This document shows positions 1 to 38,089 of a stretch of DNA of 38,089 nucleotides, one piece after another. How positions within the stretch are numbered: the stretch's first letter is position 1; every line of letters starts with the position of its first letter. Where the stretch lies: the IMG/VR virus record IMGVR_UViG_2917886563_000005; one strand, written 5' to 3'. This DNA is from a virus. Lineage: Duplodnaviria; Heunggongvirae; Uroviricota; Caudoviricetes. Under the pieces are notes generated by a model. The model did not search any database. It was not told the DNA's origin and was given only the letters and a program-made list of their open reading frames with translations. Position numbers and translations under genes: made by a program.

Positions 1-477
1 ATGAAACTCATCAGTAATGATCTGCGCGATGGCGATAAGCTGCCGCATCGTCATGTCTTTAACGGCATGGGTTACGATGGCGATAATATTTCGCCGCATC
101 TGGCGTGGGATGATGTTCCTGCGGGAACCAAAAGTTTTGTTGTCACCTGCTATGACCCGGATGCGCCAACCGGCTCCGGCTGGTGGCACTGGGTAGTGGT
201 TAACTTACCCGCTGATACCCGCGTATTGCCGCAGGGGTTTGGCTCTGGTCTGGTAGCAATGCCAGACGGCGTTTTGCAGACGCGTACCGATTTTGGTAGA
301 ACCGGGTACGATGGCGCCGCGCCGCCGAAAGGCGAAACGCATCGCTACATTTTTACCGTTCACGCGCTGGATGTAGAACGTATTGATGTCGATGAAGGTG
401 CCAGCGGCGCGATGGTCGGGTTTAACGTCCATTTCCACTCTCTCGCCAGCGCCTCGATTACTGCGATGTTCAGTTAA
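1..477 (+). CDS. ybhB: Host PEBP-family protein YbhB (158 aa, complete); bio-side flank of the lambda att site
   Basis: Translation recalled as E. coli YbhB (PEBP/UPF0098 family); ORF starts at window position 1 and stops at 475-477. Confidence 0.85.
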   Translation: MKLISNDLRDGDKLPHRHVFNGMGYDGDNISPHLAWDDVPAGTKSFVVTCYDPDAPTGSGWWHWVVVNLPADTRVLPQGFGSGLVAMPDGVLQTRTDFGRTGYDGAAPPKGETHRYIFTVHALDVERIDVDEGASGAMVGFNVHFHSLASASITAMFS

Positions 478-485
478 TCACTCTG

Positions 486-508
486 CCAGATGGCGCAATG
501 CCATCTGG
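486..508 (+). terminator. Perfect 9-bp inverted repeat 9 nt after the ybhB stop; possible host terminator or REP-like hairpin
   Basis: ccagatggc-gcaat-gccatctgg read directly; no strong U-run follows. Confidence 0.3.
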
Positions 509-560
509 TATCACTTAAAGGTATTAAAAACAACTTTTTGTCTTTTTACCTTCCCGTTTC

Positions 561-725
561 GCTCAAGTTAGTATAAAAAAGCTGAACGCGAAACAGTAAA
601 AATCAATAATATCAATGCGTTACAATGCATTTAGTCTAAAAAATAGACTACATGATACTACAAAACACAACATATCCAGTCACTATGAATCAACTACTTA
701 GATAGTATTAGTGACCTGAGACAGA
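561..725 (-). other. attR: lambda-type att core (568..582, reverse orientation) with B' half-site toward ybhB and a lambda-like P arm on the prophage side
   Basis: ttagtataaaaaagc at 568..582 is the reverse complement of the lambda core GCTTTTTTATACTAA; cgctcaag precedes it; 583..725 resembles the lambda attP P arm (e.g. cagtcactatgaatcaactacttagat). Confidence 0.8.
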
Positions 726-1040
726 GCATTAGCGCAAGGTGATTTTTTGTCATCTTGCGCTAATTTTTTGTCACAAAAACATGTCGCACTCCAGAAGAGC
801 ACAAAGCCTTGCAATTCAGTGCAAAGCTTTGTGTGTCTCAGTTTTGTTTCATCAGTCACAGCACGCCATAGAATGCTGACTTGCTTGATGTGTCTGCGGT
901 TCACAATCCTTCAGCAATTTTCACAACTTGCCAGCAAACATCCAATGGCAACGCCTTATCGTCATGTTGCGCATTTACAAAATGCAATATAAATATGTTA
1001 AATTATTATAGAAATCACATAACGTTACGAGGGGTACACT

Positions 1041-2786
1041 GTGGGGATTTTTTTACTAGGCCGCAAGTTCGAAGGATCAAGCTTACTTTTTGATAAGGGA
1101 CGCTTATTTTTACAGAACAGCGTTGATGGAAATGTCTTCCTTGTAGTTGAGAAAGGAGGAAATCGAGCGTTTCTTCATACTGGTGAAAAATTTATAGATT
1201 TTGTTAGAGTTGGGCACTTGTCACATTTGAAATGCTATCTCTCACGTGAGAGCGACAGACTTTTATACTGCGTTTCATCATTAGGTGATGCTATTGAGAA
1301 GACAGTAACAGCAAACAGAACAAAAGCAAGTGGCTGGGAAACATTTGATATGCTTCCTGCAAAAGACTTAAGCGAATCATCCCTTAATCAAATAGAAATG
1401 CTTAAGGAAATATATTTTAAAAATGATGATTTAACATCTGTTTTCAACAGAATTGTTAGATCAGATTTGATTGACAAAGGAAGAACGATTGAAAAGCTAA
1501 TTGAAATAATGAGCGTCGACGATAAGACATATATCTCTTATCATCTATCTAAAAACATCAGTGAATTAGCAACGCTTTCTGATATTTCAGATGATGCGCT
1601 ATTTAAAGCATTTGTTTCAAACCTAACCAACTACAGCAAAAAAATATCTGTTATAGATGAAAAACTTGATTTTTTATCTAAGCTTTCGAACCAAATTATT
1701 TCTAAAAACAGCTGGATTGAACTAATTCATAATTTAAGAAAAATATCTCCACCAAAACATAAATCATGCATTGTTGCAACATGCAAAAATGAAGGTGTTT
1801 ATCTTATTGAGTGGATAGCTTACCATCTAAGCATTGGGTTTGATGCAATATTTATATATTCTAATGGTAATGATGATGGTTCTGACGAACTACTTAATAA
1901 TCTTCATAATGAAGGAATCATATACTACATAAAAAACATTGTTGGAGATGGTGTTAGTGCACAAAACAAGGCTTATGCTCATGCACTAACAATTAACAAG
2001 GAGGTTCTAAATTATGAATGGAGTCTTTTCATTGATATAGATGAATTTTTTGTTTTAAACGAATACATGTTTTCTTCCATCACTGATTATCTAGACTGGC
2101 AAAACAAAAATGAAACTGACGCAATTGCTTTAAACTGGATGTTTAGCAAACCAGTGGAAAATAGCGACTGGATAAACAATCCAATAACTAAAAGATTGCC
2201 ATATATTAATAAAGAAGCAAGCGCTCATATCAAAACATTTTTTAAGCCTCACAAATTCTCAGGCTCAACCCCTCATTTCCCATTGTGCAATAGCAATTAT
2301 AAGTTCGCATATAGAGACTCTTCAGGTAACATTCATGAAAAGTCCATCACAAAAAATGATTTATCATTTTCTAACAAACCACAAAACTCACACGCTTACA
2401 TTATTCATTACTTCAATAGAAGTATAGCTGAGTTTATTTGGAAATACTCTAGAAACAGAGGTAATCACCCAAATACAAAAAGCGGAAATAACTTTACAGA
2501 ACACTTATTTCAGTTCCTTGGCTTCTTCACATCATCATTAGACTCACCACGGTTCGTGGAGAATGAATCAATTGCTAAAATGACTGACATCATTGATTCA
2601 AAAATTAGCGAAATAGTAGCAAGCGAATCAATACAAATTGCGTATGAGAATGTTAAGAACAGGACAAGAGAGCGTTACGAATTAATCGAACCTTTATTTT
2701 GGGAGTATTTAAAGGGAAACATCAACTCAGAAAAACATAAAGACTCAATTTCAGATTTTATATCTAGATTTAAAGAAAAAGCCTAA
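1041..2786 (+). CDS. Cargo gene: 581-aa protein with N-terminal ~240-aa region of unknown function and C-terminal GT-A-fold glycosyltransferase-like domain; candidate lysogenic-conversion glycosyltransferase
   Basis: Motifs CIVATCKNEGVYLIEWIAYHLSIGFDAIFIYSNGNDDGSDELL and DIDEF look like GT2/GT92-type nucleotide-sugar transferases; visibly AT-rich versus flanks; GTG start at 1041 with GAGGGG 6 nt upstream (start uncertain, internal ATGs exist). Confidence 0.65.
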   Translation: MGIFLLGRKFEGSSLLFDKGRLFLQNSVDGNVFLVVEKGGNRAFLHTGEKFIDFVRVGHLSHLKCYLSRESDRLLYCVSSLGDAIEKTVTANRTKASGWETFDMLPAKDLSESSLNQIEMLKEIYFKNDDLTSVFNRIVRSDLIDKGRTIEKLIEIMSVDDKTYISYHLSKNISELATLSDISDDALFKAFVSNLTNYSKKISVIDEKLDFLSKLSNQIISKNSWIELIHNLRKISPPKHKSCIVATCKNEGVYLIEWIAYHLSIGFDAIFIYSNGNDDGSDELLNNLHNEGIIYYIKNIVGDGVSAQNKAYAHALTINKEVLNYEWSLFIDIDEFFVLNEYMFSSITDYLDWQNKNETDAIALNWMFSKPVENSDWINNPITKRLPYINKEASAHIKTFFKPHKFSGSTPHFPLCNSNYKFAYRDSSGNIHEKSITKNDLSFSNKPQNSHAYIIHYFNRSIAEFIWKYSRNRGNHPNTKSGNNFTEHLFQFLGFFTSSLDSPRFVENESIAKMTDIIDSKISEIVASESIQIAYENVKNRTRERYELIEPLFWEYLKGNINSEKHKDSISDFISRFKEKA

Positions 2787-2796
2787 TCAATTTTCT

Positions 2797-2826
2797 GCGG
2801 AGGTAATCCACCTCCGCTATTTTATA
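2797..2826 (+). terminator. Intrinsic terminator after the glycosyltransferase-like gene, between convergent genes
   Basis: gcggaggt-aatcc-acctccgc (8-bp stem) followed by tattttataat. Confidence 0.5.
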
Positions 2827-2851
2827 ATACATTGTGTGATTTACAATATTT

Positions 2852-5116
2852 TCATTTCGATGAGTTAATTGCCTCAATGATACGCTTCAGGATTTCATTA
2901 TTTCTGCGTTGTAATGCAGCCTCAAGGACTAAGGCCTCTTCATAACGGATCCCATAACGTGAGCCTGCCGGAGTGACCAGAATATCTTCATATTCTGGAT
3001 CTGCCTCTTCTTCATACTCTTCTTCGACTTCTTGAAACTCTGTCTCGATGTACTCTTCTTCTACATCTTCAACTACAGGGACGCTCACGAATGGATTTTG
3101 CGCAAATGGTGAACCATCTTCATTAAGAACAGGTATCATTTCCATTTTTGGAGCCTGATACTCTTCATTCACTACTCGTTTAATCCGTGTTCCGTCTTCC
3201 AGTACCTCATCCTTTAATACCTGACGACTCTCAGTAACCATCACTTGTTTGCTTACAATTCGAGTTTTAGTAACCTGCACAGGAACTGTTGTTATGCGAG
3301 TTTTAGTAACCATTACACCTTCGTTTGTCTGAACCTTAGTATATTGATCATCCCACTCGTCAAAGCAAAAGAATCCAAATCGGTGCACATCAAGCCCATG
3401 ACGTTCAAACGCCTCCTTTGCACGTTGAGCTATTACGCCAAAATGCCAACGAGCTCCGTCTTCTCCTTTTTCTTCTGTTCTGTCAAGATACTGAAATTGA
3501 ACGAAGTCAACCTCTGACCATGCGTCAAGTATTGTATCAGTGATTTCAAGAGGTGCAGTTTTAGCTCGCTCATCTGAAGTAACGGTAAAGGCTGTTTGAG
3601 TGAATCCACCAGACCACACACGACCAGCAGTTCCGACCGTGCTATTACTGTTCTGTGAGTATGGTGTAATAGATGAGTCTACTCTTACAACCCCATCCCC
3701 CTTTGGAGATAGCCTCAAATCAATATCTGTATCGCTTCCAGCAACGCCAACAGCAGGAGCATTAGATGCTGTCTGTGAGCGCATGGCTAGATAATTGGCA
3801 GGAACTGTAGGCCCAGACTCTATGGAAAATATAGGTAACCCAGACGATAATCGTGTAAATACTACGCCATTATCACTAAATAACATTCTGGTTGATCTGG
3901 TTGCATCCTCCAAAACAGAGAGTATTTCAGAAGTTTTCTGATTTGAATTGTTGTACCAAGTCATTGAGTGTCTATTACCAAAAGCAATTGCCACACCTTG
4001 ACCTGTTGATTCTCCGTCGGTTCCTTTAAGGCTATTGCTGCCAAATACGATGCCCTTCAGAAAGCGTGCTGTTTTCCCAGCAGTTTTGTCGTTAGCTATT
4101 ATTCCAATTGCTGCCGATGCAGCATTCAACACTTCTCCAGCTTGGGTTAATTCACCACCTGAGCCTAACCATAATGCGTCAGTCTGACCGTTGGGGAACA
4201 TTGAATTAGGATACAGTTCACGCTCATTCCCCCTGTTTGCTATATCAAGTTCAAGACCGTGACTTGCTCCGATTGTTCCTGCATTTCTTACAGTTGAACC
4301 ATAAAGTGCCCATGCGCTAGACCTAACACCTGATGAATCATCGTTGTAAGCCATCCCGGCTACGGCAAGAGCAGCATTACCCGGTTCACCATCTCCAGTA
4401 TGAGCAGATCCAAAAATTCCTATCCCATCTGGTGGGGCAATCCCAACATTTCTACAGTGTCGCTCTAAATAGAAATAAATATTTCCCCCTAGCCCTGCCA
4501 TCCATGGCACTTGCCTTAACCAATACCCACCAATGAATGTAACATCCATTTCCATTTCCCACGATGTAAGTGGGTCTGAAACAATATCCTGACTTAACAA
4601 ATAAGTGCCAGCAGGAATATAAATTTTGCGCCTTGTCGCATTAGCCGCAAGAAACGCTTCAGTAGAATCAACAACCCCTGTTGGGTCAGCACCTCCGGCA
4701 AAACCACTCCAAGTAACAGGCTTTGCTAATCCTCCGACAAATCCAGCTCCACCAGGCCCCTCCAGTTCAGATCGCAGTTGATCGGGGTCATACTTCAGCA
4801 CATTAGGAAAATAGAACTGCTGCGCACCATATGCATCATATACAGCCATAGAATGGCCTTGCACAGTTACGAACTTGGCAATCTGTCCGTTATATACCGG
4901 GTAACCAGCAGCGTTAATGATGATTGGTTGCGAAACAGGAAAGTGAGAGCCGTCTTCGTTCTCCACATAAACCTGAATCTGGTTTTCAGGATTTACCGGG
5001 TCAGTGTCAATTTTACCGATATAAATTTTGCCATTGGCTACGGCTTTAAAAGAACGCGCCATAGTGAAGAGTTGCGAAGGCATACTCACTACAACATTAG
5101 CTGTAATGTCTGTCAT
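2852..5116 (-). CDS. Tailspike: P22 gp9-like N-terminal head-binding domain, different central receptor-binding domain, C-terminal S74-type intramolecular chaperone and Glu-rich tail
   Basis: N-terminus [11 protein letters not shown]...[11 protein letters not shown]...VLKYDPDQ matches recalled P22 gp9 residues 1-~110; C-terminal SDERAK...WHFGVIAQ is characteristic of the autocleaving chaperone domain. Confidence 0.85.
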
Positions 5117-5183
5117 TTAATTTGCTCCAGATACAAGGAATCGCCGCAGCATTGCCACAGTGATGCATTATTAATCAAACAAA

Positions 5184-5198
5184 GGGACCGCTGTGGTC
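5184..5198. promoter_or_regulatory. Imperfect palindrome in the mnt-tailspike intergenic region; possible Mnt operator
   Basis: gggaccgctgtggtc contains GACC/GGTC half-sites; weak, from memory of P22 Omnt. Confidence 0.2.
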
Positions 5199-5262
5199 TT
5201 ATTGAGGATGCAACCAGCAGATAATAAGATGCCGATCCACTCACAAAAGCGAGGCATCAAGA

Positions 5263-5514
5263 ATGGGAAGAGATGACCCGCAATTTAATCTGCGGCTACC
5301 TTACGAATTAAAGGAAAAACTAAAACAGCGAGCCAAATCCAATGGTCGCTCTCTTAATTCAGAATTAGTTCAGATAGTGACTGATGCTGTATCAAAGCCA
5401 TCCAAAATTTCAGGCTATCGAGACGATGCGGAACGAATCGCTGATGAGCAGTCCGAACTTGTTAAGAAGATGGTGTTTGATACGCTGAAAGATTTGTACA
5501 AAAAACCCACCTGA
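5263..5514 (+). CDS. mnt: Mnt repressor (ribbon-helix-helix), 83 aa
   Basis: Translation MGRDDPQFNLRLPYELKEKLK...KKMVFDTLKDLYKKPT closely matches recalled P22 Mnt; GAGG upstream of ATG. Confidence 0.85.
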   Translation: MGRDDPQFNLRLPYELKEKLKQRAKSNGRSLNSELVQIVTDAVSKPSKISGYRDDAERIADEQSELVKKMVFDTLKDLYKKPT

Positions 5515-5530
5515 TGGTGGGTTCCATTTA
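5498..5530. terminator. Bidirectional intrinsic terminator shared by convergent mnt and lipoprotein genes
   Basis: aacccacc-tgat-ggtgggtt with A-run upstream and T-rich run downstream; stem overlaps the mnt stop codon. Confidence 0.5.
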
Positions 5531-5950
5531 TTAGTCTTGCTTTGTGGACGGTATAAGTGATGCATTTGCCTCTTTTGGCTTCAAGGTATACATTCCACCA
5601 TTAAATGGATCTACAGCAAGCCAACCAATTAACCCACCAAACACAAGGTTTCCACCAATATACCAACCATTAGCATTGGCTTTGATTGGCAAGGTTACTG
5701 GCTCGTACCCATCCTTTTCCATAGTGATCTGATAGCTCTTTTTGCCAAAATAACTACCATCTGACTTGGCAAGAGTTACTCCTTGCGGGGTCTTACCTTG
5801 CGCAACAATCACGCCTGATTCGTCTTTTACCTTAAAGCTCGCACCGGAAGGATTGCTGTTCACTTGCACAAGCTGTGTTTCGTCACCAACAATAGTTGCG
5901 CACCCAGATAACAATATAGCGCCAGCAACGACGCCGATAATCCTCTTCAT
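5531..5950 (-). CDS. Predicted lipoprotein (139 aa), function unknown; candidate superinfection-exclusion factor
   Basis: Signal peptide with lipobox MKRIIGVVAGAILLSGC; sits where P22 carries sieA/immI genes. Confidence 0.65.
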   Translation of the reverse strand: MKRIIGVVAGAILLSGCATIVGDETQLVQVNSNPSGASFKVKDESGVIVAQGKTPQGVTLAKSDGSYFGKKSYQITMEKDGYEPVTLPIKANANGWYIGGNLVFGGLIGWLAVDPFNGGMYTLKPKEANASLIPSTKQD

Positions 5951-6471
5951 ATTACTTTCCGTTTTGTTAGAATCAGAAAGATCTTAATAATAAAAAGTAT
6001 TTTCGTGAAGATATTGTCGATTGAGTTAATAACTCATTTACACCCAACAGTGCCATGATGGCAAAGATAAGGAGAGTTAATCATATGAAAAAATCACTGT
6101 TAATTATCCCGCTTCTGCTGGCAGGGTGTGCAAAGGTTAGCGACTATCAGGCAAGTTGCGAACAACGCTATCCAAAGCTTAGCGATATGGCTAATTGCCT
6201 TGATGCTAGCGTGAAGAACGACTCACGCATGGCATCAGCACCAACACCTAAGTTATATGTCCTTGCTGCGAAGATGCTCGGGCAAGGTGTCGATGATGGC
6301 AAGATAAGTGACGCGCAGGCAAGGCTTGAGCTTCAGAATCTTTATGTTCAATTACAAAGCCAAGAACAAGCCCAACAAATAGCGCAAAGCCAAGCATTCC
6401 AGCAGGCTTTATTGGAGTGCCCCCAAGCCCGTAGACAAATCTGCCCTATAGTTTGAGCATAGGAGGAGTCT

Positions 6472-6756
6472 ATGGGCACACCACGATTTACCCCAGAGTT
6501 TAAGGAGGAAGCTGTCCGTCAGGTTACTGAACGGGGCTATTCCGTTGCCGATGTTTCTGAACGCCTCGGCGTATCGGCTCACAGCCTTTATAAGTGGGTC
6601 CGGTCAGTCAGACCGGATAACAGCGAGCATCAGGCGCAGGATTTACTGGATGCGCGGACGGAGATTCTCAGGCTTAAAGCGCAGCTTAAACGTACTGAGG
6701 AAGAACGGGATATTCTGAAAAAGGCAGCGCGGTACTTTGCAAGGGAGCCCGACTGA
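6472..6756 (+). CDS. IS3-family transposase OrfA (HTH, leucine zipper), 94 aa
   Basis: MGTPRFTPEFKEEAVRQV...LKKAARYFA is typical of IS3-family OrfA; AGGAGG RBS. Confidence 0.85.
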   Translation: MGTPRFTPEFKEEAVRQVTERGYSVADVSERLGVSAHSLYKWVRSVRPDNSEHQAQDLLDARTEILRLKAQLKRTEEERDILKKAARYFAREPD

Positions 6757-7607
6757 AGTACCGCTTCATCAACGATCACCGTGAAATCTGGTCGATCGTA
6801 ACAATGTGTCGGGTTCTGAAGGTCGCCCGTGCGGGATTTTACGTCTGGCTTCATCGCCCTGTTTCTGCCGGAGAAAAGGATAATCAGCGGTTGCTGGAGC
6901 TCATCCGCGATGCTTATGCACTGAGCGGCGGAGTCTACGGTTATCGCAGGGTTCACGGCGATCTTCGTGAAATCGGTGAAGTATGCAGCAGAAACCGTGT
7001 TGCCAGAATCATGAAGCGGAACAGGATACAGGCCGTACATGGCTATAAGGTCCCGCGTGGCGTCAGGGGAAGGCCGTCACTGATAGCTCCTAATCGCGTA
7101 CAGCGGGAATTTACGGTGGTAAAACCCAACCAGGTGTGGGTAACTGATATTACCTACATCCGCACCTGGCAGGGTTGGCTGTATCTGGCGGTGGTTATCG
7201 ATCTTTTTGCCCGTAATGTGGTGGGCTGGTCGATGAAACCAACGCTGTCGCGCGAGCTGGCACTGGATGCGCTGCTGATGGCAGTCTGGCGGCGTAAGCC
7301 TGCAGAAAACGTCATAGTGCACAGCGATCAGGGCAGTCAGTATGGCAGTGATGACTGGCAGCGGTTCTGCAGGGCCAACAATCTGGCGCCGAGCATGAGC
7401 CGTCGTGGCAACTGCTGGGATAATGCGGTGGCAGAATCGTTCTTCAGTTCACTGAAAAAAGAGCGCATCAGAAAGCGGATATATAAAACCCGGGACATGG
7501 CCCGGGCGGATATCTTCGATTACATTGAAGTGTTCTACAACCGGACCCGACGCCACAGTCATCTGGGTGGCGTCAGCCCGGAGGCCTTCGAAAAGGCCTC
7601 ACCGTGA
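6717..7607 (+). CDS. IS3-family transposase OrfB (DDE catalytic domain), made as an OrfAB fusion by -1 frameshift near GAAAAAG (6717..6723); first ATG of the OrfB frame is at 6804
   Basis: OrfB frame is open from the slippery run to 7607; conserved ...ITYIRTWQGWLYLAVVIDLF...HSDQGSQY...DNA... DDE-type motifs; stop lies within the right inverted repeat. Confidence 0.8.
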   Translation, partial: EKGSAVLCKGARLKYRFINDHREIWSIVTMCRVLKVARAGFYVWLHRPVSAGEKDNQRLLELIRDAYALSGGVYGYRRVHGDLREIGEVCSRNRVARIMKRNRIQAVHGYKVPRGVRGRPSLIAPNRVQREFTVVKPNQVWVTDITYIRTWQGWLYLAVVIDLFARNVVGWSMKPTLSRELALDALLMAVWRRKPAENVIVHSDQGSQYGSDDWQRFCRANNLAPSMSRRGNCWDNAVAESFFSSLKKERIRKRIYKTRDMARADIFDYIEVFYNRTRRHSHLGGVSPEAFEKASP

Positions 7608-7894
7608 GGACAGAAACTGTCTACCGGAATGTGGTCACTCCATTATTGAATTATCAGGCTGTAAACACAATGCAAGCGATCGAGCAAAAAGCGAGACAGC
7701 CTGTTATAACTCAACCCTATCCAACACGAGTTGACACTTACACAAACTGCAATTCAGGGTTTGGAAATACAGTCACATGCAACAGTAGCAGTAACATCAG
7801 ATAACAATCAGCAAAGGTATCGCCTATGCAGAGGGATACGATAAACCTCGCGTTCTACATATTTGATTTTTGCACGTTCCTGGTGTTTGAAAAG

Positions 7895-9892
7895 CTATTC
7901 TGACAACGCATCAGACTTAACACCCTGCGTCATAGCGTTAATAGCCTTTTGTGCCTGCTTCATGGCTTTCTCAAACGCTGTTGATCCGCGTGGGGTATTT
8001 GCCATTCGTAGCATTGCATTTCTGAATGGCTCACTCTCATAGGCGCGAGCAAGAAGGCCGTAGCTTACTGCTGCGCCAGTTGTCGCCGGGTTCATTGCCG
8101 TCCCATATCCGATAATGAACGGGATGGTTTGCTGCCCTGTTGGTGTTGTTACTGCCGCTTTTGCAGCCTGCTGCGTGGATTGCAGGTAGTTTTTCAATCC
8201 CCTCAGGTAAGCAGCATCCTGCCCCTTAAATGTGATACCCGTTTGGTTTTGCAGGATGTTAAGCTGTCGAAGGAACTGGTCAGGGGATCCACCTGATTTC
8301 TCTATCGCCTTTCCAATGATGCCATTGCGCATTTGCGCTCTTCCAACGCGACCAACTGAGTTATACAGCGTCTTAATTTCCGATTTGTTCTTGCTGAATA
8401 GCATGTTATTCACAACTTCCGGCGTCAGGTCGCCTTTCATGAGAATATTCTTCAGCCTGGTATTCTTTAGTTTCGCCGCTTCGTCAGCGTAGACGGCATT
8501 GGCCTGCTGATATTTACGAAGAGTATCATTGCCAAGATTCTGACCAATGGCACCATTGATATCGTCGGTCATCGCCTTGTAAACGCGCTGTATGGCGGCA
8601 TCGGAACGGTTTGGTAACACTGGTCGCTCACCCTTCACGTCCATTCTGAACTGGCTGCGCAGATCGCTTAATTGCTTCAAATCCAGATTTACCGGACCAT
8701 CAGGACCAGCATTGCGAATAAGCTCATCACGATAGGATTGAAGTTTTGAAATCGTCTCGTTATCAGCGACCTTACCAAGCTTCTGCAGGTTAGATATCTC
8801 AGTATCAATCTGCTGAATTGCTCGCACAGGCTGAATGTTGACTCCCGCCATTGCATTCTGAACCTGTTCAAGTCGATTACCTGCAGCACGACGAATTCCT
8901 GATGTTTTCGCTTTAAGGCTTTCAATAACAACAGCTGGATCATACTCACCGAATTTATCAGCAAATCTCTGCACCAACTGGCTTCTCGCTTCCTGTTGCG
9001 TTGCTCTCATTCCGCTTGTGCCAGCCAGAGGGATATTTTCTGCTGTAGTCTGCGCCATTTTTCCGACGCGGGAAGTAGGTTGTAACAGGTCTGTGGTGTG
9101 CAGAGGCACTCCTTCACGCTCTGCAAACCTGATAGCCTGTTGCGCTTCTGGCGCTATCGCACCACGAACTCCACGATAAGCAGCACCTAATCCACGTCCG
9201 GCAGCGTTAATAGCTCCGCCAGCCAGAACGCCAACGCCTAAGTCGGTGGCTAGTGCTTCCGCATCATCTTTCACACTGTTTGCAGCAAGTGATCCAACTG
9301 CGTTTTCAGCGAGAAGGCGAGTTGCACCCTGAGCAATTCGACCAGCAAGTGTTGGTGCCTGTGTTGCCGCTCTCTCAACGCCGGCAGGAGTGAGGTAAGG
9401 CAATGCTTCAGCAAATACCCTGCCCTCTGTCGTTTGTGGAGTCAGCGCACCTTGCTGAAGGCCAAAGTCCTGCTCTAATCCATGCGTTGTTACTCGTGGC
9501 GCTGGTTGATATGTTCCATCGCCAATGCCGAGTTTACCGCCAGCCCATGCAGCCGCGCTTGTTACAGCATCGGCAACCGATGCAGGTATGTTTGCCACGT
9601 TCACGCCAGCCTGCACCAGTCCGCGACCAGTCTCTTTTACTGCTTCGCCAAGATCAGACATAAATCCACTTTGCTGTGGTTGTTGCTGTGCTACTGGTTG
9701 CTGTGTCTCCACTGGCTGCACAGATGGCAATGGATAGGCAGCATAGAAAGCTTGCTTAGCCTGCTCTGCATTTTCTCCGGCTTGCGGGGCCACGACTTCA
9801 TTGAAGTATTGCTCCTGAGCCTGCGCTTTTTGTTCTGGTGCTAACGCCTGATACTGTGGAGAGGCGATAACATCTTTCCATGCTTTAGCCAT
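7895..9892 (-). CDS. P22 gp16-like ejection (E) protein
   Basis: Position and size (665 aa) in the conserved P22 order 4-10-26-14-7-20-16; Ala/Gly/Gln-rich. Confidence 0.7.
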   Translation of the reverse strand: MAKAWKDVIASPQYQALAPEQKAQAQEQYFNEVVAPQAGENAEQAKQAFYAAYPLPSVQPVETQQPVAQQQPQQSGFMSDLGEAVKETGRGLVQAGVNVANIPASVADAVTSAAAWAGGKLGIGDGTYQPAPRVTTHGLEQDFGLQQGALTPQTTEGRVFAEALPYLTPAGVERAATQAPTLAGRIAQGATRLLAENAVGSLAANSVKDDAEALATDLGVGVLAGGAINAAGRGLGAAYRGVRGAIAPEAQQAIRFAEREGVPLHTTDLLQPTSRVGKMAQTTAENIPLAGTSGMRATQQEARSQLVQRFADKFGEYDPAVVIESLKAKTSGIRRAAGNRLEQVQNAMAGVNIQPVRAIQQIDTEISNLQKLGKVADNETISKLQSYRDELIRNAGPDGPVNLDLKQLSDLRSQFRMDVKGERPVLPNRSDAAIQRVYKAMTDDINGAIGQNLGNDTLRKYQQANAVYADEAAKLKNTRLKNILMKGDLTPEVVNNMLFSKNKSEIKTLYNSVGRVGRAQMRNGIIGKAIEKSGGSPDQFLRQLNILQNQTGITFKGQDAAYLRGLKNYLQSTQQAAKAAVTTPTGQQTIPFIIGYGTAMNPATTGAAVSYGLLARAYESEPFRNAMLRMANTPRGSTAFEKAMKQAQKAINAMTQGVKSDALSE

Positions 9893-11187
9893 TAATCACC
9901 CCATAGTGAAGAAAAGTTACTGCCAGTAGTAGATTGTTGCCCTGGCATATTCTGCACCGGCTCCTGATAATCAAACTGTTTTTTAACAGTGCTCAACTTG
10001 CTTTCAAGCTGATTTCTAATCTTTCCGATAGAGTCACGAAAAGCCTTTTCACTCATTTTGGGGCTTAGGGCACCAACCGCATCGGATAATTTTTTACCCT
10101 CAGCATCTGAAAGAGCGCCCATACCCTTCAGGGACTGCACCATAGGAAGGAATGTTTGAGCTTTAAAGGTGTCGAGCCTTGCTTCAAAGTTAGCCGCATC
10201 AGAGCCAGGAACTGTCGGAAACGCTGAGCGAATTCCTACTGCTTTTGAAAGGCCGGGGCTTTGCTCTATCTCGTTGAGAGAATCAAGCGCGGTGCTGAAC
10301 GTATCAACTGCACCCTGAGCGGCGGCCTGCCTGTCAGCGCGGGCTATGTCAGCCTTTTGCCGAACATCTGCCTGTTTCTGTTTTAGCTCTTCAAGCTTTA
10401 ACTGATTGCTTTCTCTGGCTATCTGTCTGTCCAGAGCCTTTTCTTGTAATTCTGCTCTTTGTATTTCGCGGGAAAGAGCAGCATTCTGTGCGCTGATGTT
10501 CTGTCCACGTATCTGGATGTCCTGACCTCGAGCTGTTAGTGCTTCTCCAGCCTGATTGCTGCGGATTGTCTCTGCCAGTCTGCCTCGGTCAATCTCACGA
10601 CCAGCCATTTTGTCCTGAACATTGAAGTAATCAATCGGACCAAGAGCAGCCATTCCAAGGTGATCAACAAACTCACCAAATCCTGAAGGGTTCTGCTGAT
10701 ACATCTGAGCAACGTTGTTAGGATCAACACCGACGCGCGCCAGCTCCTTGGCGTTGTTTTGCAGCCAGGATTGCATTGCTTTTGGCGATGATGATGCAAG
10801 GCGAGCGCCAGCCGCTAAGGTGCCGATAGAATTGCGCTGGTCTTCATCAATGAATCCCATTCCTTTACGAACAGATTCAATCTGGTCTGGATATTGAGTA
10901 GCCAACTGACGCAAAGCACCACGATCACCAGACGCATAAGCATTAGCGTACGCCTGCTGAAATTCTTTCTGCCGCTGAGCCTGCTTTTCCTGCTGAAAAA
11001 CACCCGCAATACCTGAAATACCTTGCAAAGCCGTCAGTCCAACATTGTTAGCGCCTGAACGCTCAATATCATTGTTCTGCCTGATAAGCTGAAGCGTATT
11101 TCCGATGTCATTTACGCTCGGAGCGTTTGAGTTGACGCCGCCGATACCAGCCAACAATCCGCCGTTTGTTCCTTGCCAAGTAGCCAT
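9892..11187 (-). CDS. P22 gp20-like ejection protein
   Basis: Gene-order position; 431 aa; coupled to flanking genes. Confidence 0.65.
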   Translation of the reverse strand: MATWQGTNGGLLAGIGGVNSNAPSVNDIGNTLQLIRQNNDIERSGANNVGLTALQGISGIAGVFQQEKQAQRQKEFQQAYANAYASGDRGALRQLATQYPDQIESVRKGMGFIDEDQRNSIGTLAAGARLASSSPKAMQSWLQNNAKELARVGVDPNNVAQMYQQNPSGFGEFVDHLGMAALGPIDYFNVQDKMAGREIDRGRLAETIRSNQAGEALTARGQDIQIRGQNISAQNAALSREIQRAELQEKALDRQIARESNQLKLEELKQKQADVRQKADIARADRQAAAQGAVDTFSTALDSLNEIEQSPGLSKAVGIRSAFPTVPGSDAANFEARLDTFKAQTFLPMVQSLKGMGALSDAEGKKLSDAVGALSPKMSEKAFRDSIGKIRNQLESKLSTVKKQFDYQEPVQNMPGQQSTTGSNFSSLWGD

Positions 11188-11196
11188 GATTACCCC

Positions 11197-11892
11197 TTAA
11201 AACAACGAGCCAAGCAGGCCAAGTCCGCCGCCAATTGCCGCACCTAATCCAGTGCCAAGTCCGGGAACAATAGAGCCAAGAGCAGCGCCAGTCATAGCCC
11301 CTGAAGCTCCGCCGCTAATTGCTGTCTGAAGGCCTGATGGTTTATTGGCGTTAGCAGCGGCAAGTGCTGCGCTTTGCTGCGCAATGCTGCTCATGTTGTT
11401 GGCGTATGTCTGCCCGGCGTTCGCTTGACCTTGCAGCGCACCAAGGCCAATGTTTGCCAGATTGTTGTAGTTGCTCATCTGGTTTGACAACCACGACTGA
11501 CCGAGAGTCGGGGCAATCGTGGCCAGTTGATTGCTTGTGGCTGTCGAGCCAAGCCCCCCCGTCGCCTCCGCAGCAGCAAGACTCTGGTAACGCGCCTGAC
11601 CTGCAAGGTCTTTATACTGCTGAGAGTTGTAATACTGATTAAGTGCCTGCCCCTGTCCTTCTAAACTGGAAAGATTCTGAAGCTGGTTAACATACTGCTC
11701 CGCAAGCGGCGTGAACGGAGCAAGGTTTTTCATGATCGTCTGCCACTGCTGATTTTGCAGGTCTGCGGAATACTTCTGAGCTTCTGCTGCATACTTTGCG
11801 CTTTTATCAGAACTGCCACCTTTCCCGCCTTTTTCAGGGCAATAAGGTTCCTCGCCGCGCAGTTTTCTGCCCAGCTTAAATGCATATAACAT
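11197..11892 (-). CDS. P22 gp7-like ejection protein
   Basis: Gene-order position; 231 aa (P22 gp7 ~229 aa). Confidence 0.65.
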   Translation of the reverse strand: MLYAFKLGRKLRGEEPYCPEKGGKGGSSDKSAKYAAEAQKYSADLQNQQWQTIMKNLAPFTPLAEQYVNQLQNLSSLEGQGQALNQYYNSQQYKDLAGQARYQSLAAAEATGGLGSTATSNQLATIAPTLGQSWLSNQMSNYNNLANIGLGALQGQANAGQTYANNMSSIAQQSAALAAANANKPSGLQTAISGGASGAMTGAALGSIVPGLGTGLGAAIGGGLGLLGSLF

Positions 11893-11894
11893 GG

Positions 11895-12350
11895 CTATCT
11901 CCCGTGATTCAGGAAGTCGATTAGTTCTTCGCGTGTGGCGCTGTAAAACGTCACGTCATCCACGCCTTTGAAGTATTTCTTGATGGTTCCTACACGCTTA
12001 AGGCCAATCATTGTGCAGTACATCTGACCGTGGCGGAATTTGCGTGCAGCAAATGATGTGACGCACTGAACGGTGGTGTTGGTCAGAATGTATCGCCAGA
12101 ACGCCAGCCCGATTTCCTTGCTGAAGCCGCGAATCTCTGGCAGGTACATGGCGTGGCAATCGAATGTAAGCGGCTGAACCTCCTGATAGTAAACAATGCC
12201 TCCGAACTGCATATGCACGTTCACCTCGAAGTAACGGCATTCAGGCTTGTAGTCGTATCCATCACCGTTGTTGCTCCCGGCGATAATGTCAGGGTGATTT
12301 CCGACTGCTTCTATCAGGTCGATGTTTCGCGTTGGTTTGAATGTAATCAT
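11895..12350 (-). CDS. P22 gp14-like protein (position-based assignment)
   Basis: Located between the tail needle and gp7 homologues as in P22; 151 aa. Confidence 0.5.
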   Translation of the reverse strand: MITFKPTRNIDLIEAVGNHPDIIAGSNNGDGYDYKPECRYFEVNVHMQFGGIVYYQEVQPLTFDCHAMYLPEIRGFSKEIGLAFWRYILTNTTVQCVTSFAARKFRHGQMYCTMIGLKRVGTIKKYFKGVDDVTFYSATREELIDFLNHGR

Positions 12351-13051
12351 CAGTCAATCAGCCCATGTAATCTAAGTGCCGTTTCAAGCGCCAGAATACG
12401 CTGCCGCGCCTGCTGCAAACCTGTAGCGAGAGCTGCGACTTCGGATTGCGTGTACGTAGTGCCGACAGTGTATGACTGGTTAGCGTTGAATGAGCCAAGA
12501 AGTGGCGTACCTGTGGCTGCAGTCCATCCGGTCTGCCTTGCTCCAACGACCTGAATTCCATCAACTGAATATGATGTTTTTACATCCAGCGGTGACGCAA
12601 GAGACTGCGATTCGGTTACAGTTTTCGATACGTAATCACTCTTAATGTCAGATACATCGCTTTCTACGCCATCCAGTCTTTGGTCAACAGTGACCAGATG
12701 CGCCTGAATATCGATAACCTCATCCAGCAAGTAATCAACATCGCTACGCAGTACGACTATCTTCCCTTCGGCAGTTGTTAACCTGACCTCAAGGAGATTT
12801 ATCGCTTTTGTGTTTGCGGTGATTCTTGCGTCGTGATCTGCCAGTTCGACGTCCTGTTCATCGTTTTTCATCTGAGCATCGTAAGCGCCCTGACCAGCCT
12901 GATTTGCCTTCCCGGCAATTGCGCCGACATCAGCCCCCTGATTAATGACATACAGCAGGTAAGACTGGCTGAATATATTGCGTGGAAGGATTGATGTATC
13001 GAGTCGTGTAGCCTGAATTGTTACCGGCTCATTGAGATTCGAATCAGCCAT
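12350..13051 (-). CDS. Tail needle (P22 gp26-like), 233 aa
   Basis: [28 protein letters not shown]...[13 protein letters not shown]...LRLHGLID matches recalled P22 gp26. Confidence 0.85.
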
Positions 13052-14469
13052 TACTCAATCCTTATCTGGCAACCAGACAGAGTGACAGGTGACTTCGTGA
13101 TAACGCGCAATTTGAAGCCGACATTTTTCCTGATGCGCCCTACTCGCTTCCACAAAACACGTTTGTCGTAAACGAACGGTTCATTCTGCTCAATCATCTG
13201 CTCACGCCCGTAATTGATGCCGTCAGTGGTTGCAGAGAGAAAAAGGCGGTCAGCGTACTGCGCAACGCCAGTTGACGATTCAACCTCAAGGTCGAACACT
13301 CTGGCGTTATCCGCTTTGAAGAGTGGAGTAAACAGCAGGTGTTCCTGTTGCTTGTCGTACTGACTGCTGATGTCGAATTGCAATTGCCCGGTAACAGATT
13401 CCAGCTTATCGCCGCACGTTATCTGATTGCCTTCGTAAATGAAGTCGATAGCGCGGTACACATCGTCATACAAGCCTGTTTTCAGTACACACCATTGCGG
13501 ACCATTGGCGCTTGAAGATGCGTCGTACACGAGAACATGGCGCGGAAGGTGGATAATCAGCAACTCATGAGCATCAAATCGCAGCGATTCCATCACACCA
13601 TCAGCCAGTTCATCAGCAGTGTAGGAGCGGAGGATTTTCTCAATGCTCGCGCTGGCGATTGGTGACACCTGACCGGATCCGATGATGTACACAGACGGCG
13701 CACCTGTTGCAGGATTGCTGATGAACGCATAAGAATCAGCAAACGGCGTTTTGCAGTAGGTTCCGGCTATTCCTTTTTGCACCATCAGCGATGGCTGTGC
13801 GACATACAAAGCGGCACCAACAGTGGTTGCGCCAGTCAGGGAGAAATATTCAATCGTCGATGAACCAAAGCAGACGATGAAGTCTCGCCATGTGCCGATG
13901 CCGATGATTCCGTCAGGCTGAGACTCGGCACGATATTGTGCACTGTAACGGTCAGGATGCGATTCGTCTTCAAGGTCAGTGATAAACCATGAATCAGTGC
14001 CGTCTTTTGACCACGCATAACGCCCACGTAAGCGCGTAATGTCGCGAACTGAACCTAACTCGTACTGTGTGAATCCGCTGTCTGTAGGCCAGTTTGAGAC
14101 GGTTTTAACCGTGCCATCATAGCGGTATTCGACCAGTTGACCATTAACGCCTACAGCCTGAGATGTCCGACCATGCGCCATTGATACACGACCACTTCCG
14201 GCAACATCACCGACTTCACTTTCGCCCTTATACAGCCTGCCACCACATACGCGATAAACAGCATTCTGCGCCATGTTGTACTCAACGCCGCGAGATACAC
14301 CGTTCACATCAGAACGTTTGGCAATGCCCGGGAATGAGCGAAGATATCCGCTGCTGTTGAGTATTTCTTTGGGTGTAGCCAGCATATTCACTGGCAGATA
14401 GTCGATATAGTCGGCGTTTCGGAAGTCTTTCCCGACACCTTTCATAAGCGGAAGTTGCTGAATCGGCAT
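13051..14469 (-). CDS. Tail accessory protein (P22 gp10-like), 472 aa
   Basis: Same size as P22 gp10 and correct position. Confidence 0.75.
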
Positions 14470-14946
14470 TATTCGCTCCCGTTATCGCAAGGTTCCTTTC
14501 GGTGGAAGTAATTCCAACCGTTCCACTTCGCCAACTGGTTTCCACTGCCAACAGGCATACGGTTTGGATAACCGGACTTACATTTTGCGGCTTTTGCTCT
14601 GTCCATTGCAGACAGTTTGACGAGTCGCTCTTTCCCGTATCTGGCAGTGGTTATAAGTTTTGCAGACGCTTCCAGCGCATAATCCGGAGCAATGCGGCAG
14701 GCAAGGTTGAAAATGACGGCATTGATAGCGTTATTTGATAAACCGTGTTCATCGCCAGGATCTGGAGCGACATCTGCATCAGCGAAAATGTAGCCAACGT
14801 TGATACCTGGTGACGCATCACCGCCAAGCCATTCAGCCATCATCATTTCAAGGTCGTTGACGCCGTCTTCCATAGACTGCGGTTCGACATCGGTTAACGT
14901 GGCATTTGATGCGACACCGAGCTTACGTAATGCTGCAAGGACTAAA

Positions 14947-14969
<23 letters not shown>
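14469..14969 (-). CDS. Tail accessory protein (P22 gp4-like), 166 aa; start at internal ATG 14969 rather than the 197-aa ORF start
   Basis: From [21 protein letters not shown]... the protein aligns with recalled P22 gp4 (166 aa). Confidence 0.75.
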
Positions 14970-15201
<232 letters not shown>

Positions 15202-15213
15202 GCTTGTCTCCAG

Positions 15214-15238
15214 ATAAAAAAGGGAGCCGAAGCTCCCT
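15214..15238 (-). terminator. Intrinsic terminator 8 nt downstream of the coat gene
   Basis: Minus strand reads gggagc-uucg-gcuccc followed by uuuuuu. Confidence 0.6.
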
Positions 15239-15245
15239 CTGGTTA

Positions 15246-16541
15246 TCACGCAGTCTGGTTAGGCAGACCAACACCAATTGCCTCTGGTCGTACAGCACAT
15301 GCTGAATACCACACAGCAATACGGCACTTACCAGACAGAGTGTTGATATCACCCTGCGTTGCGAAGATGCCGTTAACACCAATGCCTGGAATGCTGAAGG
15401 AAGACGTTTTCATGCCGGCAAACAGTTCATGGGTTACCGGGATCGGCTGAGACAGCAGACGAATTGAGTCATCAGCCCAGAACACGTTAGCGGTGGTTGT
15501 TGCCACGTTCAGAACGTTTACCGGAGTGGTATCAGCAAGAGAGGTGTTTACATTAGCGTAAGCCTTCTCTTCTTTTGTCAGTGACGCGTCATCAAGCGCA
15601 ATCGGCTTCGGCGTGATTTCGATGTGAGTACCATCGATCACACGGGTGATTGAGAAAGTCGCATCATCAGTCAGCACGTTCTTCGCCATCTGAGACAGGA
15701 ATTTCACACCAGTGAAGCTGATTTTGTCGCCGCGCTTAAACCCGGTGGTGGAGGATACGGTCACCGTTGCAACACGGTTATCGACGTTCTCTTTGTTACC
15801 ATCGGTATCAAGGGTGTATGCCTGCGGCTTAAACTTCTGCGCACCAGAAACAGTTACACCAGTAGCGGTTGACTTGGTAACTGCCGGAAGTTTCGGTGAG
15901 CGAAGAATTTCATCAAAGCCAGCAATCTGACGCTGAATAGTACCGTTGCGATACGCTTCTTCAGGAACTCGCCCGAAGATGTCGCCATCTACCAGGTTGC
16001 GGCCTGCTTTGCGGTAATCGTCAGGGTTCAGGAAGTAACTGATGCCCATGTCGCGGTTGAGTTCGCGGGAGAACATCAGGCGCTCTGCATCAGACACAAA
16101 ATCCCAGCCAGACAGGCCAGTAGATGGACCAATTGCGCGGGTATCGTGAACAACAAGCGAGCCCATTTCAGTTGCCTGTTTGGCAATTGCTGACTCAATG
16201 TTATTCGCCAGTTTTTTGGCGGATGCCTGGATGCGGCGACGGTAAGAACGCTCATCACGCAGGTCATCTGCACGAAGCTCGAAGAAATCGTTATCTGGAT
16301 CGCCCATGTTGCATTTCACGGACAGTTCCAGAATACCGGTAGCGTTGCCAGTTAAATCCCATCCAGTCTGAGTTGGCGCTTCCTGCTCAACAGGCATCCA
16401 CACGGTGTTGCTTGAACGTTGCATGGATTCTGCCGGAGGGGTGTATTTTGTCACTTTGGACGCCATTGGCGTCAGGTTCTGGACGGTTTCGATGATTTCA
16501 TCCAGAGCATACGTGACCAGTTGACCTTCATTTAATGCCAT
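15246..16541 (-). CDS. Major capsid (coat) protein, P22 gp5-like, 431 aa
   Basis: [20 protein letters not shown]...[14 protein letters not shown] is near-collinear with recalled P22 coat protein. Confidence 0.9.
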
Positions 16542-17452
16542 TATCGAATTCCTTTATTCAGTTGCGCCTTGAGCTTGCGGTACGTCTCTACATCCCCTTT
16601 GTTTGCTGCCGCCTCCATCTGCTTTTCAATCGCAGAGATATTTGCAGCAACAGCATGTCCCTGAATGGGTTCATCAGGTAACGGGGCTTCTGAAACAGGC
16701 TTGGCTCTAGGCTTGAGAGTTAAACGTTCTGACAGTCGAGTGAGTTCAATCAGCGCGGATTGCCCGTCCATCGCCAGCAACTGGCGTGTTTTCTCAGGAT
16801 TAGCACCAAGGTGATACATGAGAGCGGCGGATTTCTCCGGGAAGAGGCGCATGATGTCGGCACCGACTGCTGGCGGCACCAGTTGCATGAATGCATCCTC
16901 TTTCTCCTGATAGTCAGGGATATTGAGCTTTTCCGCTGCGTCGTAGTGCTTACGGGCTGCCTCGACGTATTGCGCTGATTGCTGGGTGAACTCCTGAGTT
17001 TTGCGACCCTGCTCGGCGACAGCCTGGCTTCGTGCGTCCATAGCCTTGATCTGCCATTCACTGTTTGCCTGCTGGAAGGCAGCCAGTGCGCGGCTCTGTT
17101 CATAGTCGTACTTAGCCAGTGCATCTTCGGAAAGATAATCGTTAGGGTCTGGTTGTTTTGGTAACTCAGGGTTCACCCGCAGGTGCTCCGGCAACTCCCC
17201 TCGCTTAACCGCTTCCATCTGCTGCTCAAGCTCACGCTGGCGTTTGCGTTCGATGCGGCGACGGGCAAATTCAGCATTAGTTGCCGGGTCTTGTTTTGGT
17301 TTCTCATCGTCTTTCAGGACAATCTCGAAGCCTTCTTCCTGACCTGCGTTGTCGCTGGCATTATCGACAACTAAGCCATCAGCAGATGCCGCTGCATGAT
17401 TGCCGGGCAGGGTTAATTCTTCAGAAGCCTGAATGTCGGTGGTTTGGTCCAT
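16541..17452 (-). CDS. Scaffolding protein, P22 gp8-like, 303 aa
   Basis: Strong similarity to recalled P22 gp8 (e.g. ...[11 protein letters not shown]...). Confidence 0.9.
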
Positions 17453-17465
17453 GGTTAACTCTCTC

Positions 17466-19631
17466 TTATTGAGGTGTCTCGGCTACTCCGCCGGAGGGGA
17501 TTTGAACTTGACGCATAAGATTCGCGAAATCCATGCGTTGTGAATGAGTCTGGTCTGCGTCTTTAAGAAGCAGCTCAGCGTTAGCACGAGCATCTTTGCT
17601 GCGCTGTTGCTGGAATTGACCTACGAGCTTGAGGTACTCACGCAGTTCTGCCTGCTTGTCGAGGTCCATATTGTTGAAGATTTCTGCAATCTTCGCGGCG
17701 TTGAGTTGGTTTTGGGCTTCAACCTTGGCGGCTTCAACCTGAATCTGCGCCTGTTGGTTCTCTGCCTTGAGCAATTCAGCCTGACCTTGCAGAAGGATAC
17801 CCTGCGCCTGAATTTGCTCTGCTGATGGCTGCTGCGGCTGCTGTTGAGCCTGCTGTACCATCTCCATCTCTTCAGGTGTTTCTGGTTTCTTCAGCCCCAT
17901 CATCACCAGTTGCTTGTTCGCGTACTCTCGCATCATCTCTACGCCTTTACCGTCAAGCAGCGTGAAGTATTGCAGCATCAGCATCTGGAACTCTGGAGTA
18001 CCTTGTGGAACCTTGGTGAGTAACTCCTGAATCTCTGCGCGGTTCTGTTCCTTCATACTCTGGAAGGATGGTCCAACGTCTGTATAGCACTCATAGCGAC
18101 CGCGAATGTCGTTGAGTGTGACCACATTGCCGGACTGGTAATCGACAACTTGCGCATAGAGTTGAACGTCTTTCTCGCTTCCATCTTCAAGTGTCAGCGT
18201 TACATGACGAGGAACGTCATAAATATCGTTGACCATTGAGGCATAAATCTCTCCATCACGTCGCATTGCGGTAGCCAGGTTATCCTGAAATACGTATGTC
18301 TCAAGGTCTGCCCGCATGTTCAGTTGATTGACGGTATCGAAAGCGACCTGAGAGTTTGCTGCCTGCGCATCCACACCAAGACTAGCCACCTCTTTCACTG
18401 CGTTGGTGGCAGCCTCAAGCATGTAAGCGTTGGCTTGCGGCACTTCAGGGTTTTCCATGTAGGAGATTGGACCAATCGGCAGGTCGTTACCGTTTTCATC
18501 AGTCCTGTTCTGCAGATAGTACGGATAGTCATCATTTCCACCGTACATGTATTCGTAGCCTTCGATTTGCTCAGGGAAGAAGGTAGGTTTCTTCTTCGGT
18601 GAACGAGCAACAATATCGGCGTTGAACGACATGATCATGTTACGAAGGCGCTGACCGTCTTTCGTCAGCCTTACCACTCCTTCGTAGCACTCCTTGTCAC
18701 CAGCGAATGACCATTCACCATACACTGGAACGATTGGAATATGCTCTCCGGCTATCTTCTCGCGGTCTTTCAGTATCTGCGTACAGGTGATGATCGACTT
18801 ATACACACGCCGACGCTTGACCTTACGCTCTGCTACCTTAATGAATCCACGATTAGCCAGGTCGTCGATGACGTCTTTGATATCCTGCTGGTAATAGCTG
18901 ACCGGCTCACCTGTCAGCGGGTCGCGGTAGATGAAGACCTTCTCTTTCTTCTCTTCGACCTCGTAATACTCAGCGACGTAGACGACATCATTCGATACCC
19001 ACGGAAACAGCCATGTATCGTTCGGATTCTGGAAAGATGGCAAGGTGTCCGGATCAATACCGTAATCCTCTGCGAACTCTTTCCAGCCATTGCGTGACAA
19101 GGCGTTAATCACCGTGCAGTGCTTAGCGTCGCTCTTATCCATCTGCTTGCTGTTTGCGTCCCATATGACGTGTGAGCAGGCTTCATGGATTGGCAGGCGT
19201 CGAATTACCTGATTGTTGCTTGTTGGGTCGTTGTCTTCGTACTGTGTGACCAGACGCCATGCACCAACGCCGGACTCTATCTGCTCACGAACGCCAACGT
19301 TAACGGCAATCTTTGCCGTGTTATGGCGCATATCAGTACGATACATCCCCATCAACACATCGGCTGCATCAGGATTAGCGCCGTCTTTGGGTCGGAAGAG
19401 AACGTCGATAGGGTTCCGGCGCATCTCTGCGACCAGTTTCCTGACCACCGGGCGAACAACATCGAATTGTCCGCGATATTGCAGGGTAGTGTAGTTTGAT
19501 AGCCAGTCATCCCATTGCGACACTCGGCTAAAATACAGGTCATTTGTCGCCTCGGTTCTGGCTTCATCGCTCGCCATCCAGTCCGCGTCAAACTTACACA
19601 GAATGGAATTGAGTCTGTTTTCGTCGGCCAT
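17466..19631 (-). CDS. Portal protein, P22 gp1-like, 721 aa
   Basis: Size and position; Gln-rich C-terminal barrel region typical of P22-type portals. Confidence 0.85.
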
Positions 19632-21131
19632 TTAAGTTCTCCGTGCGATGGGCCTGATTGGGGCTGGTATCTTTTTCTCTTTTGGTTTTTTGATGTCGCG
19701 CATCATTTTGGCGAAGCGGCGCATCATGTATGCATAGCGAACGGCTGAGAGAACGTCGTCGTTAAGCTTGACGATCTTCCCGTTTTCATCACGGTGATAG
19801 AGGCGGAACTCCTCAAAGAATGGCTCACATGTGTTGAATACTTTGAAGCGACCATCAAGCATCATGTCGCGCAATTCAGTGATGCCTGGCTCAACAGCGT
19901 TACCGCCATCAGGCCATGTCGCATGCTCCTGCAACATCATAAATCCAGCGTCTGCATACTGCCCTTTGAGCTGCTCACCGCCGCCCTTCTCATGCTGGTT
20001 TCCGTCATGAGGCCATGCGGTTGGCACTTTATGCGCCCATGACTTAACGGCTCCCCAAGCCTGAACGGCTGTCTTTTCTTTCGCCTTCCACACGCGTGAA
20101 AGGTAGATTATGTCTGCATCCTTATCCCACCAAAGCTGAACCTGCGCCTGTGGGTGATCCCATCCGAAATCCATCCCGCCAATTACGTAGAAGTGATCAG
20201 GACACTCGAACGGCTGACACTTAATCGTCTCTTCAGGTATCTGAAAGATTCGACCGCTACCCATCGTAGGAATACCCCGAGCACGCGCCTCTCTCTCATG
20301 TTCAGGATAGGATGCGATGATTTGCTCTTTCTGCTCGTCAGTGTAGTGCTCAGCGTCATAGATGGTCATGTTGACCACTTTCTGCGACTTGCTGGGGTTC
20401 TTCAGGAACTTGGTAACAACGTCAGACATCCCCATCAGCGGGGTAAACGTCAGAATTGAGAATTGACCGTATTTGTTGGTACGGGTAAGCCCTTCGCCAT
20501 AAATGCTGTATGGTGGCTCTTCGTCAAACCACACACCGTGGATTGTGTCACCCTGCCAGCGAGCGCGGCCTTGCGAGTATGGCTTGAAGTAGCAGATTGA
20601 AATGCCATCTTCAACGCCATCAGCCGTGTGATGCTTAACCAGAAGATGATCAACAAGGTTCGGAAAGAAAGGAGACTTCTTCCAGCTAATGATGTCTTCT
20701 TTCGGTATGGAACCGTAGCCAGGCTCGTCATTCTCTTCGATACGACCGCACAGGATGCGTTGAGTCGTTTTGGTTACAGTCTCGTTTGTCTCGCCGCCAA
20801 TCCAGAAGACAACAGGCTCATAGAAACGCTTACCTTTCCACTCCCCACCATATTTACCATCAGCCGGATAGCCTTTTGTTCCCGGATAACGCCCGGTAAG
20901 GTGAAATGCGACTTCAGCAGCACCAGTAAATGACTTACCAAGCTGGTTACCAGCCATAAAACAGCGCTCTGGATAGTCATGCCCGGCGTCGATGAACTCA
21001 CGCTGTTTGCTGTATGGCGTAAATTCATATAGCAGGTGTGTGTTACGGTAGTTCTCTTCTTCTTCGAGTAGCTCGAGCAATTCGATTTGCTCTTCGTCGC
21101 TCAGGTTATCAAGAATCGCGTCCAGTTCCAC
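19632..21131 (-). CDS. Terminase large subunit, P22 gp2-like, 499 aa
   Basis: Same length as P22 gp2; immediately upstream of portal. Confidence 0.85.
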
Positions 21132-21597
21132 GGTTGAAAAGCTCCTTGATACGAGAGCGTCGCTTATCGCGATCTCCCTTATCAGGTGTCACGTCTTCAA
21201 CTTGCGACTGCTCTTTGAGGCCCAAATCACGGGCGATGATGTTAGCGTTGAGAAGGTCAGCGGCTGCGCCAGAGAATTTCTGGTCGTAGATGACCTGTTC
21301 TGCTCGCGTAACGACTTCAGATAAATCTTCTCGCAGGCGATATGTACGCCATGTTTCAAGCGTCACATCAATGAACAGAGTGAGGCCGGTAATGGTCATC
21401 GCTCGCATCTTGGCGATAGGCTCTTGTATCACTTCACCCTGATACGAGAACGCCTTCATCTCCCATAGCGGGTTAGCTTCCACCCACTCGAAGTATTCAC
21501 AACAAGCAGCCCACAGCGCCTCAGGCGATTCGAATTTAGGATTTCGCCCATGACTACTGCGGGCCTCCCAAAATCGGTTGCCCTTTGGTGCTGCCAT
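21109..21597 (-). CDS. Terminase small subunit, P22 gp3-like, 162 aa (start at MAAPKG)
   Basis: [46 protein letters not shown]... matches recalled P22 gp3; contains the pac site. Confidence 0.85.
21309..21330 (-). other. P22-type pac site within the small terminase gene
   Basis: Reverse complement of 21309..21330 is GAAGATTTATCTGAAGTCGTTA, the P22 pac sequence as I recall it. Confidence 0.6.
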
Positions 21598-21632
21598 ATT
21601 CATCTCACTTAGTTGTCATTTCAGGCTGAGCA

Positions 21633-21875
21633 TCATGCTCCGGTAGTGAACAGGTCTAACGCTTCCTTCGATTTACGCACCGCTTCGAATGTGCGGATCG
21701 TGATATCTGAATTAGCGCCACCTGACTGGAAGTGAATTTTGAATAGCTCAAGCTTCAGCTCGTCAGTGCCAATGAATTGAAATGCTTCCTCTGCTGCTGC
21801 GTTCTGGTTCATGACCAGCTTGTAAATCTCTAACTGGAATTTCTGTTCTTCAGTCATGGGAATAATCTCTGCCAT
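21633..21875 (-). CDS. Hypothetical 80-aa protein upstream of the terminase genes
   Basis: ORF with consistent orientation in the late operon; no recognised domain. Confidence 0.5.
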   Translation of the reverse strand: MAEIIPMTEEQKFQLEIYKLVMNQNAAAEEAFQFIGTDELKLELFKIHFQSGGANSDITIRTFEAVRKSKEALDLFTTGA

Positions 21876-22232
21876 TGTTGGCTCCGTTTATCCGTTAAAA
21901 GGGATATCAGCTAAGTTATCCCGTGTAGGGTATAAGCCATTGTCGAGACCACTCATTGAATGGTCTCTGCAATAACCGATGTCTTTCCATCAGTCCGCCA
22001 CCACAAAGAATCTTTTTTGCCATAAGGCAGGAGGTTCATCTTTCAGTGGCTGCCAGTGTTATTTCCCCACTTACTGGCTTGGGTTGCTTCGTGGTACTGC
22101 CGTAACTGGTTGCCAAGAATAAATTCCGGTTTCATTATCAAGCCCACCCGTAGATGGGCTTTGTAATGGATAGCCGTTGCTCAGTTCTCGTAATGCTTTG
22201 ATTTTTCCGATAACGCAGTTTTGCGTTTGCCA

Positions 22233-22754
22233 TCAGCACGCGATATCGAGAGTCAACTGCAGTTGCTCGCGCCAGTACTCAACATTTGCTTCAATAACCG
22301 GCTTATCCCATCGCCAGCGAGCCATCTCTCTTGCCCCATTGCTGGCTTTTGATTTCCGGTCATCGCGAATGCGACATGCTTGCTCATATTTCTGCTGCTC
22401 AGTCAGTTCACCGCGAAGCAGACTATCAATGTGCAGGTCGCACCACACAGCAAAACGAGCATCACACCAACGGGCAAATGCAACTGAAAGTTTTGGATGT
22501 AGCCACGTACCACCACCCCTGTCCTTTCGTGCCTTGCTGGTTTTTACATACCTCGATTGTGAGGGATGTAAAATTTGAGATTCTTTCCCGGTCAACGCTT
22601 CGTCTAAAGCACGAACGTATTCAAGCGTTTCTGCCAAACGCATCCAGTTATCAATGCGTTTCCCAAATCTCTCAGCAACACCTGTGACGTTGATCCAACC
22701 ATCAGTGTTGAAACTGACAACTTCGCCTTTGTAATTAAGTGGCACGATATTCAT
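22233..22754 (-). CDS. KilA-N domain protein, 173 aa
   Basis: ...GGGTWLHPKLSVAFARWCDARFAVWCDLHI... is the KilA-N signature region. Confidence 0.7.
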   Translation of the reverse strand: MNIVPLNYKGEVVSFNTDGWINVTGVAERFGKRIDNWMRLAETLEYVRALDEALTGKESQILHPSQSRYVKTSKARKDRGGGTWLHPKLSVAFARWCDARFAVWCDLHIDSLLRGELTEQQKYEQACRIRDDRKSKASNGAREMARWRWDKPVIEANVEYWREQLQLTLDIAC

Positions 22755-22869
22755 AACGTTTACCTACTCTTTGAAATGAACCTTTGCCGCACAGGAAACC
22801 AGCCCACCGAGGCTCGCCAGCACTAACTGGTATCCTCAAAGGCCCATTCCAAAGGGTCAGGTTCGGTGT

Positions 22870-22926
22870 AAAAAAACATGCGTTGCGGTACGCATTTATT
22901 GCAAAAAAGCCCCGCATCGCGAGGCT
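22870..22926 (-). terminator. Two tandem intrinsic terminators downstream of the lysis cassette
   Basis: Minus-strand hairpins agccucg-cgaug-cggggcu + uuuuuug (22900..22926) and augcgu-accgca-acgcau + guuuuuuu (22870..22896). Confidence 0.55.
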
Positions 22927-22957
22927 CATTAAATGGACTTTGTGATTTGCAAAAAAA

Positions 22958-23395
22958 TTATTTCAAACACTGCGTCCTAATGTAATCCTGCAAGTAGTTA
23001 ACCTGCGCGGTTATCCTGTCGATTCCACTTCGGAGACGGTAATAATTGAGTTCAGCATCTGCTGTAAGTCTTGGGCTTTCTCCATCGCCCATGCTGCTGG
23101 CTCCGGTCGTTGACTTTGCACAGGTGGCGGCGACTTGCAGGCGCTTACGACCAGCAGAAACATCAGCACGGAGACTTTCGATAGTCGCGTTAGCATCAGC
23201 AAGCTCCTTTGTATATCTGGCGTCGAGTTCTGCTACATTGCGTTGACGTTTCTGCATGTCAGCGATAATGAATGCGGCCTTATCGCGCTGTTCTTTGTAG
23301 GCGATGGCGTTATCACGGTAATGATTAACAGCCCATGACAGGCAGACGACGATGCAGATAACCAGAGCGGAGATAATCGCGGTTACTCTGCTCAT
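22958..23395 (-). CDS. Rz: Rz-like i-spanin, 145 aa
   Basis: N-terminal TM segment, coiled-coil body, directly downstream of the endolysin. Confidence 0.75.
23011..23202 (-). CDS. Rz1: Rz1-like o-spanin lipoprotein embedded within Rz in another frame (start uncertain)
   Basis: Lipobox LLVVSAC followed by Pro-rich segment, fully inside Rz. Confidence 0.6.
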
Positions 23396-23868
23396 ACCTC
23401 AATCTCTCTGACCGTTCCGCCAGCCTCTTTGAATTTTGCAATCAGGCTGTCAGCCTTATGCTCGAACTGACCATAACCAGCCCCCGGCAGTGAAGCCCAG
23501 ATATTGCTGCAACGGTCGATTGCCTGACGGATATCACCGCGATCAATCATCGGCAAAGCGCCACGCTCCTTAATCTGCTGCAGCGCAACAGCGTCCTGGC
23601 TTTTTGGAGAGAAGTCTTTCAGTCCAAGCTGTTTACGGTAAGCATCCCACCAACGGGAAAGAAGCTGGTAACGTCCGGCTGCTGTTGATTTGAGTTTTGG
23701 GTTTAGCGTGACAAGTTTGCGAGGGTGATCGGAGTAATCAGTGAATAGCTCTCCGCCAACAATGACGTCATAACCATGATTTCTGGTTTTCTGTCGTCCG
23801 TTATCTGTTCCCTCTGACCACGCCAGCATATCGAGGAACGCCTTACGTTGATTATTGATTTCCACCAT
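23392..23868 (-). CDS. R: Endolysin, lambda R-type lytic transglycosylase, 158 aa
   Basis: [39 protein letters not shown]... near-identical to recalled lambda R. Confidence 0.9.
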
Positions 23869-24175
23869 CTTCTACTCCGGCTTTTTTAGCAGCGAAGCGT
23901 TTGATAAGCGAACCAATCGAGTCAGTACCGATGTAGCCGATGAACACGCTCGTTATATAAGCGAGGTTGCTACTTAGTCCGGCGAAGTCGAGAAGGTCAC
24001 GAATGAACCAGGCGATAATGGCGCACATCGTTGCGTCGATTACTGTTTTTGCAAACGCACCGCCATTATATCTGCCGCGAAGGTACGCCATTGCAAACGC
24101 AAGGATTGCCCCGATGCCTTGTTCCTTTGCCGCGAGAATGGCGGCTAACAGGTCATGTTTTTCTGGCATCTTCAT
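23852..24175 (-). CDS. S: Holin/antiholin, lambda S-type, 107 aa with dual start (Met1 24175, Met3 24169)
   Basis: [41 protein letters not shown]... near-identical to recalled lambda S. Confidence 0.9.
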
Positions 24176-24290
24176 GTCTTACCCCCAATAAGGGGATTTG
24201 CTCTATTTAATTAGGAATAAGGTCGATTACTGATAGAACAAATCCAGGCTACTGTGTTTAGTAATCAGATTTGTTCGTGACCGATATGCA

Positions 24291-24330
24291 CGGGCAAAAC
24301 GGCATGAGGTTGTTAGCGCAACCTCATGCC
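24291..24330 (-). terminator. tR'-like intrinsic terminator (12-bp perfect stem) between the late promoter and S
   Basis: ggcatgaggttg-ttagcg-caacctcatgcc; minus-strand RNA is followed by GUUUUGCCCG. Confidence 0.6.
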
Positions 24331-24466
24331 ACCCGCTTTCACGAAGCCAGCCATTGCGCTGGTTTTCTTTTATGCAAAGCACACCGCACCGTAGCCACAG
24401 CGGATAAGGTGATTATTTTTGTCTGTCTGGTATTTGGTTTGATGTGCTTTCAGAAAGGCCGTGCTT

Positions 24467-24508
24467 AAAACGCAAAAAGCCCCGAGCTATTAACTCAGGG
24501 CTTTATTT
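24467..24508 (-). terminator. Additional intrinsic terminator ~30-60 nt downstream of the pR'-like start
   Basis: Minus-strand gcccugag-uuaauag-cucggggc followed by uuuuugcguuuu. Confidence 0.55.
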
Positions 24509-24537
24509 AACGAGTGCATTTATCCATCGTTGGGTCA

Positions 24538-24566
24538 AATTTACCCAACTTTATTCAAAAAGTCAA
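24538..24566 (-). promoter_or_regulatory. Late promoter pR'-like (-35 TTGACT, 17-bp spacer, -10 TAAATT); a Q-utilisation site is expected to overlap
   Basis: Hexamers read on the minus strand immediately downstream of Q, as in lambda. Confidence 0.65.
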
Positions 24567-24608
24567 TATTATGCCGTTAATATGTTGTCATCCGTGGCAA
24601 TCATGCTG

Positions 24609-25232
24609 CTAACGTGTGACCGCATTCAAAATGTTGTCTGCGATTGACTCTTCCTTGTGGCATTGCACCACCAGAGCGTCATACAGCGGCTTAACAGTGC
24701 GTGACCAGGTGGGTTGAGTAAGGTTTGGGATTAGCATCGTTACAGCGCGATATGCGGCGCTTGCTGGCATTCTTGAATAGCCGACACCTTTGCATCTTCC
24801 GCACTCTTTCTCAACAACTCTCCCCCACTGCTCTGTTTTGGCTATATCAACCGCACGGCCTGTACCGTGGCAATCTCTGCATCTTGCGCCCGGCGTCGCG
24901 GCACTACGGCAATAATCCGCATAAGCGAATGTTGCGAGCACTTGCAGTACCTTTGCCTTAGTATTTCCTTCAAGCTTTGCCACACCACGGTATTTCCCCG
25001 ATACCTTGTGTGCAAATTGCATCAGATAGTTGATAGCCTTTTGTTTGTCGTTCTGGCTGAGTTCATGCTTACCGCAGAATGCAGCCATTCCGAATCCGGC
25101 TTGTGATTGCGCCATCCCCATAGCAGCCATCACATCAGTACCGGAAAGAGAGTCAGAAGCCGTGGCCCGTGGTGAGTCACTCATCATCGGGCTTTTTGGC
25201 GAATGAAATTTAGCTACGCTTTCGAGTCTCAT
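24609..25232 (-). CDS. Q: Late antiterminator Q (lambda-type), 207 aa
   Basis: From [28 protein letters not shown]... matches recalled lambda Q; ATGA overlap with the upstream gene. Confidence 0.9.
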
Positions 25233-25894
25233 GCGCCTTCTCCCTGTACCTGAATCAATGTGAGGTTTCCGCATAACACTGCGCCGGTATCGATATACAT
25301 TTGGTTGGCAAATTTAAGTGGTTTCACTGCTGGCGTATGACCAAAGATGAACGTGTCCGCGCCTTTGATTTCTTTCACGATCCCGTCTTGTGAGTTGCTG
25401 ATTCGTTCGCGGTTCCAGATTACCTGCTGATGATCAACTGGCTTTCCAAACTCGTATTCGTCACAAGGATAATCGGCGTGGCAGATGACATATTTTTTAT
25501 CTTTGCTCACCAGTTCGATGATTAACGGAAGTTCATCTGCTTTATGGGCAAGAGCTTTAGCCAGAATTTCTTTGTCGTAATCGAGATTAAAGAACCAGCC
25601 ACCGCCATTAAGCAGCCAGTGATTGACGTTTCCACGCTCTGATAAGCCATCAATCATCATGTGCTCATGGTTTCCACGTACAGCTCTGAACCAGGGGAAT
25701 GTGATTAATTCCAGGCATTCAACGTTCTCTGCGCCACGATCAACCAAATCGCCAACCGAGATAAGCAGGTCTTTTTTGGTGTCGAATCCAATCGTATCCA
25801 GTTTGTTCATCAGGTTCGTGTAGCATCCGTGCAGGTCGCCAGCTACCCAAATATTTCGGTATTTGCTGCCATCAATTCTTTCGTAGATATTCAT
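25229..25894 (-). CDS. ninI: Ser/Thr protein phosphatase NinI (lambda orf221)
   Basis: Metallophosphatase motifs GDLHG...GDLVDRG...GNHE; 221 aa. Confidence 0.85.
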
Positions 25895-26502
25895 GCTGCC
25901 CCACTTCTGCTGTTTCGCAGATTTTTAAGTTTCTGCTGATACTCCGCCTTGATGGCCCTGCACTCTTCGACAGTCCAGCGATGGCGGCTATGGTTTGATT
26001 CGATTTCGTCTACTGCTTCCTGCCCGATGCGGTTAATCAGTTCGACGCGATACGGAACGAGATTTCCGCTTTTATGCTGGTTGCACACCACGCATTGCTT
26101 GTGAATATTGCGTTCATCAAATCGGAGTTGAGGCGCCGCAGCAGTTGTCCGGTAATGCCCGGCATCCCACTGAGCAGACGTGAGCGTTCCGCACGAGATA
26201 CATGGTAAGTTGCGGTCTCTTTCTCTGATGAAGGCGTTTACGGCTTGTTGGGCTTGTTTAATCCAGTAACTGCGGGGCTTTAAGGCGAGTTTTCGAATCT
26301 TAATTTTATCTTTCTGTTTCTGCTCCTCTCGTCGTCGTTTCTTTTCTGCTGCTTTTTCCGCTTTTTCGCGTTCTTTGCTTCGTCGTTCGAGTGCTATCTT
26401 TGTTCCACACTCTGGAGAGCACCACCACTGATTAGCGAATGCAGGGTGAAACCATTCCCGACATTCTTCGTTTTTACATCGTCTTCGCGCTGGTTTAGCC
26501 AT
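25891..26502 (-). CDS. ninG: NinG/Rap-like recombination protein, 203 aa
   Basis: Cys-rich N-terminus and overall similarity to recalled lambda NinG. Confidence 0.8.
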
Positions 26503-26665
26503 CGTCTTCTTCCTCGTGCATCGAGCTATTCGGATCGCTCATCAGTTCTGCGCAGCAGTACTCACACACGTGAACTTCCAGCACATGCAGCTTCTGACCG
26601 CAGTTAGCGCACGTTAAAGCCTGCTCGACGCTTTCTTGTTCGTAACTTCGATTTGGGTCAATCAC
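26495..26665 (-). CDS. ninF: NinF-like small protein (start assumed at GTG 26665)
   Basis: [55 protein letters not shown] matches recalled lambda NinF. Confidence 0.7.
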
Positions 26666-26844
26666 CTTGTTTTCCTCGCACGATGTCTTAGCCACCGGAT
26701 ATCCCACAGGTGAGCCGTGTAATTGAAGGTTTTTACGTCAGATTCTTTTGGGATTGGCTTGCGTTTATTTCTGGAGCGTTTCGTTGGAAGGTATTTGCAG
26801 TTTTCGCAGATTATGTCGGTGATACTTCGTCGCTGTCTCGCCAC
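26662..26844 (-). CDS. ninE: NinE-like protein, 60 aa
   Basis: [51 protein letters not shown]... matches recalled lambda NinE. Confidence 0.8.
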
Positions 26845-26962
26845 ACGTCCTCCTTTTCCTGCGGTAGTAATAACACCCCTGTTGGTGTTCTTTCACACCG
26901 GAGACACCATCGATTCCAGTAAGGTTGATTTGGTCGGAAGCGGTTATCTTCTTTGCATTCAC
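26765..26962 (-). CDS. Possible NinD-position ORF (65 aa, GTG start) overlapping ninE by ~80 nt; doubtful
   Basis: ORF occupies the ninC-ninE gap where lambda has ninD; long overlap and poor RBS reduce confidence. Confidence 0.3.
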
Positions 26963-26980
26963 CGCACCGATAACATCGCA

Positions 26981-27853
26981 TCATGCAGCTTCCCTCCCGA
27001 AGTCGAAATCAAGCTGCCCTCCAAATATTTCGCATGACTCAGAACAAGAGCCGGTATCGAATCTTTTAGCTCGTACCATGTCCTGATACAGGGCTTGATA
27101 ATCATTTTCTGAATACATTTTCGCGATACCGTCCAGCGACATTCTTCCTCGGTACATAATCTCCTTTGGCGTTTCCCGATGTCCGTCACGCACATGCGAT
27201 CCCGTGATGACCTCATTAAAAACACGCTGCAATCCCTCCTCATCTTTGCAGGCAAGTCCGATTTTTTGCGTTGATTTTTTAATGCAGAATATGCAGTTAC
27301 CGAGATGTTCCGGTATTTGCAAATCGAATGGTTGTTGCTTCCACCATGCGAGGATATCTTCCTTCTCAAAGTCTGACAGTTCAGCAAGATATCTGATTCC
27401 AGGCTTTGGCTTTAGCCGCTTCGGTTCATCAGCTCTGATGCCAATCCACGTGGTATAATTCCCTCGCCCGAAATGGTCATCACAGTATTTGGTGAAGGGA
27501 ACGAGTTTTAATCTGTCAGTGCAGAACGCGCCGCCGACGTATGGAGTGCCATATTTCTTTACCATATCGATAAATGGCTTCAGAACAGGCATTTTCGTCT
27601 GAATATCCTTTGGTTCCCATACCGTATAACCATTTGACTGTCCAGGCTCTGGGTTGATATCAACCTGCAATACAGTGAGCGGTATATCCCAGAACTTCAC
27701 AACTTCGCGGATAAACCGATATGTCATCGGGTGTTCACAACCTGTATCCATGAAAACGTAATGCACGTCTTCACCTGCCTGTCGCTTTTGCTCCATTAGC
27801 CAGAGCAAATATGCTGACGTCCTGCCACCGGAGAAACTAACGACATTTATCAT
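26981..27853 (-). CDS. ninC: NinC (PAPS-reductase-like family), 290 aa
   Basis: From [20 protein letters not shown]...; length equals lambda NinC. Confidence 0.8.
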
Positions 27854-28290
27854 GCAGCCTTGTCTCCCCATCTTGCTTTCCACTCCAGAGCCAGTCGCGC
27901 TTCGTCTGACCACTTAACGCCACGTTCTGTACCGAATGCCTGTATAAGCTCTAATAGCTCCGCAAATTCGCCTACCCGCATCCTGCTGGTTGACTGGCCT
28001 ATTACCACAAAGCCATTCCCGGCAAGGTTAGGAACAACGTCCTGCTGCTTTAAGGCTGCGGTAAACACACACTTCCAGCTTTCTGCATCCAGCCAGCGAC
28101 CATGCCATTCAACCTGACGCGAGACGTCACCTAAGCAGGCCCATAGCTTTCTGTTTTGGTCTAAGCTGCGGTTGCGTTCCTGAATGGTTACTACGATTGG
28201 CTTGGTTGGGTCTGGAAGGATTTGCTGTACTGCGTGAATAGCGTTTTGCTGATGTGCTGGAGATCGAATTTCAAAGGTTAGCTTTTTCAT
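27850..28290 (-). CDS. ninB: NinB/Orf recombination mediator, 146 aa
   Basis: From MKKLTFEIRSPAHQQNAIHAVQQILPDPTKPIVVTIQERNRSLDQNRKLWACLGD... matches recalled lambda NinB. Confidence 0.85.
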   Translation of the reverse strand: MKKLTFEIRSPAHQQNAIHAVQQILPDPTKPIVVTIQERNRSLDQNRKLWACLGDVSRQVEWHGRWLDAESWKCVFTAALKQQDVVPNLAGNGFVVIGQSTSRMRVGEFAELLELIQAFGTERGVKWSDEARLALEWKARWGDKAA

Positions 28291-28363
28291 GACTTCCCTC
28301 TCCCCCAAATAAAAAGGCCTGCGATTACCAGCAGGCCTGTTATTACCTCAGTGATGTAGATGG

Positions 28364-29740
28364 TCATACGTCAGCCCCTTGTGCATATCGTCTGCCACGC
28401 GCAGCAGGTGCATTTGATGCTGTGCAAATCTGTCTGGCTTCATCCTGGTCACATGCAACAAAGTGTCCGTTACAGAACCGCTGGTAAACCGTACCAAGCG
28501 AGCCAAAACGGTTTTTCGTCACGATGATTTCAGCAAATGGCGCGGCGCTACTGTTCTCGTCATATACCGCTTCCCGATAGAGCATGATGATTGAGTCTGC
28601 GTCCTGCTCAATGCTTCCTGAATCACGTAAATCTGCGTTTGTCGGGCGTTTGTTTGGTCGCTTCTCAACATCGCGCGAAAGCTGACTTAGGGAGATAACA
28701 GGCGTTTTCAGGTCTTTCGCCATCGCCTTCAGGCTTCCTGAGATGTGAGCAATTGCGAGGTCGTTGCGGTCTGCTTTCGGCTTCTCAATCAGGCCAAGAT
28801 AATCCGCCATGATGAGTGACAGGTTTGGATTTTCCTGTTTGTGCCGCTCTGCGATTGAGCGAATTTCTTCTACCGATAACCGCGAGGCATCGACTACCCA
28901 TACATCCAAATCTGCAAGCTGACTCATGCCGTTAGCAACGCGCGCCCAGCCTTCGTCATCCATCGATGCAGGATTTCGCAGTACGCTAACCGACATCCTC
29001 CCGGCGTTGGCAATGCTTCGCTCTGCAATCTGCAATGCGCTCATTTCCATTGAGAAAATCAATACCCCGCGCCGGACGTCAGAACCAGGAATAACGCGGC
29101 TTGCAACGCCTTCGGCAATCTTCAGCGCCAGTTCGGTTTTCCCCATACCAGGACGAGCAGCGATTATCACCAGGTCTTCCGCGTTCATCCCTCCGGTGAT
29201 GGCATCAAGTTCTTCGATTCCGGTCTTCAGGGTATCTGACTCTTCTCCGTTCCTCAGACGCCTGTCAAGCGTGTCAGTGTAGTCAGTGATGATTTCCCCT
29301 AACCGTACCGGTTTAACCTCGTCACGGGGCTTTCTGATGGCTGAAAGACGCTTTACAAGTTCATCCATCGCCTGACTCGATGCGTCGATGGTTCCGCTCT
29401 GAATTGGTTCACGCATTTCATCCATGATTTCCAGCACCAGACGGCGGTGATAGTTATCCGCGACCATTCCGGCATATCCCTTCAGGTTTGCGGCACTCGG
29501 GCAGTTTTTGCTGGTCATCAGGATTGACGTGAAATGCTCCTCTCCGCACGCCTCGGCAACCATCAGCGCGTCGATTAGGTTTCTGTTTCGCGCCTGCTTG
29601 CGGATAACCTCGAAGGCTTTCCGGTAGAGCGGAATTGAAAACGCTTCCGGCTCCAGCGTTGCCAGAACGTCGCTGGCGGTTGGAGTTAATCCACCAATCA
29701 GCAGGCCACCGATAACGCTCGCTTCGATATCCTGTCTCAT
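28364..29740 (-). CDS. Replicative DNA helicase (DnaB family; P22 gp12-like), 458 aa
   Basis: DnaB N-terminal domain and Walker A ([15 protein letters not shown]), plus RecA-like motifs. Confidence 0.85.
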
Positions 29741-30558
29741 GCAATCCCCCTGTCTGCAAACTTCCCTTCCCGAACTCCCGTTAACGAGTCTTCCCTCAGC
29801 AGGTAATCAAAATCGGCCGTCCAGCCCGTGTCGTTGTCTCCGAAGTAAAACGGCTTGGCCTGATGCACAAACGCCCTGACATACGCTCTGAAACCGTCCA
29901 CGTTTGGCGTTTTCAGTTGCGGGATGATTTTCTTCAGGCGGCGTTTGCGTTTCTCGTTGACCGCAACAGCGTGTGGAAGTCTGTCACCGACTTCGGTGTT
30001 GTAGGCGTTCAGGAAGGATTCGTAGTCGATTCGTTCTGCCTTGCGACGTTCAGGTTTAACCTGCCCATCGCCGCCCCCGTTAGGGGGTAAGGGGGTATTT
30101 GTATTTATTGTCTTTTGTATATTGTCTTTTGTGTTTAGCTGACTTGGCTTATACCCATTAGCCGACTCGGCTAATGTTTTATTAGCTGCTTTAGCTAATG
30201 TTAAGCTGTCCTGGCTAATCCACTGCGAAACCACCTTGTTTACTCCGATTTTCACGCCATCAGCAATGAGGAATTTACGCTCAATAAGCTGGCGCTTGGC
30301 AGCGCAAACATGAGTGTGATGAATACCTGTCATGGCTGCTATCTGCGTGTTTGTGAGTCGATCCATCGGCTTATTGAATCCGTATGTCTTGCGCATGATA
30401 GCGAGCATCACCTTCAACTGCCGGACGGTTAAATCAGCCATCAGCAGACTGTCGGTAATCTCGTTAGCAACGCGCATGAAACCATCTTCGGTATCTGCCA
30501 CGCGATGCTCCACGACCTCCAGTTGAGGCCTGTAATCAGCTAACTTAACGACGCCCAT
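29737..30558 (-). CDS. Replication initiator (O-like; P22 gp18-like), 273 aa, containing the origin
   Basis: O-type N-terminal DNA-binding domain; iterons and AT-rich tract inside the gene. Confidence 0.8.
30075..30221 (-). other. Replication origin: four ~19-bp iterons, an AT-rich tract and a G/C-rich inverted repeat
   Basis: Iteron-like repeats ttagctgacttggcttata / ttagccgactcggctaatg / ttagctgctttagctaatg / ttaagctgtcctggctaatc; AT-rich 30096..30135; cccccgttagggggtaaggggg. Confidence 0.65.
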
Positions 30559-30706
30559 GTTTCACTCCTGCTTTGGCTAGTCTGTAAACACCAACAAGGC
30601 GCTCTGCGAACGCCCTGTTATTTGCTGCGGCTACCACTAATCCCTCAGGTGAATCAGGGTGTCGAATCTCTTCTTTTTCCTGGTATTTCTTACGACGTTT
30701 TGTCAT
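30545..30706 (-). CDS. Small basic 53-aa protein between c1 and the O-like gene
   Basis: ATG at 30706 with AGGAG 5 nt upstream; overlaps the O-like start by 14 nt. Confidence 0.45.
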   Translation of the reverse strand: MTKRRKKYQEKEEIRHPDSPEGLVVAAANNRAFAERLVGVYRLAKAGVKHGRR

Positions 30707-30740
30707 AATTACTCCTGTGGATTGATCCAGTCTTTCTACA

Positions 30741-31019
30741 TCAGGCCTCAAAACTGTTGCAGCAGTCTTGAGGCTTTTCTTTTGTCAGCACCTTGGCTAC
30801 TTTCTTTGCCAGTTCCGCCAATTCCTCGTCTTCAACACCCCACTCCAGCACAGCCAGAAGCATGGCCATCTTTGGGATAAAGCTGTCTTTCCATCGCGAA
30901 ATTTGCGATTCATTAATCCCTAACGCGTCGGCAACCTTTCGCTGACCACGTACAGCAATTCGATTTAGGATGTTGCTTGTAATTGCATTCGCTTTCTTGC
31001 GAGTACTTGTAAGTTGCAT
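30741..31019 (-). CDS. c1: C1 protein (lambda CII homologue), 92 aa
   Basis: ...ESQISRWKDSFIPKMAMLLAVLEWGVEDEE... is the CII-family HTH and tetramerisation region; start MQLTST with AAGGA upstream. Confidence 0.8.
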   Translation of the reverse strand: MQLTSTRKKANAITSNILNRIAVRGQRKVADALGINESQISRWKDSFIPKMAMLLAVLEWGVEDEELAELAKKVAKVLTKEKPQDCCNSFEA

Positions 31020-31076
31020 ATGTAAGTATTTCCTTAACAAATAAGAAGTTATACGCACCAACTGATGCGCGTTGTA

Positions 31077-31121
31077 TTCCCGCATTTCGGCGGGAATGAG
31101 GACCATGACTGTTAAAGAGCA
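31077..31121 (-). promoter_or_regulatory. nutR: boxA (31110..31121) and boxB hairpin (31077..31096) between cro and c1
   Basis: Minus strand reads TGCTCTTTAACA then uucccgc-cgaaau-gcgggaa. Confidence 0.6.
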
Positions 31122-31127
31122 ATTTGC

Positions 31128-31313
31128 TTATGCCGCTTTGCGATAAGCACTTTCTTGATACTTCAGGGCGCCAGCTGTAACGACTTCCAGTCGATAGGCG
31201 TCTTTCTCTGGGATGACTTCCTTCCACTGAGAGACTGCTGCATCGCTAATGCCTAACGCTTTAGCTACCGCACGCTGGGTTCCGAAGTGGTCGATAACAT
31301 CTTTCTTGTACAT
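31128..31313 (-). CDS. cro: Cro repressor (P22-type), 61 aa
   Basis: MYKKDVIDHFGTQRAVAKALGISDAAVSQWKEVIPEKDAYRLEVVTAGALKYQ... matches recalled P22 Cro. Confidence 0.9.
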   Translation of the reverse strand: MYKKDVIDHFGTQRAVAKALGISDAAVSQWKEVIPEKDAYRLEVVTAGALKYQESAYRKAA

Positions 31314-31327
31314 AGACTCGCTCCGAA

Positions 31328-31393
31328 ATTAAAGAACACTTAAATTATCTATCAAAGGAATCTTAAGTCAAGTTTATTTAAGATGTCTTAACT
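31328..31393. promoter_or_regulatory. Right operator region: three 18-bp P22-type operators (31328..31345, 31351..31368, 31376..31393) overlapping divergent PR (-35 TTGACT at 31366..31371, minus strand) and PRM
   Basis: Each site fits nnnnAAGnnnnCTTnnnn; the third abuts the c2 start codon, consistent with a leaderless PRM transcript. Confidence 0.7.
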
Positions 31394-32044
31394 ATGAATA
31401 CACAACTGATGGGTGAGCGTATTCGCGCTCGCAGAAAAGAACTCAAAATTAGGCAGGCTGCCCTTGGCAAGATGGTTGGCGTGTCTAATGTTGCTATTTC
31501 CCAATGGGAGCGTTCTGAAACTGAGCCCAATGGCGAAAACCTATTGGCCTTAGCCAAGGCTTTGCAGTGCTCCCCTGATTACTTGTTGAAAGGAGAAGAT
31601 AGTCTTTCAAACATTGCCTATCACAGCAGGCATGATCCAAGAGGTTCGTATCCTCTAATTAGTTGGGTAAGCGCAGGATGTTGGATGGAAGCTGTAGAGC
31701 CATATCATAAGCGTGCAATAGATAACTGGTACGATACAACCGTAGATTGTTCAGAAGATTCGTTTTGGCTGGACGTAAAGGGTGATTCGATGACGGCTCC
31801 AGCCGGTCTCAGCATCCCCGAAGGAATGATAATACTCGTCGATCCTGAAGTAGAACCTCGTAACGGGAAGCTTGTAGTGGCAAAGCTCGAAGGAGAAAAC
31901 GAGGCAACTTTCAAGAAGTTAGTTATTGATGCAGGCAGAAAGTTTCTAAAACCACTTAACCCACAATATCCGATGATTGAGATCAACGGGAACTGCAAAA
32001 TCATCGGTGTAGTTGTCGATGCAAAAATAGCAAACCTTCCATAA
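31394..32044 (+). CDS. c2: C2 repressor (P22-type, LexA-like autocleaving), 216 aa
   Basis: MNTQLMGERIRARRKELKIRQAALGKMVGVSNVAISQWERSETEPNGENLLALAKALQCSPDYLL... matches recalled P22 C2. Confidence 0.9.
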   Translation: MNTQLMGERIRARRKELKIRQAALGKMVGVSNVAISQWERSETEPNGENLLALAKALQCSPDYLLKGEDSLSNIAYHSRHDPRGSYPLISWVSAGCWMEAVEPYHKRAIDNWYDTTVDCSEDSFWLDVKGDSMTAPAGLSIPEGMIILVDPEVEPRNGKLVVAKLEGENEATFKKLVIDAGRKFLKPLNPQYPMIEINGNCKIIGVVVDAKIANLP

Positions 32045-32064
32045 GGGGCATTCGCCCCTTTTTT
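32044..32064 (+). terminator. Intrinsic terminator immediately after c2
   Basis: ggggc-attc-gcccc followed by tttttt. Confidence 0.6.
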
Positions 32065-32107
32065 CTTTCCTTTAAAAATCAAAGCAAAACTTAAGTCCCA
32101 CAATAAA

Positions 32108-32160
32108 ATTTAAGTTTTCTTCAAAACACCCTTGACCATTAATTAAAGAAATCTTAAATT
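32108..32160 (+). promoter_or_regulatory. Left operator/promoter: two clear operators (32108..32125, 32142..32159) and PL (-35 TTGACC 32132..32137, -10 TAAATT 32155..32160)
   Basis: Operators fit nnnnAAGnnnnCTTnnnn; promoter hexamers separated by 17 bp. Confidence 0.6.
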
Positions 32161-32206
32161 TAAGCCATCAGCAGGACGCTGGTAGCCAAACGGAACAGAT
32201 TGGCAG

Positions 32207-32247
32207 GCTCTTTAACATTGATGGGATTGTCCCGCCGAAATGCGGGA
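32207..32247 (+). promoter_or_regulatory. nutL: boxA (GCTCTTTAACA, 32207..32217) and boxB hairpin (32230..32247)
   Basis: boxB ucccgc-cgaaau-gcggga has the same sequence as the nutR boxB. Confidence 0.6.
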
Positions 32248-32361
32248 ACCAAAGAGTAGTTGGCTTTGGGGTGATGTGAAGTGCAGCAGCGCGACAGCAT
32301 CAGGGAGTTAACCTCCCTCCCCCCGTCACGTCACCGCTAAAGTCAATCATCGGAGGTCAAC

Positions 32362-32661
32362 ATGACAGTAGTCATTACATATCTGGCTGACGATAACGCC
32401 AGAAATCGCCGCAGAGCACGCAGACAGGCTCAACGTGAACAGGCAATGAATGAACAGCGACTGGCGCGGAAGATTGCGCTAAAGCTCTCTGGTTGCGTCA
32501 GAGCAGACAAAGCAGCATCACTTGGCAGCCTTCTCTGCAAGAAGGCAGATGAAGTCGAGCGTAAACAGAACCGTATTTACTACCGCAAGCCACGCAGCGA
32601 AATGGGTGTGACTTGTGTTGGTCGCCAGAAAATGAAATTAGGCAGCAAACCACTTATTTGA
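32362..32661 (+). CDS. N-like transcription antiterminator with arginine-rich motif, 99 aa
   Basis: N-terminal ARM DNARNRRRARRQAQREQ; first gene after PL/nutL; GGAGGT RBS; recalled as resembling phage 21 N. Confidence 0.7.
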   Translation: MTVVITYLADDNARNRRRARRQAQREQAMNEQRLARKIALKLSGCVRADKAASLGSLLCKKADEVERKQNRIYYRKPRSEMGVTCVGRQKMKLGSKPLI

Positions 32662-32669
32662 GGTGATAT

Positions 32670-32756
32670 ATGGAAGAAGAATTTGAAGAGTTCGAAGAGC
32701 ATCCGCAGGATGTGATGGAACAATACCAGGACTATCCGTATGACTACGACTATTGA
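32670..32756 (+). CDS. Tiny acidic 28-aa ORF (MEEEFEEFEEHPQDVMEQYQDYPYDYDY), not in the ORF track; speculative
   Basis: ATG 32670 preceded by GAGGTGA; overlaps ral start by 17 nt. Confidence 0.3.
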   Translation: MEEEFEEFEEHPQDVMEQYQDYPYDYDY

Positions 32757-32940
32757 TAAAAATCAATGGTGTGGACAATTCAAGCGATGCAATGGATGCA
32801 AGCTGCAATCGGAATGCATGGTTAAGCCTGAAGAAATGTTTCCTGTAATGGAGGATGGGAAATATGTCGATAAATGGGCAATACGAACGACGGCAATGAT
32901 TGCCAGAGAACTTGGTAAACAGAATAACAAGGCTGCCTGA
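32740..32940 (+). CDS. ral: Ral restriction-alleviation protein, 66 aa
   Basis: MTTTIDKNQWCGQFKRCNGCKLQSECMVKPEEMFPVMEDGKYVDKW... matches recalled lambda Ral. Confidence 0.8.
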   Translation: MTTTIDKNQWCGQFKRCNGCKLQSECMVKPEEMFPVMEDGKYVDKWAIRTTAMIARELGKQNNKAA

Positions 32941-33074
32941 TGGTGGCCTTTATTTTTGGCATAAACAACAGAATAAACACTGCACTGTGTATTCATTCCA
33001 ACGAGTGCATACACGGAGCAATGTCGCTCGTAACTAAACAGGAGCCGACTTGTTCTGATTATTGGAAATCTTCT

Positions 33075-33103
33075 TTGCCCTCCAATGTGAGGGCAATTTT
33101 TTT
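33075..33103 (+). terminator. Intrinsic terminator in the early-left operon (tL-like)
   Basis: ttgccctc-caatgt-gagggcaa followed by ttttttt. Confidence 0.6.
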
Positions 33104-33116
33104 GACGGAGTGAACG

Positions 33117-33365
33117 ATGATAAAAACTGATTATCCTGCAGAGCTTAAACAAAAAGTAATAACAGCAATTAAATGCTCTTTTATCTCATGTCGTACAGAT
33201 GAAGAACGATATGTCGTTGAGTGTGCAATTGTCGAGTTTCTCACAGCGATGGAATTTACCGCAGCAGAATCAATAGACGTATTAAAGCAATCGGACGGAA
33301 ATGATATTGAAACAGATGATGTTATTGACCGACTAATAAAATCATTCGAAGAAGAAATAGAGTAG
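33117..33365 (+). CDS. Hypothetical acidic 82-aa protein
   Basis: ORF with GGAG upstream; no recognised domain. Confidence 0.45.
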   Translation: MIKTDYPAELKQKVITAIKCSFISCRTDEERYVVECAIVEFLTAMEFTAAESIDVLKQSDGNDIETDDVIDRLIKSFEEEIE

Positions 33366-33448
33366 CCGCCTGAGCGCGGCTTTACCGCATACCAATAATG
33401 CTTCACGAGAGGCATTTTCGTTATGCAATCAAATATAAGGAGTTACCC

Positions 33449-33583
33449 ATGATGCACTTTCAGCTCGCGGGTAGCGGCGTCATGTCCGCTTTCTACCCGC
33501 ACGAATCTGAATTATCACGCCGAGTTAAACAATTAATCAGAGCAGCAAAGAAACAACTGGAGGCGTTATGCGCAATGAAATAG
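33449..33583 (+). CDS. CIII-like small protein (44 aa from ATG 33449)
   Basis: AAGGAG 6 nt upstream; central helix ESELSRRVKQLIRAAKKQL resembles the lambda CIII core by recollection. Confidence 0.5.
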   Translation: MMHFQLAGSGVMSAFYPHESELSRRVKQLIRAAKKQLEALCAMK

Positions 33584-33720
33584 CCATTAATCACCAGATG
33601 CTTCGTGCTGCACAAAACAAAGCAGTAATAGCCAGATTTATTGGTGATTCCAAAATGTGGCTTGAAGCAAATAAAGCGATGAAATCAGCTATCAACCTTC
33701 CATGGTATCGCAGGAAATGA
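33568..33720 (+). CDS. Kil-like small protein (50 aa), not in the ORF track
   Basis: ...ARFIGDSKMWLEA... resembles the lambda Kil FIGD-KM motif as recalled; located between cIII-like gene and recombination genes. Confidence 0.4.
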   Translation: MRNEIAINHQMLRAAQNKAVIARFIGDSKMWLEANKAMKSAINLPWYRRK

Positions 33721-33824
33721 GTTTTACAGATAACTGGTCAGACGAAGAATTCATTCGTCAGATGAACAAAATGCTCAATCAGCACAAAGAACAGGAGAAA
33801 GATGATGATTCTGACTCTGAATGA
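33717..33824 (+). CDS. Possible 35-aa ORF (ATGA-coupled), speculative
   Basis: ATG overlaps the upstream stop; acidic C-terminus; overlaps the next gene by 23 nt. Confidence 0.25.
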   Translation: MSFTDNWSDEEFIRQMNKMLNQHKEQEKDDDSDSE

Positions 33825-34113
33825 TAAGCGTGAAATATCGCAAATAATCGCAAGTTTTACTGATGAAGATTACGAACGAATCAACAGTGAAGTTGATCGC
33901 CTCTGCAAACGTTGCGACCCAATAAGCGAAATGCTTCGCTCATATAAACCAGATGAACACACTAAGGACGCTATCGACTGGCTGGAAGATGATGACTGTA
34001 ACTATCAGGAAAAAGCCGCTGAATGGTTCTGGGATGCAATAACCGAAAGAGTTAAGGCTGAATATGCCTTCGCAATATTCAAACGCAGACACATTTATGG
34101 AGAAGCAGCATGA
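33802..34113 (+). CDS. Hypothetical 103-aa protein upstream of recT
   Basis: AGGAG RBS; translationally coupled to recT (ATGA overlap). Confidence 0.5.
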   Translation: MMILTLNDKREISQIIASFTDEDYERINSEVDRLCKRCDPISEMLRSYKPDEHTKDAIDWLEDDDCNYQEKAAEWFWDAITERVKAEYAFAIFKRRHIYGEAA

Positions 34114-35012
34114 GCAATATCGTTGAATTCGTTAAACAGCAGGAGCAGTTATTCTGCGGAGCATTGACTGAACAGACGGTGACATGGGCTAAGGAAAGCC
34201 AGTTTGCAATTCAGTATTTCCAGAAAAACGATTACCTGGCTAAAACAGCACTGGCAAACCCAACCAGCGCACAGAACGCCATCATCAATGTTGCGGCGAT
34301 CGGCATCACCTTAAACCCGGCCAGCAAACTTGCTTATCTAGTTCCGCGCGACGGCATGGTTTGCCTTGATATCAGCTATATGGGATTACTTCACCTTGCG
34401 CAATCGACAGGTTCAATTAAGTGGGGGCAATGCAAACTGGTGTACTCAAACGACACCTATGAATCAAATGGCCTTGATTCAGCACCAACCCACAAATACA
34501 ACGCATTTGGTGAGCGAGGCTCTATTGTTGGTGGTTATTGCACGGTTAAAACAGCAGATGGTGACTACCTGACTGAAGAAATGAGTCTGGCAGAAATTAA
34601 AGCAGTGGAAGCAACGAGCAAGGCAAAGAATGGACCGTGGAAAACATTCTGGGAAGAGATGGCGCGTAAAACAATAGTTAAACGCGCCAGCAAATACTGG
34701 CCTAAAGCCCAGCGACTGGATAATGCCATTCACCTGCTTAACGAAGATGAAGGTATGCATCAGGAACCAGTTATGCCGCAGAAATCAGAGGAAGATATCC
34801 ACGAAGATGAACGGAAACGCCAGCAGGAAATAACGGATAAAGCACAACTTCTTTGTGATGAAATGGCCCAGGCTGAAAACATGGATGATTTGAAGCGATA
34901 TTTTGCAGAAGCATATCGCCTGACATCTGGAATGAAATTGCAGCAGAACGTACAAGCCATTTACATAGAATGCAAAGCGAAACTGGAGGTTGCCAGTGAG
35001 CAAACTATATGA
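34110..35012 (+). CDS. recT: RecT-family single-strand annealing protein, 300 aa
   Basis: ...NGPWKTFWEEMARKTIVKRASKYWP... matches the conserved RecT motif. Confidence 0.8.
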   Translation: MSNIVEFVKQQEQLFCGALTEQTVTWAKESQFAIQYFQKNDYLAKTALANPTSAQNAIINVAAIGITLNPASKLAYLVPRDGMVCLDISYMGLLHLAQSTGSIKWGQCKLVYSNDTYESNGLDSAPTHKYNAFGERGSIVGGYCTVKTADGDYLTEEMSLAEIKAVEATSKAKNGPWKTFWEEMARKTIVKRASKYWPKAQRLDNAIHLLNEDEGMHQEPVMPQKSEEDIHEDERKRQQEITDKAQLLCDEMAQAENMDDLKRYFAEAYRLTSGMKLQQNVQAIYIECKAKLEVASEQTI

Positions 35013-35478
35013 AATAGCCAATGAATACGCAAAATTGATGGATTCAGATTTAGAGCCAGAGATGATTGCTGACACAATAGAAGGCATGGAAGGAGAATTT
35101 ACCGATAAAATAGAGCAACTTCTCGCCATTATTAAAAATGAATCTGGTTATGCTGAACGCCTCAAGGACGAGGCAAAGTCACTGAATGAACGAGCCGCAG
35201 TAATTCAAAATAAGATTGACAGCATTATGGCGTATATAGCGTCATCGCTTGAAATGGTTGGCAAGAAAAAGATTCGAGCAGGTATCCACCAGGTAACAAT
35301 CCGCAAACCGTCAGAAACTGTAGAAATCATCGACTCAAGCGCCCTTCCTCAAGAATACGTTGAGTTTGAAACGACAATTAAAGCCGACAAACTGGCAATC
35401 AAACACCAACTAAAAGCAGGAATAAATATCCCCGGCGCTCAACTCAAAGTTGGGAAACCTTCACTTCTTATCAAATAA
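34996..35478 (+). CDS. Hypothetical 160-aa coiled-coil protein downstream of recT; possibly Gp157-like
   Basis: GTG 34996 with GGAGG 6 nt upstream; family assignment is from memory only. Confidence 0.45.
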   Translation: MSKLYEIANEYAKLMDSDLEPEMIADTIEGMEGEFTDKIEQLLAIIKNESGYAERLKDEAKSLNERAAVIQNKIDSIMAYIASSLEMVGKKKIRAGIHQVTIRKPSETVEIIDSSALPQEYVEFETTIKADKLAIKHQLKAGINIPGAQLKVGKPSLLIK

Positions 35479-35489
35479 CGGTATCGCCT

Positions 35490-35804
35490 ATGAAAAAGAC
35501 TCCATGGGAGAAATGGGAAGTCGATTTCTTGCGCGAAGTAGCGGCGACAATGCCAGTTGAAGTTATCGCTGAAAAACTGGAAAGGACTGAAAAAGCAGTA
35601 ATGGCGAAAGCAACAAGGATTGGCGCTGACATTGTTAGCCGACTTCGTGGAAGACGATGGACAAGAGCCGAAGTATCACTTTTCGGTAAGTTCTCCGCAG
35701 AAGAAATAGCAATTGCAACCTGCCGCTCAATTTATTCAGTAAGGGCTATGCGATACAAGCTAAAAAAACTCGATGAAAAAAGAGCAGGCATACAAATAAA
35801 TTAA
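35490..35804 (+). CDS. Hypothetical 104-aa protein with two internal ~40-aa repeats (possible tandem HTH-like modules)
   Basis: Repeats WEKWEVDFLREV...IAEKLERTEKAV and RRWTRAEVSLFGKFSAEEIAIATCRSIYSV seen in translation. Confidence 0.45.
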   Translation: MKKTPWEKWEVDFLREVAATMPVEVIAEKLERTEKAVMAKATRIGADIVSRLRGRRWTRAEVSLFGKFSAEEIAIATCRSIYSVRAMRYKLKKLDEKRAGIQIN

Positions 35805-35820
35805 CATGGAGTAATTAACA

Positions 35821-36102
35821 ATGAAGCTAAACATCGACCTCGGTAAATACGTTATTACTGGAACAAAACACGACCTGATTCTTAATGAAAGAGGAATTAT
35901 CAAAGAAGGTGAGAATGCAGGGAAAGAAACACTAAGCCGTATCGGTTATTACAGCAAGTTTGAGCATCTGGTCAAAGAGTTATGCAACCGTGAAATCCTG
36001 TTATCTCAGGCGCAGACGCTACAGGATATTCAGCAGCATATCGAAACTTTAGGTATGTCACTTAGCATGGCTATTGACCAGTTCGTGGAGAGTAAATCAT
36101 GA
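35821..36102 (+). CDS. Hypothetical 93-aa protein
   Basis: ORF in operon orientation; no recognised domain. Confidence 0.45.
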
Positions 36103-36266
36103 GAGGACTTGCATACAATCCCGGCATTCTTCCAGCAGAAATGATTATTCGCCAACGCGTAAAGCCAATGCCATCGAGAGAGGAATTACTTAAGCGAAAC
36201 TCGTTTCCATCAGTGAATCAAAACAAACATCTGAATGCGATGTGGCGCAAAGGAGGCGACCAGTGA
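36099..36266 (+). CDS. Small 55-aa ORF, ATGA-coupled upstream and GTGA-coupled downstream; not in the ORF track
   Basis: ATG 36099 with GGAGAG upstream. Confidence 0.35.
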
Positions 36267-36775
36267 GCAAGATTGACTATCAGGCACTGCGTGAAGAATT
36301 TCAATACATGCAGGAGCATTACAGCGATCCTGCGGATCGTGAAAAACAGGAACTTTATATTTACGCAGAAACGTTGCTGTATGAACTGGATAAAAGCCAG
36401 CAATACATAAAACGCCGCGACCAGGAGAACGAGGATATTGCGCTAACGGTTGGGAGGCTGCGTGTTGAGCTGGAAGCAGCAAAAAAGCGCATAGCAGAAC
36501 TGGAAGCCGAACCTGTAAGCCAAACTTACAAGTTGCACGAGCTGTCGGGCAGCTCTCCGGTAACTCCGGATGGTTGGATAAGCTGTAGTCAGCGAATGCC
36601 TGATGATGGTCAGCACGTAATTATTTTATGTGATGGTGCATTCGTTCTTTATGCGCAATATCGAGACGGTGAGTTTTTTGATGTCGTCCGCAATGGTGAG
36701 GAGTTCTTCGAAACGCAGAGCCGCAATGTAACCCACTGGATGCCGCTACCAGAACCGCCGCAGGAGGTGAAATGA
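36263..36775 (+). CDS. DUF551-like protein with N-terminal coiled coil, 170 aa (GTG start at 36263)
   Basis: AGGAGG 6 nt upstream of GTG; C-terminal ...[11 protein letters not shown]... typical of DUF551 prophage proteins. Confidence 0.55.
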
Positions 36776-37059
36776 TGGACTCCTTTGCAAAATATACGAT
36801 TATTGACTGGATGGCCTTCCTTCAGGTTTTGCTCATCTGGTTTTATATGGCTTACAGGAGTGGGCAGTGGATTGTCAACGTGGCCTGTAGCAAGGGATGG
36901 CGTTGGTGGAACCGAAAGAATAAAAAAGCACTGGCCTTGGATTCGTTTTACGAAGCATTCAATCTCAACAGTCTTCAGCCTGGTTCTGCCATTGTAGTCA
37001 CCACTCAAAGCGGCATGACAATACAAATTCACAAGCCAAAGGAGGAAGGTCGTGGCTAA
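36772..37059 (+). CDS. Hypothetical 95-aa protein with hydrophobic N-terminal segment
   Basis: ATGA-coupled ORF; Trp/Phe-rich N-terminus. Confidence 0.4.
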   Translation: MMDSFAKYTIIDWMAFLQVLLIWFYMAYRSGQWIVNVACSKGWRWWNRKNKKALALDSFYEAFNLNSLQPGSAIVVTTQSGMTIQIHKPKEEGRG

Positions 37060-37336
37060 CCTGCAACTTGCCGTCAAAGGTGAATACTTCGATGCCATGA
37101 TTCGCGGGGAGAAAACGGAAGAGTATCGCCTGTGTAATGACTACTGGAATAAGCGAATCATGTTCCGGGAGTATGACCGCCTGATTATCACAAAGGGATA
37201 TCCGAAGCGCGACGATTCCAGTCGCAGAATTGATGTTCCGTATGACGGATATGAAGTGAAGACAATCACACATCCACACTTTGGCGATAAACCGGTAAAG
37301 GTGTTCGCTATAAAGGTGAATATCGGCAATGAATAA
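37052..37336 (+). CDS. ASCH/PUA-like small protein, 94 aa
   Basis: KGEYFDAMIRGEKTEEYR motif resembles ASCH-domain phage proteins. Confidence 0.5.
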   Translation: MANLQLAVKGEYFDAMIRGEKTEEYRLCNDYWNKRIMFREYDRLIITKGYPKRDDSSRRIDVPYDGYEVKTITHPHFGDKPVKVFAIKVNIGNE

Positions 37337-37408
37337 TAATCCTCGCACTCGAGGGGATTTCTTTTATCTGAACTCGCTACGGCGGGTTTTGTTTTATGGA
37401 GACAAGAA

Positions 37409-37753
37409 ATGTCAGATTTGGCTATGAAGATTTTGAAATGGCAATCGACTGGCGATGTCGGCATCAGTAGCGCAACTCTTGCCTCAATCGCATGTGGACT
37501 GAAAAAGAATATCTATGGTCATCACTTCGGCGCTCCACATGACGCAGCCGATTTCCGACGATGCGTTGCACTTGTTGAGCAGATTCCAGAAATCAGAGAT
37601 TCATTCGACAAGGTTGCAAAGCGCGTTCCGGCATTCAAAGGCATCCTCAACGAATGGGATTCCCTCGTTGCTCTGTTGAAGTCTGAAATGAAGATACACG
37701 GAAACAAAGCACCAGAGACTTACAGAAGAATTAGCGAACTACGCAAGGACTAA
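37409..37753 (+). CDS. Hypothetical 114-aa protein upstream of xis
   Basis: ORF in operon orientation; no recognised domain. Confidence 0.45.
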   Translation: MSDLAMKILKWQSTGDVGISSATLASIACGLKKNIYGHHFGAPHDAADFRRCVALVEQIPEIRDSFDKVAKRVPAFKGILNEWDSLVALLKSEMKIHGNKAPETYRRISELRKD

Positions 37754-37820
37754 CCATGGAATCACACAGCCTCAAACCCAATGAGGCCTGTTCATTTCTC
37801 AAGATATCCAGACCTACCAT

Positions 37821-37845
37821 CGCCGCATCAATGCGGTTTTTTTAT
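37821..37845 (+). terminator. Short hairpin plus T7 run upstream of the excisionase gene
   Basis: ccgca-tcaa-tgcgg followed by ttttttt. Confidence 0.45.
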
Positions 37846-37888
37846 TGCCTGATTTGCAGGTTCGATTCCCTATTCGGAGATAGCACTC

Positions 37889-38089
37889 ATGCAACATGAA
37901 CTACAGCCTGATTCACTGGTTGATTTGAAATTCATCATGGCTGATACTGGCTTCGGTAAAACCTTCATCTATGACCGTATTAAGTCCGGCGACCTGCCAA
38001 AAGCCAAAGTTATCCACGGGCGAGCAAGATGGTTATATCGTGACCATTGTGAATTCAAAAATAAGCTCTTAAGCCGCGCCGATGGGTAA
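37889..38089 (+). CDS. xis: Excisionase-like DNA-binding protein (AlpA/Xis-type HTH), 66 aa
   Basis: ...FIYDRIKSGDLPKAKVIHGRARWLYRDH... resembles AlpA-type excisionases; GGAGA RBS; last gene before the expected integrase. Confidence 0.6.
   Translation: MQHELQPDSLVDLKFIMADTGFGKTFIYDRIKSGDLPKAKVIHGRARWLYRDHCEFKNKLLSRADG

Follow-up and report, generated by a model that had tools for sequence, protein, structure and literature searches.

The order and roles of the sites that make up the lambda attachment region have been reviewed (PMC4880445). A second integration module is found in the group that includes KplE1 (CPS-53), HK620, Sf6 and CUS-3, where the integrase IntS is encoded at attL by argW, the excision factor TorI at attR, and the phage attP lies between torI and intS (PMC2951348). 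Mixtures of P22-type and lambda-type genes are classic lambdoid mosaicism (PMC2629481). Judged by its sequence, a P22-like prophage with true lambda Int and Xis at ybhB is already in GenBank (vB_EcoP-720R6, ON470605, Lederbergvirus).

In this study, a stretch of 38,089 nt (hereafter the window) was analysed. It corresponds to PDHX01000014.1:164044-202132 from strain E4736, a member of Escherichia cryptic clade II whose flanking host DNA shows about 90-91% identity with E. coli, and both prophage ends are on this contig. The window contains a genuine lambda-family attR. We consider it likely that it was left by lambdoid integration, and that the window as a whole is a hybrid of the ends of two co-resident P22-like prophages.

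The lambda-family attR beside ybhB

The initial annotation of the window had placed a lambda-type attR with an exact 15-bp lambda core beside ybhB, and our analysis agrees on both points. The core (GCTTTTTTATACTAA) has a single copy in the window (568-582, minus strand), with no mismatches, and it starts 91 bp 3' of the ybhB stop codon. Upstream of ybhB the source contig carries bioA, bioBFCD and uvrB. Positions 528-567 match the B' arm of K-12 attB (CTTGAGCGAAACGGGAAGG...), which is located between ybhC and ybhB. With the B' arm and ybhB on one side of the core and a lambda P arm on the other, the junction is P-O-B', i.e. attR. A chance match to the core was ruled out by the rate in shuffled sequence (mean of 0.12 matches with up to two mismatches allowed) together with the gap-free alignment of the P arm. 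The span originally given to the site, 561-725, covers a real site and ends too early: homology to lambda continues past 725 through the sib/tI hairpin and a second hairpin, to about 835. In lambda, sib/tI is the terminator and retroregulator of int. The HK97 record labels its counterpart sib, and the record of 434 labels it a terminator. The features of this end are as follows:

1..477, plus strand: ybhB (158 aa), host gene on the bio side of lambda attB; an ORF, annotated ybhB in E. coli matches
528..567, minus strand: B' arm, the host part of attB, with the B' core-type Int site beside the core; K-12 sequence CTTGAGCGAAACGGGAAGGTAAAAAGAC...
568..584, minus strand: lambda 15-bp common core (568-582) and C core-type site (CAGCTTT...); 0/17 mismatches to lambda
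610..622, minus strand: H2 IHF site; 3/13 mismatches; the complementary strand TATCAATGCGTTA fits WATCAANNNNTTR
634..648, minus strand: Fis site F; 3/15 mismatches, terminal G and C and the A-tract retained
642..654, minus strand: X2 Xis site, overlapping Fis site F; 2/13 mismatches
655..661, minus strand: X1.5 Xis site; 2/7 mismatches
662..674, minus strand: X1 Xis site; 0/13 mismatches
677..686, minus strand: P2 arm-type Int site; 0/10 mismatches; the 'int 2' footprint of the lambda record J02459
688..700, minus strand: H1 IHF site; 0/13 mismatches; window plus strand AATCAACTACTTA
707..718, minus strand: P1 arm-type Int site; 0/12 mismatches; the 'int 1' footprint of the lambda record J02459
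728..764, plus strand: sib/tI hairpin with T-run; terminator scan, fold z = -6.8 over 720-860

The alignment with lambda attP/attR that had been proposed as a check was run, and all Int, Xis, IHF and Fis sites were located. The lambda site sequences and consensus motifs used for this mapping are those of the lambda literature. From the core to P1 the window aligns with lambda attP without a single gap, the sites follow in the lambda order (P1, H1, P2, X1, X1.5, X2/F, H2, C), and the lambda spacing is kept between all of them. The P arm had been described as diverged yet recognisable, which fits the 26 differences from lambda that we counted over the 151 positions between P1 and the core. The further suggestion that these differences could affect Int, Xis or IHF sites did not hold up, as the differences avoid the sites: within them 9 of 106 positions differ, against 17 of 45 elsewhere (Fisher p = 4e-5). 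The three changes in H2 all fall within the free N4 of the IHF consensus (WATCAANNNNTTR), H1 is identical to that of lambda, and the X1.5, X2 and F variants are also present in HK97 and 434.

Similar P arms were detected in working phages and in many genomes. Across the 151-bp P1-core segment, identity is 82.8% with lambda, 94.0% with HK97, 94.0% with 434 and 88.7% with vB_EcoP-720R6, and all but one of the 26 differences from lambda are also found in HK97, 434 or vB_EcoP-720R6. Among 5,426 complete E. coli genomes, the element at 566-870 is present over 80% or more of its length in about 770, with roughly 90-95% identity. Since the variants are common to other phages and to these genomes, it is lambda, not the window site, that is the outlier, and the differences are ordinary polymorphisms of working attP arms. 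The feature itself is a complete, ordinary lambda-family attR with variants already known in HK97, 434 and many E. coli prophages. The new part is the host lineage, Escherichia cryptic clade II.

Supplied with its cognate proteins and an attL, the site would be expected to act as lambda attR, by analogy with lambda biochemistry. Int would bind C and B' and bridge B' to P2, IHF would bend the P arm at H2, and three Xis (at X1, X1.5 and X2), aided by Fis, would shape the P arm for synapsis with attL.

The far prophage end

The last 10,201 bases of the window are 100% identical to PDHX01000014.1, and the last ORF encodes the excision factor of the argW module:

37889..38089, plus strand: torI, excision factor of the KplE1/HK620/Sf6 (argW) module; 65/66 identical to K-12 TorI

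The protein matches PDB entry 1Z4H (E = 3e-42), and similarity to lambda Xis was undetectable. An argW-type attR core (CTGCAGGGGACACCA) is located downstream of torI, 74-88 bp past the window end (L011:10275). This core equals the 3' end of argW and is identical in ten loci. Past it comes yfdY, 15 bp on, followed by lpxP, alaC and ypdABC. The torI-attR layout of K-12 CPS-53 is as in the window end, and the intact module layout (IntS-attL-argW at one end, TorI-attR at the other) was found in ETEC ATCC 43886.

Several observations concern the host DNA at this end. The 15 bp between the argW-type core and yfdY are counted to the yfdY stop codon (L011:10275-10310). The dsdC-to-ypdI block of about 18 kb, which comes after argW/CPS-53 in K-12, is absent at the core-yfdY junction of E4736, and several different flanks follow the CTGCAGGGGACACCA core in other E. 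coli loci. The exact junction of argW core and yfdY was not found in a scan of species-representative genomes. A tRNA scan placed argW upstream of lpxP in one Citrobacter genome.

No integrase was detected. The source contig was searched with tblastn over 57 kb, made up of the window with 9 kb of upstream and 10 kb of downstream sequence. Lambda Int, IntS and P22 Int had no match there, and neither did a lambda-type Xis gene; the sole match was a 27-aa remnant of P22 Xis at 37756-37836. The window holds no second lambda core that could belong to a matching attL, the far end consisting of argW core and yfdY. At the opposite end IntS and argW are absent, and ybhB and the lambda attR are there instead. 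With a lambda attR at one end and a TorI/argW attR at the other, the assembled prophage of 37.6 kb consists of two right ends from two integration systems and has no integrase. The initial annotation had read the sequence as a P22-like prophage riding on lambda-type integration and had pointed to the other junction and to int beyond the window. On the source contig the matching core and the integrase are both absent and the far end is TorI/argW, so that the reading fails for the sequence as deposited. P22-like morphogenesis combined with lambda-type integration is plausible for the phage that created the site, and such a phage is already known from other records.

Mosaic genome and interchangeable cassettes

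The mixture of P22-type and lambda-type genes described earlier was confirmed for the virion, immC, nin and lysis regions. Pfam and synteny identified the virion genes as P22-type and in P22 order (terminase, portal, scaffold, coat, gp4/10/26, ejection proteins and the tailspike head-binding domain), and their nucleotide identity is 72-79% with P22 itself, rising to about 95% with P22-like phages of E. coli, IME10 among them. The immC and replication genes are P22-type, and the nin, Q, S and R genes match lambda 40567-46235 with 92-97% identity. Three further features were annotated:

1041..2786, plus strand: glycosyltransferase gene, family-2/92, 581 aa, cargo beside the tailspike; Pfam
2852..5116, minus strand: P22-type tailspike; Pfam, P22 head-binding domain and C-terminal Peptidase_S74
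6413..7642, plus strand: IS3-family insertion sequence of 1,230 bp; 4-bp TTAT target duplication, ends TGGAGTG.../...CACTCCA

The 581-aa glycosyltransferase occupies the usual gtrABC or oac place of P22-like phages, and is presumably an O-antigen-modifying cargo gene. Peptidase_S74 is the endosialidase-type intramolecular chaperone domain. The glycosyltransferase-tailspike (GT2-tailspike) module is also present, with 94-97% nucleotide identity, in argW prophages of ETEC O25:NM strains and of a yak isolate; in ETEC ATCC 43886 it comes directly after argW-intS. The linkage of attR, GT2 and tailspike was observed in three assemblies, with 100% identity over the linked segment. Because the tailspike is physically linked to attR, the phage that created the site would most likely have been P22-like, as is vB_EcoP-720R6.

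The IS3-family element (orfA at 6472-6756, orfB to 7607) splits an ORF of the immI region that is intact in vB_EcoP-720R6. One sister assembly contig ends at this element, which makes it probable that the genome holds several copies of it. A misjoin at the IS was considered and ruled out: the TTAT duplication is present, and the flanks rebuild the uninterrupted gene of 720R6.

The limits of homology on either side of the attachment sites define two cassette boundaries:

799..834, plus strand: second conserved hairpin, the tail-side boundary common to lambda-type and IntS-type cassettes; homology limits
37756..37836, plus strand: remnant of the P22 Xis N-terminus, 27 aa, the early-side cassette boundary; tblastn

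On the tail side, homology to argW prophages starts at 794 and homology to lambda ends near 835, so the hairpin at 799-834 is common to both cassette types and lies downstream of int in each. In other ybhB prophages the homology extends to about 863. Phage 434 carries about 110 bp of an intS-type 3' end between tI/sib and the second hairpin (L003, about 2700-2830). This fragment is a trace of an earlier exchange of IntS-type and lambda-type cassettes.

At the early-side boundary, K-12 CPS-53 and vB_EcoP-720R6 also have the 27-aa P22 Xis remnant. Between this remnant and torI there is an argW-like fragment (TTGCAGGTTCGATTCC, within 37756-37870), and K-12 CPS-53 has the same arrangement; in vB_EcoP-720R6 the remnant alone precedes lambda xis. 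Homology between the window and 720R6 extends to about 37841, across a 114-aa gene (37409-37753) and the remnant; then torI follows in the window and lambda xis in 720R6. An identical copy of the 114-aa gene was found, among the matches listed, immediately upstream of at least four cassette types in E. coli, with sbcB-, proA/thrW-, lambda/ybhC- and argW/TorI-site specificity (L112-L121). One of these loci (L115) has a clean xis-int-P'-O-B attL beside ybhC after the gene. The 114-aa gene marks a conserved boundary for cassette exchange. As the boundaries are shared and the cassettes differ, the window carries half of each of two interchangeable cassettes. That both cassette types have the P22-xis remnant and the int-distal hairpin as common boundaries explains the swaps of attachment site among P22-like phages.

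Origin of the join and comparison with known systems

The assembly of E4736 was built from single-end Ion Torrent reads of 35-400 nt, with gaps closed by hand at terminal repeats (PMC6639607). Sister and Logan contigs that are 100% identical to the window end at 4871, 6430, 9894/9903, 11333/11467, 15026, 36158 and 37248. An origin of these breaks in Ion Torrent homopolymer errors was ruled out, as no break is at a homopolymer. The sister assemblies are broken by repeats that exceed the read length, for example over about 2.2 kb across gp16, and the exact gp16 protein is on record solely in the PDHX contig. Taken together, these repeated breaks at ordinary sequence point to another P22-like prophage in the genome, partly identical to this one over stretches too long for single reads to span.

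On the reading that we prefer, a lambdoid phage with a lambda-type cassette (xis-int-attP-sib) would have integrated between ybhC and ybhB of E4736 and created the attR. This attR is now partnerless in the assembled sequence, and the other end would be the right end of an argW-integrated P22-like prophage. In the window, a tail-side end from one prophage would then be joined to an early-side end from a second, partly identical one. The join would have come about by exchange in shared sequence, either in the cell, with an inversion of about 1.7 Mb that is roughly symmetric to the terminus, or during assembly and curation. The hairpin region at 794-863 is one candidate for the crossover, and any shared stretch would serve.

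We give close to an even chance to the second of these routes, in which a normal lambda-integrated prophage at ybhB and a normal one at argW are both present and the contig switches from one to the other in a collapsed repeat. The assembly method (single-end Ion Torrent reads, manual closure) makes such a switch credible, the sister assemblies repeatedly break inside the prophage at ordinary sequence, the record of the exact gp16 protein in the PDHX contig alone is in keeping with it, and normal prophages of both kinds are known elsewhere. However, reference-guided ordering would have favoured an E. coli-like arrangement over a non-syntenic join, the only join that could be checked (that across the IS) is correct, and no lambda int or attL was seen from the E4736 genome. 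If the contig is chimeric, the prophage at ybhB could be a normal lambda-integrated P22-like phage like ON470605; lambda-type integration would then be right for the organism and not for the given sequence. Prophage ends in short-read, manually closed assemblies are, as a warning from this case, unfit for inferring integration systems.

To a real join made in the cell we assign a probability somewhat under one half. Here, oppositely oriented P22-like prophages at lambda attB and argW would have recombined homologously and inverted the segment of about 1.7 Mb that contains the terminus. The K-12 chromosome has ybhB at 807 kb, on the minus strand, and yfdY/lpxP at 2,495 kb, a distance of 1.67 Mb, and in the contig the relative orientation of the two is reversed. 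The midpoint of the two K-12 loci is at about 1.64 Mb, near the terminus (dif is at about 1.59 Mb). Prophages at the lambda site and at the argW site are naturally mutually inverted, and within the prophage the contig is correctly joined across the IS, given the target duplication and the intact empty site in 720R6. The argW neighbourhood of clade II may be unlike that of E. coli, so the geometry of the inversion is argued here from K-12 synteny. A precedent is provided by E. coli O157:H7, in which prophage-bounded inversions of 1.2-1.4 Mb around Ter have been described (PMC8743559). Against a join in the cell, the sole contig that spans both ends comes from single-end reads of at most 400 nt and manual gap closure, and the sister assemblies are broken at repeats longer than the reads. 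The reciprocal hybrid that it implies is not among the observed junctions, and window positions 1-3000 are contiguous in none of the 5,426 complete E. coli genomes.

We hold it possible, with reservation, that the hybrid is real in this sense and is a complete-looking prophage of 37.6 kb that would be permanently grounded: having no integrase and two attR-type ends, it would be locked in. Its reciprocal partner would carry both integrases and two attL-type ends, and the pair could flip between a locked and an excisable state.

It is improbable that attR and sib are a relic of an older, unrelated lambdoid prophage to which P22-like DNA was joined at the hairpin region (794-863) by recombination of the cassette-swap kind, with no second prophage at present. 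The switch of homology from lambda type to argW-prophage type within 794-835 would fit this origin, the intS 3' remnant at the same spot in phage 434 attests to past swaps there, and the element is carried by about 770 of the 5,426 E. coli genomes. But a relic explains neither why the far end abuts yfdY, 1.67 Mb away in K-12, nor the contig breaks, which point to a second P22-like copy. That lambda Int integrated a single intact P22-like prophage whose xis-int-attL follows directly after the window is very improbable despite the complete attR and the existence of such phages, and it is refuted for the deposited contig, where the last gene is torI, not lambda xis, and the 10 kb of 3' flank (argW core, yfdY, lpxP, alaC, ypdABC) are integrase-free.

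We return to the preferred reading, a hybrid of two co-resident prophage ends, for the comparison with described systems. With lambda (J02459, attP core at 27724-27738) the window shares an identical core and C site, the site order and spacing, sib/tI and the host site at ybhC/ybhB. It differs from lambda mostly in the spacers, in its host (Escherichia clade II) and in that the cognate int, xis and attL are absent from the contig. The closest P arms are those of HK97 (AF069529) and 434 (OL657226), which share most of the window's differences from lambda; unlike the window prophage, these two phages are siphoviruses, each of which has an int and a xis of its own beside attP. For the biology of attachment sites the locus is of little importance, as it carries a textbook lambda attR and P22-like phages with lambda Int have already been deposited.

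The latter are represented by vB_EcoP-720R6, which like the window is a P22-like prophage at ybhB with a lambda-type attR. The two share the immI-region gene (uninterrupted in 720R6), gp16, the 114-aa gene and the P22-xis remnant. The far end of 720R6 is unlike that of the window, encoding an Xis 98.6% and an Int 98.9% identical to those of lambda, and its tailspike and cargo also differ from the window's. With the KplE1 (CPS-53)/HK620/Sf6/CUS-3 module the likeness is at the other end: from torI to the attR core the window contig is nearly the same as K-12, the P22-xis remnant upstream included. The intS/attL/argW end of that module is missing from the window, where the lambda attR at ybhB is found instead, and the flank after the core is yfdY in the window contig whereas it is dsdC in K-12 KplE1.

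The prophage-bounded inversions of O157:H7 (PMC8743559) are the closest parallel if the hybrid is real, since there, too, inverted prophages flank the terminus and leave hybrid boundaries. The partners in E4736 would differ in being P22-like prophages at lambda attB and argW in a clade II strain, known from a short-read assembly alone. If true, the structure with two right ends would be a clear case outside O157 of prophage recombination that inverts the terminus region and immobilises a prophage.

Follow-up and report, generated by a model that had tools for sequence, protein, structure and literature searches.

A putative capsule-modifying glycosyltransferase carried with a tailspike receptor-binding domain in Escherichia coli prophages

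The window (the whole stretch of 38,089 nucleotides analysed here) opens with ybhB (PEBP; 1..477), followed by a lambda-type att core within a flank (565-850) that matches the attP regions of the lambda-like phages HK97, 434 and HK106. Taken together, ybhB, the att core and the lambda-like attP arm therefore mark this junction as attR of a lambda-site integration. A hairpin terminator further along the flank lies in a region whose counterpart in the HK97 record is annotated as a 'sib retroregulation site'. Beyond it lies an intact open reading frame (ORF) of 581 aa with a GTG start, convergent with a tailspike gene from which it is separated by a second hairpin. The prophage also contains an IS3-family insertion. 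The features of this region are as follows:

568..582, unstranded: lambda-type att core TTAGTATAAAAAAGC (reverse complement of GCTTTTTTATACTAA), read from the sequence; prophage/host junction attR adjoining ybhB
728..764, plus strand: sib/tI-like hairpin terminator of the lambda-type P arm, with a 16-bp stem and a T-run
1030..1034, plus strand: Shine-Dalgarno sequence AGGGG, read from the sequence, 6 nt 5' of the GTG
1041..2786, plus strand: predicted soluble glycosyltransferase (GT) gene, from ORF, profile, structure-model, hydropathy and dN/dS data
2797..2817, unstranded: GC-rich hairpin, from the sequence a bidirectional intrinsic terminator between the convergent GT and tailspike genes
2852..5116, minus strand: 754-aa tailspike convergent with the GT, with Head_binding and Peptidase_S74 matches

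Residues 1-118 of the tailspike constitute a P22/Sf6 head-binding domain, which shares 89-93% identity with its Sf6 and HK620 counterparts, and residues ~456-607 an S74 intramolecular-chaperone domain. For the central receptor-binding domain (residues ~130-455), no solved or isolated-phage relative was found.

Several properties of the ORF had been anticipated by a reading made from the letters of the sequence only, and these were borne out. Located by that reading in the conversion slot between tailspike and att, it is indeed flanked by attR upstream and a P22-type tailspike downstream, and its translation contains both of the motifs cited, CIVATCKNEGVYLIEWIAYHLSIGFDAIFIYSNGNDDGSDELL and DIDEF. 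It is also far more AT-rich than its surroundings, with a GC content of 0.328 (GC3 of 0.285) compared with 0.474 for the window and ~0.50 for the structural and virion genes. The maximum Kyte-Doolittle mean over 19 residues is 1.28, and therefore no transmembrane helix is expected, in line with the earlier remarks that transmembrane segments are not obvious and that the product, apparently a soluble GT-A protein, is unlike GtrABC or a membrane O-acetyltransferase. The identical 581-aa frame was called by PGAP in E. coli ATCC 43886, whose copy is 96% identical, and the exact protein was found in three independent assemblies, each time at the ybhB site. No site passed a consensus promoter scan 5' of the gene, and an Rfam search of positions 1-8000 gave no match. 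The homopolymers of the window allele are limited to T7 at 1048 and A7 at 1638, and a repeat tract is absent.

The assignment of the C-terminal half to the GT-A type, proposed from motifs, was supported by profile and structure data. Two Pfam families matched above their curated gathering thresholds, PF13704 (Glyco_tranf_2_4) at residues 249-341 (65.3 bits, cut-off 27.5) and PF01697 (Glyco_transf_92/GT92) at residues 254-436 (34.5 bits, cut-off 23). An AlphaFold2 (AF2) model built from 38 homologues (pLDDT 90.4, pTM 0.88) resolves the protein into four parts, with a GT-A Rossmann-like fold in the predicted catalytic domain, in which the DxD motif and, downstream of it, H412 are invariant across the 38 homologues:

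1041..1358, plus strand: 11-stranded beta-trefoil (lectin/CBM-like), residues 1-106, in the AF2 model, with an invariant WExF motif (E100, F102)
1374..1745, plus strand: all-helical linker domain, residues 112-235, from AF2 helices
1758..2450, plus strand: GT-A catalytic domain, GT92-like / Glyco_tranf_2_4, residues 240-470, alpha/beta in the AF2 model
2034..2042, plus strand: DxD motif D332-I-D334 followed by E335, invariant in the 38 homologues
2499..2771, plus strand: C-terminal helical bundle with one 31-residue helix, residues 487-577, in the AF2 model

The N-terminal ~240 residues, which the sequence-only reading had failed to recognise, resolve into the beta-trefoil and the helical domain; the latter (residues 112-235) has no Pfam, PHROG or NCBIfam match. 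Across the whole 581-aa protein, NCBIfam gave no match and PHROGs only insignificant ones. An exhaustive phmmer search with the N-terminal 238 residues recovered 4 cluster representatives only; judged by such searches, the N-terminal module is rare and diverges too fast for single-sequence comparison. The top Foldseek match in the PDB was SunS. Used as a sequence profile, the 38-sequence alignment retrieved nothing from the PDB, and by sequence the beta-trefoil plus GT92 architecture has no solved relative. A fold search of BFVD found only distant giant-virus GT92/GT2 folds, and none of the 50,697 isolated-phage records searched by tblastn matched the GT. On the basis of the model and profiles, the ORF product is predicted to be a soluble, cytoplasmic, metal-dependent GT-A glycosyltransferase of a GT92-like clade.

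Among cellular genes, the nearest relatives belong to the serotype-specific part of E. coli group-3-type kps loci, with full-length identities of 47-53%. Two of these, P0007 (49% identical) and P0008 (47%), share the four-domain architecture and the length of the window GT, and lie in region 2 between a large methyltransferase gene and ugd, in loci of the order kpsD-M-T-E, region 2, kpsC(-S) that also contain a conserved three-GT block and rmlBDAC. One of the loci is 100% identical to the E. coli plasmid NZ_CP101012, and related loci are mostly plasmid-borne. This locus type matches the 'subgroup 3B' of group 3 capsule loci (Hong et al. 2023, PMC10433991). Another homologue was located in an Aeromonas polysaccharide cluster (P0010), and a more distant one in a Wzm/Wzt(+Wzt_C)/WbdD-like ABC-transporter O-polysaccharide locus (P0026). 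The cellular contexts seen were all of the ABC-transporter type, and a search for full-length homologues in Wzx/Wzy loci found none. The window gene itself is situated outside kpsDMTE-kpsCS, between attR and the tailspike, and its phage homologues lie between tail fibres and lysis genes in a Pseudomonas fluorescens siphovirus prophage, directly after baseplate and fibre genes in a myovirus-type element, and next to the tail fibre in a siphovirus prophage of E. coli GN25. Copies also occur in P22-like prophages at argW. In every context examined, the prophage homologues adjoin receptor-binding genes.

A relation between the GT and its neighbouring receptor-binding gene appeared when the window was compared with the GN25 prophage, to which blastn aligned 990-3623 (73.8% identity) and 4195-4768 (68.9%). 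The GN25 GT protein is 75% identical to that of the window, and its gene converges on that of a tail fibre of 780 aa. From residue 137 to 772 this fibre shares 66% identity with the window tailspike (residues 114-748), whereas the N-termini of the two proteins, through which they attach to the virion, are unrelated. These alignments support the view that the GT and the tailspike receptor-binding domain form a mobile two-gene cassette that moves between podovirus and siphovirus prophages in E. coli. A second kind of exchange emerged from the comparison with sister P22-like prophages, and the corresponding units can be delimited as follows:

990..4768, unstranded: GT plus receptor-binding-domain cassette common to the GN25 siphovirus prophage (blastn), ending at the boundary of the tailspike head-binding domain
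794..914, unstranded: left junction common to argW-type P22-like prophages with either GT or O-acetyltransferase cargo (blastn against L001, L022 and L023)
915..2899, unstranded: cargo-specific swap unit comprising the promoter region, the GT gene, the terminator and the last ~17 tailspike codons (sister prophage comparison)

Homology of the window to the acetyltransferase-carrying remnant L022 ends at 914, and in the sister prophage remnants a 930-bp hexapeptide O-acetyltransferase module with a 193-aa product replaces the equivalent of 915-2899. In the decayed argW remnants of strains QML220614 (GT) and PK8276 (acetyltransferase), the flanks are 99.3-99.95% identical, and L022 and L023 differ in the cargo solely. 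Hexapeptide genes next to the GT homologues P0011 and P0026 share 36-39% identity with the argW acetyltransferase. We considered whether this sister-prophage 'CatB-related O-acetyltransferase' might be neuO, and rejected the identification given that the two are 47% identical over 53 residues only.

The distribution of the cassette was assessed in 5,426 complete E. coli genomes, the host of the window being represented by a draft assembly (GCA_004745245.1). Five genomes carry it: ATCC 43886, E2528-C1, 2014EL-1343-2, QML220614 and GN25. In ATCC 43886 a group-3-type kps locus at pheV has the order kpsDMTE, methyltransferase, GH99-like/WbsX, GT2 (413 aa), ugd, ..., three-GT block, rfbBDAC, kpsCS; it is syntenic with the plasmid loci, to which its proteins are 52-92% identical, lacks a P0007-type gene, and contains a split GT92 gene. 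The serotype-specific segment of this locus is present in only 13 of the 5,426 genomes, including all five GT carriers, a co-occurrence with a hypergeometric probability of 3e-14, or ~1.4e-8 if only three independent acquisitions are counted. Between ATCC 43886 and GN25, the gsp backbone next to kps is 97.2% identical while kps itself is 99.3-99.6% identical, and the carriers are therefore not one clone. In GN25 the chromosomal kps locus is damaged by an IS1 in kpsE, and a related plasmid kps locus is present as well. The remaining kps-matched genomes have the hexapeptide O-acetyltransferase and a related tail fibre (56% identical) in the same slot at argW; the acetyltransferase plus fibre cassette occurs in 14 genomes, namely the 13 kps-matched ones and one more.

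A complete O25 cluster, by comparison, was found in 35 genomes, among them 8 of the 13 kps-matched genomes and three of the five GT carriers; it is absent from QML220614 and GN25, and the other 27 O25 genomes have neither the GT cassette nor the pheV kps locus. Carriage of the GT therefore goes with the K locus rather than with the O locus, although the co-occurrence could also reflect a host range set by another factor linked to these lineages. ATCC 43886 is of serotype O25:K98:NM. An assignment of the host capsule locus to K98 was nevertheless dropped, as the kTYPr supplement places the KpsD reference for K98 in subgroup 3A, together with K96, K3 and K10, and the locus described here resembles the subgroup-3B type.

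Comparison of the GT alleles points to a functional gene under purifying selection. For the window allele against the P0002 lineage, which is 76% identical and likewise phage-borne, dN/dS is 0.09, with regional values of 0.04 for the GT domain and 0.15 for the N-terminal half; close alleles give 0.24-0.28. In addition, a ~5-kb prophage remnant in which almost everything else is gone has kept the GT gene and intS. Two copies carry homopolymer frameshifts, from G6 to G8 in GN25 and from A7 to A6 in QML220614, so that some strains lack an intact GT/tailspike pair; the frameshifts may stem from sequencing errors, decay or phase variation. Phase variation of the window allele itself was considered and rejected, the poly-G tract being confined to the P0002/GN25 lineage and absent in the window.

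The interpretation that we regard as probable is lysogenic K-antigen conversion in the cytoplasm, in which the prophage GT would modify an ABC-transporter (kps, group-3-type) capsule rather than the O antigen. ABC-transporter polysaccharides are finished in the cytoplasm, which opens them to decoration by a soluble GT in that compartment, in the way that NeuO modifies K1 and TarP teichoic acid. Once produced from the prophage, the GT would act on the capsular polysaccharide at the cytoplasmic face of the inner membrane, with the beta-trefoil holding the nascent polymer and the GT92-like domain adding a sugar, probably as a side branch, before export of the capsule. The K antigen so altered would be the structure to which the tailspike family of the phage binds and which it probably cleaves. 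Lysogens would then offer a poor receptor to the phage and to related ones, and their antigenicity would change. We infer the capsule as acceptor (from association and genomic context), the side-branch addition and the exclusion phenotype; UDP-Gal as donor sugar is a guess by analogy with characterised GT92 enzymes.

One alternative is cargo for O-antigen modification, the setting in which the sequence-only reading had viewed the gene. The soluble GT would then attach a side-branch sugar to the O unit while this is still linked to Und-PP at the cytoplasmic face and has yet to be flipped by Wzx, and the tailspike would be O-antigen specific as in P22, Sf6 and HK620. A cytoplasmic GT could in principle modify such a unit too, P22-like phages classically carry their O-antigen conversion genes in this slot, the head-binding domain is close to those of Sf6 and HK620, and three of the five carriers are O25. 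We nonetheless consider this explanation unlikely, given the carriers QML220614 and GN25 without the O25 cluster, the 27 O25 genomes without the cassette, and cellular homologues of which the nearest are capsule region-2 genes and none of full length was found in a Wzx/Wzy locus; what carriage tracks is the rare kps locus. Glycosylation of another target, whether LPS core, ECA, colanic acid or a protein or peptide, seems quite improbable to us. In its favour, SunS is the best Foldseek match, the S-glycosyltransferases of its type are also prophage-borne, and the helical domains are possibly protein-recognition modules.

That the gene is a silent or decaying passenger without current function would accord with the frameshifts in two complete-genome copies, the failure to find a consensus promoter and the IS3-family insertion in the same prophage. 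This is very unlikely in view of the intact window copy with its good Shine-Dalgarno sequence, the dN/dS values of 0.09-0.28, the retention of the gene with intS in the ~5-kb remnant, and the recurrence of the exact protein in three independent assemblies. The gene is an AT-rich moron at a prophage end, a typical place for defence cargo, and the sequence-only reading had raised a defence or anti-defence role; such a factor might, for example, glycosylate DNA or a component of host immunity. This suggestion found no support and is hardly credible: PADLOC reported 0 families at E<=1, the window protein has a GT-A fold, unlike the T4-type DNA glucosyltransferases, which are of the GT-B fold, P22-like genomes are not known to encode a hypermodified-base pathway, and the close cellular homologues are capsule-locus genes.

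Capsule conversion by the prophage GT, the explanation we prefer, would fit into a broader scheme that we put forward more tentatively and hold to be somewhat short of an even chance. The beta-trefoil/GT92-like family may pass back and forth between temperate phages and loci for capsules or O-polysaccharides of the ABC-transporter type, forming in E. coli a portable 'edit-and-read' cassette, composed of a capsule-editing GT and a matching capsule-specific tailspike domain, that would hop between podovirus and siphovirus prophages and alternate with an O-acetyltransferase in the same slot. Group-3-type K antigens would thus be converted by phage glycosylation through a determinant outside kps that current genotype-based K typing misses.

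The closest parallel is NeuO, the polysialic-acid O-acetyltransferase of E. coli K1 encoded by CUS-3. To our knowledge, conversion of E. coli capsules by lysogeny has so far been known only as K1 O-acetylation by this enzyme, and O-antigen conversion is known through the membrane-bound Gtr and Oac systems. Like the window gene, neuO lies in a P22-like prophage with the integrase/att end on one side and the tailspike gene on the other, the CUS-3 gene order int, neuO, endosialidase tailspike corresponding to the same slot, and both tailspikes have an S74 chaperone domain. NeuO is a cytoplasmic enzyme whose target is the kps ABC-transporter capsule recognised by the phage's own tailspike. It differs in being a hexapeptide acetyltransferase with a phase-variable heptanucleotide tract, whereas the window protein is a GT-A enzyme with a beta-trefoil, without a left-handed beta-helix or repeat tract. 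Capsule modification by NeuO has been demonstrated (PMC3046976, PMC13001214), and for the window GT it is only inferred.

Other known systems resemble the window GT in part. TarP of Staphylococcus aureus prophages is similar in fold and conversion logic, but it is only 12-15% identical, acts in a Gram-positive host on ribitol-phosphate teichoic acid, and has neither a beta-trefoil nor a linkage to a tailspike. The GtrABC and Oac systems of P22, Sf6, SfV and related phages share the position between tailspike and att and the receptor-editing logic; these, however, are integral-membrane systems acting in the periplasm on Wzx/Wzy O antigen, whereas the window gene encodes a single soluble protein tracking a capsule locus, with one gene between att and tailspike instead of the three membrane proteins of GtrABC (the flippase GtrA, the bactoprenol GT GtrB, and a serotype-specific GtrC). 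Region-2 GTs of subgroup-3B kps loci (TBA_3/7/8-type; PMC10433991) are the nearest in sequence, P0007 and P0008 with their 47-49% full-length identity and other GT92-type genes of these loci with catalytic domains 30-36% identical, but they reside in the capsule locus, while the window gene is on a prophage, of much lower GC content and paired with a tailspike. The plant GT92 galactan synthase GalS1 (PDB 8d3t), a eukaryotic Golgi enzyme, is 12% identical, a level at which its beta-1,4-galactosyltransferase specificity is not transferable to the window GT.

Our searches of the literature turned up no account of a prophage-encoded glycosyltransferase with an E. coli kps capsule as its target, and the kTYPr paper states that modifiers outside kps are still to be identified. 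If correct, our reading would extend lysogenic conversion to capsule glycosylation and provide a glycosyltransferase counterpart of neuO, as well as a Gram-negative counterpart of TarP. The kps genotype alone may then mispredict the K antigen. The prediction of host range in phage therapy would be concerned too, as would vaccines based on the capsules of ETEC and ExPEC lineages. PK8276, with the acetyltransferase, and QML220614, with the GT, are near-isogenic around argW and constitute a ready-made experimental pair.

In the window, a lambda-type integration arm (568-790; att core and sib-like hairpin) is fused to the P22-like virion module at the ybhC/ybhB site, whereas elsewhere the same cassette, formed by the glycosyltransferase (GT) gene and the tailspike gene, is found in argW/IntS prophages. 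Its mobility thus extends beyond a change of tail type to a change of integration module. The occupant of the GT slot also varies, as in near-identical argW prophage remnants it is filled by a hexapeptide O-acetyltransferase gene, and distant members of the GT family occur at comparable positions in other elements:

L022:4326-4907 (PK8276 argW remnant), hexapeptide O-acetyltransferase, 193 aa, also in 13 other genomes
L007:10001-11737, distant GT family member, adjoining tail-fibre genes
L027:10001-12441, distant GT family member, adjoining tail-fibre genes

The O-acetyltransferase is restricted to the 13 genomes with the rare group-3-type kps locus and one more, and is probably a capsule O-acetylase; it is distinct from NeuO, the K1-capsule O-acetyltransferase of CUS-3. 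The distant GT relatives, 31-32% identical, are hosted by a Pseudomonas fluorescens siphovirus prophage and by a myovirus-type element, the latter pairing the GT with a hexapeptide acetyltransferase. Since both adjoin tail-fibre genes, the arrangement of a GT beside a receptor-binding protein is not limited to E. coli.

Two GT copies carry homopolymer frameshifts, one in GN25 (L016:~9165; G6 to G8, codon ~65) and the other in the QML220614 argW remnant (L023:~6937; A7 to A6, near codon 565). Assembly error or decay could account for them, as could on/off switching by strand slippage; the poly-G tract is absent from the window allele. Damage extends to the kps loci of carriers: kpsE is interrupted by IS1 in the GN25 chromosome (L029:11573-13248), a strain whose mcr-10 plasmid (L017) holds a second, related kps locus, and the GT92 (wckU-like) gene of the chromosomal kps locus of ATCC 43886 is split (L021:13092-14011). 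Both lesions may represent capsule inactivation under phage pressure. In ATCC 43886 the O25 genes wzy and wbjC are also annotated as frameshifted (L025:5815-6920 and 10095-11157). This strain may be rough, or its assembly may contain homopolymer errors, which would bear also on the split GT92 gene.

Besides the GT gene, a second moron adjoins the tailspike in the window, encoding a predicted lipoprotein and flanked by the Mnt gene and an IS element:

5531-5950 (-), predicted lipoprotein, 139 aa (MKRIIGVVAGAILLSGC...), weak PEGA-domain match
6472-7607, IS3-family element, orfA and orfB
6472-6756, orfA, HTH_Tnp_1
6804-7607, orfB, rve

The IS3-family element has the Mnt/Arc gene on one side and the gp16-like ejection gene on the other, and so interrupts the immI-like region; the prophage is possibly impaired. 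The exact GT protein is present in two further assemblies, of which L030 carries the same element, while the L031 contig stops short of this position.

Follow-up and report, generated by a model that had tools for sequence, protein, structure and literature searches.

Gene content of the mnt locus

The window (the whole stretch of 38,089 nucleotides that was analysed) is most of a P22-like (Lederbergvirus-type) E. coli prophage, and it adjoins a host gene of the PEBP/YbhB family. Inside the late operon, between the last ejection-protein gene (gp16-like, 7895..9892, − strand) and the tailspike gene (2852..5116, − strand), lies an intact mnt gene (5263..5514, + strand) with a GAGG Shine-Dalgarno sequence at 5251..5254. 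The gene order around mnt is identical in phages Gally, ST160, and SPN9CC. The original prediction described a lone, intact mnt that is separated by 146 bp (5117..5262) from the divergent tailspike gene, and both the coordinates and the orphan status are correct.

The product of mnt is an 83-amino-acid ribbon-helix-helix repressor with a C-terminal tetramerisation helix, as judged from Pfam, PDB, and sequence identity. The N-terminal ribbon-helix-helix (Arc-like) domain covers residues 3-50 (Pfam Arc, PF03869, 2.8e-22), and the C-terminal coiled-coil tetramerisation domain covers residues 53-80 (Pfam Repressor_Mnt, PF11423, 2.2e-18). The matches in PDB are 1MNT (2.8e-34) and, for the tetramerisation domain, 1QEY (3.1e-12, with 28/31 residues identical). 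The protein is 76% identical to P22 Mnt and 100% identical to the Mnt of phage Gally. Its N-terminus is GRDDPQFNLRLP, with a glutamine at the site of His6 of P22 Mnt. (PHROG 795 and the RefSeq records NC_014900, NC_011802, and NC_002371 label Mnt as a "partition protein ATPase." This is an annotation error that has spread via the shared ribbon-helix-helix fold.)

The tailspike combines a P22-type head-binding domain (Pfam Head_binding, 1.4e-66) with a different receptor-binding body and an S74 intramolecular chaperone domain (Peptidase_S74, 1.3e-14), and its similarity to the Gally tailspike stops after the N-terminal head-binding domain. The chaperone domain is in mid-protein (residues 514-575), and the C-terminal extension beyond it is long and very acidic. 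An island of 30-35% GC, located between the tailspike and host PEBP genes, encodes a 581-amino-acid GT2/GT92-like glycosyltransferase (1041..2786) that has no PHROG match and is probably a lysogenic-conversion (surface polysaccharide) moron that replaces gtrABC.

On its other side, mnt converges with a lipoprotein gene, and a hairpin terminator lies between the two (5504..5523; terminator scan; RNA fold of −16.8 kcal/mol, z = −3.1). The epsilon34 record has a terminator annotated at the matching position. As a U-run follows the hairpin on the − strand, it should halt non-antiterminated transcripts before they run antisense to mnt and into the tailspike gene. Two further candidate features were rejected: a terminator-like hairpin at 5149..5166, which lacks a proper T-run on both strands, and a 43-amino-acid ORF that spans the intergenic region (5113..5244, − strand) and is spurious, its GTG start being lost in ST160-type loci (GTA there). 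An IS3-family element (6415..7642, about 1.23 kb) is inserted relative to Gally, 0.9 kb from mnt. It carries OrfA (6472..6756, HTH_Tnp_1) and OrfB (6804..7607, rve integrase core), and it truncates a homologue of GALLYPH_13 (6055..6456, phrog_6067, 111/161 profile positions matched).

The window lacks arc and ant

The statement that no arc or ant homologue is present holds across the window: tblastn with Arc and Ant of P22 and epsilon34 matched mnt alone, and none of the 30 ORFs searched with Pfam (early, nin, and lysis genes) had an Ant, Rha, or Bro domain. Thus no arc/ant pair was found elsewhere in the prophage, insofar as it lies in the window. (The Pfam scans did find a KilA-N domain protein of 173 amino acids, 22233..22754, between the lysis genes and the small terminase gene. 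It has no operator nearby, and it may be a truncated Rha/KilA-type regulator, as it spans the first 173/273 positions of phrog_129.) The sar-encoding DNA and the ant terminator are also missing from the cassette. The window does not hold a complete immI region, that is, ant under Pant together with arc, the Arc operator, and sar.

The intergenic region retains the P22 mnt operator position

We aligned the intergenic regions of the window, P22, epsilon34, Gally, vB_EcoP-720R6, and ST160, all with mnt at the left. In P22, the sequence TTGACA-17-TATATT CTCAATA GGTCCAC-G-GTGGACC corresponds to Pant, followed by the annotated mnt operator. The window has TCGGCA-17-TGCATC CTCAATA AGACCAC-A-GCGGTCC, with the dyad placed exactly at the position of P22 Omnt, after the conserved CTCAATA. 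So, the "weak GACC/GGTC palindrome" that had been noticed between the genes is, by position, a homologue of the mnt operator of P22 and not a chance feature. This operator homologue extends over 5184..5200 (13-bp core 5186..5198, centre 5192) and reads, on the + strand, GGGACCGC-T-GTGGTCTT, where the family consensus is AAGACCAC-N-GTGGTCTT. The palindrome looks weak because the copy in the window carries two substitutions relative to the consensus AGACCAC-N-GTGGTCT (GGACCGC in place of AGACCAC), and these deviations may weaken binding. The core palindrome, GACCGCTGTGGTC, is present in a single copy, and there is no second operator in the 38-kb window even if 3 mismatches are allowed.

The dyad lies just upstream of the −35 element of a putative Pmnt, and its half-site sequence differs from that of P22. 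We assign Pmnt to 5202..5230 (+ strand; −35 TTGAGG at 5202..5207, 17-bp spacer, −10 TAAGAT at 5225..5230) from positional homology, as the annotated Pmnt of P22 (TTGAGA-17-TATCAT) has the same position and spacing. In a loose promoter scan, this was the best sigma-70-like candidate in the direction of mnt, but it was too weak for a stricter scan. On the opposite strand, the alignment and the loose scan identify a relic of Pant (5207..5235, − strand; TCGGCA at 5235..5230, 17 bp, TGCATC at 5212..5207). It occupies the site of TTGACA-17-TATATT in P22, and its −10 hexamer has lost A2 and T6. Between the two relic hexamers, the alignment shows nothing that resembles Oarc.

Next to the tailspike gene, the alignment shows a conserved gene 9 leader with a GGAG ribosome-binding site (5117..5158, − strand). 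The window and P22 share this leader, which in P22 is located after the ant terminator, and the CUS-3 annotation marks its counterpart as a boundary sequence. The dyad is about 25 bp from the leader, and the operator is 67 bp upstream of the tailspike ATG. In the alignment, the layout is the P22 immI order (mnt, Pmnt-Pant, Omnt, arc-sar-ant-terminator, gene 9) with the middle missing. The alignment establishes the anatomy of the cassette and its positional homology to Omnt and Pmnt of P22.

A separate class of Mnt and operator that is always orphan in P22-like genomes

Using Mnt as the query, we fetched 80 loci from IMG/VR. In 69 of these, Mnt starts with MGRDDPQFNLRLP, and all 69 are orphan and adjoin a tailspike gene, so the related prophages also lack arc and ant at this site. 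The tailspike start is 135-148 bp away in most of these loci and about 425 bp away in ten. In this orphan class, the N-terminus RDDPQFNLR goes with the dyad GACCAC-N-GTGGTC, while the P22 class has RDDPHFNFR with GTCCAC-N-GTGGAC. Loci with MARDDPHFNFRMP have GTCCAC-N-GTGGAC plus arc and ant. The two classes of Mnt and operator were never mixed among all of the loci fetched (some contigs were fetched twice). By its N-terminus and its dyad, the Mnt of the window belongs to a separate specificity class, and in P22-like genomes the RDDPQFNLR class is always orphan.

We compared 32 distinct sequences from upstream of orphan-class mnt genes. The 6+6 bases of the half-sites hardly vary, while the centre takes any base (11 C, 9 A, 4 G, and 8 T). 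The mosaic joint is at the distal edge of the dyad, and conservation stops there. SPN9CC keeps the N-terminal domain and the dyad despite a different C-terminal third of the protein, and in Bp96115 and GE_vB_TR the first 211 of 340 query bases match at 80%. Of 5,426 complete E. coli genomes, 186 carry the cassette.

We rejected a simple code in which residue 6 sets the specificity, as phage Emek (ARNDPQFNVR, Gln6) pairs with TAGTAC-G-GTACTA. Two other arrangements turned up among the loci. The fetched CUS-3 locus (at 2720..3249 of that locus) and four similar loci have two tandem mnt paralogues, one of them Arc-like and starting with MSDRKYKNPQVNLRLP; ant is present, arc is absent, and the 100 bp upstream of the His6-type copy of mnt contain neither a GTCCAC nor a GACCAC dyad. 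Also, four alphaproteobacterial contigs (Mesorhizobium, Lichenihabitans, Aquabacter) encode distant Mnt-like repressors (ARDDPHFRLR) with upstream dyads of the form GACGCAC-NN-TGCGTCA. Two copies of this dyad are visible in 3 of the 4 loci and one in Aquabacter. These contigs suggest that the N-terminal motif of Mnt is widespread and is used with other half-sites.

Cognate ant modules in ES18-like phages

Locus classification and a targeted scan identified six metagenomic contigs of ES18-like siphoviruses in IMG/VR that combine Pant, the cognate operator, an arc-like gene, and ant. In these modules, a strong Pant (TTGACA-17-CATCAT) is followed by AAGACCAC-G-GTGGTCT, and the product of ant is 54% identical to P22 Ant. 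The modules are located among siphovirus tail genes, in DNA that is about 82% identical to the Salmonella phages S107, SPN3UB, and ES18. They adjoin genes for Mnt-like repressors that start with MARDDPQFNLRM and have three unrelated C-terminal domains. As proteins with three unrelated C-terminal domains share the N-terminus and the dyad, they give independent support for the pairing of protein and operator. (A rule that the GACCAC class never pairs with arc was discarded. It came from a scan for the dyad followed by ATGAARGGNATG, with 0 matches versus 101 for the P22-type control, but the arc-like genes start with ATGAAAGGTGCA.) No cognate ant module of the GACCAC type was found in the records of cultured phages or in the 5,426 complete E. 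coli genomes. A similar mnt-arc stretch is found in 81 of the complete E. coli genomes, and the two that were examined are full modules of the His6/GGTCCAC type.

Selection on the orphan mnt

The mnt of the window differs from the orphan mnt of Salmonella phage ST160 with dS of 0.54 and dN of 0.048 (dN/dS of 0.09), and across comparisons of E. coli and Salmonella orphan mnt genes, dN/dS is 0.07-0.10 at dS of about 0.5. Relative to P22 mnt, dS is about 1.5. An identical Mnt protein is encoded by ten DNA alleles, and the dyad and the promoter of the orphan class are conserved in both the E. coli and the Salmonella lineages. By these comparisons, the orphan Mnt protein and its dyad are under purifying selection. 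Together, these values imply that the orphan state is old and has been maintained.

In about 10 related prophages, an AT-rich insert of about 280 bp (for example, 2150..2450 of locus L024) displaces the tailspike gene. The insert starts after the old tailspike ATG and four codons, and it has a good promoter of its own (TTGATC-17-TAAAAT). (An in-frame upstream ORF in the insert, MNRRLFFKTLASL, looks like a twin-arginine signal peptide and continues into the N-terminus of the new tailspike.) The mnt genes of these loci carry changes that include G28C, R29C, P13S/L, and R53*. The ratio of synonymous to non-synonymous differences is 31/19 in the insert loci, versus 105/7 in the class that is directly adjacent to the tailspike gene. 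Private non-synonymous changes are present in 6/10 insert alleles and 2/29 adjacent alleles (P = 0.0014, Fisher's test, ignoring kinship); with one shared lineage collapsed, P = 0.004, and about 9 lineages are behind the contrast. The lipoprotein gene next to mnt is 100% identical in two of the insert loci. The damage to mnt in the insert loci suggests, with small numbers and with kinship ignored, that the selected role of Mnt depends on an operator that abuts the tailspike leader.

Transcription of mnt and the tailspike gene

The original prediction proposed that Mnt might have been re-wired onto a tailspike promoter. When 4900..6100 was scanned strictly for promoters, the intergenic region gave no match. 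Besides the homologue of Pmnt, the loose scan gave one poor candidate that is directed at the tailspike gene, ACCACA-19-AATAAT, which overlaps the operator. This candidate occurs in the window only and is not conserved in ST160-type loci.

Expression data are available for Gally, whose Mnt is identical. In macrophages, mnt is the most strongly induced Gally gene: its RNA rises 40-fold, and the tailspike RNA rises about 21-fold (log2 fold change of 4.42; PMC9928086). Three neighbouring genes also rise, but the upstream ejection-protein genes do not (PMC9928086). In contrast, in stationary-phase LB cultures of Gally lysogens, the mnt RNA is at background (PMC9928086). Deletion of mnt from Gally did not change survival in macrophages, which was the sole assay done (PMC9928086).

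Explanations for an mnt without ant

The most defensible account is that the locus is an autonomous, selected cassette of mnt, Pmnt, and operator, with a distinct specificity class. On sequence evidence, it is the mnt-only form of the immI region of the P22 family (the "ant moron"), with mnt, a putative Pmnt, and a cognate dyad operator. In the evolutionary path that we propose, loss of Pant, the Arc operator, arc, sar, ant, and the ant terminator would have left the operator abutting the tailspike leader, and a Mnt tetramer is predicted to bind at 5184..5200. As there is no ant to control, a local effect of Mnt would be limited to RNA polymerase that crosses the operator boundary. Such polymerase could come from residual initiation at the Pant relic or from read-through toward the tailspike gene, and the overlapping Pmnt could be affected as well. 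Mnt would then act before gene 9 as a local gate or insulator, not as an antirepressor switch.

We tentatively favour this local gate on transcription that enters the tailspike gene, while considering it somewhat short of probable. It fits the ancestral positions of the operator and Pmnt, the adjacency to the tailspike gene in 69/69 orphan loci from IMG/VR, and the nearly invariant half-sites, with conservation that stops exactly at the distal one. The dN/dS of 0.07-0.10, the identical protein from ten alleles, and the damage to mnt where an insert separates the operator from the tailspike gene all point the same way, and the ant moron region has been seen as modulating late transcription into the tailspike gene (PMC2629481). 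However, there is no convincing promoter that faces the tailspike gene, the hexamers of Pant are degraded, the contrast in relaxed selection represents about 9 lineages with kinship ignored, and binding by this class of Mnt is a prediction. The RNA data are also awkward for a gate, as mnt and tailspike RNAs in Gally were induced together in macrophages instead of being anti-correlated, mnt RNA was at background in LB, and the deletion had no phenotype in macrophage survival (PMC9928086). Some of these observations bear on the stronger claim that Mnt is a classical repressor of a genuine tailspike promoter and keeps the tailspike off in the lysogen. The operator is indeed 67 bp upstream of the tailspike ATG, the weak ACCACA-19-AATAAT of the window does overlap it, and transcription of the Gally tailspike without the upstream ejection-protein genes implies some local or read-through source (PMC9928086). 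But that candidate is poor and not conserved in ST160-type loci, the strict scan was empty, and no conserved sigma-70-type promoter faces the tailspike gene. The layout is the ancestral order minus arc-ant, so that loss explains it without any new connection, and the mnt and tailspike RNAs of Gally rise together (PMC9928086). We consider the re-wiring very unlikely. For the local gate, too, the precedent in P22 is discouraging: Vershon and colleagues reportedly found, in 1987, that Pmnt is not under the direct control of an operator located here.

Alternatively, Mnt could act in trans, with the prophage Mnt silencing the Pant of incoming or co-resident phages that have ant behind the same operator. 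The prophage's own C2 repressor would be protected from inactivation, and the cis operator would be secondary. It is established that the Mnt of a P22 prophage represses the ant of a superinfecting phage (PMC11016777), the window encodes an S24-type C2-like repressor (by Pfam scan), and the six ES18-like contigs have Pant-arc-ant behind an identical dyad. Strong purifying selection on the orphan mnt and its presence in 186/5,426 E. coli genomes are also as expected. But the cognate targets are rare, with 6 metagenomic contigs versus more than 60 orphan loci. None was found among cultured phages or complete E. coli genomes, and in Gally lysogens grown in LB, the level of mnt RNA is close to background (PMC9928086). 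Also, trans action accounts neither for the conservation of the cis dyad nor for the decay of mnt upon uncoupling from the tailspike gene. We view trans immunity as possible but rather unlikely, and we are a little more doubtful of its specific form, in which orphan Mnt is a prophage defence, a stand-alone "anti-antirepressor" against the ant of unrelated ES18-like temperate phages that share the operator. If this were true, the specificity classes of Mnt and operator would amount to a second, cross-family system of immunity groups. That the gene is a non-functional remnant of a degrading immI region, a possibility that was raised for phage L (bioRxiv 10.1101/2020.10.05.325894), strikes us as very unlikely. 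The two deviations in the operator of the window, R53* in some alleles, the IS element 0.9 kb away, and the lack of a macrophage-survival phenotype for the Gally deletion (PMC9928086) could all be read as decay. Yet dN/dS is about 0.09 at dS of about 0.5, the protein is identical across ten DNA alleles, and the dyad and promoter are kept in E. coli and Salmonella lineages. Furthermore, the N-terminal domain and operator persist in SPN9CC with a swapped C-terminal domain, the first 211/340 query bases still match Bp96115 and GE_vB_TR at 80%, and the split from the P22-type mnt is old (dS of about 1.5). Finally, Mnt could have been co-opted to control host or other prophage genes under stress or intracellular conditions, as the 40-fold induction of mnt, the strongest of any Gally gene in macrophages, might suggest (PMC9928086). 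This also seems very unlikely, because the 38-kb window has no second operator and because, among the matches listed for IMG/VR (at least 120 exact operator matches), 73 do not adjoin an mnt homologue, and most of these are in unrelated contexts, with none before a candidate regulon.

Relationship to known systems

The role of Mnt in the absence of ant has been a standing question since at least 2008, and our analysis narrows it. The orphan cassette is an old lineage that has been under selection and has an operator specificity of its own, not recent debris, and its cognate ant modules are in another phage family. Two concrete hypotheses stand out: Mnt could gate the transcription of the tailspike gene in cis, or it could give immunity in trans to the antirepressors of other phages. 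The variable region was named the "ant moron" by Villafane et al. 2008 (PMC2629481). Ant morons with mnt only have been published for ST64T, ST104, and L (PMC2629481; bioRxiv 10.1101/2020.10.05.325894), and the cassette is annotated in the records of ST160, SE1, SPN9CC, vB_EcoP-720R6, and Gally. Thus, the mnt-only arrangement is already known, and the window confirms a known mosaic variant. We add, as increments, the class of operator and the cognate modules that ES18-like phages carry.

The window shares with the mnt-only phages (ST64T, ST104, L, ST160, SE1, SPN9CC, and the E. coli phages Gally and vB_EcoP-720R6) the location between the ejection-protein and tailspike genes, a divergent mnt with a gap of 135-148 bp, the lack of arc, sar, and ant, and the N-terminal sequence and dyad. 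It differs from them in its operator (GGACCGC instead of AGACCAC), in the body of its tailspike, and in having an IS3-family element that interrupts the neighbouring moron gene. With the immI region of P22 and epsilon34, it shares a homologous Mnt (76%) of the same ribbon-helix-helix and tetramerisation architecture, the location in the late operon, and the positions of both Pmnt and the dyad that follows CTCAATA. Unlike that region, it lacks Pant, the Arc operator, arc, sar, ant, and the ant terminator, and it has a half-site of AGACCAC instead of GGTCCAC and a recognition strand of PQFNLR instead of PHFNFR.

The modules of the ES18-like contigs resemble the orphan class in the dyad AAGACCAC-G-GTGGTCT, the N-terminus RDDPQFNLR, and the geometry of promoter and operator. 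In contrast to the window, they have a strong Pant, an arc-like gene, and ant, in a setting of siphovirus tail genes, and their Mnt-like proteins have unrelated, longer C-terminal domains. A further likeness is to P22 Arc, in which PQFNLRWP matches the PQFNLR(L)P of the Mnt recognition strand in the window, as if the strand of Arc had been grafted naturally on the scaffold of Mnt. However, the N-terminal arm (GRDDP) is like that of Mnt and not Arc, and the predicted operator is a 6-N-6 dyad of the Mnt type and not the 21-bp Arc operator. N-terminal residues are known to determine the specificity of both Arc and Mnt (cited in PMC3413123). The natural Arc-like recognition strand of the window's Mnt can be compared with the Arc/Mnt hybrid repressors of Knight and Sauer, and the two classes of Mnt provide a natural pair of protein and operator variants for studies of ribbon-helix-helix recognition.

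What the first reader, a model, noticed from the sequence alone, without database searches (positions are those of the whole stretch)
5531..7804. Two lipoprotein genes at the P22 sieA/immI position, one apparently intact
Between gp16 and mnt, where P22 has sieA and other exclusion genes, there are two oppositely oriented genes with classical lipoboxes (LLSGC at 5531..5950; LLAGC at 6085 onward). Neither resembles a lipoprotein I can name. Outer-membrane lipoproteins at this position in temperate phages often block DNA injection by related phages.
Basis: partly seen in the sequence, partly recalled or inferred. Interest (0 to 1): 0.6.

Follow-up and report, generated by a model that had tools for sequence, protein, structure and literature searches.

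The report
Two prophage lipoprotein genes, one IS-broken
A P22-like E. coli prophage carries, at the spot where phage P22 keeps its exclusion gene sieA, two uncharacterised lipoprotein genes that are switched on in lysogens; one is intact and one is split by an insertion sequence, and what either does is still untested.

Summary
5531-5950(-) encodes an intact 139-aa lipoprotein (lipoA, LLSGC). 6085(+) starts a 161-aa lipoprotein (lipoB, LLAGC) that is cut after codon 110 by a 1,230-bp IS3-family element (6413-7642, TTAT duplication); its 3' remainder is 7647-7804.

Both pass a PROSITE-type lipobox rule, and the Cys is invariant or nearly so across homologues. Both are under purifying selection. 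In the near-identical LF82 prophage Gally they are transcribed far above the silent late genes.

The two genes have different histories.
- **lipoB** (phrog_6067) is the resident of the sieA slot. In 80/80 related viral loci it lies between mnt or the tailspike gene and gp16, convergent with gp16.
- **lipoA** (phrog_6823, epsilon34 gene 15) is an optional cassette. It belongs to a lipoprotein family kept at 50% identity or more across Proteobacteria, and it also occurs inside lambdoid tail-gene clusters.

Neither resembles SieA, Cor, Llp or any Pfam, PADLOC or PDB entry. Superinfection exclusion remains a positional guess. It is more plausible for the broken lipoB than for the intact lipoA. This is a solid, ordinary-to-moderately interesting moron locus with no demonstrated function.

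The parts
5263..5514 (+). mnt repressor gene; upstream neighbour of the cassette, on the same strand as lipoB
   Evidence: Pfam Arc 2.8e-22 and Repressor_Mnt 2.2e-18. Annotated as Mnt in Gally, 720R6 and epsilon34.
5504..5523 (.). GC-rich hairpin shared by the 3' ends of the convergent mnt and lipoA genes. It is followed by a T-run on the minus strand, so it is probably the lipoA terminator.
   Evidence: Terminator-like site. The same element is annotated as a Rho-independent terminator in epsilon34.
5531..5950 (-). lipoA: intact 139-aa lipoprotein gene (phrog_6823; homologue of epsilon34 gene 15). Lipobox LLSGC is at codons 13-17 (5900-5914). The fold is a PEGA/transthyretin-like beta-sandwich with an invariant Gly-rich hydrophobic loop at residues 95-113.
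   Evidence: 100% protein identity to Gally. 135 synonymous against 9 non-synonymous codon differences.
5951..6084 (.). 134-bp divergent promoter spacer between lipoA and lipoB
   Evidence: Promoter-like hexamers on the + strand at 5946-5991. 134/134 identical to LF82/Gally, where both genes are transcribed.
6085..6412 (+). lipoB 5' part (codons 1-110; lipobox LLAGC at 6115-6129; helical domain with Cys25 and Cys38). As it stands, the ORF reads on into the IS and ends at 6456 (123 aa).
6409..6412 (.). left copy of the TTAT target-site duplication
   Evidence: Comparison with the uninterrupted gene in L001.
6413..7642 (+). IS3-family insertion sequence (ISEc15-like, 1,230 bp). Terminal repeats at 6413-6437 and 7618-7642; orfA 6472-6756; orfB in the -1 frame, running to 7607.
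   Evidence: Pfam HTH_Tnp_1, rve and HTH_21. NCBIfam transpos_IS3 1.6e-102. Positions 1-1230 align at 99.3% to an IS copy on E. coli plasmid CP054248.1 and at 89% to ISEc15 copies. Inverted-repeat pair I1.
7643..7646 (.). right copy of the TTAT target-site duplication
7647..7804 (+). lipoB 3' remainder (rest of codon 110 to codon 161, plus the stop). It holds the conserved Cys144/Cys154 hairpin motif. It has no frameshift or stop, and its 6 differences from 720R6 are all synonymous.
7895..9892 (-). gp16-type ejection-protein gene, convergent with lipoB (90 bp stop to stop)
   Evidence: Annotated as an injection or DNA-transfer protein in Gally and 720R6. The neighbouring genes hit Inj_translocase and P22_gp7.
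2852..5116 (-). tailspike gene bounding the accessory region on the other side
   Evidence: Pfam Head_binding 1.4e-66 and Peptidase_S74.

Best explanation
This is the accessory ('ant moron'/immI-side) region of a P22-like (Lederbergvirus) E. coli prophage. It holds two independently acquired, lysogen-expressed genes for outer-membrane-sorted lipoproteins.

lipoB is the resident of the slot that sieA fills in P22. It lies downstream of mnt and convergent with gene 16. It has a lipid anchor, a disulfide-containing helical domain, a Gln-rich linker, and a strongly constrained C-terminal Cys hairpin. I infer that it acts from the outer membrane and periplasm as an entry or superinfection-exclusion factor against P22-like phages. 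That would make it functionally analogous to, but unrelated to, inner-membrane SieA. In this window it has been knocked out recently by an ISEc15-like insertion that removes the hairpin.

lipoA, the intact gene, is a self-contained cassette with its own promoter and terminator, dropped between mnt and lipoB. It is a phage-borne copy of a pan-proteobacterial envelope lipoprotein. It has a beta-sandwich held close to the membrane by a 7-residue tether, and an invariant Gly-rich hydrophobic loop. I infer that it changes a conserved property of the host outer membrane (lysogenic conversion) rather than recognising a phage part.

What is shown: gene structure, lipoboxes, IS anatomy, synteny, selection, and transcription in an orthologous lysogen. 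What is inferred: lipidation, outer-membrane location, and both functions.
For: Lipoboxes and conserved Cys.

IS anatomy and the restored ORF.

lipoB synteny:
- It lies between the tailspike/mnt side and gp16, convergent with gp16, in Serratia, Morganella, Yersinia, Proteus and Salmonella phages.
- In 80/80 IMG/VR loci it lies between the tailspike/mnt side and the downstream gene. In 77 of 79 loci it is 2-188 bp, stop to stop, from a long convergent ORF at the gp16 position, which falls into at least 3 sequence types.
- No P22-type sieA was found in any of these loci.
- P22 sieA has the same geometry and its own promoter.

lipoA as optional cargo at a hot spot:
- The mnt-to-lipoB gap is 91 bp in 39 loci, 570 bp (lipoA) in 8, and 692 bp with other cargo in 13.
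- It also occurs in lambdoid tail clusters, at a non-phage Enterobacter locus, and in 303 species at 51-80% identity among the 80 best.

Expression: in LF82/Gally, log2(fpkm+5) is 9.8-11.0 for lipoA and 7.9-10.3 for lipoB during growth and inside macrophages, against 3.6-4.2 for the adjacent gp16 (PMC9928086 Tables S1 and S4). The promoter spacer is 134/134 identical to the window.

Purifying selection: lipoA 135 synonymous to 9 non-synonymous; lipoB 784 to 124, and 257 to 5 in codons 111-161.

Structure: the lipoA sandwich is modelled confidently, while its Gly-rich loop is below pLDDT 50. The lipoB helical domain has pLDDT 80-87.
Against: - No functional data exist for either family. PHROGs lists both as unknown and PADLOC has no hit.
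- The slot is hypervariable and also holds genes of unknown function (hkcB, orf59a; PMC2629481). Position alone is therefore weak evidence for exclusion.
- Near-identical lipoB sits beside very different gp16 types, so there is no co-variation with a presumed target.
- Distant lipoB-family members lie in non-phage or unclear contexts.
- lipoB is repeatedly pseudogenised in E. coli, which could mean it is dispensable or costly.
- The main text of a CRISPRi gut-fitness screen of LF82 does not single out these genes.
- The LF82 expression data come from another strain.
Confidence: 0.4

Rival explanations
1. One reading: both genes, and in particular the intact 139-aa one, encode outer-membrane lipoproteins that block DNA injection or adsorption by related phages, in the manner of Cor or Llp.
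For: - Both are lipoproteins expressed from the prophage.
- lipoA homologues sit next to genes for receptor-binding or ejected proteins: between tail genes I and J, just upstream of tape-measure genes, and about 400 bp from the tailspike gene here.
- From my own knowledge rather than a test here, Llp is also a small beta-rich lipoprotein that acts on an outer-membrane barrel from the periplasmic side.
Against: - lipoA is kept at 50% identity or more in chromosomes of Halomonas, Nitrosomonas, Mariprofundus and Syntrophaceae and at a non-phage Enterobacter locus. A phage-specific target is therefore unlikely.
- Similarity to Cor is confined to the signal peptide.
- PADLOC has no hit.
- P22-like phages adsorb to O-antigen, not to a protein receptor that a periplasmic lipoprotein could mask.
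Confidence: 0.15
2. Neither gene concerns phages. Both are host-fitness conversion genes (envelope robustness, serum or macrophage survival), comparable in role to lambda Bor.
For: - Both are induced in macrophages relative to stationary LB culture: log2FC 3.84 for lipoA and 2.55 for lipoB.
- Both are highly expressed during growth in culture medium.
- lipoA comes from a housekeeping-like bacterial family.
- The cassette is found in 124 (lipoA) and 186 (lipoB) of 5,426 complete E. coli genomes, including AIEC LF82.
Against: - lipoB's close (>=50% identity) homologues were found only in P22-like prophages, at one fixed position next to the ejection-protein genes, in every context examined across five genera. 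That fits a phage-directed role better.
- Much of the difference from LB may simply reflect growth phase: rpsT behaves the same way in the same table.
- No fitness effect is reported in the main text of the CRISPRi screen.
Confidence: 0.3
3. The proteins serve the lytic cycle, for example in lysis or egress, or in protecting progeny from re-adsorbing to debris as T5 Llp does, and are only incidentally transcribed in lysogens.
For: lipoA is on the late-operon strand here, and is co-oriented with the tail genes in lambdoid prophages, so read-through late expression is likely.
Against: - In LF82, expression is high while the late genes are silent.
- lipoB is antisense to the late operon.
- Most relatives lack lipoA, so neither gene is needed for growth.
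- The phage already has Rz/Rz1.
- From general knowledge, the tailspike is itself receptor-destroying.
Confidence: 0.1
4. The genes are decaying passenger DNA with no current function.
For: lipoB is IS-disrupted here and broken in several other genomes.
Against: - Purifying selection is strong in both genes.
- The lipobox and other Cys residues are conserved.
- Both are actively transcribed.
- The orphan 3' fragment shows no decay.
Confidence: 0.04

Closest known systems
P22 SieA (superinfection exclusion A)
   Same: Same genomic slot: immediately after gene 16 and convergent with it, on the mnt strand, with its own promoter, and expressed from the prophage (PMC10883804). lipoB and P22-type sieA were never found together in 80 loci.
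   Different: SieA is described as an inner-membrane protein with predicted transmembrane helices and has no lipobox. lipoB and lipoA are lipoproteins with no hydrophobic segment beyond the signal peptide (lipoB), or only a Gly-rich loop with a Kyte-Doolittle mean of about 1.3 by my hand calculation, below the usual 1.6 cut-off (lipoA). There is no sequence similarity. Exclusion is demonstrated only for SieA.
Cor (phi80, N15, HK022, mEp167) and T5 Llp receptor-masking lipoproteins
   Same: Small phage-encoded outer-membrane lipoproteins, made by the phage or prophage and encoded near receptor-binding genes.
   Different: The only similarity is to the signal peptide of phrog_1119: residues 1-20 (E=0.003) for lipoA and 1-29 (E=0.09) for lipoB. 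From general knowledge, Cor and Llp target FhuA for siphoviruses, whereas P22-like phages use O-antigen. lipoA and lipoB are about twice the size.
Lambda Bor / Iss
   Same: A prophage lipoprotein moron, expressed in lysogens, that acts on a host phenotype.
   Different: No PHROG or Pfam match to Bor. The phenotype of lipoA and lipoB is unknown.
Salmonella phage epsilon34 gene 15 (phrog_6823), and phrog_6067 ('putative lipoprotein' gp14 of Proteus phage Brookers)
   Same: These are the same families. lipoA is 97.8% identical to epsilon34 gp15. lipoB is 54% identical to Brookers gp14, which occupies the same position.
   Different: Nothing differs in kind. Both are annotated only as hypothetical, and epsilon34 gene 15 was noted in 2008 as matching bacterial genes of unknown function (PMC2629481).
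PEGA / transthyretin-like / CnaB beta-sandwich domains
   Different: The score is below the Pfam gathering threshold of 20.8. The invariant Gly-rich hydrophobic loop is not part of those domains. The fold itself says nothing about function.

Membership tests
Bacterial lipoprotein (Lgt/LspA substrate; PROSITE PS51257 type) | Basic n-region, uncharged h-region, lipobox [LVI][ASTVI][GAS]C, with Cys at position 15-35 | tested here: met
   lipoA has VVAGAILLSGC with Cys17. lipoB has LLIIPLLLAGC with Cys15. The Cys is invariant in lipoA homologues and invariant or at least 90% conserved in lipoB homologues.
Bacterial lipoprotein (Lgt/LspA substrate; PROSITE PS51257 type) | Actual diacylglyceryl modification and signal peptidase II cleavage; outer-membrane sorting by Lol (no Asp at +2) | not testable with these tools
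   The +2 residue is Ala in both proteins. Outer-membrane sorting follows from the E. coli +2 rule. It needs globomycin or palmitate labelling and membrane fractionation.
SieA superinfection-exclusion proteins (types A-C) | Sequence homology to SieA | tested here: not met
   tblastn with P22 SieA found nothing in 80 lipoB loci. PHROG and Pfam searches with lipoA and lipoB give no SieA family. Types B and C were not tested directly.
SieA superinfection-exclusion proteins (types A-C) | Inner-membrane protein with several predicted transmembrane helices | tested here: not met
   The only window with a Kyte-Doolittle mean above 1.6 over 19 residues is the lipoA signal peptide. lipoB's best window is 1.32, also in its signal peptide. 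The models are a beta-sandwich and a soluble helical bundle.
SieA superinfection-exclusion proteins (types A-C) | Located between gene 16 and gene 9 of a P22-like prophage, and expressed from the prophage | tested here: met
   for position. for expression of the orthologues in LF82.
SieA superinfection-exclusion proteins (types A-C) | Blocks DNA entry of superinfecting P22-like phages | not testable with these tools
   Needs plating and DNA-injection assays.
Cor / Llp receptor-masking lipoproteins | Homology to Cor (phrog_1119) or Llp beyond the signal peptide | tested here: not met
   Matches cover only residues 1-20 (lipoA) and 1-29 (lipoB), with E=0.003 and 0.09.
PEGA domain (PF08308) | Score at or above the Pfam gathering threshold | tested here: inconclusive
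   17.6 bits against a cut-off of 20.8. The fold-level match supports a related sandwich.
LEPBI_I2678 family (NF047662) | Score at or above the NCBIfam cut-off | tested here: not met
   22.9 bits against a cut-off of 240. Only residues 68-133 align.
Moron (autonomously expressed prophage accessory gene) | Own promoter and terminator; present or absent among otherwise related phages; transcribed in the lysogen while the flanking late genes are silent | tested here: met
   Variable presence. Terminator and promoter-like sites. LF82 RNA-seq with an identical promoter spacer.
IS3-family insertion sequence | About 1.2-1.5 kb; TG...CA imperfect terminal repeats; 3-4 bp target duplication; orfA (HTH) and orfB (DDE rve) in the 0 and -1 frames | tested here: met
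   The orfB frame is -1 relative to orfA, and A AAA G lies near the end of orfA.

The most novel reading that the evidence does not exclude
The lipoB family (phrog_6067) is a periplasm-facing, outer-membrane-anchored superinfection-exclusion system of P22-like podoviruses. In this reading it is an unrelated functional replacement for inner-membrane SieA, and its highly constrained C-terminal disulfide hairpin blocks the needle or the ejection-protein conduit before it reaches the inner membrane. A bolder corollary is that lipoA reveals the function of an unannotated pan-proteobacterial outer-membrane lipoprotein family that temperate phages of several architectures borrow to alter a conserved envelope step.
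Probability: 0.3. Interest if true: 0.65.

Novelty: new member of a known kind. Interest (0 to 1): 0.4.

Why it matters
From my own knowledge, P22 SieA is the one well-studied system thought to block DNA delivery by short-tailed phages, and only about a third of P22-like phages carry it (22 of 66; PMC10883804). A second, unrelated protein family sitting in exactly that slot, expressed in lysogens and under strong purifying selection, is an obvious candidate for the missing exclusion function. It could be tested directly with the existing P22 ejection-protein hybrid phages.

Separately, lipoA points to a widely conserved proteobacterial lipoprotein family that has no Pfam or NCBIfam model and no known role. 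Both genes are among the most highly transcribed genes of the Gally prophage of the Crohn's-associated strain LF82, which was reported to carry no morons.

If neither gene has a phenotype, this is simply one more pair of uncharacterised prophage accessory genes.

Tried and rejected
**Sequence and structure searches that gave nothing specific**
- Pfam, NCBIfam, PHROGs and PADLOC gave no functional family for either protein.
- Profile searches against PDB sequences gave nothing meaningful.
- The afdb50 library was unavailable.

**Leads that did not hold up**
- Clustering the neighbours of lipoA in 80 species found no conserved partner; the best neighbour family occurs in 7 loci.
- Attempts to find genomic contexts for distant lipoB relatives failed. 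The alignments were too diverse to scan with and a viral scan found none.
- I checked whether the serum-resistance gene orf10 of prophage phiv142-3 (PMC7724020) is one of these genes. Its deletion primers match nothing in the window or in the fetched loci, so I found no link.
- The weak similarity of the lipoB linker to the gp16 N-terminus (33% over 51 aa, E=0.008) lies between Gln-rich stretches and was found with composition correction turned off, so I attribute it to composition.

**Other negatives**
- Rfam found no RNA family, including no sar RNA.
- Literature searches by accession and locus tag found nothing.
- The main text of the LF82 CRISPRi screen does not mention these genes.
Full report
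**1. What is in the sequence**

The window is a P22-like prophage read in reverse orientation. Its features, in order:

| Coordinates | Strand | Feature |
|---|---|---|
| 1-477 | + | host PEBP-family gene |
| 1041-2786 | + | 581-aa glycosyltransferase |
| 2852-5116 | - | tailspike (Head_binding + Peptidase_S74) |
| 5263-5514 | + | mnt |
| 5531-5950 | - | the 139-aa ORF, here called lipoA |
| 6085 onward | + | a second ORF, here called lipoB |
| 7895-9892 | - | gp16-type ejection-protein gene |
| beyond 9892 | - | gp20 (Inj_translocase) and gp7 homologues |

There is no arc, ant or sar, and Rfam finds no RNA family.

Both satisfy a PROSITE PS51257-type rule. Only five sites in the window pass it, including the Rz1 spanin and a false positive inside the repressor gene. 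Both have Ala at +2, so by the E. coli Lol rule they should go to the outer membrane. That last step is inference.

**2. The second gene is interrupted**

Phages Gally, vB_EcoP-720R6 and VSe13 carry the same region without 1,230 bp of the window. In them lipoB is a 161-aa protein.

- The insert is 6413-7642. It begins TGGAGTG and ends CACTCCA, with 25-nt imperfect terminal repeats.
- It is flanked by a TTAT duplication at 6409-6412 and 7643-7646.
- It encodes an HTH orfA and a DDE orfB in the -1 frame.
- It aligns end to end with an IS3-family copy on an E. coli plasmid (99.3%) and with ISEc15 copies (89%).
- It cuts lipoB after codon 110. The gene now ends in 13 IS-encoded residues (123 aa), and the last 51 codons are orphaned at 7647-7804.
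- That fragment has no stop or frameshift, and its six differences from 720R6 are all synonymous. The insertion is therefore recent.
- None of 5,426 complete E. coli genomes has the same insertion.

**3. lipoB is the resident of the sieA slot**

Homologues at 50% identity or more number only 94 clusters, all from Enterobacterales.

- Every context examined is a P22-like prophage with lipoB between the tailspike/mnt side and gp16, convergent with gp16. This holds in Serratia, Morganella, Yersinia, Proteus phage Brookers and Salmonella phage VSe13.
- In 80 IMG/VR loci with lipoB at 96% identity or more, 77 of 79 have its stop 2-188 bp from the stop of a long convergent ORF at the gp16 position.
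- That neighbouring ORF falls into at least three types of 665, 615 and about 705 aa, which share less than 70% identity.
- No P22-type sieA was found in any of the 80 loci.
- P22's sieA has exactly this geometry and its own promoter.
- The commonest arrangement is mnt, a 91-bp gap, then lipoB, on one strand (39 loci).

A profile search of 1.84 billion representative proteins found 262 clusters. Most are 125-140 aa. They share the N-terminal domain (Cys25 and Cys38 conserved) and a C-terminal T-x-C...G...C hairpin. None has a Pfam family and all hit phrog_6067. Two distant members lie in non-phage or unclear contexts.

**4. lipoA is optional cargo from a bacterial family**

- Only 9 of the 80 lipoB loci contain lipoA.
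- The mnt-to-lipoB gap is a cargo hot spot. It is empty (91 bp) in 39 loci, holds lipoA (570 bp) in 8, holds a 121-aa HExxH protein plus a 64-aa protein (692 bp) in 13, and holds other cargo in a few.
- lipoA is 97.8% identical to epsilon34 gene 15. The authors of that genome listed gene 15 as having no phage match but many bacterial matches, and placed it in the variable 'ant moron' (PMC2629481).
- Homologues also sit inside lambdoid tail clusters: between T and the tape-measure gene in E. coli ED1a-type prophages, upstream of the tape-measure gene in Proteus, and between I and J in Pseudescherichia-type prophages.
- One homologue is at a non-phage chromosomal locus in Enterobacter.
- A scan of one genome per species found 303 species. 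The 80 best are 51-80% identical over about 120-139 residues. They include Halomonas, Shewanella, Nitrosomonas, Mariprofundus and Syntrophaceae.
- There is no conserved neighbour.

**5. Both genes are functional and expressed in lysogens**

Selection, measured as codon differences from the window allele among close alleles. These are summed pairwise counts, so they are not independent events.

| Gene or region | Synonymous | Non-synonymous |
|---|---|---|
| lipoA | 135 | 9 |
| lipoB, whole gene | 784 | 124 |
| lipoB, codons 111-161 | 257 | 5 |

The 134-bp divergent spacer is 134/134 identical to LF82 prophage Gally.

The published LF82 RNA-seq tables (PMC9928086, Tables S1 and S4) give these log2(fpkm+5) values:

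| Gene | Culture medium, 1 h and 6 h | Macrophages, 1 h | Macrophages, 6 h | Stationary LB |
|---|---|---|---|---|
| GALLYPH_14 (lipoA) | 9.8-10.5 | 11.0 | 9.4-9.5 | 4.8-6.2 |
| GALLYPH_13 (lipoB) | 7.9-8.2 | 10.3 | 8.5-8.7 | 6.0-6.3 |
| adjacent gp16 gene | 3.6-3.7 | 4.0 | 4.1 | 3.6-3.9 |

That paper called Gally 'devoid of morons'. In stationary LB the two genes had normalised counts of 70 and 51, just under its five-fold cut-off of 78.

So both genes behave as morons. Part of the macrophage-versus-LB difference may simply be growth phase, because rpsT behaves the same way in the same table.

**6. What they are not**

- Neither has a PADLOC hit.
- Similarity to Cor is confined to the signal peptide.
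- No P22-type SieA was detected in the 80 lipoB loci, and lipoA/lipoB matched no SieA family in Pfam or PHROGs.
- Neither has a relative among solved structures by sequence.
- The characterised gene in this slot, SieA, is described as an inner-membrane protein with predicted transmembrane helices.

**7. Most likely mechanism**

Shown: two lysogen-transcribed lipoprotein genes under purifying selection, one resident in the slot and one optional, with the resident gene broken by an IS.

Inferred for lipoB: its position is fixed next to the ejection-protein genes across five genera, it is mutually exclusive with sieA in that slot, and it has the layout of a membrane anchor, a linker and a constrained hairpin. 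These make an entry-blocking role in the periplasm the best guess, at about 0.4 for that gene. In this prophage the function is probably lost.

Inferred for lipoA: its conservation across Proteobacteria implies a conserved host target in the envelope. I favour a change in outer-membrane properties over recognition of a phage component. Exclusion as a side effect is still possible, at about 0.25.

**8. Rivals**

- Both genes are exclusion factors (0.15).
- Neither concerns phages (0.3).
- They serve the lytic cycle (0.1).
- They are dead cargo (0.04).

**9. Other observations**

- lipoB is broken independently elsewhere. An ISEc52 element sits after about codon 70 in NZ_OZ038590.1, and several protein clusters represent frameshifts, truncations or fusions.
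- In complete E. coli genomes, lipoA is present in 124 of 5,426 and lipoB in 186 of 5,426, with 182 essentially full length.
- Among 50,697 phage records, lipoB is in 5 and lipoA in 3 distinct phages.

**10. Verdict**

Both families were already in databases as hypothetical proteins. They are best described as uncharacterised members of the known class of prophage lipoprotein morons. Interest is moderate, because the exclusion hypothesis is cheap to test and the slot is biologically meaningful.

Noticed in passing
window 6413-7642; also L191 (NZ_OZ038590.1) 2579-3747: The ISEc15-like element looks intact: both terminal repeats, orfA and orfB in the 0 and -1 frames, and A AAA G near the end of orfA. 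A different IS (ISEc52) has hit the same gene in another E. coli, and several database protein clusters are frameshifted, truncated or fused versions of lipoB. The gene is therefore broken repeatedly in lysogens despite strong purifying selection on intact alleles.
   Followed up: partly
window 5117-5262: mnt abuts the tailspike gene with no arc, ant or sar. The 146-bp spacer holds an imperfect palindrome (GACCGCTGTGGTC, about 5186-5198) that resembles the P22 mnt operator half-sites. In LF82, mnt and the tailspike gene are co-induced in macrophages, so Mnt may now govern tailspike-side transcription.
   Followed up: no
window 1041-2786 (+): A 581-aa GT2/GT92-type glycosyltransferase gene lies between the host PEBP-family gene (1-477) and the tailspike gene. 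It is probably an O-antigen-modifying conversion gene at the prophage end.
   Followed up: no
window 2852-5116 (-): The tailspike combines the P22 head-binding domain with a C-terminal endosialidase-type intramolecular chaperone domain (Peptidase_S74) and a Glu-rich tail.
   Followed up: no
L096 2349-3043, L086 2556-4106, L075 and L059 (IMG/VR loci): The gap between mnt and lipoB is a cargo hot spot. Alternatives to lipoA include a 121-aa HExxH-motif protein with a 64-aa partner (13 loci), small coiled-coil proteins, and a ClpP-like 178-aa protein.
   Followed up: partly
L005, L007, L009 (E. coli ED1a-type lambdoid prophage): The same tail-gene cluster carries a lipoA homologue (between T and the tape-measure gene) and a phage-borne porin gene (between M and L). 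That makes two outer-membrane cargo genes in one late operon.
   Followed up: no
L108 7001-7573, L109 512-1084: A distant member of the lipoB family (P0292, 190 aa) lies immediately upstream of a TIR-domain protein and a STAND NTPase with WD40 repeats. This looks like a defence-island context.
   Followed up: no
PMC9928086, Tables S1 and S4 (LF82_138 and LF82_139): The paper states that Gally carries no morons. Its own tables show these two genes about 4-7 log2 units above the adjacent late gene during growth in culture medium and in macrophages. They missed the five-fold stationary-LB cut-off narrowly (70 and 51 against 78).
   Followed up: yes
window 23202 (-) within Rz (22958-23395): A 63-aa embedded ORF with the lipobox [11 protein letters not shown] is the expected Rz1 o-spanin. 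A further lipobox-rule hit at 37409 (+), 114 aa, has no Pfam match and was not examined.
   Followed up: no
lipoB residues 77-127 against gp16 residues 23-73: Both the lipoB linker and the N-terminus of the neighbouring ejection protein are Gln/Ala-rich (33% identity over 51 aa, E=0.008 without composition correction). This is probably compositional.
   Followed up: partly

Follow-up and report, generated by a model that had tools for sequence, protein, structure and literature searches.

The window analysed here, a stretch of 38,089 nucleotides assigned to a virus of the Caudoviricetes (IMG/VR record IMGVR_UViG_2917886563_000005), carries a complete copy of the insertion sequence ISEc24. We are highly confident that this copy lies in codon 110 of a gene for a 161-residue lipoprotein in a P22-like prophage and that the insertion duplicated the target TTAT. 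The element (IS3 family, 1230 bp, plus strand) extends from 6413 to 7642. It is a catalogued, already known element, and its insertion is a routine event. An earlier note, made from the sequence of the window, had proposed that an intact IS3-family element splits the lipoprotein gene. This is confirmed by the presence of orfA and orfB and by matches to HTH_Tnp_1, rve and transpos_IS3.

To place the element, positions 6250-7800 were compared with 5,426 complete E. coli genomes. The ISEc24 alignment covered positions 164..1393 of this query, corresponding to 6413..7642, and the DNA on either side was unrelated (flanks of one copy inspected). Identity to the E. coli copies amounted to 99.3% over the whole span (1230/1230 bp), and full-length ISEc24 at this level occurred in 545 of the genomes, with a median of one matching place per genome having any. 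The matching copies are labelled 'IS3-like element ISEc24 family transposase' by RefSeq/PGAP, so the name is given by full-length near-identity to copies annotated in this way. No observation in the analysis spoke against this identity. A literature search for 'ISEc24' returned two passing mentions only.

In comparison with E. coli copies of ISEc24, the length of 1230 bp, the ends, the orfA/orfB layout and the frameshift site are the same, whereas the insertion site is new. Relative to one common E. coli copy 8 SNPs were counted, none of them in the inverted repeats and none in the frameshift region. The termini read TGGAGTG at 6413 and CACTCCA ending at 7642. ISEc15 (about 89% identity) and two remoter relatives (77-80%) start and stop at positions identical to those of ISEc24, with ends of the form TGGA(G/C)TG...CA(C/G)TCCA. 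Additionally, isolated contigs of 1230-1235 bp are found in several draft genomes belonging to other genera.

A repeat search returned inverted-repeat arms at 6410-6437 and 7618-7645, which reach outward past the ends proposed in the earlier note. Within these arms the left terminal inverted repeat occupies 6413..6437 and the right one 7618..7642. The left end has the sequence TGGAGTGCCCCCAAGCCCGTAGACA from 6413 inward, and the right end, reverse-complemented and starting at 7642, has TGGAGTGACCACATTCCGGTAGACA; 20 of the 25 positions agree, and neither repeat differs from its counterpart in the E. coli copy used for comparison. The earlier claim of imperfect terminal inverted repeats thus holds in substance, but the pair TAGACA...TGTCTA on which it was based is an inner block of the 25-bp repeats. 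Terminal inverted repeats of IS3-family elements begin with 5'-TG and finish with CA-3' (PMC6211511), as is found at 6413 and 7642; the TA...TA ends of the earlier proposal would break this rule.

The inverted repeats are directly flanked by a perfect 4-bp target-site duplication, TTAT, at 6409..6412 on the left and 7643..7646 on the right. Target duplications in the IS3 family are short (3-5 bp), and the TTAT present on both sides here corresponds to a single TTAT in the empty allele. Among 39 relatives surveyed, a 3-bp duplication was found in four and a 4-bp duplication in none; most of them adjoin inverted-repeat-like sequence in place of a duplication. The length of 4 bp therefore rests on this one site and its comparison with the empty allele. 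The duplication is clean here, in contrast to the single E. coli chromosomal ISEc24 copy examined, which is without one. In the IS407 subgroup OrfB clusters with that of IS407 and IS1222, and the duplication is 4 bp long. By analogy, the duplication of four bases together with the TGGAGTGCCCCC-type ends is suggestive, but only that, of this subgroup.

The interrupted gene is encoded on the plus strand in two parts. Its 5' part (6085..6412) holds codons 1-109 and one nucleotide of codon 110, with the signal peptide MKKSLLIIPLLLAGC and the lipobox LLAGC, and its 3' part (7647..7804) holds the last two nucleotides of codon 110, codons 111-161 and the stop codon. In the present sequence the reading frame starting at 6085 continues into ISEc24 and stops at 6456, and a short open reading frame ends at 7804. 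Removal of 6413..7646 (1234 nt) restores a lipoprotein of 161 residues. The earlier note had suggested a search for an uninterrupted allele in related strains, and such an allele exists in E. coli CAVp367. A query across the rebuilt junction (479 nt) found 179 complete E. coli genomes with a coverage of at least 80%; the best matches listed are single ungapped alignments. The CAVp367 coding sequence (WP_048264262.1, 486 nt) has the same start, encodes an identical protein of 161 residues and differs from the joined 6085..6412 and 7647..7804 at three positions, all synonymous. The sequence of its empty site across the junction is GCAGGCTTTATTGAATTAT, in which TTAT occurs once and CCG is absent. 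The phage protein profile phrog_6067, which has 161 positions, matches the joined protein over residues 1-161 of 161 (E = 3.4e-110, PHROGs). With regard to function, no match was obtained in Pfam, NCBIfam or the PDB sequences, and PHROGs lists the family as 'unknown function'.

These results bear directly on the borders drawn in the earlier note, namely an element of 1192 bp at 6432..7623 with TAGACA/TGTCTA ends, flanked by a CCG duplication and inserted into a native lipoprotein of about 174 residues. This model has some apparent support: 6085..6431 and 7627..7804 join to 525 nt in frame and without a stop, TAGACA and TGTCTA are indeed inverted, and CCG is present on both sides. However, in ISEc24, ISEc15 and related copies the homology takes in a further 19 bp at either end before the unrelated flanks begin, and the empty allele lacks these 38 bp as well as one TTAT. 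The homology spans 6413 to 7642, and the empty site ...GGCTTTATTGAATT... contains no CCG. The proposed ends were thus set 19 bases inside the true ones at either border, and the CCG triplets at 6429-6431 and 7624-7626 are insertion sequence inside the inverted repeats, being part of CCCG in the left repeat and of a palindromic CCGG in the right one. The phage profile of 161 positions also speaks against the 174-residue protein, being matched from end to end by the 161-residue version. In the longer version 13 residues (ECPQARNVVTPLL) derive from the outermost 19 bp at either end of the element. Its frame is kept only because the excisions of 1195 and 1234 nt are 39 nt, or 13 codons, apart in length, and the ends of the element contain no stop in the lipoprotein frame. 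The in-frame reconstruction is a coincidence. On the basis of the homology spans, the empty site and the ends of the relatives, the 1192-bp element with a CCG duplication was rejected, and we assign it practically no probability.

The coding content of ISEc24 at 6413..7642 is that of an IS3-family element. The first gene, orfA (6472..6756, plus strand), encodes a DNA-binding protein of 94 residues with a helix-turn-helix domain (HTH_Tnp_1, 3.3e-19). The orfB frame (6699..7607, plus strand), which would be entered at 6723 after a shift, lies in the -1 frame relative to orfA; a 267-residue open reading frame occupies 6804..7607 and the frame is open back to 6699. It matches HTH_21 (5.1e-16) and rve (1.5e-30), the DDE core of OrfB, and also rve_2, and reaches 360.5 bits with the NCBIfam model transpos_IS3 (NF033516), for which the cut-off is 160. 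The conserved OrfB blocks VTDITY, HSDQGSQY and CWDNAVAESF are present. The predicted OrfAB fusion has 378 residues, equal in length to the joined coding sequence in RefSeq. It shares 376 of 378 residues with an E. coli copy, and the two differing residues, E52 and V216, are both seen in relatives. A scan of 5900-8000 for promoters and terminators performed no better than on shuffled sequence, and inspection by eye for a junction promoter of the IS911 type gave no convincing candidate.

The two genes overlap, and the overlap contains an A-rich slip site, G_AAA_AAG at 6717..6723 on the plus strand, which is read as CUG AAA AAG GCA in the orfA frame. It is the only slippery run in the overlap, in agreement with the earlier proposal that OrfB is reached by a -1 shift near GAAAAAG. 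RefSeq applies the label 'programmed frameshift' to ISEc24, to ISEc15 and to an unnamed IS3-family relative. The same note had remarked that the run is not the canonical heptamer A_AAA_AAG. This is correct, and a comparison of 70 relatives with a locatable site, drawn from 80 loci and the E. coli relatives, revealed a pattern according to host. All Enterobacterales sampled have CUG AAA AAG (ISEc24, ISEc15 and elements of Mixta, Intestinirhabdus, Erwinia, Kosakonia, Rouxiella, Winslowiella, Kluyvera and Huaxiibacter), whereas those of Pseudomonas, Acinetobacter, Marinobacter and other remoter hosts have (C/U)UA AAA AAG or (C/U)UA AAA AAA. Since G_AAA_AAG is common to all Enterobacterales relatives sampled, it is a trait of this branch and not damage to this copy. 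It may have arisen from a canonical A_AAA_AAG or A_AAA_AAA by a synonymous change of the leucine codon from CUA to CUG.

Five nucleotides past the slip site a stem-loop at 6729..6764 (plus strand) is a likely stimulator of frameshifting. Its helix core of 9 bp pairs 6729-6737 with 6756-6764 (GCGGUACUU/AAGUACCGC), and in the minimum-energy fold (-17.7 kcal/mol) the helix reaches 11 bp. The folding energy is not significant (z = -1.08 for 6690-6800 and z = -1.77 for the hairpin alone), so the stem-loop is supported by covariation and not by energy. Across 52 distinct sequences a standard pair was found in 91.7% of the cells, compared to 34-47% when the partner was slid by 1-3 columns. In 27 cells both sides of a pair were altered, and the observed covariation score was reached by none of 500 shuffles, a count that is not a probability, since the sequences are related to one another and the stretch encodes protein in both of two frames. 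The stronger evidence for the helix comes from the slid controls and from G-C to C-G swaps at three adjacent pairs.

A signal of this kind fits known practice in the IS3 family, for which sites of the A_AAG type whose first codon is imperfect have been described (PMC5009743). In E. coli A_AAG alone is a site for -1 shifts, the efficiency of which is tuned by the two preceding bases (Atkins et al., PMC5009743), and re-pairing of the first codon is imperfect at the sites of IS1222 (G_CGA_AAG) and IS3 (C_CAA_AAG) (PMC5009743). Similar to the signals of IS3, IS1222 and IS911, the one found here combines a -1 shift at a site containing A_AAG with RNA structure downstream. It differs in its first codon, AAA after G, for which two of three positions can re-pair and a G:U pair is possible. 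The stimulator predicted here is a stem-loop, which may or may not resemble the more elaborate three-way junction of IS911. With only a G:U-type match available to the first tRNA after the shift, frameshifting and hence the supply of transposase may be low. OrfAB could in principle also be produced by transcriptional slippage on the run of A, as is used by some IS3-family elements such as IS1447 with nine A (PMC6211511). We regard this as very improbable: the run here has five A only, the covarying structure lies at a spacing typical of stimulators of ribosomal -1 frameshifting, and in E. coli A_AAG is well characterised as a site of ribosomal shifting (PMC5009743).

With ribosomal frameshifting as the preferred reading, the likely course of events can be drawn by analogy with the IS3 family. 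Normal translation would yield OrfA alone. Aided by the stem-loop, some ribosomes would slip by -1 at G_AAA_AAG, where tRNA-Lys would shift from AAG to AAA, and would thereby produce the OrfAB transposase of 378 residues. This protein would then move the element by a copy-out/paste-in route through a circular intermediate.

Judged from its sequence, the element is probably able to transpose. It might instead be a relic that is complete but immobile, for example if G_AAA_AAG gave too little frameshifting. Such a view could draw on the first codon of the heptamer, which is not fully slippery, on the canonical A_AAA_AAG or A_AAA_AAA kept by the remoter relatives and on the low copy number of ISEc24, with its median of one place per carrying E. 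coli genome. Nevertheless, the fixation of G_AAA_AAG in the Enterobacterales sampled, together with intact fusions of 378 residues, points to a working signal and not to decay. The helix has been kept through compensatory changes, and a perfect duplication at a site without insertion in any other genome indicates recent transposition. We therefore consider an inactive relic unlikely.

ISEc15 and the relatives from Enterobacterales (Mixta, Intestinirhabdus, Erwinia, Kosakonia, Rouxiella) have ISEc24-like ends, G_AAA_AAG and the same helix, and their OrfAB proteins are 84-95% identical to that of this copy. The 378-residue fusion was obtained for all nine enterobacterial sequences translated, including that of this window. 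Elements with G_AAA_AAG come from eight genera or more, and numerous plasmids carry them. Unlike the present one, many copies of ISEc15 and its enterobacterial relatives are without a target duplication and have, adjacent to one of their ends, a further block of about 40 bp that resembles an inverted repeat.

With regard to the age of the insertion, none of the 5,426 complete E. coli genomes spans either of the two junctions, and the exact left junction had no match in contigs of one genome per species, in viral contigs or in metagenome contigs. The perfect duplication, the absence of the junction elsewhere and the intact state of the copy point towards a recent, private insertion by a functional element. 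The earlier description of the element as recent and possibly active is thus probably right as to its recency, and its activity is predicted from sequence features. A junction found nowhere else might also arise by misassembly, with a repeat contig misplaced in the prophage, all the more as insertion sequence copies frequently end up in assemblies as contigs of their own, about 1230 bp long. A misjoin would, however, not generate an exact 4-bp duplication at the termini of the element with colinear gene halves in frame, and we consider an artefact of this kind extremely improbable. The insertion is therefore taken as genuine and as probably recent and private to this genome.

The surroundings identify the insertion site as part of a P22-like (Lederbergvirus) prophage located beside ybhB. 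The window begins in the chromosomal gene ybhB (NCBIfam PRK10257), which is 94.5-96% identical to the E. coli copies. As the identity reaches only this level, the host may belong to a divergent Escherichia lineage. ybhB is followed by an open reading frame resembling family-2 glycosyltransferases, a tailspike gene and an Arc/Mnt repressor gene (5263..5514), then by a lipoprotein gene of 139 residues on the minus strand (phrog_6823) and the interrupted lipoprotein gene (phrog_6067). Beyond the latter lie a gene for a gp16-like DNA transfer (ejection) protein of 665 residues and virion genes of the P22 type. Among phage records, Enterobacteria phage IME10 (Lederbergvirus) comes closest, with 95.4% identity over 62% of the first 25 kb. 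The lipoprotein gene is thus situated in the variable region between mnt and gene 16. In P22 this region harbours sieA, located between gene 16 and mnt and present in only 22 of 66 P22-like phages (PMC10883804). The interrupted gene takes the same variable position, but its sequence is unrelated to that of SieA, a protein of the inner membrane, and here two lipoprotein genes (phrog_6067 and phrog_6823) are found instead, neither of them with a match in Pfam, NCBIfam or the PDB sequences. As a speculation from position alone, the interrupted lipoprotein, which shares this position with its neighbour on the opposite strand, might be expressed in the lysogen and serve in exclusion or surface modification.

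By its position, the insertion cuts the lipoprotein after residue 109, so that 52 C-terminal residues are lost and a tail of 14 residues encoded by the element is gained. In view of this loss and addition the disrupted lipoprotein is most likely inactivated. Polar effects downstream are not expected, since no other gene follows on this strand before the gp16-like gene, which runs convergently.

For annotation, ISEc24 should be recorded at 6413..7642 with TTAT as its target duplication, and the lipoprotein gene as a pseudogene of a protein of 161 residues (phrog_6067) and not of 174. The case also illustrates that an in-frame reconstruction together with a short flanking repeat is no proof of the borders of an insertion sequence. 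Here an inner block of the inverted repeats and a palindromic CCGG mimicked ends plus duplication, and only other copies of the element and the empty site were decisive.

In biological terms, we are dealing with a routine and probably recent insertion into an accessory gene of a prophage. Two consequences would go beyond this. If G_AAA_AAG is a deliberately weakened signal, it would keep the supply of transposase, and with it the copy number of the element, low. If the lipoprotein has a role in exclusion or surface modification, the insertion of ISEc24 would alter the susceptibility of the host to phages. We regard these two possibilities, both of them modest, as rather unlikely.

In roughly two thirds of 39 related insertion sequence (IS) copies surveyed in other genomes, the ~40 bp directly adjoining one end of the element resemble an IS end themselves. 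This block either repeats the inverted repeat of the element itself or corresponds to the end of another IS3-type element (TGAATCGCCCC...TAGACA...). It was found in the ~40 bp upstream of the left inverted repeat, IRL, at loci L007, L015, L029, L039, L040, L045 and L058-L060, and likewise upstream at L020, L024, L027, L028, L052-L054, L056, L062-L064 and L069. At L013, L025, L027, L044 and L084 it lies in the ~40 bp downstream of the right inverted repeat, IRR. On Klebsiella plasmids, ISEc15 copies similarly span 1270 bp, aligned in two pieces. Insertion of the related copies looks to be targeted beside inverted-repeat-like sequences, as has been described for IS911. The ISEc24 copy in the window is of a different kind in comparison to these relatives.

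Target duplications of 3 bp were observed in only four of the 39 surveyed copies, and duplications of 4 bp in none of them. The chromosomal ISEc24 copy of E. coli Ecol_542 (L002; 1481-1500 and 2731-2750) adjoins a tyrosine recombinase gene; it lacks a target duplication, and the short inverted hexamers CTCAAG and CTTGAG occur on its flanks. Two relatives are one base shorter right after the A-run: Erwinia tasmaniensis at ~915 (L025, CTGAAAAAGCCGC) and Pseudomonas lundensis at ~914 (L031, TTAAAAAAGCAAC). The missing base may fuse orfA and orfB into a single reading frame, for which no frameshift would be needed.

Next to the interrupted lipoprotein gene, and transcribed divergently from it, a second gene (5531..5950, minus strand) encodes a 139-aa lipoprotein with the lipobox LLSGC, belonging to phrog_6823 (unknown function). 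Its sole domain hint, to PEGA, is weak and below the cut-off (E = 0.0037). Both lipoprotein genes are adjacent in E. coli CAVp367 as well, in the same arrangement as in the window.

Between ybhB and the tailspike gene, a 581-aa ORF (1041..2786, plus strand) carries a family-2 glycosyltransferase domain (Glyco_tranf_2_4, 7.1e-18); PHROGs and NCBIfam gave no match. P22-like prophages often carry O-antigen-modifying genes at this position. A comparison of the preceding chromosomal flank (1..1040), comprising ybhB and the intergenic region, with 5,426 complete E. coli genomes gives identities of only 94.5-96%. The ISEc24 copy in the window has 8 SNPs relative to its best E. coli matches, all of which are listed at 99.3% identity. 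The host may belong to a divergent Escherichia lineage rather than to typical E. coli.

Follow-up and report, generated by a model that had tools for sequence, protein, structure and literature searches.

Late operons of P22-type phages are transcribed from a single promoter. Terminators inside these operons are common and their role is unknown; in P22-like phages they have been discussed as possibly lowering the levels of downstream mRNA (PMC8022706). One late-operon gene of P22 is rha (orf201), whose product, a Phage_pRha domain joined to an ORF11CD3 domain, prevents phage growth in IHF-defective hosts according to the summary given in PMC4936722. The ORF11CD3 domain seems to take its name from Orf11 of Pseudomonas phage D3, a protein with Pfam matches to both KilA-N and ORF11CD3. 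A KilA-N domain also heads the 242-aa KilA-N::P63C protein encoded directly 3' of Rz in phages of the HK97, HK022 and mEp type, as well as BstA, which is encoded by lambdoid and P22-like prophages according to the account in PMC8585504. The homing endonuclease cassettes of T4-type phages, both free-standing and intron-encoded (mobE, segB, I-TevI), are promoter-less, hold their ribosome-binding site (RBS) in a stable hairpin and are subject to layered down-regulation (PMC2988022).

Here we compare these systems with a KilA-N gene in the genome of an E. coli P22-like phage (IMG/VR record IMGVR_UViG_2917886563_000005; the whole 38,089-nt stretch analysed is called the window below). The gene is an ordinary, already annotated accessory gene, common in P22-like and HK97-like phages of E. 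coli and Salmonella, and the one new point about it is the folded leader that precedes its coding sequence. We propose, with a probability of roughly 0.6, that the gene is carried in a Q-antiterminated late operon as a promoter-less passenger cassette, that it is the KilA-N-headed counterpart of P22 rha, and that its translation is throttled. It is best read as a KilA-N allele of the long-known, poorly understood rha locus of P22 and phi80, and the comparison explains how cargo is carried in a late operon with one promoter, namely as a promoter-less cassette with a terminator and a folded leader over the RBS. If the leader is a real regulator, it would provide a handle on the old puzzle of the late-operon gene rha, misregulation of which is harmful to the phage, and a marker for Bro-network and homing-endonuclease-like cargo in prophages.

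The KilA-N gene and its slot in the late operon

The gene lies, as originally predicted, between the lysis cassette and the terminase genes, with Rz on one side and the DUF2560 gene, TerS and TerL on the other (Table 1). The roughly 360 bp of untranslated sequence expected before the next gene was measured at 357 nt and holds no conserved ORFs, and no tRNA was found in the locus.

Table 1. Features of the KilA-N locus in the window
Feature	Position	Strand	Details and basis
TerL	19632-21131		downstream of the KilA-N gene
TerS, small terminase subunit (P22 gp3 type)	21109-21603	minus	Pfam GP3_package, E=3.6e-33
DUF2560 gene (P22 orf80 homologue)	21633-21875	minus	Pfam DUF2560, E=2.6e-42; next late-operon gene
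357-nt spacer, hairpin-rich, without conserved ORFs	21876..22232	minus	alignments, fold
Junction hairpin B, GAGACCATTC-AAT-GAGTGGTCTC then GACAATGG	21938..21974	minus	
Junction hairpin A, CATTACAAAGCCC-loop-GGGCTTGATAATG	22133..22168	minus	
KilA-N::ORF11CD3-like gene	22233-22754	minus	173 aa
C-terminal helical hairpin of its product	aa 117-169, nt 22406-22248	minus	~55 aa
Structured 5' leader, long interrupted hairpin (~100 nt)	22762..22862	minus	folds, covariation, covariance model
T2, weaker terminator-like hairpin (6 bp, loop ACCGCA) + G + U7	22895-22870	minus	terminator scan, fold
T1, intrinsic-terminator-like hairpin (8 bp, loop GAU) + U6	22926-22903	minus	sequence, RNAfold minimum-energy fold
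Rz (i-spanin), final gene of the lysis cassette	22958..23395	minus	Pfam Phage_lysis, E=4.6e-36; ORF list
Rz1	23011-23202		nested inside Rz
Lysozyme	23392-23868		upstream of the KilA-N gene
Holin	23852-24175		upstream of the KilA-N gene

The description of the gene as cargo inside the late operon agrees well with the variability of the slot between Rz and orf80. Across 72 related phages the slot ranges from 304 to 2161 bp and is highly variable even among otherwise near-identical phages, holding Rha- or KilA-N-headed proteins, T5orf172/MUG113, Gp49/Sf6-gp66, a Tad2-like protein, a trypsin-like protease, an IS element or nothing. The gene looks dispensable, as judged from the 31 of 72 slots that carry neither a Rha- nor a KilA-N-headed gene. 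Near-identical copies are annotated in Emek, HK544, ev099 and BIS08P22, and at least 134 complete E. coli genomes carry one as well. The closest parallel is P22 rha, which occupies the same slot within the same flanking sequence: its 5' leader is identical to the window at ~22877-22768, and ~180 nt of its 3' flank, a region to which P22 'orf25' belongs, are nearly identical to the window's spacer (roughly 22100-21925).

The N-terminal part of the product is a clear KilA-N domain (PF04383, residues 7-114, nt 22736-22413; 77.2 bits against a cut-off of 23.8, E=1e-21), with the alpha/beta fold common to KilA-N and fungal APSES DNA-binding domains. The single-sequence AlphaFold model was unusable (pLDDT 37.9), and an alignment-based model was used instead. 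The best fold match of the protein is a DNA-binding domain, and the protein is predicted from fold alone to bind DNA; a PDB sequence search returned nothing significant.

An effector domain had been suggested for the C-terminal half. The domain search gave instead a helical hairpin related to the ORF11CD3 domain of P22 Rha. The match of PF10549 (ORF11CD3) to the window protein is itself below the cut-off of 25 (16.2-18.9 bits); the domain is precomputed on homologues, and phrog_518 'Rha-like' matches residues 118-170 (E=3.8e-9). The two proteins are bridged by a 165-aa KilA-N::ORF11CD3 protein from the same slot, in which ORF11CD3 scores 50.5 bits and whose C-terminus is 37% identical to that of the window protein and 39% to that of Rha. 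P22 Rha and the window protein are similar in size and differ in the N-terminal domain, which is Phage_pRha in the former and KilA-N in the latter: PF09669 (Phage_pRha) has no match in the window protein, whereas P22 Rha reaches 79.8 bits in the same scan, and BLASTP between the two proteins is not significant. On sequence grounds, we regard the gene as a positional and C-terminal-domain counterpart of Rha that stands outside the Rha family.

The same two-domain architecture and size are found in D3 Orf11, which is 44% identical to the window protein over 98% of the query. D3 orf11 is likewise co-oriented inside a late gene cluster and lies behind a terminator-like hairpin; its position differs, however, being between the head-tail adaptor and the tail genes. 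The KilA-N domain of the HK97/HK022/mEp-type protein is 47% identical to that of the window protein, and the gene is preceded, as in the window, by a terminator of the T1 type, a small hairpin (hp2, see below) and a leader of the same family. It differs in its C-terminal P63C domain and in belonging to siphoviruses with an HNH/cos packaging module. Compared with E212, the N-terminal part of the window's gene has 72.8% nucleotide identity and the C-terminal part 99%, a pattern that places a recombination junction at the domain boundary.

Terminators and folded leader upstream of the gene

Two strong terminators had been predicted between Rz and the KilA-N gene. Both sites are real, each consisting of a GC-rich hairpin directly before a U tract, but only T1 deserves the adjective: its hairpin (AGCCUCGC-GAU-GCGGGGCU then U6) has an energy of -12.3 kcal/mol, compared with -5.8 kcal/mol for T2 (AUGCGU-ACCGCA-ACGCAU then G and U7). 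The terminator pattern scan listed T2 and missed T1; RNAfold recovered both. The GenBank entries for Emek and HK544 list T1 as a rho-independent terminator, and this hairpin is found in 53 of the 72 related slots, independent of cargo. The U-run version of T2 is present in only 6 of 72, most other slots having a GCGC/GCGC hairpin without a U tract in its place. From this comparison of sequences, we regard T2 as a lineage-specific version of hp2, a small, conserved GC hairpin; in P22, hp2 at this site lacks the U tract.

The ~100-nt leader is situated between T2 and the start codon. In its predicted fold, ACCUG pairs with the Shine-Dalgarno (SD) sequence UAGGU (22766-22762), 8 nt 5' of the AUG. 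The minimum free energy is -46.9 kcal/mol (z=-3.58), and folds of the leader variants give z=-2.4 to -3.6. The alignment consensus comprises 38 pairs, 17 of which show compensatory changes; 94.1% of cells are paired and the covariation score reaches 0.366, whereas slid controls give 36-50% and no more than 0.106. For the SD, the predicted pairing probability reaches 0.99 in the window and stays at or above 0.9 in most leader variants, falling to 0.33-0.57 in a minority (E212 type, HK97, Oslo). The RBS of the gene is thus predicted to be sequestered, its SD being paired inside a stable, conserved structure. Since the HK97 and Oslo leaders degraded the consensus structure when included in the MAFFT alignment, a covariance model and single-sequence folds were used for both.

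This covariance model matches the window at 22749-22925 with 148 bits and places the leader module 5' of P22 rha, of the HK97 KilA-N::P63C gene, of a KilA-N::P63C gene in the tail-gene region of Salmonella phage Oslo, and of an HNH_3+AP2 gene between Q and holin; the terminator-leader module also stands 5' of MUG113/T5orf172 genes. Within the cassette, the terminator is followed by the small hairpin, then by the covarying leader hairpin in which the SD is paired, and last by the gene; leader-bearing cassettes occupy three different late-operon positions in podoviruses and siphoviruses. Upstream of D3 orf11 there is no match to the model and no unusual structure (z=-0.62). Rfam 15 covariance models, those of the C4/isrK immunity RNAs included, matched nothing relevant in the region 21000-24600 at E values of up to 1. 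It should be noted that a short RNA ending at T1 and pairing with the leader, by analogy with IsrK/c4, was considered and rejected: the duplex has -14.3 kcal/mol, and 17.6% of shuffles equal it.

Based on these predicted structures, translation of the KilA-N gene is probably limited by a conserved folded leader common to related cargo genes, and gene-specific control looks post-transcriptional, through a conserved, covarying hairpin modelled to pair the Shine-Dalgarno. In this respect the gene resembles mobE, segB and I-TevI of T4, which are also promoter-less cargo in polycistronic units with a sequestered RBS. In T4, however, a late promoter inside the hairpin yields a shorter, translatable RNA, whereas the scan saw no promoter-like site inside the window's leader from which such an RNA could start. 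We tentatively suggest, at somewhat less than even odds, that terminator, small GC hairpin and RBS-occluding leader together form a portable cis-regulatory RNA module of lambdoid phages that is as yet undescribed. Such a module would be a common 5' landing pad for domain-shuffling cargo of the DNA-binding or nuclease type (Rha, KilA-N::ORF11CD3, KilA-N::P63C, T5orf172/MUG113, HNH-AP2), and would allow these genes to ride late operons at several positions with limited translation, a limit that a specific opener (RNase III, or another factor of phage or host origin) might lift.

The mode of expression that we propose draws on the late-operon biology of lambda and P22, in which both termination and read-through by Q have their precedent (PMC2629481; PMC8022706). 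By this analogy, the gene would be transcribed only when Q-modified RNA polymerase passes T1 and T2, while unmodified polymerase would halt there and leave the gene silent in the lysogen and during early infection. The leader hairpin would then keep translation of the read-through RNA low until, perhaps, RNase III cleavage or some other opener lifts the block. The product may be a small dimeric DNA-binding protein, regulator-like or antirepressor-like, and the phage would not need it for lytic growth and would be harmed by an excess of it, by analogy with what has been published for Rha in IHF-deficient hosts.

Alternative explanations

If independent regulation of the gene, as stated in the original prediction, meant a promoter of its own, the gene would be a classical moron, expressed from the repressed prophage by a promoter past T1 and T2 and insulated from the late operon by these terminators. 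The slot does behave as a moron hotspot, the gene being present or absent among syntenic relatives, the upstream terminators would insulate it, and ~115 nt of conserved non-coding DNA lie 5' of it. However, no sigma-70-like promoter was found between T2 and the ATG, either at 9/12 matches or more or in a relaxed scan that accepted 8/12 and above or an extended -10; these scans are consensus-based, and weak, activator-dependent or non-sigma-70 promoters would escape them. The only promoter-like site nearby has an extended -10 and lies at 22986-22957, upstream of the terminators and overlapping the Rz stop codon; the extended -10 TG is absent from its P22 equivalent. No -10 or -35 hexamers are conserved among the five leader types, and the changes in the non-coding DNA preserve RNA pairing (they are compensatory, with many sense-strand G.U pairs) rather than fixed hexamers. 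In Louie and IME10 a different gene begins ~25 nt after T1, which leaves no space for a promoter there. A downstream terminator is also absent, with no minus-strand site in 22232-21876 and hairpins past the stop codon that lack a U tract. We therefore did not retain the claim of an own promoter, and consider a moron unlikely. That T1 follows Rz whatever cargo comes next raises another explanation, in which both terminators are part of the lysis cassette, where they would stabilise the 3' end of the lysis mRNA or partly stop its synthesis, and stand before the KilA-N gene incidentally. The discussion of intra-operon terminators in P22-like phages cited above would suit this. We find it very unlikely in view of phage Oslo, where a T1-type terminator, hp2 and leader precede the tail-region KilA-N gene far from the lysis genes, an arrangement indicating that the terminator can travel with the cargo module.

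The recurrence of the module could also reflect a selfish mobile cassette, whose KilA-N protein spreads it by a homing-like DNA transaction, with terminator and leader limiting the cost to the phage. The same module 5' of the MUG113/T5orf172 and HNH_3+AP2 genes, its three late-operon positions in both podoviruses and siphoviruses, and the precedent of the free-standing T4 homing endonucleases, promoter-less cassettes with RBS-sequestering hairpins (PMC2988022), all speak for such spread. We nevertheless judge it improbable: T4 cassettes encode endonucleases, whereas in the window protein neither a nuclease motif nor a match to a nuclease family was found, which leaves it without a recognisable nuclease domain, and its best fold match is the DNA-binding domain described above. 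Moreover, the mosaic joints fall at short repeated hairpin motifs and at the domain boundary, and are explained by ordinary homologous or illegitimate recombination. A role in anti-phage defence of the BstA kind, in which the lysogen produces the protein, and the protein binds the DNA of an invading phage as it replicates and aborts the infection, appears more doubtful still. BstA is a protein of ~300 aa with a different C-terminal domain; its gene adjoins the immunity region, and lysogens express it. Like the BstA proteins of P22-like prophages (as presented in PMC8585504), the window protein has an N-terminal KilA-N domain, and PADLOC reports a match to the candidate family PDC-S22. This match is, however, weak (E=1.2e-5) and the sole one; the protein has only 173 aa, and its C-terminal part is the 55-aa helical hairpin that it has in common with Rha. 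In addition, the gene lies behind late-operon terminators and no promoter was found, so expression in the lysogen is not expected. We prefer to read the gene as a promoter-less passenger of the late operon.

The 3' spacer and junction hairpins

The spacer between the KilA-N gene and the DUF2560 gene is far more structured than shuffled sequence (z=-5.97). Its ORFs of 31, 30 and 35 aa have no PHROG matches, and coding potential was rejected on comparison with relatives: there is a frameshift with an early stop in Emek and a stop in Louie, and the stop codon of P22 orf25 is not kept in the window. An exact match to the IHF site, WATCAANNNNTTR, is present at 22203-22191. We rejected this site as a general feature of the locus; it is restricted to the slots that carry the window's C-terminal allele (5 of 72) and is therefore linked to that allele.

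Two hairpins mark the junctions of the cassette. The stem of junction hairpin B passes from G-C in P22 by way of G.U in Louie to A-U in the window, and Emek, HK544 and BIS08P22 have an AAAGCCA/TGGCTTT version of this hairpin. Junction hairpin A recurs at cassette borders in many slots and is retained in Louie after a different cargo gene. In ev099, a deletion fuses the hairpin A motif to the hairpin B motif.

Identity and domains of the KilA-N gene

The minus strand of the window carries the late region of a P22-like phage, whose nearest phage records over 24 kb are the E. coli P22-like phages IME10, HZ41, APC_JM3.2, Dewey and Louie, and whose Q-to-Rz region is of the HK544/IME10 type. This layout confirms the predicted position of the KilA-N gene between the lysis cassette and the terminase genes. 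Four phages have a ~99% identical protein with the same flanks, bearing the annotation 'KilA-N domain-containing protein': Salmonella phage Emek (orf173, whose record notes a likeness to D3 Orf11), HK544 (E. coli, HK97-like), ev099 (lambda-like) and Salmonella phage BIS08P22. Among 5,426 complete E. coli genomes, 134 cover the segment from terminator T1 to the stop codon to ≥80%, and 862 match it in part. When the window is aligned with P22, identity extends from just past the second terminator hairpin to ~12 nt before the start codon, and ~180 nt downstream of the gene are nearly identical; between these common flanks P22 has rha (orf201), whereas the window has the KilA-N gene. We conclude that it is a KilA-N allele of P22 rha, an accessory and already annotated gene in a well-known variable slot, a finding that is real but ordinary.

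Features of the late region in the window and in comparison loci
Feature	Location	Strand	Remark
Portal	17466-19631	minus	
Large terminase	19632-21131	minus	
Small terminase	21109-21603	minus	gp3 type
DUF2560 gene	21633-21875	minus	homologous to P22 orf80
Junction hairpin B	21938-21974	minus	
Promoter-like site	22110-22138	plus	TTGCCA-17-CATTAT, 9/12
Junction hairpin A	22133-22168	minus	
IHF consensus match	22191-22203	minus	
KilA-N gene	22233-22754	minus	
Covariance model match	22749-22925		148 bits
Shine-Dalgarno UAGGU	22766-22762	minus	
Leader	22762-22862	minus	
T2	22895-22870	minus	-5.8 kcal/mol
T1	22926-22903	minus	-12.3 kcal/mol
Promoter-like site	22957-22986	minus	ATTACA-18-TGaAATAAT
Rz	22958-23395	minus	Rz1 inside
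Lysozyme	23392-23868	minus	
Holin	23852-24175	minus	
Terminator-like hairpin	24480-24500	minus	directly 3' of Q
Q antiterminator	24609-25274	minus	
221-aa ORF	25229-25894		directly 5' of Q
Leader copy	L004 1969-2150		
Leader copy	L012 2318-2502		
Leader copy	L013 3320-3500		
Leader copy	L066 831-981		
HNH_3+AP2 gene	L066 976-1488		another prophage
Tad2-like gene	L009 1622-2092		Louie
Tad2-like gene	L010 1622-2122		IME10

The C-terminal half of the protein had been thought a possible effector domain, which the domain search did not bear out: this half forms a helical hairpin related to the domain with which P22 Rha ends, ORF11CD3. In the local Pfam scan the ORF11CD3 match scores 16-19 bits, below the threshold of 25 (P22 Rha scores 96 bits), while PF10549 is precomputed on homologues of the protein and the PHROG family 'Rha-like regulators' matches residues 118-170 (E=3.8e-9). 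D3 Orf11 shares 44% identity with it over the full length and has matches to both Pfam domains. A 165-aa KilA-N::ORF11CD3 protein that other phages carry in this slot links the KilA-N protein to Rha, its C-terminus sharing 37% identity with that of the former and 39% with that of the latter. In the comparison with the allele of E212, ABTNLsp11242 and SPN3UB, identity is 72.8% over the first 324 nt. Codon position 3 accounts for 51 of the 88 differences there, a sign of genuine coding sequence under purifying selection. Identity is 99% over the other 198 nt and 98% in the downstream spacer. At the sequence level, domain shuffling is thus directly visible in this comparison. KilA-N, Phage_pRha and ORF11CD3 are listed together in the Bro network, made up of DNA-interactive phage proteins that swap domains (PMC10111431). 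Most likely, the product is a small protein that binds DNA and has a helical domain for interaction or dimerisation.

Upstream, the hairpin directly 3' of Q is probably the late terminator tR', and the 221-aa ORF 5' of Q occupies the position at which HK544 has an annotated Ser/Thr phosphatase.

Contents of the Rz-to-orf80 slot

We fetched 80 IMG/VR loci encoding an identical orf80, a sample of close relatives and hence biased. The Rz-to-orf80 interval could be delimited in 71 of them, giving 72 slots with the window, of 304 to 2161 bp. A 165-201-aa protein from one BLAST-linked cluster occupies 41 slots (25 Rha-headed and 16 KilA-N-headed, of several divergent types); others hold MUG113/T5orf172, Gp49/Sf6-gp66-family, Tad2-like (Thoeris anti-defence) or trypsin-like genes or an IS3 element, and 10 have no sizeable ORF. 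These variable contents mark the KilA-N gene as dispensable cargo, in agreement with the original prediction of a cargo gene inside the late operon. The Tad2-like gene (Thoeris anti-defence 2, DUF2829) of Louie, IME10 and a third locus, L068, lies directly after T1 without a leader, and is annotated 'anti-CRISPR protein' in Louie; a late-operon location for an anti-defence gene is unexpected.

Terminators and the folded leader

Sixty bases past the Rz stop codon lie two hairpins, both with a U run behind them. The predicted tandem of strong terminators is therefore present as two sites, of which only T1 is strong. The Emek and HK544 records mark T1 as a rho-independent terminator, and it occurs in 53 of the 72 slots, whatever comes next; in Louie and IME10 the Tad2-like gene begins ~25 nt past it. 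T2 has a U run in only 6/72 slots, with a 4-5-bp GC hairpin lacking a U tract at that position elsewhere, suggesting that the tandem arrangement is a lineage-specific elaboration. A consensus scan found no sigma-70-like site of ≥8/12 between T2 and the ATG. The KilA-N gene does not look independently transcribed, and with T1 being independent of the cargo, 'independent regulation' should give way to 'promoter-less cassette with post-transcriptional throttling'. Upstream of T1, a promoter-like site with an extended -10 runs across the last codons of Rz; the TG of this -10 is missing in P22. The predicted transcript of the site is a ~48-nt RNA ending at T1, whose complementarity to the leader is not significant.

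Sequences of the ~115 nt between T2 and the ATG form five or more types, only ~60% alike, and all fold into one shared long interrupted hairpin. RNAalifold on 17 distinct sequences gave 38 pairs, 17 of them with compensatory double changes; standard pairs fill 94.1% of cells, versus 36-50% when partners are slid by 1-3 columns, and the covariation score is 0.366 versus ≤0.106 in these controls. None of 500 shuffles reached the observed values for three of five measures, and for folds of single sequences the z-scores run from -2.4 to -3.6. On the late strand G.U pairs are numerous, a point in favour of structure in the sense RNA. At the base of the window's leader the Shine-Dalgarno sequence pairs with ACCUG at a predicted probability of 0.99; this probability is ≥0.9 in most variants and 0.33-0.57 in the E212-type, HK97 and Oslo leaders. 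The ~100-nt leader hairpin has no Rfam match; it appears to be the only part undescribed so far, and deserves modest follow-up.

In all 50 census slots with this leader, it precedes a Rha-headed, KilA-N-headed or T5orf172-type gene. A covariance model of terminator, hairpin and leader found one copy in the window, and full-length copies before the KilA-N::P63C genes of HK97 (69 bits, after Rz) and Salmonella phage Oslo (71 bits), the latter inside the tail-gene region and adjoining arc/ant. A weaker full-length match (42 bits, E=1.5e-7) precedes the homing-endonuclease-like HNH_3+AP2 gene of another, related prophage, which is flanked by a Q-type antiterminator (Pfam Phage_antitermQ) and the holin and sits behind the late terminator. 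These settings argue for a portable 5' module of this cargo class, found before Rha, KilA-N::ORF11CD3, KilA-N::P63C, T5orf172/MUG113 and HNH-AP2 genes at three late-operon positions. Judged from this distribution, terminator plus leader is more than just an ending to the lysis cassette.

P22-type late operons are described as having a single promoter, with intra-operon terminators common and of no known role; one suggestion is that they halt transcription started without antitermination (PMC8022706). Most likely, the cassette lacks a promoter and is transcribed late, within the Q-antiterminated operon. By analogy with lambda and P22, T1 and T2 would stop polymerase unmodified by Q and let Q-modified polymerase pass. 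The leader hairpin would then keep translation low, possibly until it is cleaved or opened; its ~25-bp near-continuous helix could plausibly be cut by RNase III. Mechanistically, the nearest precedent lies in the promoter-less homing-endonuclease cassettes of T4-type phages, whose ribosome-binding sites are sequestered in hairpins (PMC2988022); however, an internal late promoter lifts the block in T4, and no such promoter was seen in the KilA-N cassette. For the slot-mate Rha, the sole phenotype recorded, as far as the cited account goes, is a block of phage growth in IHF-deficient hosts (PMC4936722), which fits a product needing a low level.

The downstream spacer

The ~360 bp of untranslated sequence noted before the next gene measure 357 nt from the stop codon, and the small ORFs within are not conserved. 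This spacer is far more structured than shuffled sequence (z=-5.97) and holds a recurrent junction hairpin, CATTACAAAGCC...GGCTTGATAATG in form, in two copies, A and B. This hairpin marks cassette borders across the slot census. In ev099 a deletion joins both copies exactly. The stems differ by compensatory changes, as in the series G-C, G.U and A-U of hairpin B in P22, Louie and the window. The junction hairpins may act as recombination linkers or be intercistronic RNA elements. On the strand opposite the late operon, a promoter-like site faces the 3' end of the KilA-N gene, into which it points, and could give an antisense RNA; its -10 equals the junction motif GATAATG in reverse complement. 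An exact IHF consensus match, WATCAANNNNTTR (AATCAAAGCATTA), lies 30 nt past the KilA-N stop codon; chance alone would yield ~0.03 such matches in the 1.15 kb scanned. Only slots with the window's C-terminal allele have it (5/72), and this predicted IHF site may be relevant given the IHF-dependent Rha phenotype.

Follow-up and report, generated by a model that had tools for sequence, protein, structure and literature searches.

Probable P22/HK022-type late-gene switch and a covarying RNA stem ahead of the holin gene in a mosaic P22-like prophage

Results

Organization of the locus

The window, by which we mean the whole analysed stretch of 38,089 nucleotides, represents a P22-like prophage or phage of mosaic composition, oriented on the minus strand. 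Its virion genes (window 1-24000) are P22-like and 95-96% identical to those of phages IME10 and APC_JM3.2; Q, S, R and Rz are lambda-like. Minus-strand open reading frames of the region considered here are Q, the holin gene S, R and Rz, and all features dealt with below (promoter, both hairpins, Q and S) share this strand. The start codon of S at 24175 corresponds to +357 from the predicted RNA start. The genes and the promoter region are as follows:

24609..25232, minus: Q antiterminator gene, 207 aa (stop codon 24609-24611; Pfam Antiterm PF03589, E = 1e-57)
24538..24566, minus: pR' late promoter (-35 TTGACT 24561-24566; -10 TAAATT 24538-24543)
24544-24560, minus: 17-nt pR' spacer, putative Q-binding part of qut by lambda homology
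24526..24531, minus: predicted transcription start 24531 and -10-like AACGAT, equivalent to lambda 44587-44592
24509..24531, minus: small 5' stem-loop of the leader (AACGA.../...UCGUU), +1..+23, from MFE and consensus folds
23852..24175, minus: holin gene S (dual start), first gene of the late operon (ORF; Pfam Phage_holin_3_1; aligns with lambda S)

Promoter pR', qut and the start of the leader

The pR'-like hexamers pointed out in the initial annotation are indeed there: a consensus scan places TTGACT-17-TAAATT at 24566..24538 on the minus strand. Such hexamer matches are not above chance by themselves (3 found, 4.5 expected), and what identifies pR' is its base-for-base homology to lambda pR' together with its position 43 nt past the Q stop codon. 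Upon alignment, the hexamers are exactly those of lambda and 15 of 17 spacer bases are the same; the two that vary also differ between phages whose Q is essentially identical. The Q protein itself shares 206 of 207 residues (99.5%) with lambda Q. The bases homologous to our promoter are labelled PR' and qut in the records of HK544 and P22.

AACGAT occupies +1..+6 in the aligned sequences of the window, lambda and P22, and the P22 record annotates the base homologous to 24531 as the RNA 5' nucleotide. By analogy with lambda, where this role is established, we take AACGAT to be the sigma-70-dependent pause element used by Q. Leader positions +9, +11, +15 and +17 (window 24515-24523) differ from lambda in all short-type leaders (defined below), and the base past the lambda pause position is changed in them from C16 G17 to C16 A17. 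With these differences in the initial transcribed sequence, the position or behaviour of the pause could differ from lambda's +16/+17. The small 5' stem-loop is without covariation support, since its pairs do not vary.

Alignment of the leader with lambda

The window matches lambda nearly base for base from inside Q through the promoter, its spacer and AACGAT, and the match drops past +8. In place of some 430 nt of lambda, which comprise the 6S body, tR', orf-64 and the next segment, the window has about 170 nt. Identity picks up again at CTTCGTGAAAGCGGGTGG and runs into S. On the lambda map, +1 falls at 44587, the U-run of tR' begins at 44774 and S starts at 45186. The elements shared with the lambda arrangement (pR'-qut-6S-tR', 44587-44781) are thus the hexamers, AACGAT and the S leader from 45017 onward, whereas the 194-nt 6S body, the tR' hairpin, orf-64 and the LPR2 region belong to lambda only; the predicted window RNA has about 60 nt against 194.

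This alignment bears on the identity of the two hairpins noted between pR' and S. The distal one (hairpin 2) had been proposed to correspond to the stem of lambda tR'. Its lambda homologue is located at 45031-45060 (+445..+474) instead, in the S leader and about 250 nt downstream of tR', which lies at about 44730-44781. Consequently hairpin 2 is not the tR' stem, and the proximal hairpin 1 is not the 6S body either. We also considered hairpin 2 as the lambda small RNA LPR2, and rejected it: the LPR2 probe target (44816-44850) belongs to a lambda segment that is absent from the window.

Hairpin 1 and the predicted 60-nt RNA

24466..24504, minus: hairpin 1, tR' of the P22/HK022-type leader (stem-loop 24476-24504, U-run to about 24466)

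Hairpin 1 lies at +28..+56, counting from 24531, and is the top-scoring terminator-like site of the scan within a 4-kb region (13 pairs, 6 of them G-C, a loop of 3, then UUUUUGCGUUUU). It has what defines an intrinsic terminator: a G+C-rich stem, a short loop and an adjoining U-run. Its terminator d-score is +21, compared with +25 to +30 for the calibrators, on a rough scale with an approximate d'Aubenton-Carafa-type formula, which under-scores lambda tR' too (-2.7). The 66-nt leader RNA folds with -23.3 kcal/mol (z = -4.6). The RNA 3' end is predicted near 24470-24474, which would yield a transcript of about 58-62 nt.

Across about 70 loci, the stem of hairpin 1 is invariant and its loop is variable (TTAATAG, TTTAACC or TTTAACAG). 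The P22 record carries the annotation "t late or tR'; antiterminated by gene 23 protein" at +31..+59. Alignment shows that its stem is that of hairpin 1 and that the loop alone differs, being TTTAACC in P22 and TTAATAG in the window. Moreover, in locus L014 the bases past the U-run of hairpin 1 are those past lambda tR', which puts hairpin 1 at the tR' position.

The possibility that hairpin 1 is simply the lambda 6S body, named beforehand as an outcome that would overturn the terminator reading, was checked by the same alignment. Lambda homology stops by about +23/+27, the remainder is unrelated and the U-run ends align only loosely, which rules out the 6S body; hairpin 1 is a tR' of the P22 type. 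A boxB-like reading of hairpin 1 (GCCCUGAG...) is ruled out by stem length and loop. The proposal of a lambda-type pR'/qut region with a strong intrinsic terminator 30-60 nt downstream is supported, and judging from the sequence a constitutive RNA of about 60 nt is expected unless Q acts.

Distribution and known relatives

The 501-nt Q-S interval is 97-98.6% identical to those of HK544, HK140, HK106, mEp234, HK022 and Sf101. Among 124 IMG/VR viral loci, this qut is followed either by a leader of the lambda 6S type (about 51) or by one of the short type, as in the window (about 70), and by no others. Of 5426 complete E. coli genomes, 334 also carry the short leader, which is unannotated there. 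In the records of HK022, HK544, HK140, mEp234 and Sf101, PR' and qut are labelled and no terminator is. Unlike the window, HK022 has a U/U mismatch in hairpin 1.

P22 (P late/qut/t late = tR', gene 23; GenBank BK000583) shares with the window the Q family, the promoter, qut and the leader plan up to the holin gene, with the terminator stem at +31..+59 in P22 and at +28..+56 here. The spacers between terminator and S leader are only about 55-60% identical, and hairpin 2 of P22 contains a mismatch and is followed by UGAUCU, where the window has GUUUU. Phages of the 21/Sf6 type likewise make a short leader RNA, with a terminator no more than about 55 nt from the promoter and then the S leader with hairpin 2, but their Q protein, promoter and terminator are unrelated to those of the window. 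In two 21-type loci, tRNA-Asn and tRNA-Thr genes are situated between tR' and the S leader (L004, 6443-6700; L356, i.e. Sf6, 681-921), with the hairpin 2 domain directly downstream of them; a search of the window for tRNA genes gave none.

Near-identical lambda S was also encountered in loci such as L196-L218 and L223-L228, from assemblies that bear the names Cohnella, Flavobacterium, Pedobacter, Shewanella and Kitasatospora, among others. The contigs are often of 3.5 kb or 48.5 kb and of low coverage, and lambda S in these unrelated assemblies most likely represents contamination with lambda DNA.

Hairpin 2 and its terminator-like properties

Hairpin 2 has a 12-bp stem free of mismatches, located at 24330..24301 on the minus strand (+202..+231), with -20.7 kcal/mol for the hairpin alone and z = -5.3 in a 60-nt context. 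The stem of the supposed second terminator ahead of the holin gene is hence real. Its terminator character is another matter. The tail is GUUUUGCC (GUUUU), with 4 U, and because the stem is trailed by GUUUU only, hairpin 2 falls outside the terminator pattern; it is absent from the terminator list of the scan, which asks for a U-run of at least 5 in the 8 positions adjoining the stem. On the same rough scale as above, its d-score is -16 in the window, -22 in lambda, -30 in the commonest variant and -47 and -58 in types B and C. The U-run has decayed in diverged relatives, where UGAUUU, UGAUCU or GGUUU is read instead, and their inner stem is weaker. To speak of two terminators in tandem was accordingly an overstatement: hairpin 2 is sub-threshold, and its U-run decays while the enclosing helices covary.

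The hairpin 2 block is the same behind lambda-type, short-type and phage-21-type Q/promoter modules, and it is missing from some short-type leaders. Hairpin 2 travels with the lysis cassette rather than with the promoter. The cassette is paired with at least three different Q/promoter modules.

The paired base change in hairpin 2

Paired base changes that keep the stem intact had been noted relative to lambda. Such a change exists at position 5:26, which is U:A in the window and G:C in lambda, but it does not extend to covariation within the family. HK022 and HK544 have a G/A mismatch there, and across 123 loci the combinations are G-C (31), U-C (18), A-C (36), G-A (25), A-A (9) and U-A (4). 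The position is thus unpaired in 88 of 123 loci and in 48 of 67 distinct variants, and the paired states (G-C and U-A) are rarer than independence predicts. We therefore ruled out this change as covariation; with two independently polymorphic sites facing each other, it is a coincidence. The perfect U:A version of hairpin 2 is itself rare (4 of 123 loci).

The facing 5:26 sites (window 24321-24326 and 24305) are unusually polymorphic, with G/A/T and C/A/T, respectively, amid sequences that are otherwise 95-99% identical. The 6-nt loop of hairpin 2 (24311-24320) occurs in both orientations, CGCTAA versus TTAGCG and CGTCAA versus TTGACG (loci L009 and L195, and type-B loci such as L132 and L255). 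These flips look like at least two independent inversions, a signature of template switching at a DNA hairpin.

A three-tier stem in the S leader

Folding of the S leader places hairpin 2 at the tip of a larger structure:

24274..24345, minus: three-tier stem domain with hairpin 2, 72 nt (folds, pair counts; homologous to lambda 45031-45060 and flanks)
24339-24345 / 24274-24280, minus: outermost tier, UUCGUGA / UCACGAA (RNAalifold of 19 short-type leaders)
24331-24336 / 24290-24295, minus: outer helix, GCGGGU / GCCCGU (folds, covariation)
24301-24330, minus: inner 12-bp hairpin (folds)
24296-24300, minus: GUUUU bulge, 5-6 nt, enclosed by the outer helix (folds)

The diverged homologues used for comparison were P22-type viral loci and two loci from Citrobacter (L219) and Kluyvera (L221), the latter two retrieved with the S protein; they were the only informative loci of the S-protein scan of the genome collection, the rest being mostly lambda DNA contamination. 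Over 67 distinct variants, the 18 pairs of the inner hairpin and outer helix are 91% paired, compared with 33-56% when the partners are slid, a count made on the same sequences from which the structure was derived. The outer helix is 98% paired although 5 of its 6 pairs vary, through the changes C-G to U-A (18), G.U to A-U (20), G-C to G.U (19) and U.G to C-G (16). Compensations in the inner stem are U-A to C-G (17 of 67) and G-C to A-U. Since the changes mostly separate two or three clades, independent compensatory events are few. On the other strand, the frequent G.U pairs would turn into A/C mismatches, which indicates that the folded species is the late-strand RNA. The third tier partly overlaps the search anchors; loci L219 and L221, obtained free of anchors, have it as well.

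Altogether the three-tier stem comprises 25 predicted pairs, broken by the bulge and an internal loop; an RNase III processing stem would be expected to have about 20 or more base pairs in a mostly continuous helix and to be cleaved by the enzyme. The whole 362-nt leader folds much better than its shuffled versions (z = -6.35). Against Rfam, the whole window gave zero matches at gathering score and, in 23800-25000, chance-level ones only at E < 1.

Spacer domain and hairpin M

24369..24456, minus: structured spacer domain (helix 24441-24456 with 24369-24385 and an inner 4-bp helix; RNAalifold)
24347..24362, minus: hairpin M, CCAGC-GCAAUG-GCUGG (core conserved)

Between window-type and P22-type leaders, the long-range spacer helix of 15 pairs is 100% paired, with 3-4 compensatory pairs and none broken, and the bases between its arms have diverged by about 40%. 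Such a pattern points to a structured RNA domain at 24369-24456. Hairpin M shows one A-U to C-G compensation, in Citrobacter L219. Read on the plus strand, it is a terminator-like site at 24343-24366 with a TTTTCTTTT tail. A function as plus-strand terminator was rejected: it would require an antisense transcript, yet a consensus scan returned no plus-strand promoter-like site nearby, and the A-run pairs in the spacer helix. We also discarded a 51-aa minus-strand open reading frame at 24227-24382, whose GTG start is not kept in P22-type leaders and which overlaps the covarying stem.

Discussion

Very probably, this mosaic P22-like prophage carries here a late-gene switch that depends on Q, in the version shared by P22, HK022, HK544 and many relatives, with hairpin 2 as the apex of a stem. 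The switch as such has been described before: it represents the antitermination system studied most thoroughly, in its P22/HK022 version. Homology, anatomy and covariation could be observed directly in the sequences; pausing, the action of Q, the efficiency of termination and the role of the stem are what we infer. RNA polymerase would start constitutively at pR' (+1 = 24531) and, as in lambda, would pause at AACGAT. Without Q, it would stop at hairpin 1, the P22-type tR', and release the RNA of about 60 nt. When present, Q would bind the promoter spacer and join the paused polymerase, in the way known from lambda and P22. By the same analogy, the modified polymerase would then ignore hairpin 1 and every later terminator-like hairpin, and S, R, Rz and the virion genes would thereby be transcribed.

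One might object that the 60-nt RNA is itself the main product, a constitutive prophage regulatory RNA like StxS or lambda 6S, and the switch secondary. Lambda, 21, 82 and P22 are all known to make short pR' RNAs, and StxS, the short pR' RNA of Stx phages, is a small RNA that regulates rpoS and stx1 (PMC7547250); lambda 6S RNA and the 63-nt LPR2 bind Hfq (bioRxiv 10.1101/2024.10.31.621285). StxS, 6S and LPR2 are short RNAs from pR' or the leader, present in lysogens, some of them Hfq-bound and regulatory, though none is similar in sequence to our 60-nt RNA. Its predicted architecture (A/U-rich and single-stranded at the 5' side, then a terminator hairpin with a U tail) would suit such a role, and +1 to +75 is very highly conserved even between clades with diverged spacers. 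The conservation of +1..+60 is, however, accounted for just as well by what pausing, loading of Q and termination require, and an Rfam family for this RNA was not found. We regard regulation as the main business of the RNA as unlikely. What may be said is that, being carried by about 6% of complete E. coli genomes, it is a candidate constitutive prophage small RNA of the StxS kind; as late-leader RNAs from other lambdoid phages were recently shown to be regulatory, a constitutive 60-nt RNA in hundreds of E. coli genomes is a cheap candidate.

The more difficult question concerns hairpin 2. It could be a fail-safe second intrinsic terminator, which catches leakage through tR' before the lethal holin gene and which Q overrides too. 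Its perfect, G+C-rich 12-bp stem (-20.7 kcal/mol) followed by GUUUU, 125 nt before S, invites this reading, and the more distant S homologues of Intestinirhabdus, Apirhabdus and Photorhabdus have canonical terminators 40-110 nt ahead of the holin gene. Luk and Szybalski reportedly described tandem terminators in the lambda late leader in 1983. With only 4 U, its place off the scan list and a d-score of -16 that is still lower in relatives, the hairpin nevertheless makes a poor terminator; in P22-type leaders the U-run has become UGAUUU or UGAUCU, yet the helices around it covary. Moreover, 48 of 67 variants have a 1x1 mismatch in the stem, and the curated records of P22 and Sf6 label tR' and nothing at hairpin 2. 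This pattern of conservation speaks against termination as the selected function of hairpin 2, and a dedicated second terminator appears to us rather improbable, if somewhat less so than a primarily regulatory 60-nt RNA. The perfect-stem version of the window may still provide weak back-up termination.

Less probable still is that the block serves purely at the DNA level, as a 'boundary sequence' for swapping of modules by recombination, with no function as RNA. Three or more unrelated modules meet the S leader from the upstream side, all of them a few bases at most from CTTCGTGAAAGCGGG, and the CUS-3 record applies the label 'bsq3; boundary sequence' to the 241 bp upstream of S, a part of which is 100% identical to window 24176-24345; the concept is attributed to Clark et al. 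2001, as cited in PMC3029335. While that label implies a recombination linker, the window block shows covariation of the RNA type. A linker need not preserve pairing, and here 18 pairs are kept 91% paired through compensatory and strand-specific G.U changes in a leader that as a whole folds far better than shuffled sequences (z = -6.35). Recombination linker and RNA roles are compatible, and both may apply.

Taken together, hairpin 2 is most likely a structural RNA element, and on the covariation evidence it is best read as the apical part of the 72-nt three-tier stem in the leader of the lysis cassette. We suggest that the stem probably acts in the full-length late RNA, through processing (by RNase III or otherwise), through stability or through control of lysis-gene expression; leak-proofing is another candidate. 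RNase III sites in the lambda late leader are reportedly the subject of a paper by Daniels et al. (1988), to judge by its title. We hypothesize, tentatively but with somewhat more conviction than we grant a second terminator, that the three-tier stem and the spacer helix constitute an undescribed cis-acting RNA element and that, separately, the 60-nt RNA is a small RNA acting on the host. If true, such an element would be common to lambda, P22, 21-type and HK022-type phages and would set processing, stability or leak-proofing of the lysis mRNA.

Two general points emerge. In sequence collections, the leader of about 60 nt, and not the 194-nt 6S, is the commoner partner of the lambda-type Q. 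Further, the hairpin upstream of S, in lambda itself too, belongs to a 72-nt stem that shows RNA-type covariation and has no Rfam entry, and public records treat the S-leader block only as a recombination 'boundary sequence'. Given how well the switch is known, the structured and covarying S leader is what remains as a modest curiosity.

Two minor features outside the leader deserve mention. Inside Q, on the plus strand and antisense to the gene, TTGCGAGCACTTGC at 24932-24945 is a CII-box-like motif (TTGC-N6-TTGC). Lambda has paQ in the same place, and in P22 the C1-activated antisense promoter a23 is annotated there; the number of such motifs in the window (4 found, 3.05 expected) is not above chance. 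The other is a terminator-like hairpin with GTTTTTTT at 22878-22895 on the minus strand, some 60 nt past Rz, where HK544 has a labelled rho-independent terminator inside the late operon; it is a further site for the Q-modified polymerase to read through.

Follow-up and report, generated by a model that had tools for sequence, protein, structure and literature searches.

The window, by which we mean the whole stretch of 38,089 nucleotides analysed here, contains an O-like replication initiator gene whose middle part carries four dyad-symmetric repeats (iterons), an A+T-rich tract and a G/C-rich segment, one after the other in the direction of the gene (Table 1). In the surrounding region the repressor gene lies on the plus strand and is followed by cro, cII, a small ORF, the O-like gene and a helicase gene, all on the minus strand. 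This is the standard lambdoid layout of immunity and replication functions. The repeats thus lie downstream of cro and cII, as they would in a PR operon, and a PR-like promoter, itself a consensus match, falls between the divergent repressor gene and the P22-type cro. Matches to the promoter consensus in this region, the PR-like call included, are not more numerous than expected. As judged from its sequence, the PR-like promoter would be the source of both the O mRNA and transcription through the repeats. A terminator scan of the minus strand from 31400 to 29600 revealed no terminator-like site, and an Rfam scan of the whole window gave 0 matches, hence no support for a structured RNA at the origin. 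The small ORF between cII and the O-like gene has no Pfam match; its position corresponds to that of HK97 gp53, Nil2 ORF53 and P22 orf48. In P22, an oop promoter and terminator are found in the same interval between cII and O (BK000583).

The Pfam Phage_rep_O match (E 5.9e-33) covers residues 19-113 in the N-terminal part of the O-like protein, and we predict from this match that these residues form the origin-binding domain. The first iteron begins at codon 114, just past the match. The iterons, the A+T-rich tract and the C/G run together encode the inter-domain linker (approximately residues 114-162), such that the putative origin sits between the N- and C-terminal domains of a Phage_rep_O-family initiator. 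A sequence comparison of the O-like protein with the PDB found no relative among solved structures. Directly downstream on the same strand, the start of the helicase gene overlaps the stop codon of the O-like gene. Its product matches Pfam DnaB_C (9.5e-78) and the DnaB N-terminal domain (4.5e-13), and is approximately 90% identical to the helicases adjoining P22-type O genes. The module is therefore of the P22 type, with an initiator followed by a phage DnaB-family helicase and without a lambda-P-type loader. We presume that this helicase is the partner recruited to the opened origin. Elsewhere on the minus strand, in the nin region, positions 26981-27913 hold an ORF of 310 aa that contains a PAPS-reductase-like domain (E 5.7e-9), with NinB (27850-28308) just upstream of it.

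Table 1 Features of the window, with positions in the whole stretch.
Feature	Position	Strand	Remarks
PEBP-family ORF, complete, 158 aa	1-477	+	Pfam PBP, E 3e-42
Family-2 glycosyltransferase gene, 581 aa	1041-2786	+	Glyco_tranf_2_4, E 7e-18
P22-type tailspike gene	2852-5116		Head_binding and S74 chaperone domain
DnaB-family replicative helicase gene, P22 gene 12 type	28364..29740	-	Pfam
O-like replication initiator gene, 273 aa	29737..30558	-	ORF list; holds the origin
G/C-rich segment CCCCCTTACCCCCTAACGGGGG	30074..30095	-	Borders the A+T-rich tract; encodes PLPPNGG
A+T-rich tract CACAAAAGACAATATACAAAAGACAATAAATACAAATA	30096..30133	-	38 nt; 79% A+T, 66% A on the gene strand
Iteron 4 ATAAGCCAAGTCAGCTAAA	30152-30134	-	Abuts the A+T-rich tract; frame 1
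Iteron 3 ATTAGCCGAGTCGGCTAAT	30175-30157	-	18/19 self-complementary, best copy; frame 2
Iteron 2 ATTAGCTAAAGCAGCTAAT	30199-30181	-	14/19 self-complementary; frame 2
Iteron 1 ATTAGCCAGGACAGCTTAA	30219-30201	-	8/19 self-complementary; frame 0
Small ORF between cII and O	30545-30751	-	ORF; overlaps the start of O
cII homologue	31106..30741	-	Pfam
P22-type cro	31313..31128	-	ORF list and Pfam
PR-like promoter TTGACT-16-GATAAT	31344..31371	-	Consensus scan only
Divergent S24/HTH repressor gene	31394..32044	+	ORF list and Pfam

The iterons are four 19-bp copies of a dyad-symmetric sequence with the consensus ATTAGCC-N5-GGCTAAT on the gene strand. Any two of them are identical at 13-15 of the 19 positions, and their starts lie 20, 24 and 23 bp apart, so that the arrangement seen in lambdoid origins, with at least four dyad iterons of ~19 bp about two helical turns apart, is present here. 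The right arm of iteron 1 is degenerate, and this copy may for that reason be bound weakly. A search of both strands of the 38 kb with the pattern ATTAGCCNAGNCRGCTAAT, allowing up to 3 mismatches, gives 5 matches compared to 0.10 expected by chance. All 5 are located at the origin, and none of 100 shuffles reaches this number. The same search revealed no second iteron cluster in the window. The original prediction had described four related repeats of ~19 bp inside the initiator gene, and these results bear it out; its coordinates for the parts of the origin are correct within 1-2 bases. Formal repeat finding, which had been set beforehand as a check, recovers the iteron family independently, together with a perfect 10+10 palindrome formed by iteron 3. 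Tandem Repeats Finder lists only short-period arrays in the A+T-rich and G/C-rich tracts and does not list the iterons, because they are spaced and imperfect copies.

Read along the gene, the A+T-rich tract begins directly behind iteron 4. In a G+C profile of 29500-30800, a stretch that includes the whole O gene, the tract marks the minimum, and when all 38-mers of the window are ranked by stability it falls in the lowest 0.4%. The start of the tract and the terminal A of iteron 4 before it form a ACACAAAAGA box, which is common to nearly all relatives examined, lambda included; three of them have CCACAAAAGA instead. The tract is presumed to be the DNA-unwinding element.

The G/C-rich segment on the other side of the tract contains a C5TTAC5 run (30095-30083) and an inverted repeat with the arms CCCCC (30087-30083) and GGGGG (30078-30074), i.e. 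5+5 bp with a 4-nt loop. We compared the folding of the inverted repeat with shuffled sequences for the window and ten relatives. In the window its folding has a z of +0.90, and 164 of 200 dinucleotide-preserving shuffles fold at least as well. The relatives carry some inverted repeat past the A+T-rich tract, and it is conspicuous in P22 (z -2.2) and lambda (z -3.2) only. In the window the repeat coincides with Pro and Gly codons (PLPPNGGG), and it may simply reflect them. Thus the G/C-rich inverted repeat proposed originally does exist, but its folding is not above chance, and we dropped it as evidence for an origin since it is not distinguishable from a composition effect. The G/C-rich segment itself is conserved in P22 and HK97-type origins. 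In two related loci (L066 and L081) an unrelated sequence with the inverted repeat GTCATC-TGGC-GATGAC stands where the window has the C5..G5 segment, and two others (L057 and L068) have CTTACC..GGTAAG. Inverted repeats of some kind recur 3' of the A+T-rich tract in these four loci with differing sequences, none of them individually significant.

Two known origins with which this arrangement can be compared are those of lambda and P22. In lambda, four iterons and an A+T-rich tract lie in the middle of gene O; each iteron is an inverted repeat to which O binds as a dimer, and this binding bends the DNA and opens a 40-bp A+T-rich region when the DNA is supercoiled, and the origin, which lies inside the PR operon, is activated by transcription (PMC5043065, PMC7466680). 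P22 gene 18 contains four different repeats of ~20 bp, and the gene 12 product is a DnaB-type helicase (PMC8022706). In an alignment of the DNA of the window, HK97, P22 and lambda, all four repeats fall in one register and the A+T-rich tracts are aligned. The comparison of the iterons with those of lambda and P22 had been decided on beforehand, and the repeats are in register with both. The annotated lambda iterons span 39034-39118 and start at 39034, 39054, 39078 and 39101, and their spacing of 20/24/23 is that of the window. The two origins also share the number of copies (four), the dyad symmetry of 18-19 bp iterons, an A+T-rich tract (40 bp in lambda) that starts with ACACAAAAGAC and lies on the same side of the repeats, and a location downstream of PR-cro-cII, within the stretch of a Phage_rep_O gene that encodes the linker. 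The lambda-like order relative to gene direction that had been noticed initially is thereby upheld, as is the adjacent A+T-rich tract, which aligns with the tracts of both lambda and P22. The differences lie in sequence and partner. The lambda iterons read ATCCCTC..GAGGGAT with central A-tracts, and the lambda palindrome to the right of the A+T-rich tract is unrelated to that of the window (z -3.2 compared to +0.9). Lambda O is 29% identical to the window O protein overall and only ~19% identical in the C-terminal domain. The partner in lambda is P, a loader of host DnaB, whereas in the window it is a phage-encoded DnaB-type helicase.

For P22, the TPA record (BK000583) has a rep_origin annotated at 32840-32984, at the equivalent site inside gene 18, and the position in the gene, the number of repeats, their register and the type of helicase partner (gene 12) are the same as in the window. 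The A+T-rich tract and the C5TTAC5...G5 segment are near-identical, with 89.5% identity over window positions 30050-30142. However, the P22 iterons read TTTACC..GGTAAA, compared to TTAGCC..GGCTAA in the window, and although gp18 is 49% identical to the window O protein as a whole, the origin-binding domain is only ~39-42% identical. For this reason the specificities of the two initiators, as judged from sequence, are presumably different and not interchangeable. The window does not have the iteron specificity and gp18 origin-binding domain of P22; it carries the HK97 allele. The HK97 O protein (gp54) is 99% identical to that of the window, and the origin segment is 97-99.5% identical in HK97 gene O, ST104 gene 18, Nil2 o, mEp213, HK446 and the Stx phages 1717/2851, among others, with a near-identical copy in SPN9CC. 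These HK97-type copies have the same four iterons, A+T-rich tract, G/C run and downstream DnaB-type helicase gene, and deviate from the window by point differences only. Iteron 3 reads CCGAGTCGG in the window and CCAAGTCGG in HK97, the window copy being more palindromic, and in iteron 2 AAAGCAG in the window corresponds to AAAACAG in HK97. The origin segment is also present in 444 of 5426 complete E. coli genomes (~8%).

A plasmid-type iteron origin was considered and ruled out. Such origins have direct-repeat iterons bound by monomeric Rep, and DnaA boxes in the origin. In the window, unlike the plasmid iteron origins of P1, F, R6K, RK2 and pSC101, the origin lies inside the coding sequence of the initiator, and the inverted symmetry within each iteron implies binding by a dimer. 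There are no DnaA boxes near the origin, as the only two matches in the window are found at 8406 and 18799.

The element is very probably the theta-replication origin of a P22-like lambdoid prophage, placed inside the linker-coding middle of its own initiator gene. In terms of identity it is the known lambdoid origin, of the HK97 iteron type, paired with a P22-type DnaB helicase gene; its function is assigned by homology. An origin of this kind is textbook knowledge, and near-identical sequences are already in the databases many times. By analogy with the characterized origins, we infer how it would bind its initiator, unwind and recruit the helicase, and any role of the G/C inverted repeat would likewise be assigned by analogy. 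Transcription from PR would, as in lambda, lead to synthesis of the O-like protein. Dimers of its N-terminal domain would bind the four dyad iterons and wrap or bend them into an O-some. On supercoiled DNA, the O-some would open the adjacent 38-bp A-rich tract, to which the C-terminal domain would bring the phage's own DnaB-type helicase, encoded downstream in the manner of P22 gene 12. Bidirectional replication would follow. The helicase step is where the proposed scheme deviates from that of lambda, in which P hijacks host DnaB.

The origin might also be descended from a functional one and be inert in this copy, either because the prophage is defective or because initiation takes place elsewhere. 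A possible stretch of host DNA at one end of the window would fit this reading. The PEBP-family ORF at the start of the window has the look of host chromosomal DNA or prophage cargo, not of a phage core gene, and since it may be host DNA, the window could be an integrated prophage with a little flanking DNA, as this gene suggests. Apart from the immunity and replication region, the window matches P22-like podoviruses of E. coli such as IME10, APC_JM3.2 and HZ41. Against an inert copy, the O and helicase ORFs are both intact and hardly differ from their counterparts in plaque-forming phages, and proteins 100% identical over all 273 residues are found on several independent viral contigs. The high identity of the origin to those of HK97, mEp213 and HK446, which form plaques, and the lack of a second iteron cluster in the window point in the same direction. 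We therefore regard an inert origin as improbable.

Another way to account for the repeats is that they are a mere by-product of a repetitive peptide linker (LAKAAN / LAESAN) and have no cis-acting role in the DNA. In iterons 2 and 3, which are read in one frame, the encoded peptides TLAKAAN and TLAESAN are similar, and the region is a low-complexity linker between domains, as such a reading would have it. However, the iterons start at ORF offsets 339, 359, 383 and 406, so that the four copies are read in three different frames (0, 2, 2 and 1), and a peptide repeat does not need the internal dyad symmetry that each copy has. The repeat type moreover co-varies with the DNA-binding domain, as described below. 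Synonymous sites were compared in seven relatives that keep the iteron type of the window and whose N-terminal domain is ~54-62% identical to it. In these, the third codon positions in the iteron arms are 84% conserved, compared to 43% in the N-terminal domain and 51% in the C-terminal domain, and the central 5 nt of each iteron are 63% conserved; the figures are descriptive and come with no formal test, as the seven sequences are related to one another. Since the copies occupy three codon frames and their synonymous sites are far better conserved than those in the rest of the gene, what is selected in the iterons is the DNA sequence, and they are a DNA element instead of a repetitive peptide. 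A peptide by-product is largely ruled out by these two results, and we give it hardly any credence.

It is just as implausible that the palindrome of iteron 3 and a T-run form an antisense intrinsic terminator on the plus strand, or that the palindromes are operators of another dimeric regulator: the scan does report a site at 30156-30176 (+) with a 9-bp stem and the tail TTTTATTAGC, but this is 1 terminator-like site compared to 2.0 expected by chance in the region, the window has no Rfam match, and neither role explains the four copies at lambda spacing, the A+T-rich tract or the covariation with the N-terminal domain of O, so that the terminator was rejected.

To place the origin among its relatives, we used a scan of IMG/VR viral contigs, in which 80 loci gave 55 full-length O proteins that differ from one another; the window and lambda bring the set to 57. 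These 57 O genes fall into six iteron classes: TTAGCC..GGCTAA, the class of the window; TTAGCG..TGCTAA, usually with four copies; TTTACC..GGTAAA, the P22 class; GTTACC..GGGAAC, with a spacing of 20/24/24 in a half-site search; TGTCACC..GGTGACA; and ATCCCTC..GAGGGAT, the class of lambda. The 20/24/23 spacing is recovered in three of the six classes by the half-site search, which does not cleanly resolve the P22-type and TTAGCG..TGCTAA classes. For pairs of the same class the identity of the N-domain is at least 57%, with a median of 95%, compared to a median of 46% and a maximum of 78% for pairs of different classes. In the C-domain, pairs of different classes can be up to 100% identical. Among the 57 O genes, the iteron class thus goes with the N-terminal domain and varies independently of the C-terminal one. 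The initial suggestion that the iteron sequence sets the specificity of the initiator finds indirect support in this covariation, a pattern in sequences by which such a role would be predicted. We also asked whether the C-terminal domain of O and the helicase covary tightly. The pattern is not clean and we claim no such covariation; in P22-type loci the helicase is ~90% identical to that of the window, and the O C-domain only ~60%.

One of the O genes in the set (L045, 804-1634) displays the exchange within a single gene. It is 100% identical to the window O gene at nt 1-60 and again from nt ~420 to the end, but only 36-70% identical between nt 60 and ~420, where it carries P22-type iterons. 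The downstream joint coincides with the boundary between iteron 4 and the A+T-rich tract. The best explanation is that a single specificity cassette, made up of the iterons and the N-terminal domain, is exchanged independently of the part comprising the C-terminal domain and the helicase. Mosaicism within lambdoid O genes is a recognised theme, and the mosaic pattern is directly observed here. As a tentative proposal for the specific joints, nt ~60-420 of the O gene, with the origin-binding domain and the iterons, may be a discrete, horizontally exchanged cassette bounded by the LEVVEHRVA-coding stretch and the ACACAAAAGA box. The A+T-rich tract might then be a recombination joint as well as the unwinding element, with new initiator/iteron pairs plugged onto any helicase module. 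Both the LEVVEHRVA-coding stretch and the box are conserved across at least six iteron classes.

The main value of these results is in annotation, since the origin of a very common module is unmarked in the records of HK97, Nil2, ST104, 2851 and SPN9CC, the five that we inspected for a rep_origin feature. We found no explicit description of HK97-type iterons in the open-access literature and no experimental test of the HK97/Nil2/ST104 iteron allele. Besides HK97, many Salmonella P22-like phages and several Shiga-toxin phages have the module, as do the E. coli genomes counted above. Once the iteron type is known, it can be predicted which prophages in a shared host could compete for each other's initiators or cross-activate them, and the origin fragment is thereby defined for lambda-dv-like vectors or origin-titration work. 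The origin opens no new biological question.

Some O genes in the set deviate in length. Two of them (L077 and L079; O genes at 2501-3391, 296 aa) have approximately seven TTAGCG..TGCTAA iterons when counted by eye and five in the half-site search. The expansion is like that in the Stx phages 933W and P27, which have six iterons. The O protein of L040 (297 aa) was considered as a similar case and set aside, as its extra 24 residues are not extra iterons and its origin is a standard one with four.

At the other end of the window, the most A+T-rich DNA is located at 970-2820, with 40-nt windows down to 12.5% G+C around 973. This DNA flanks and fills the glycosyltransferase gene, which adjoins the tailspike gene. 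The glycosyltransferase gene is probably a foreign, serotype-converting cargo gene.
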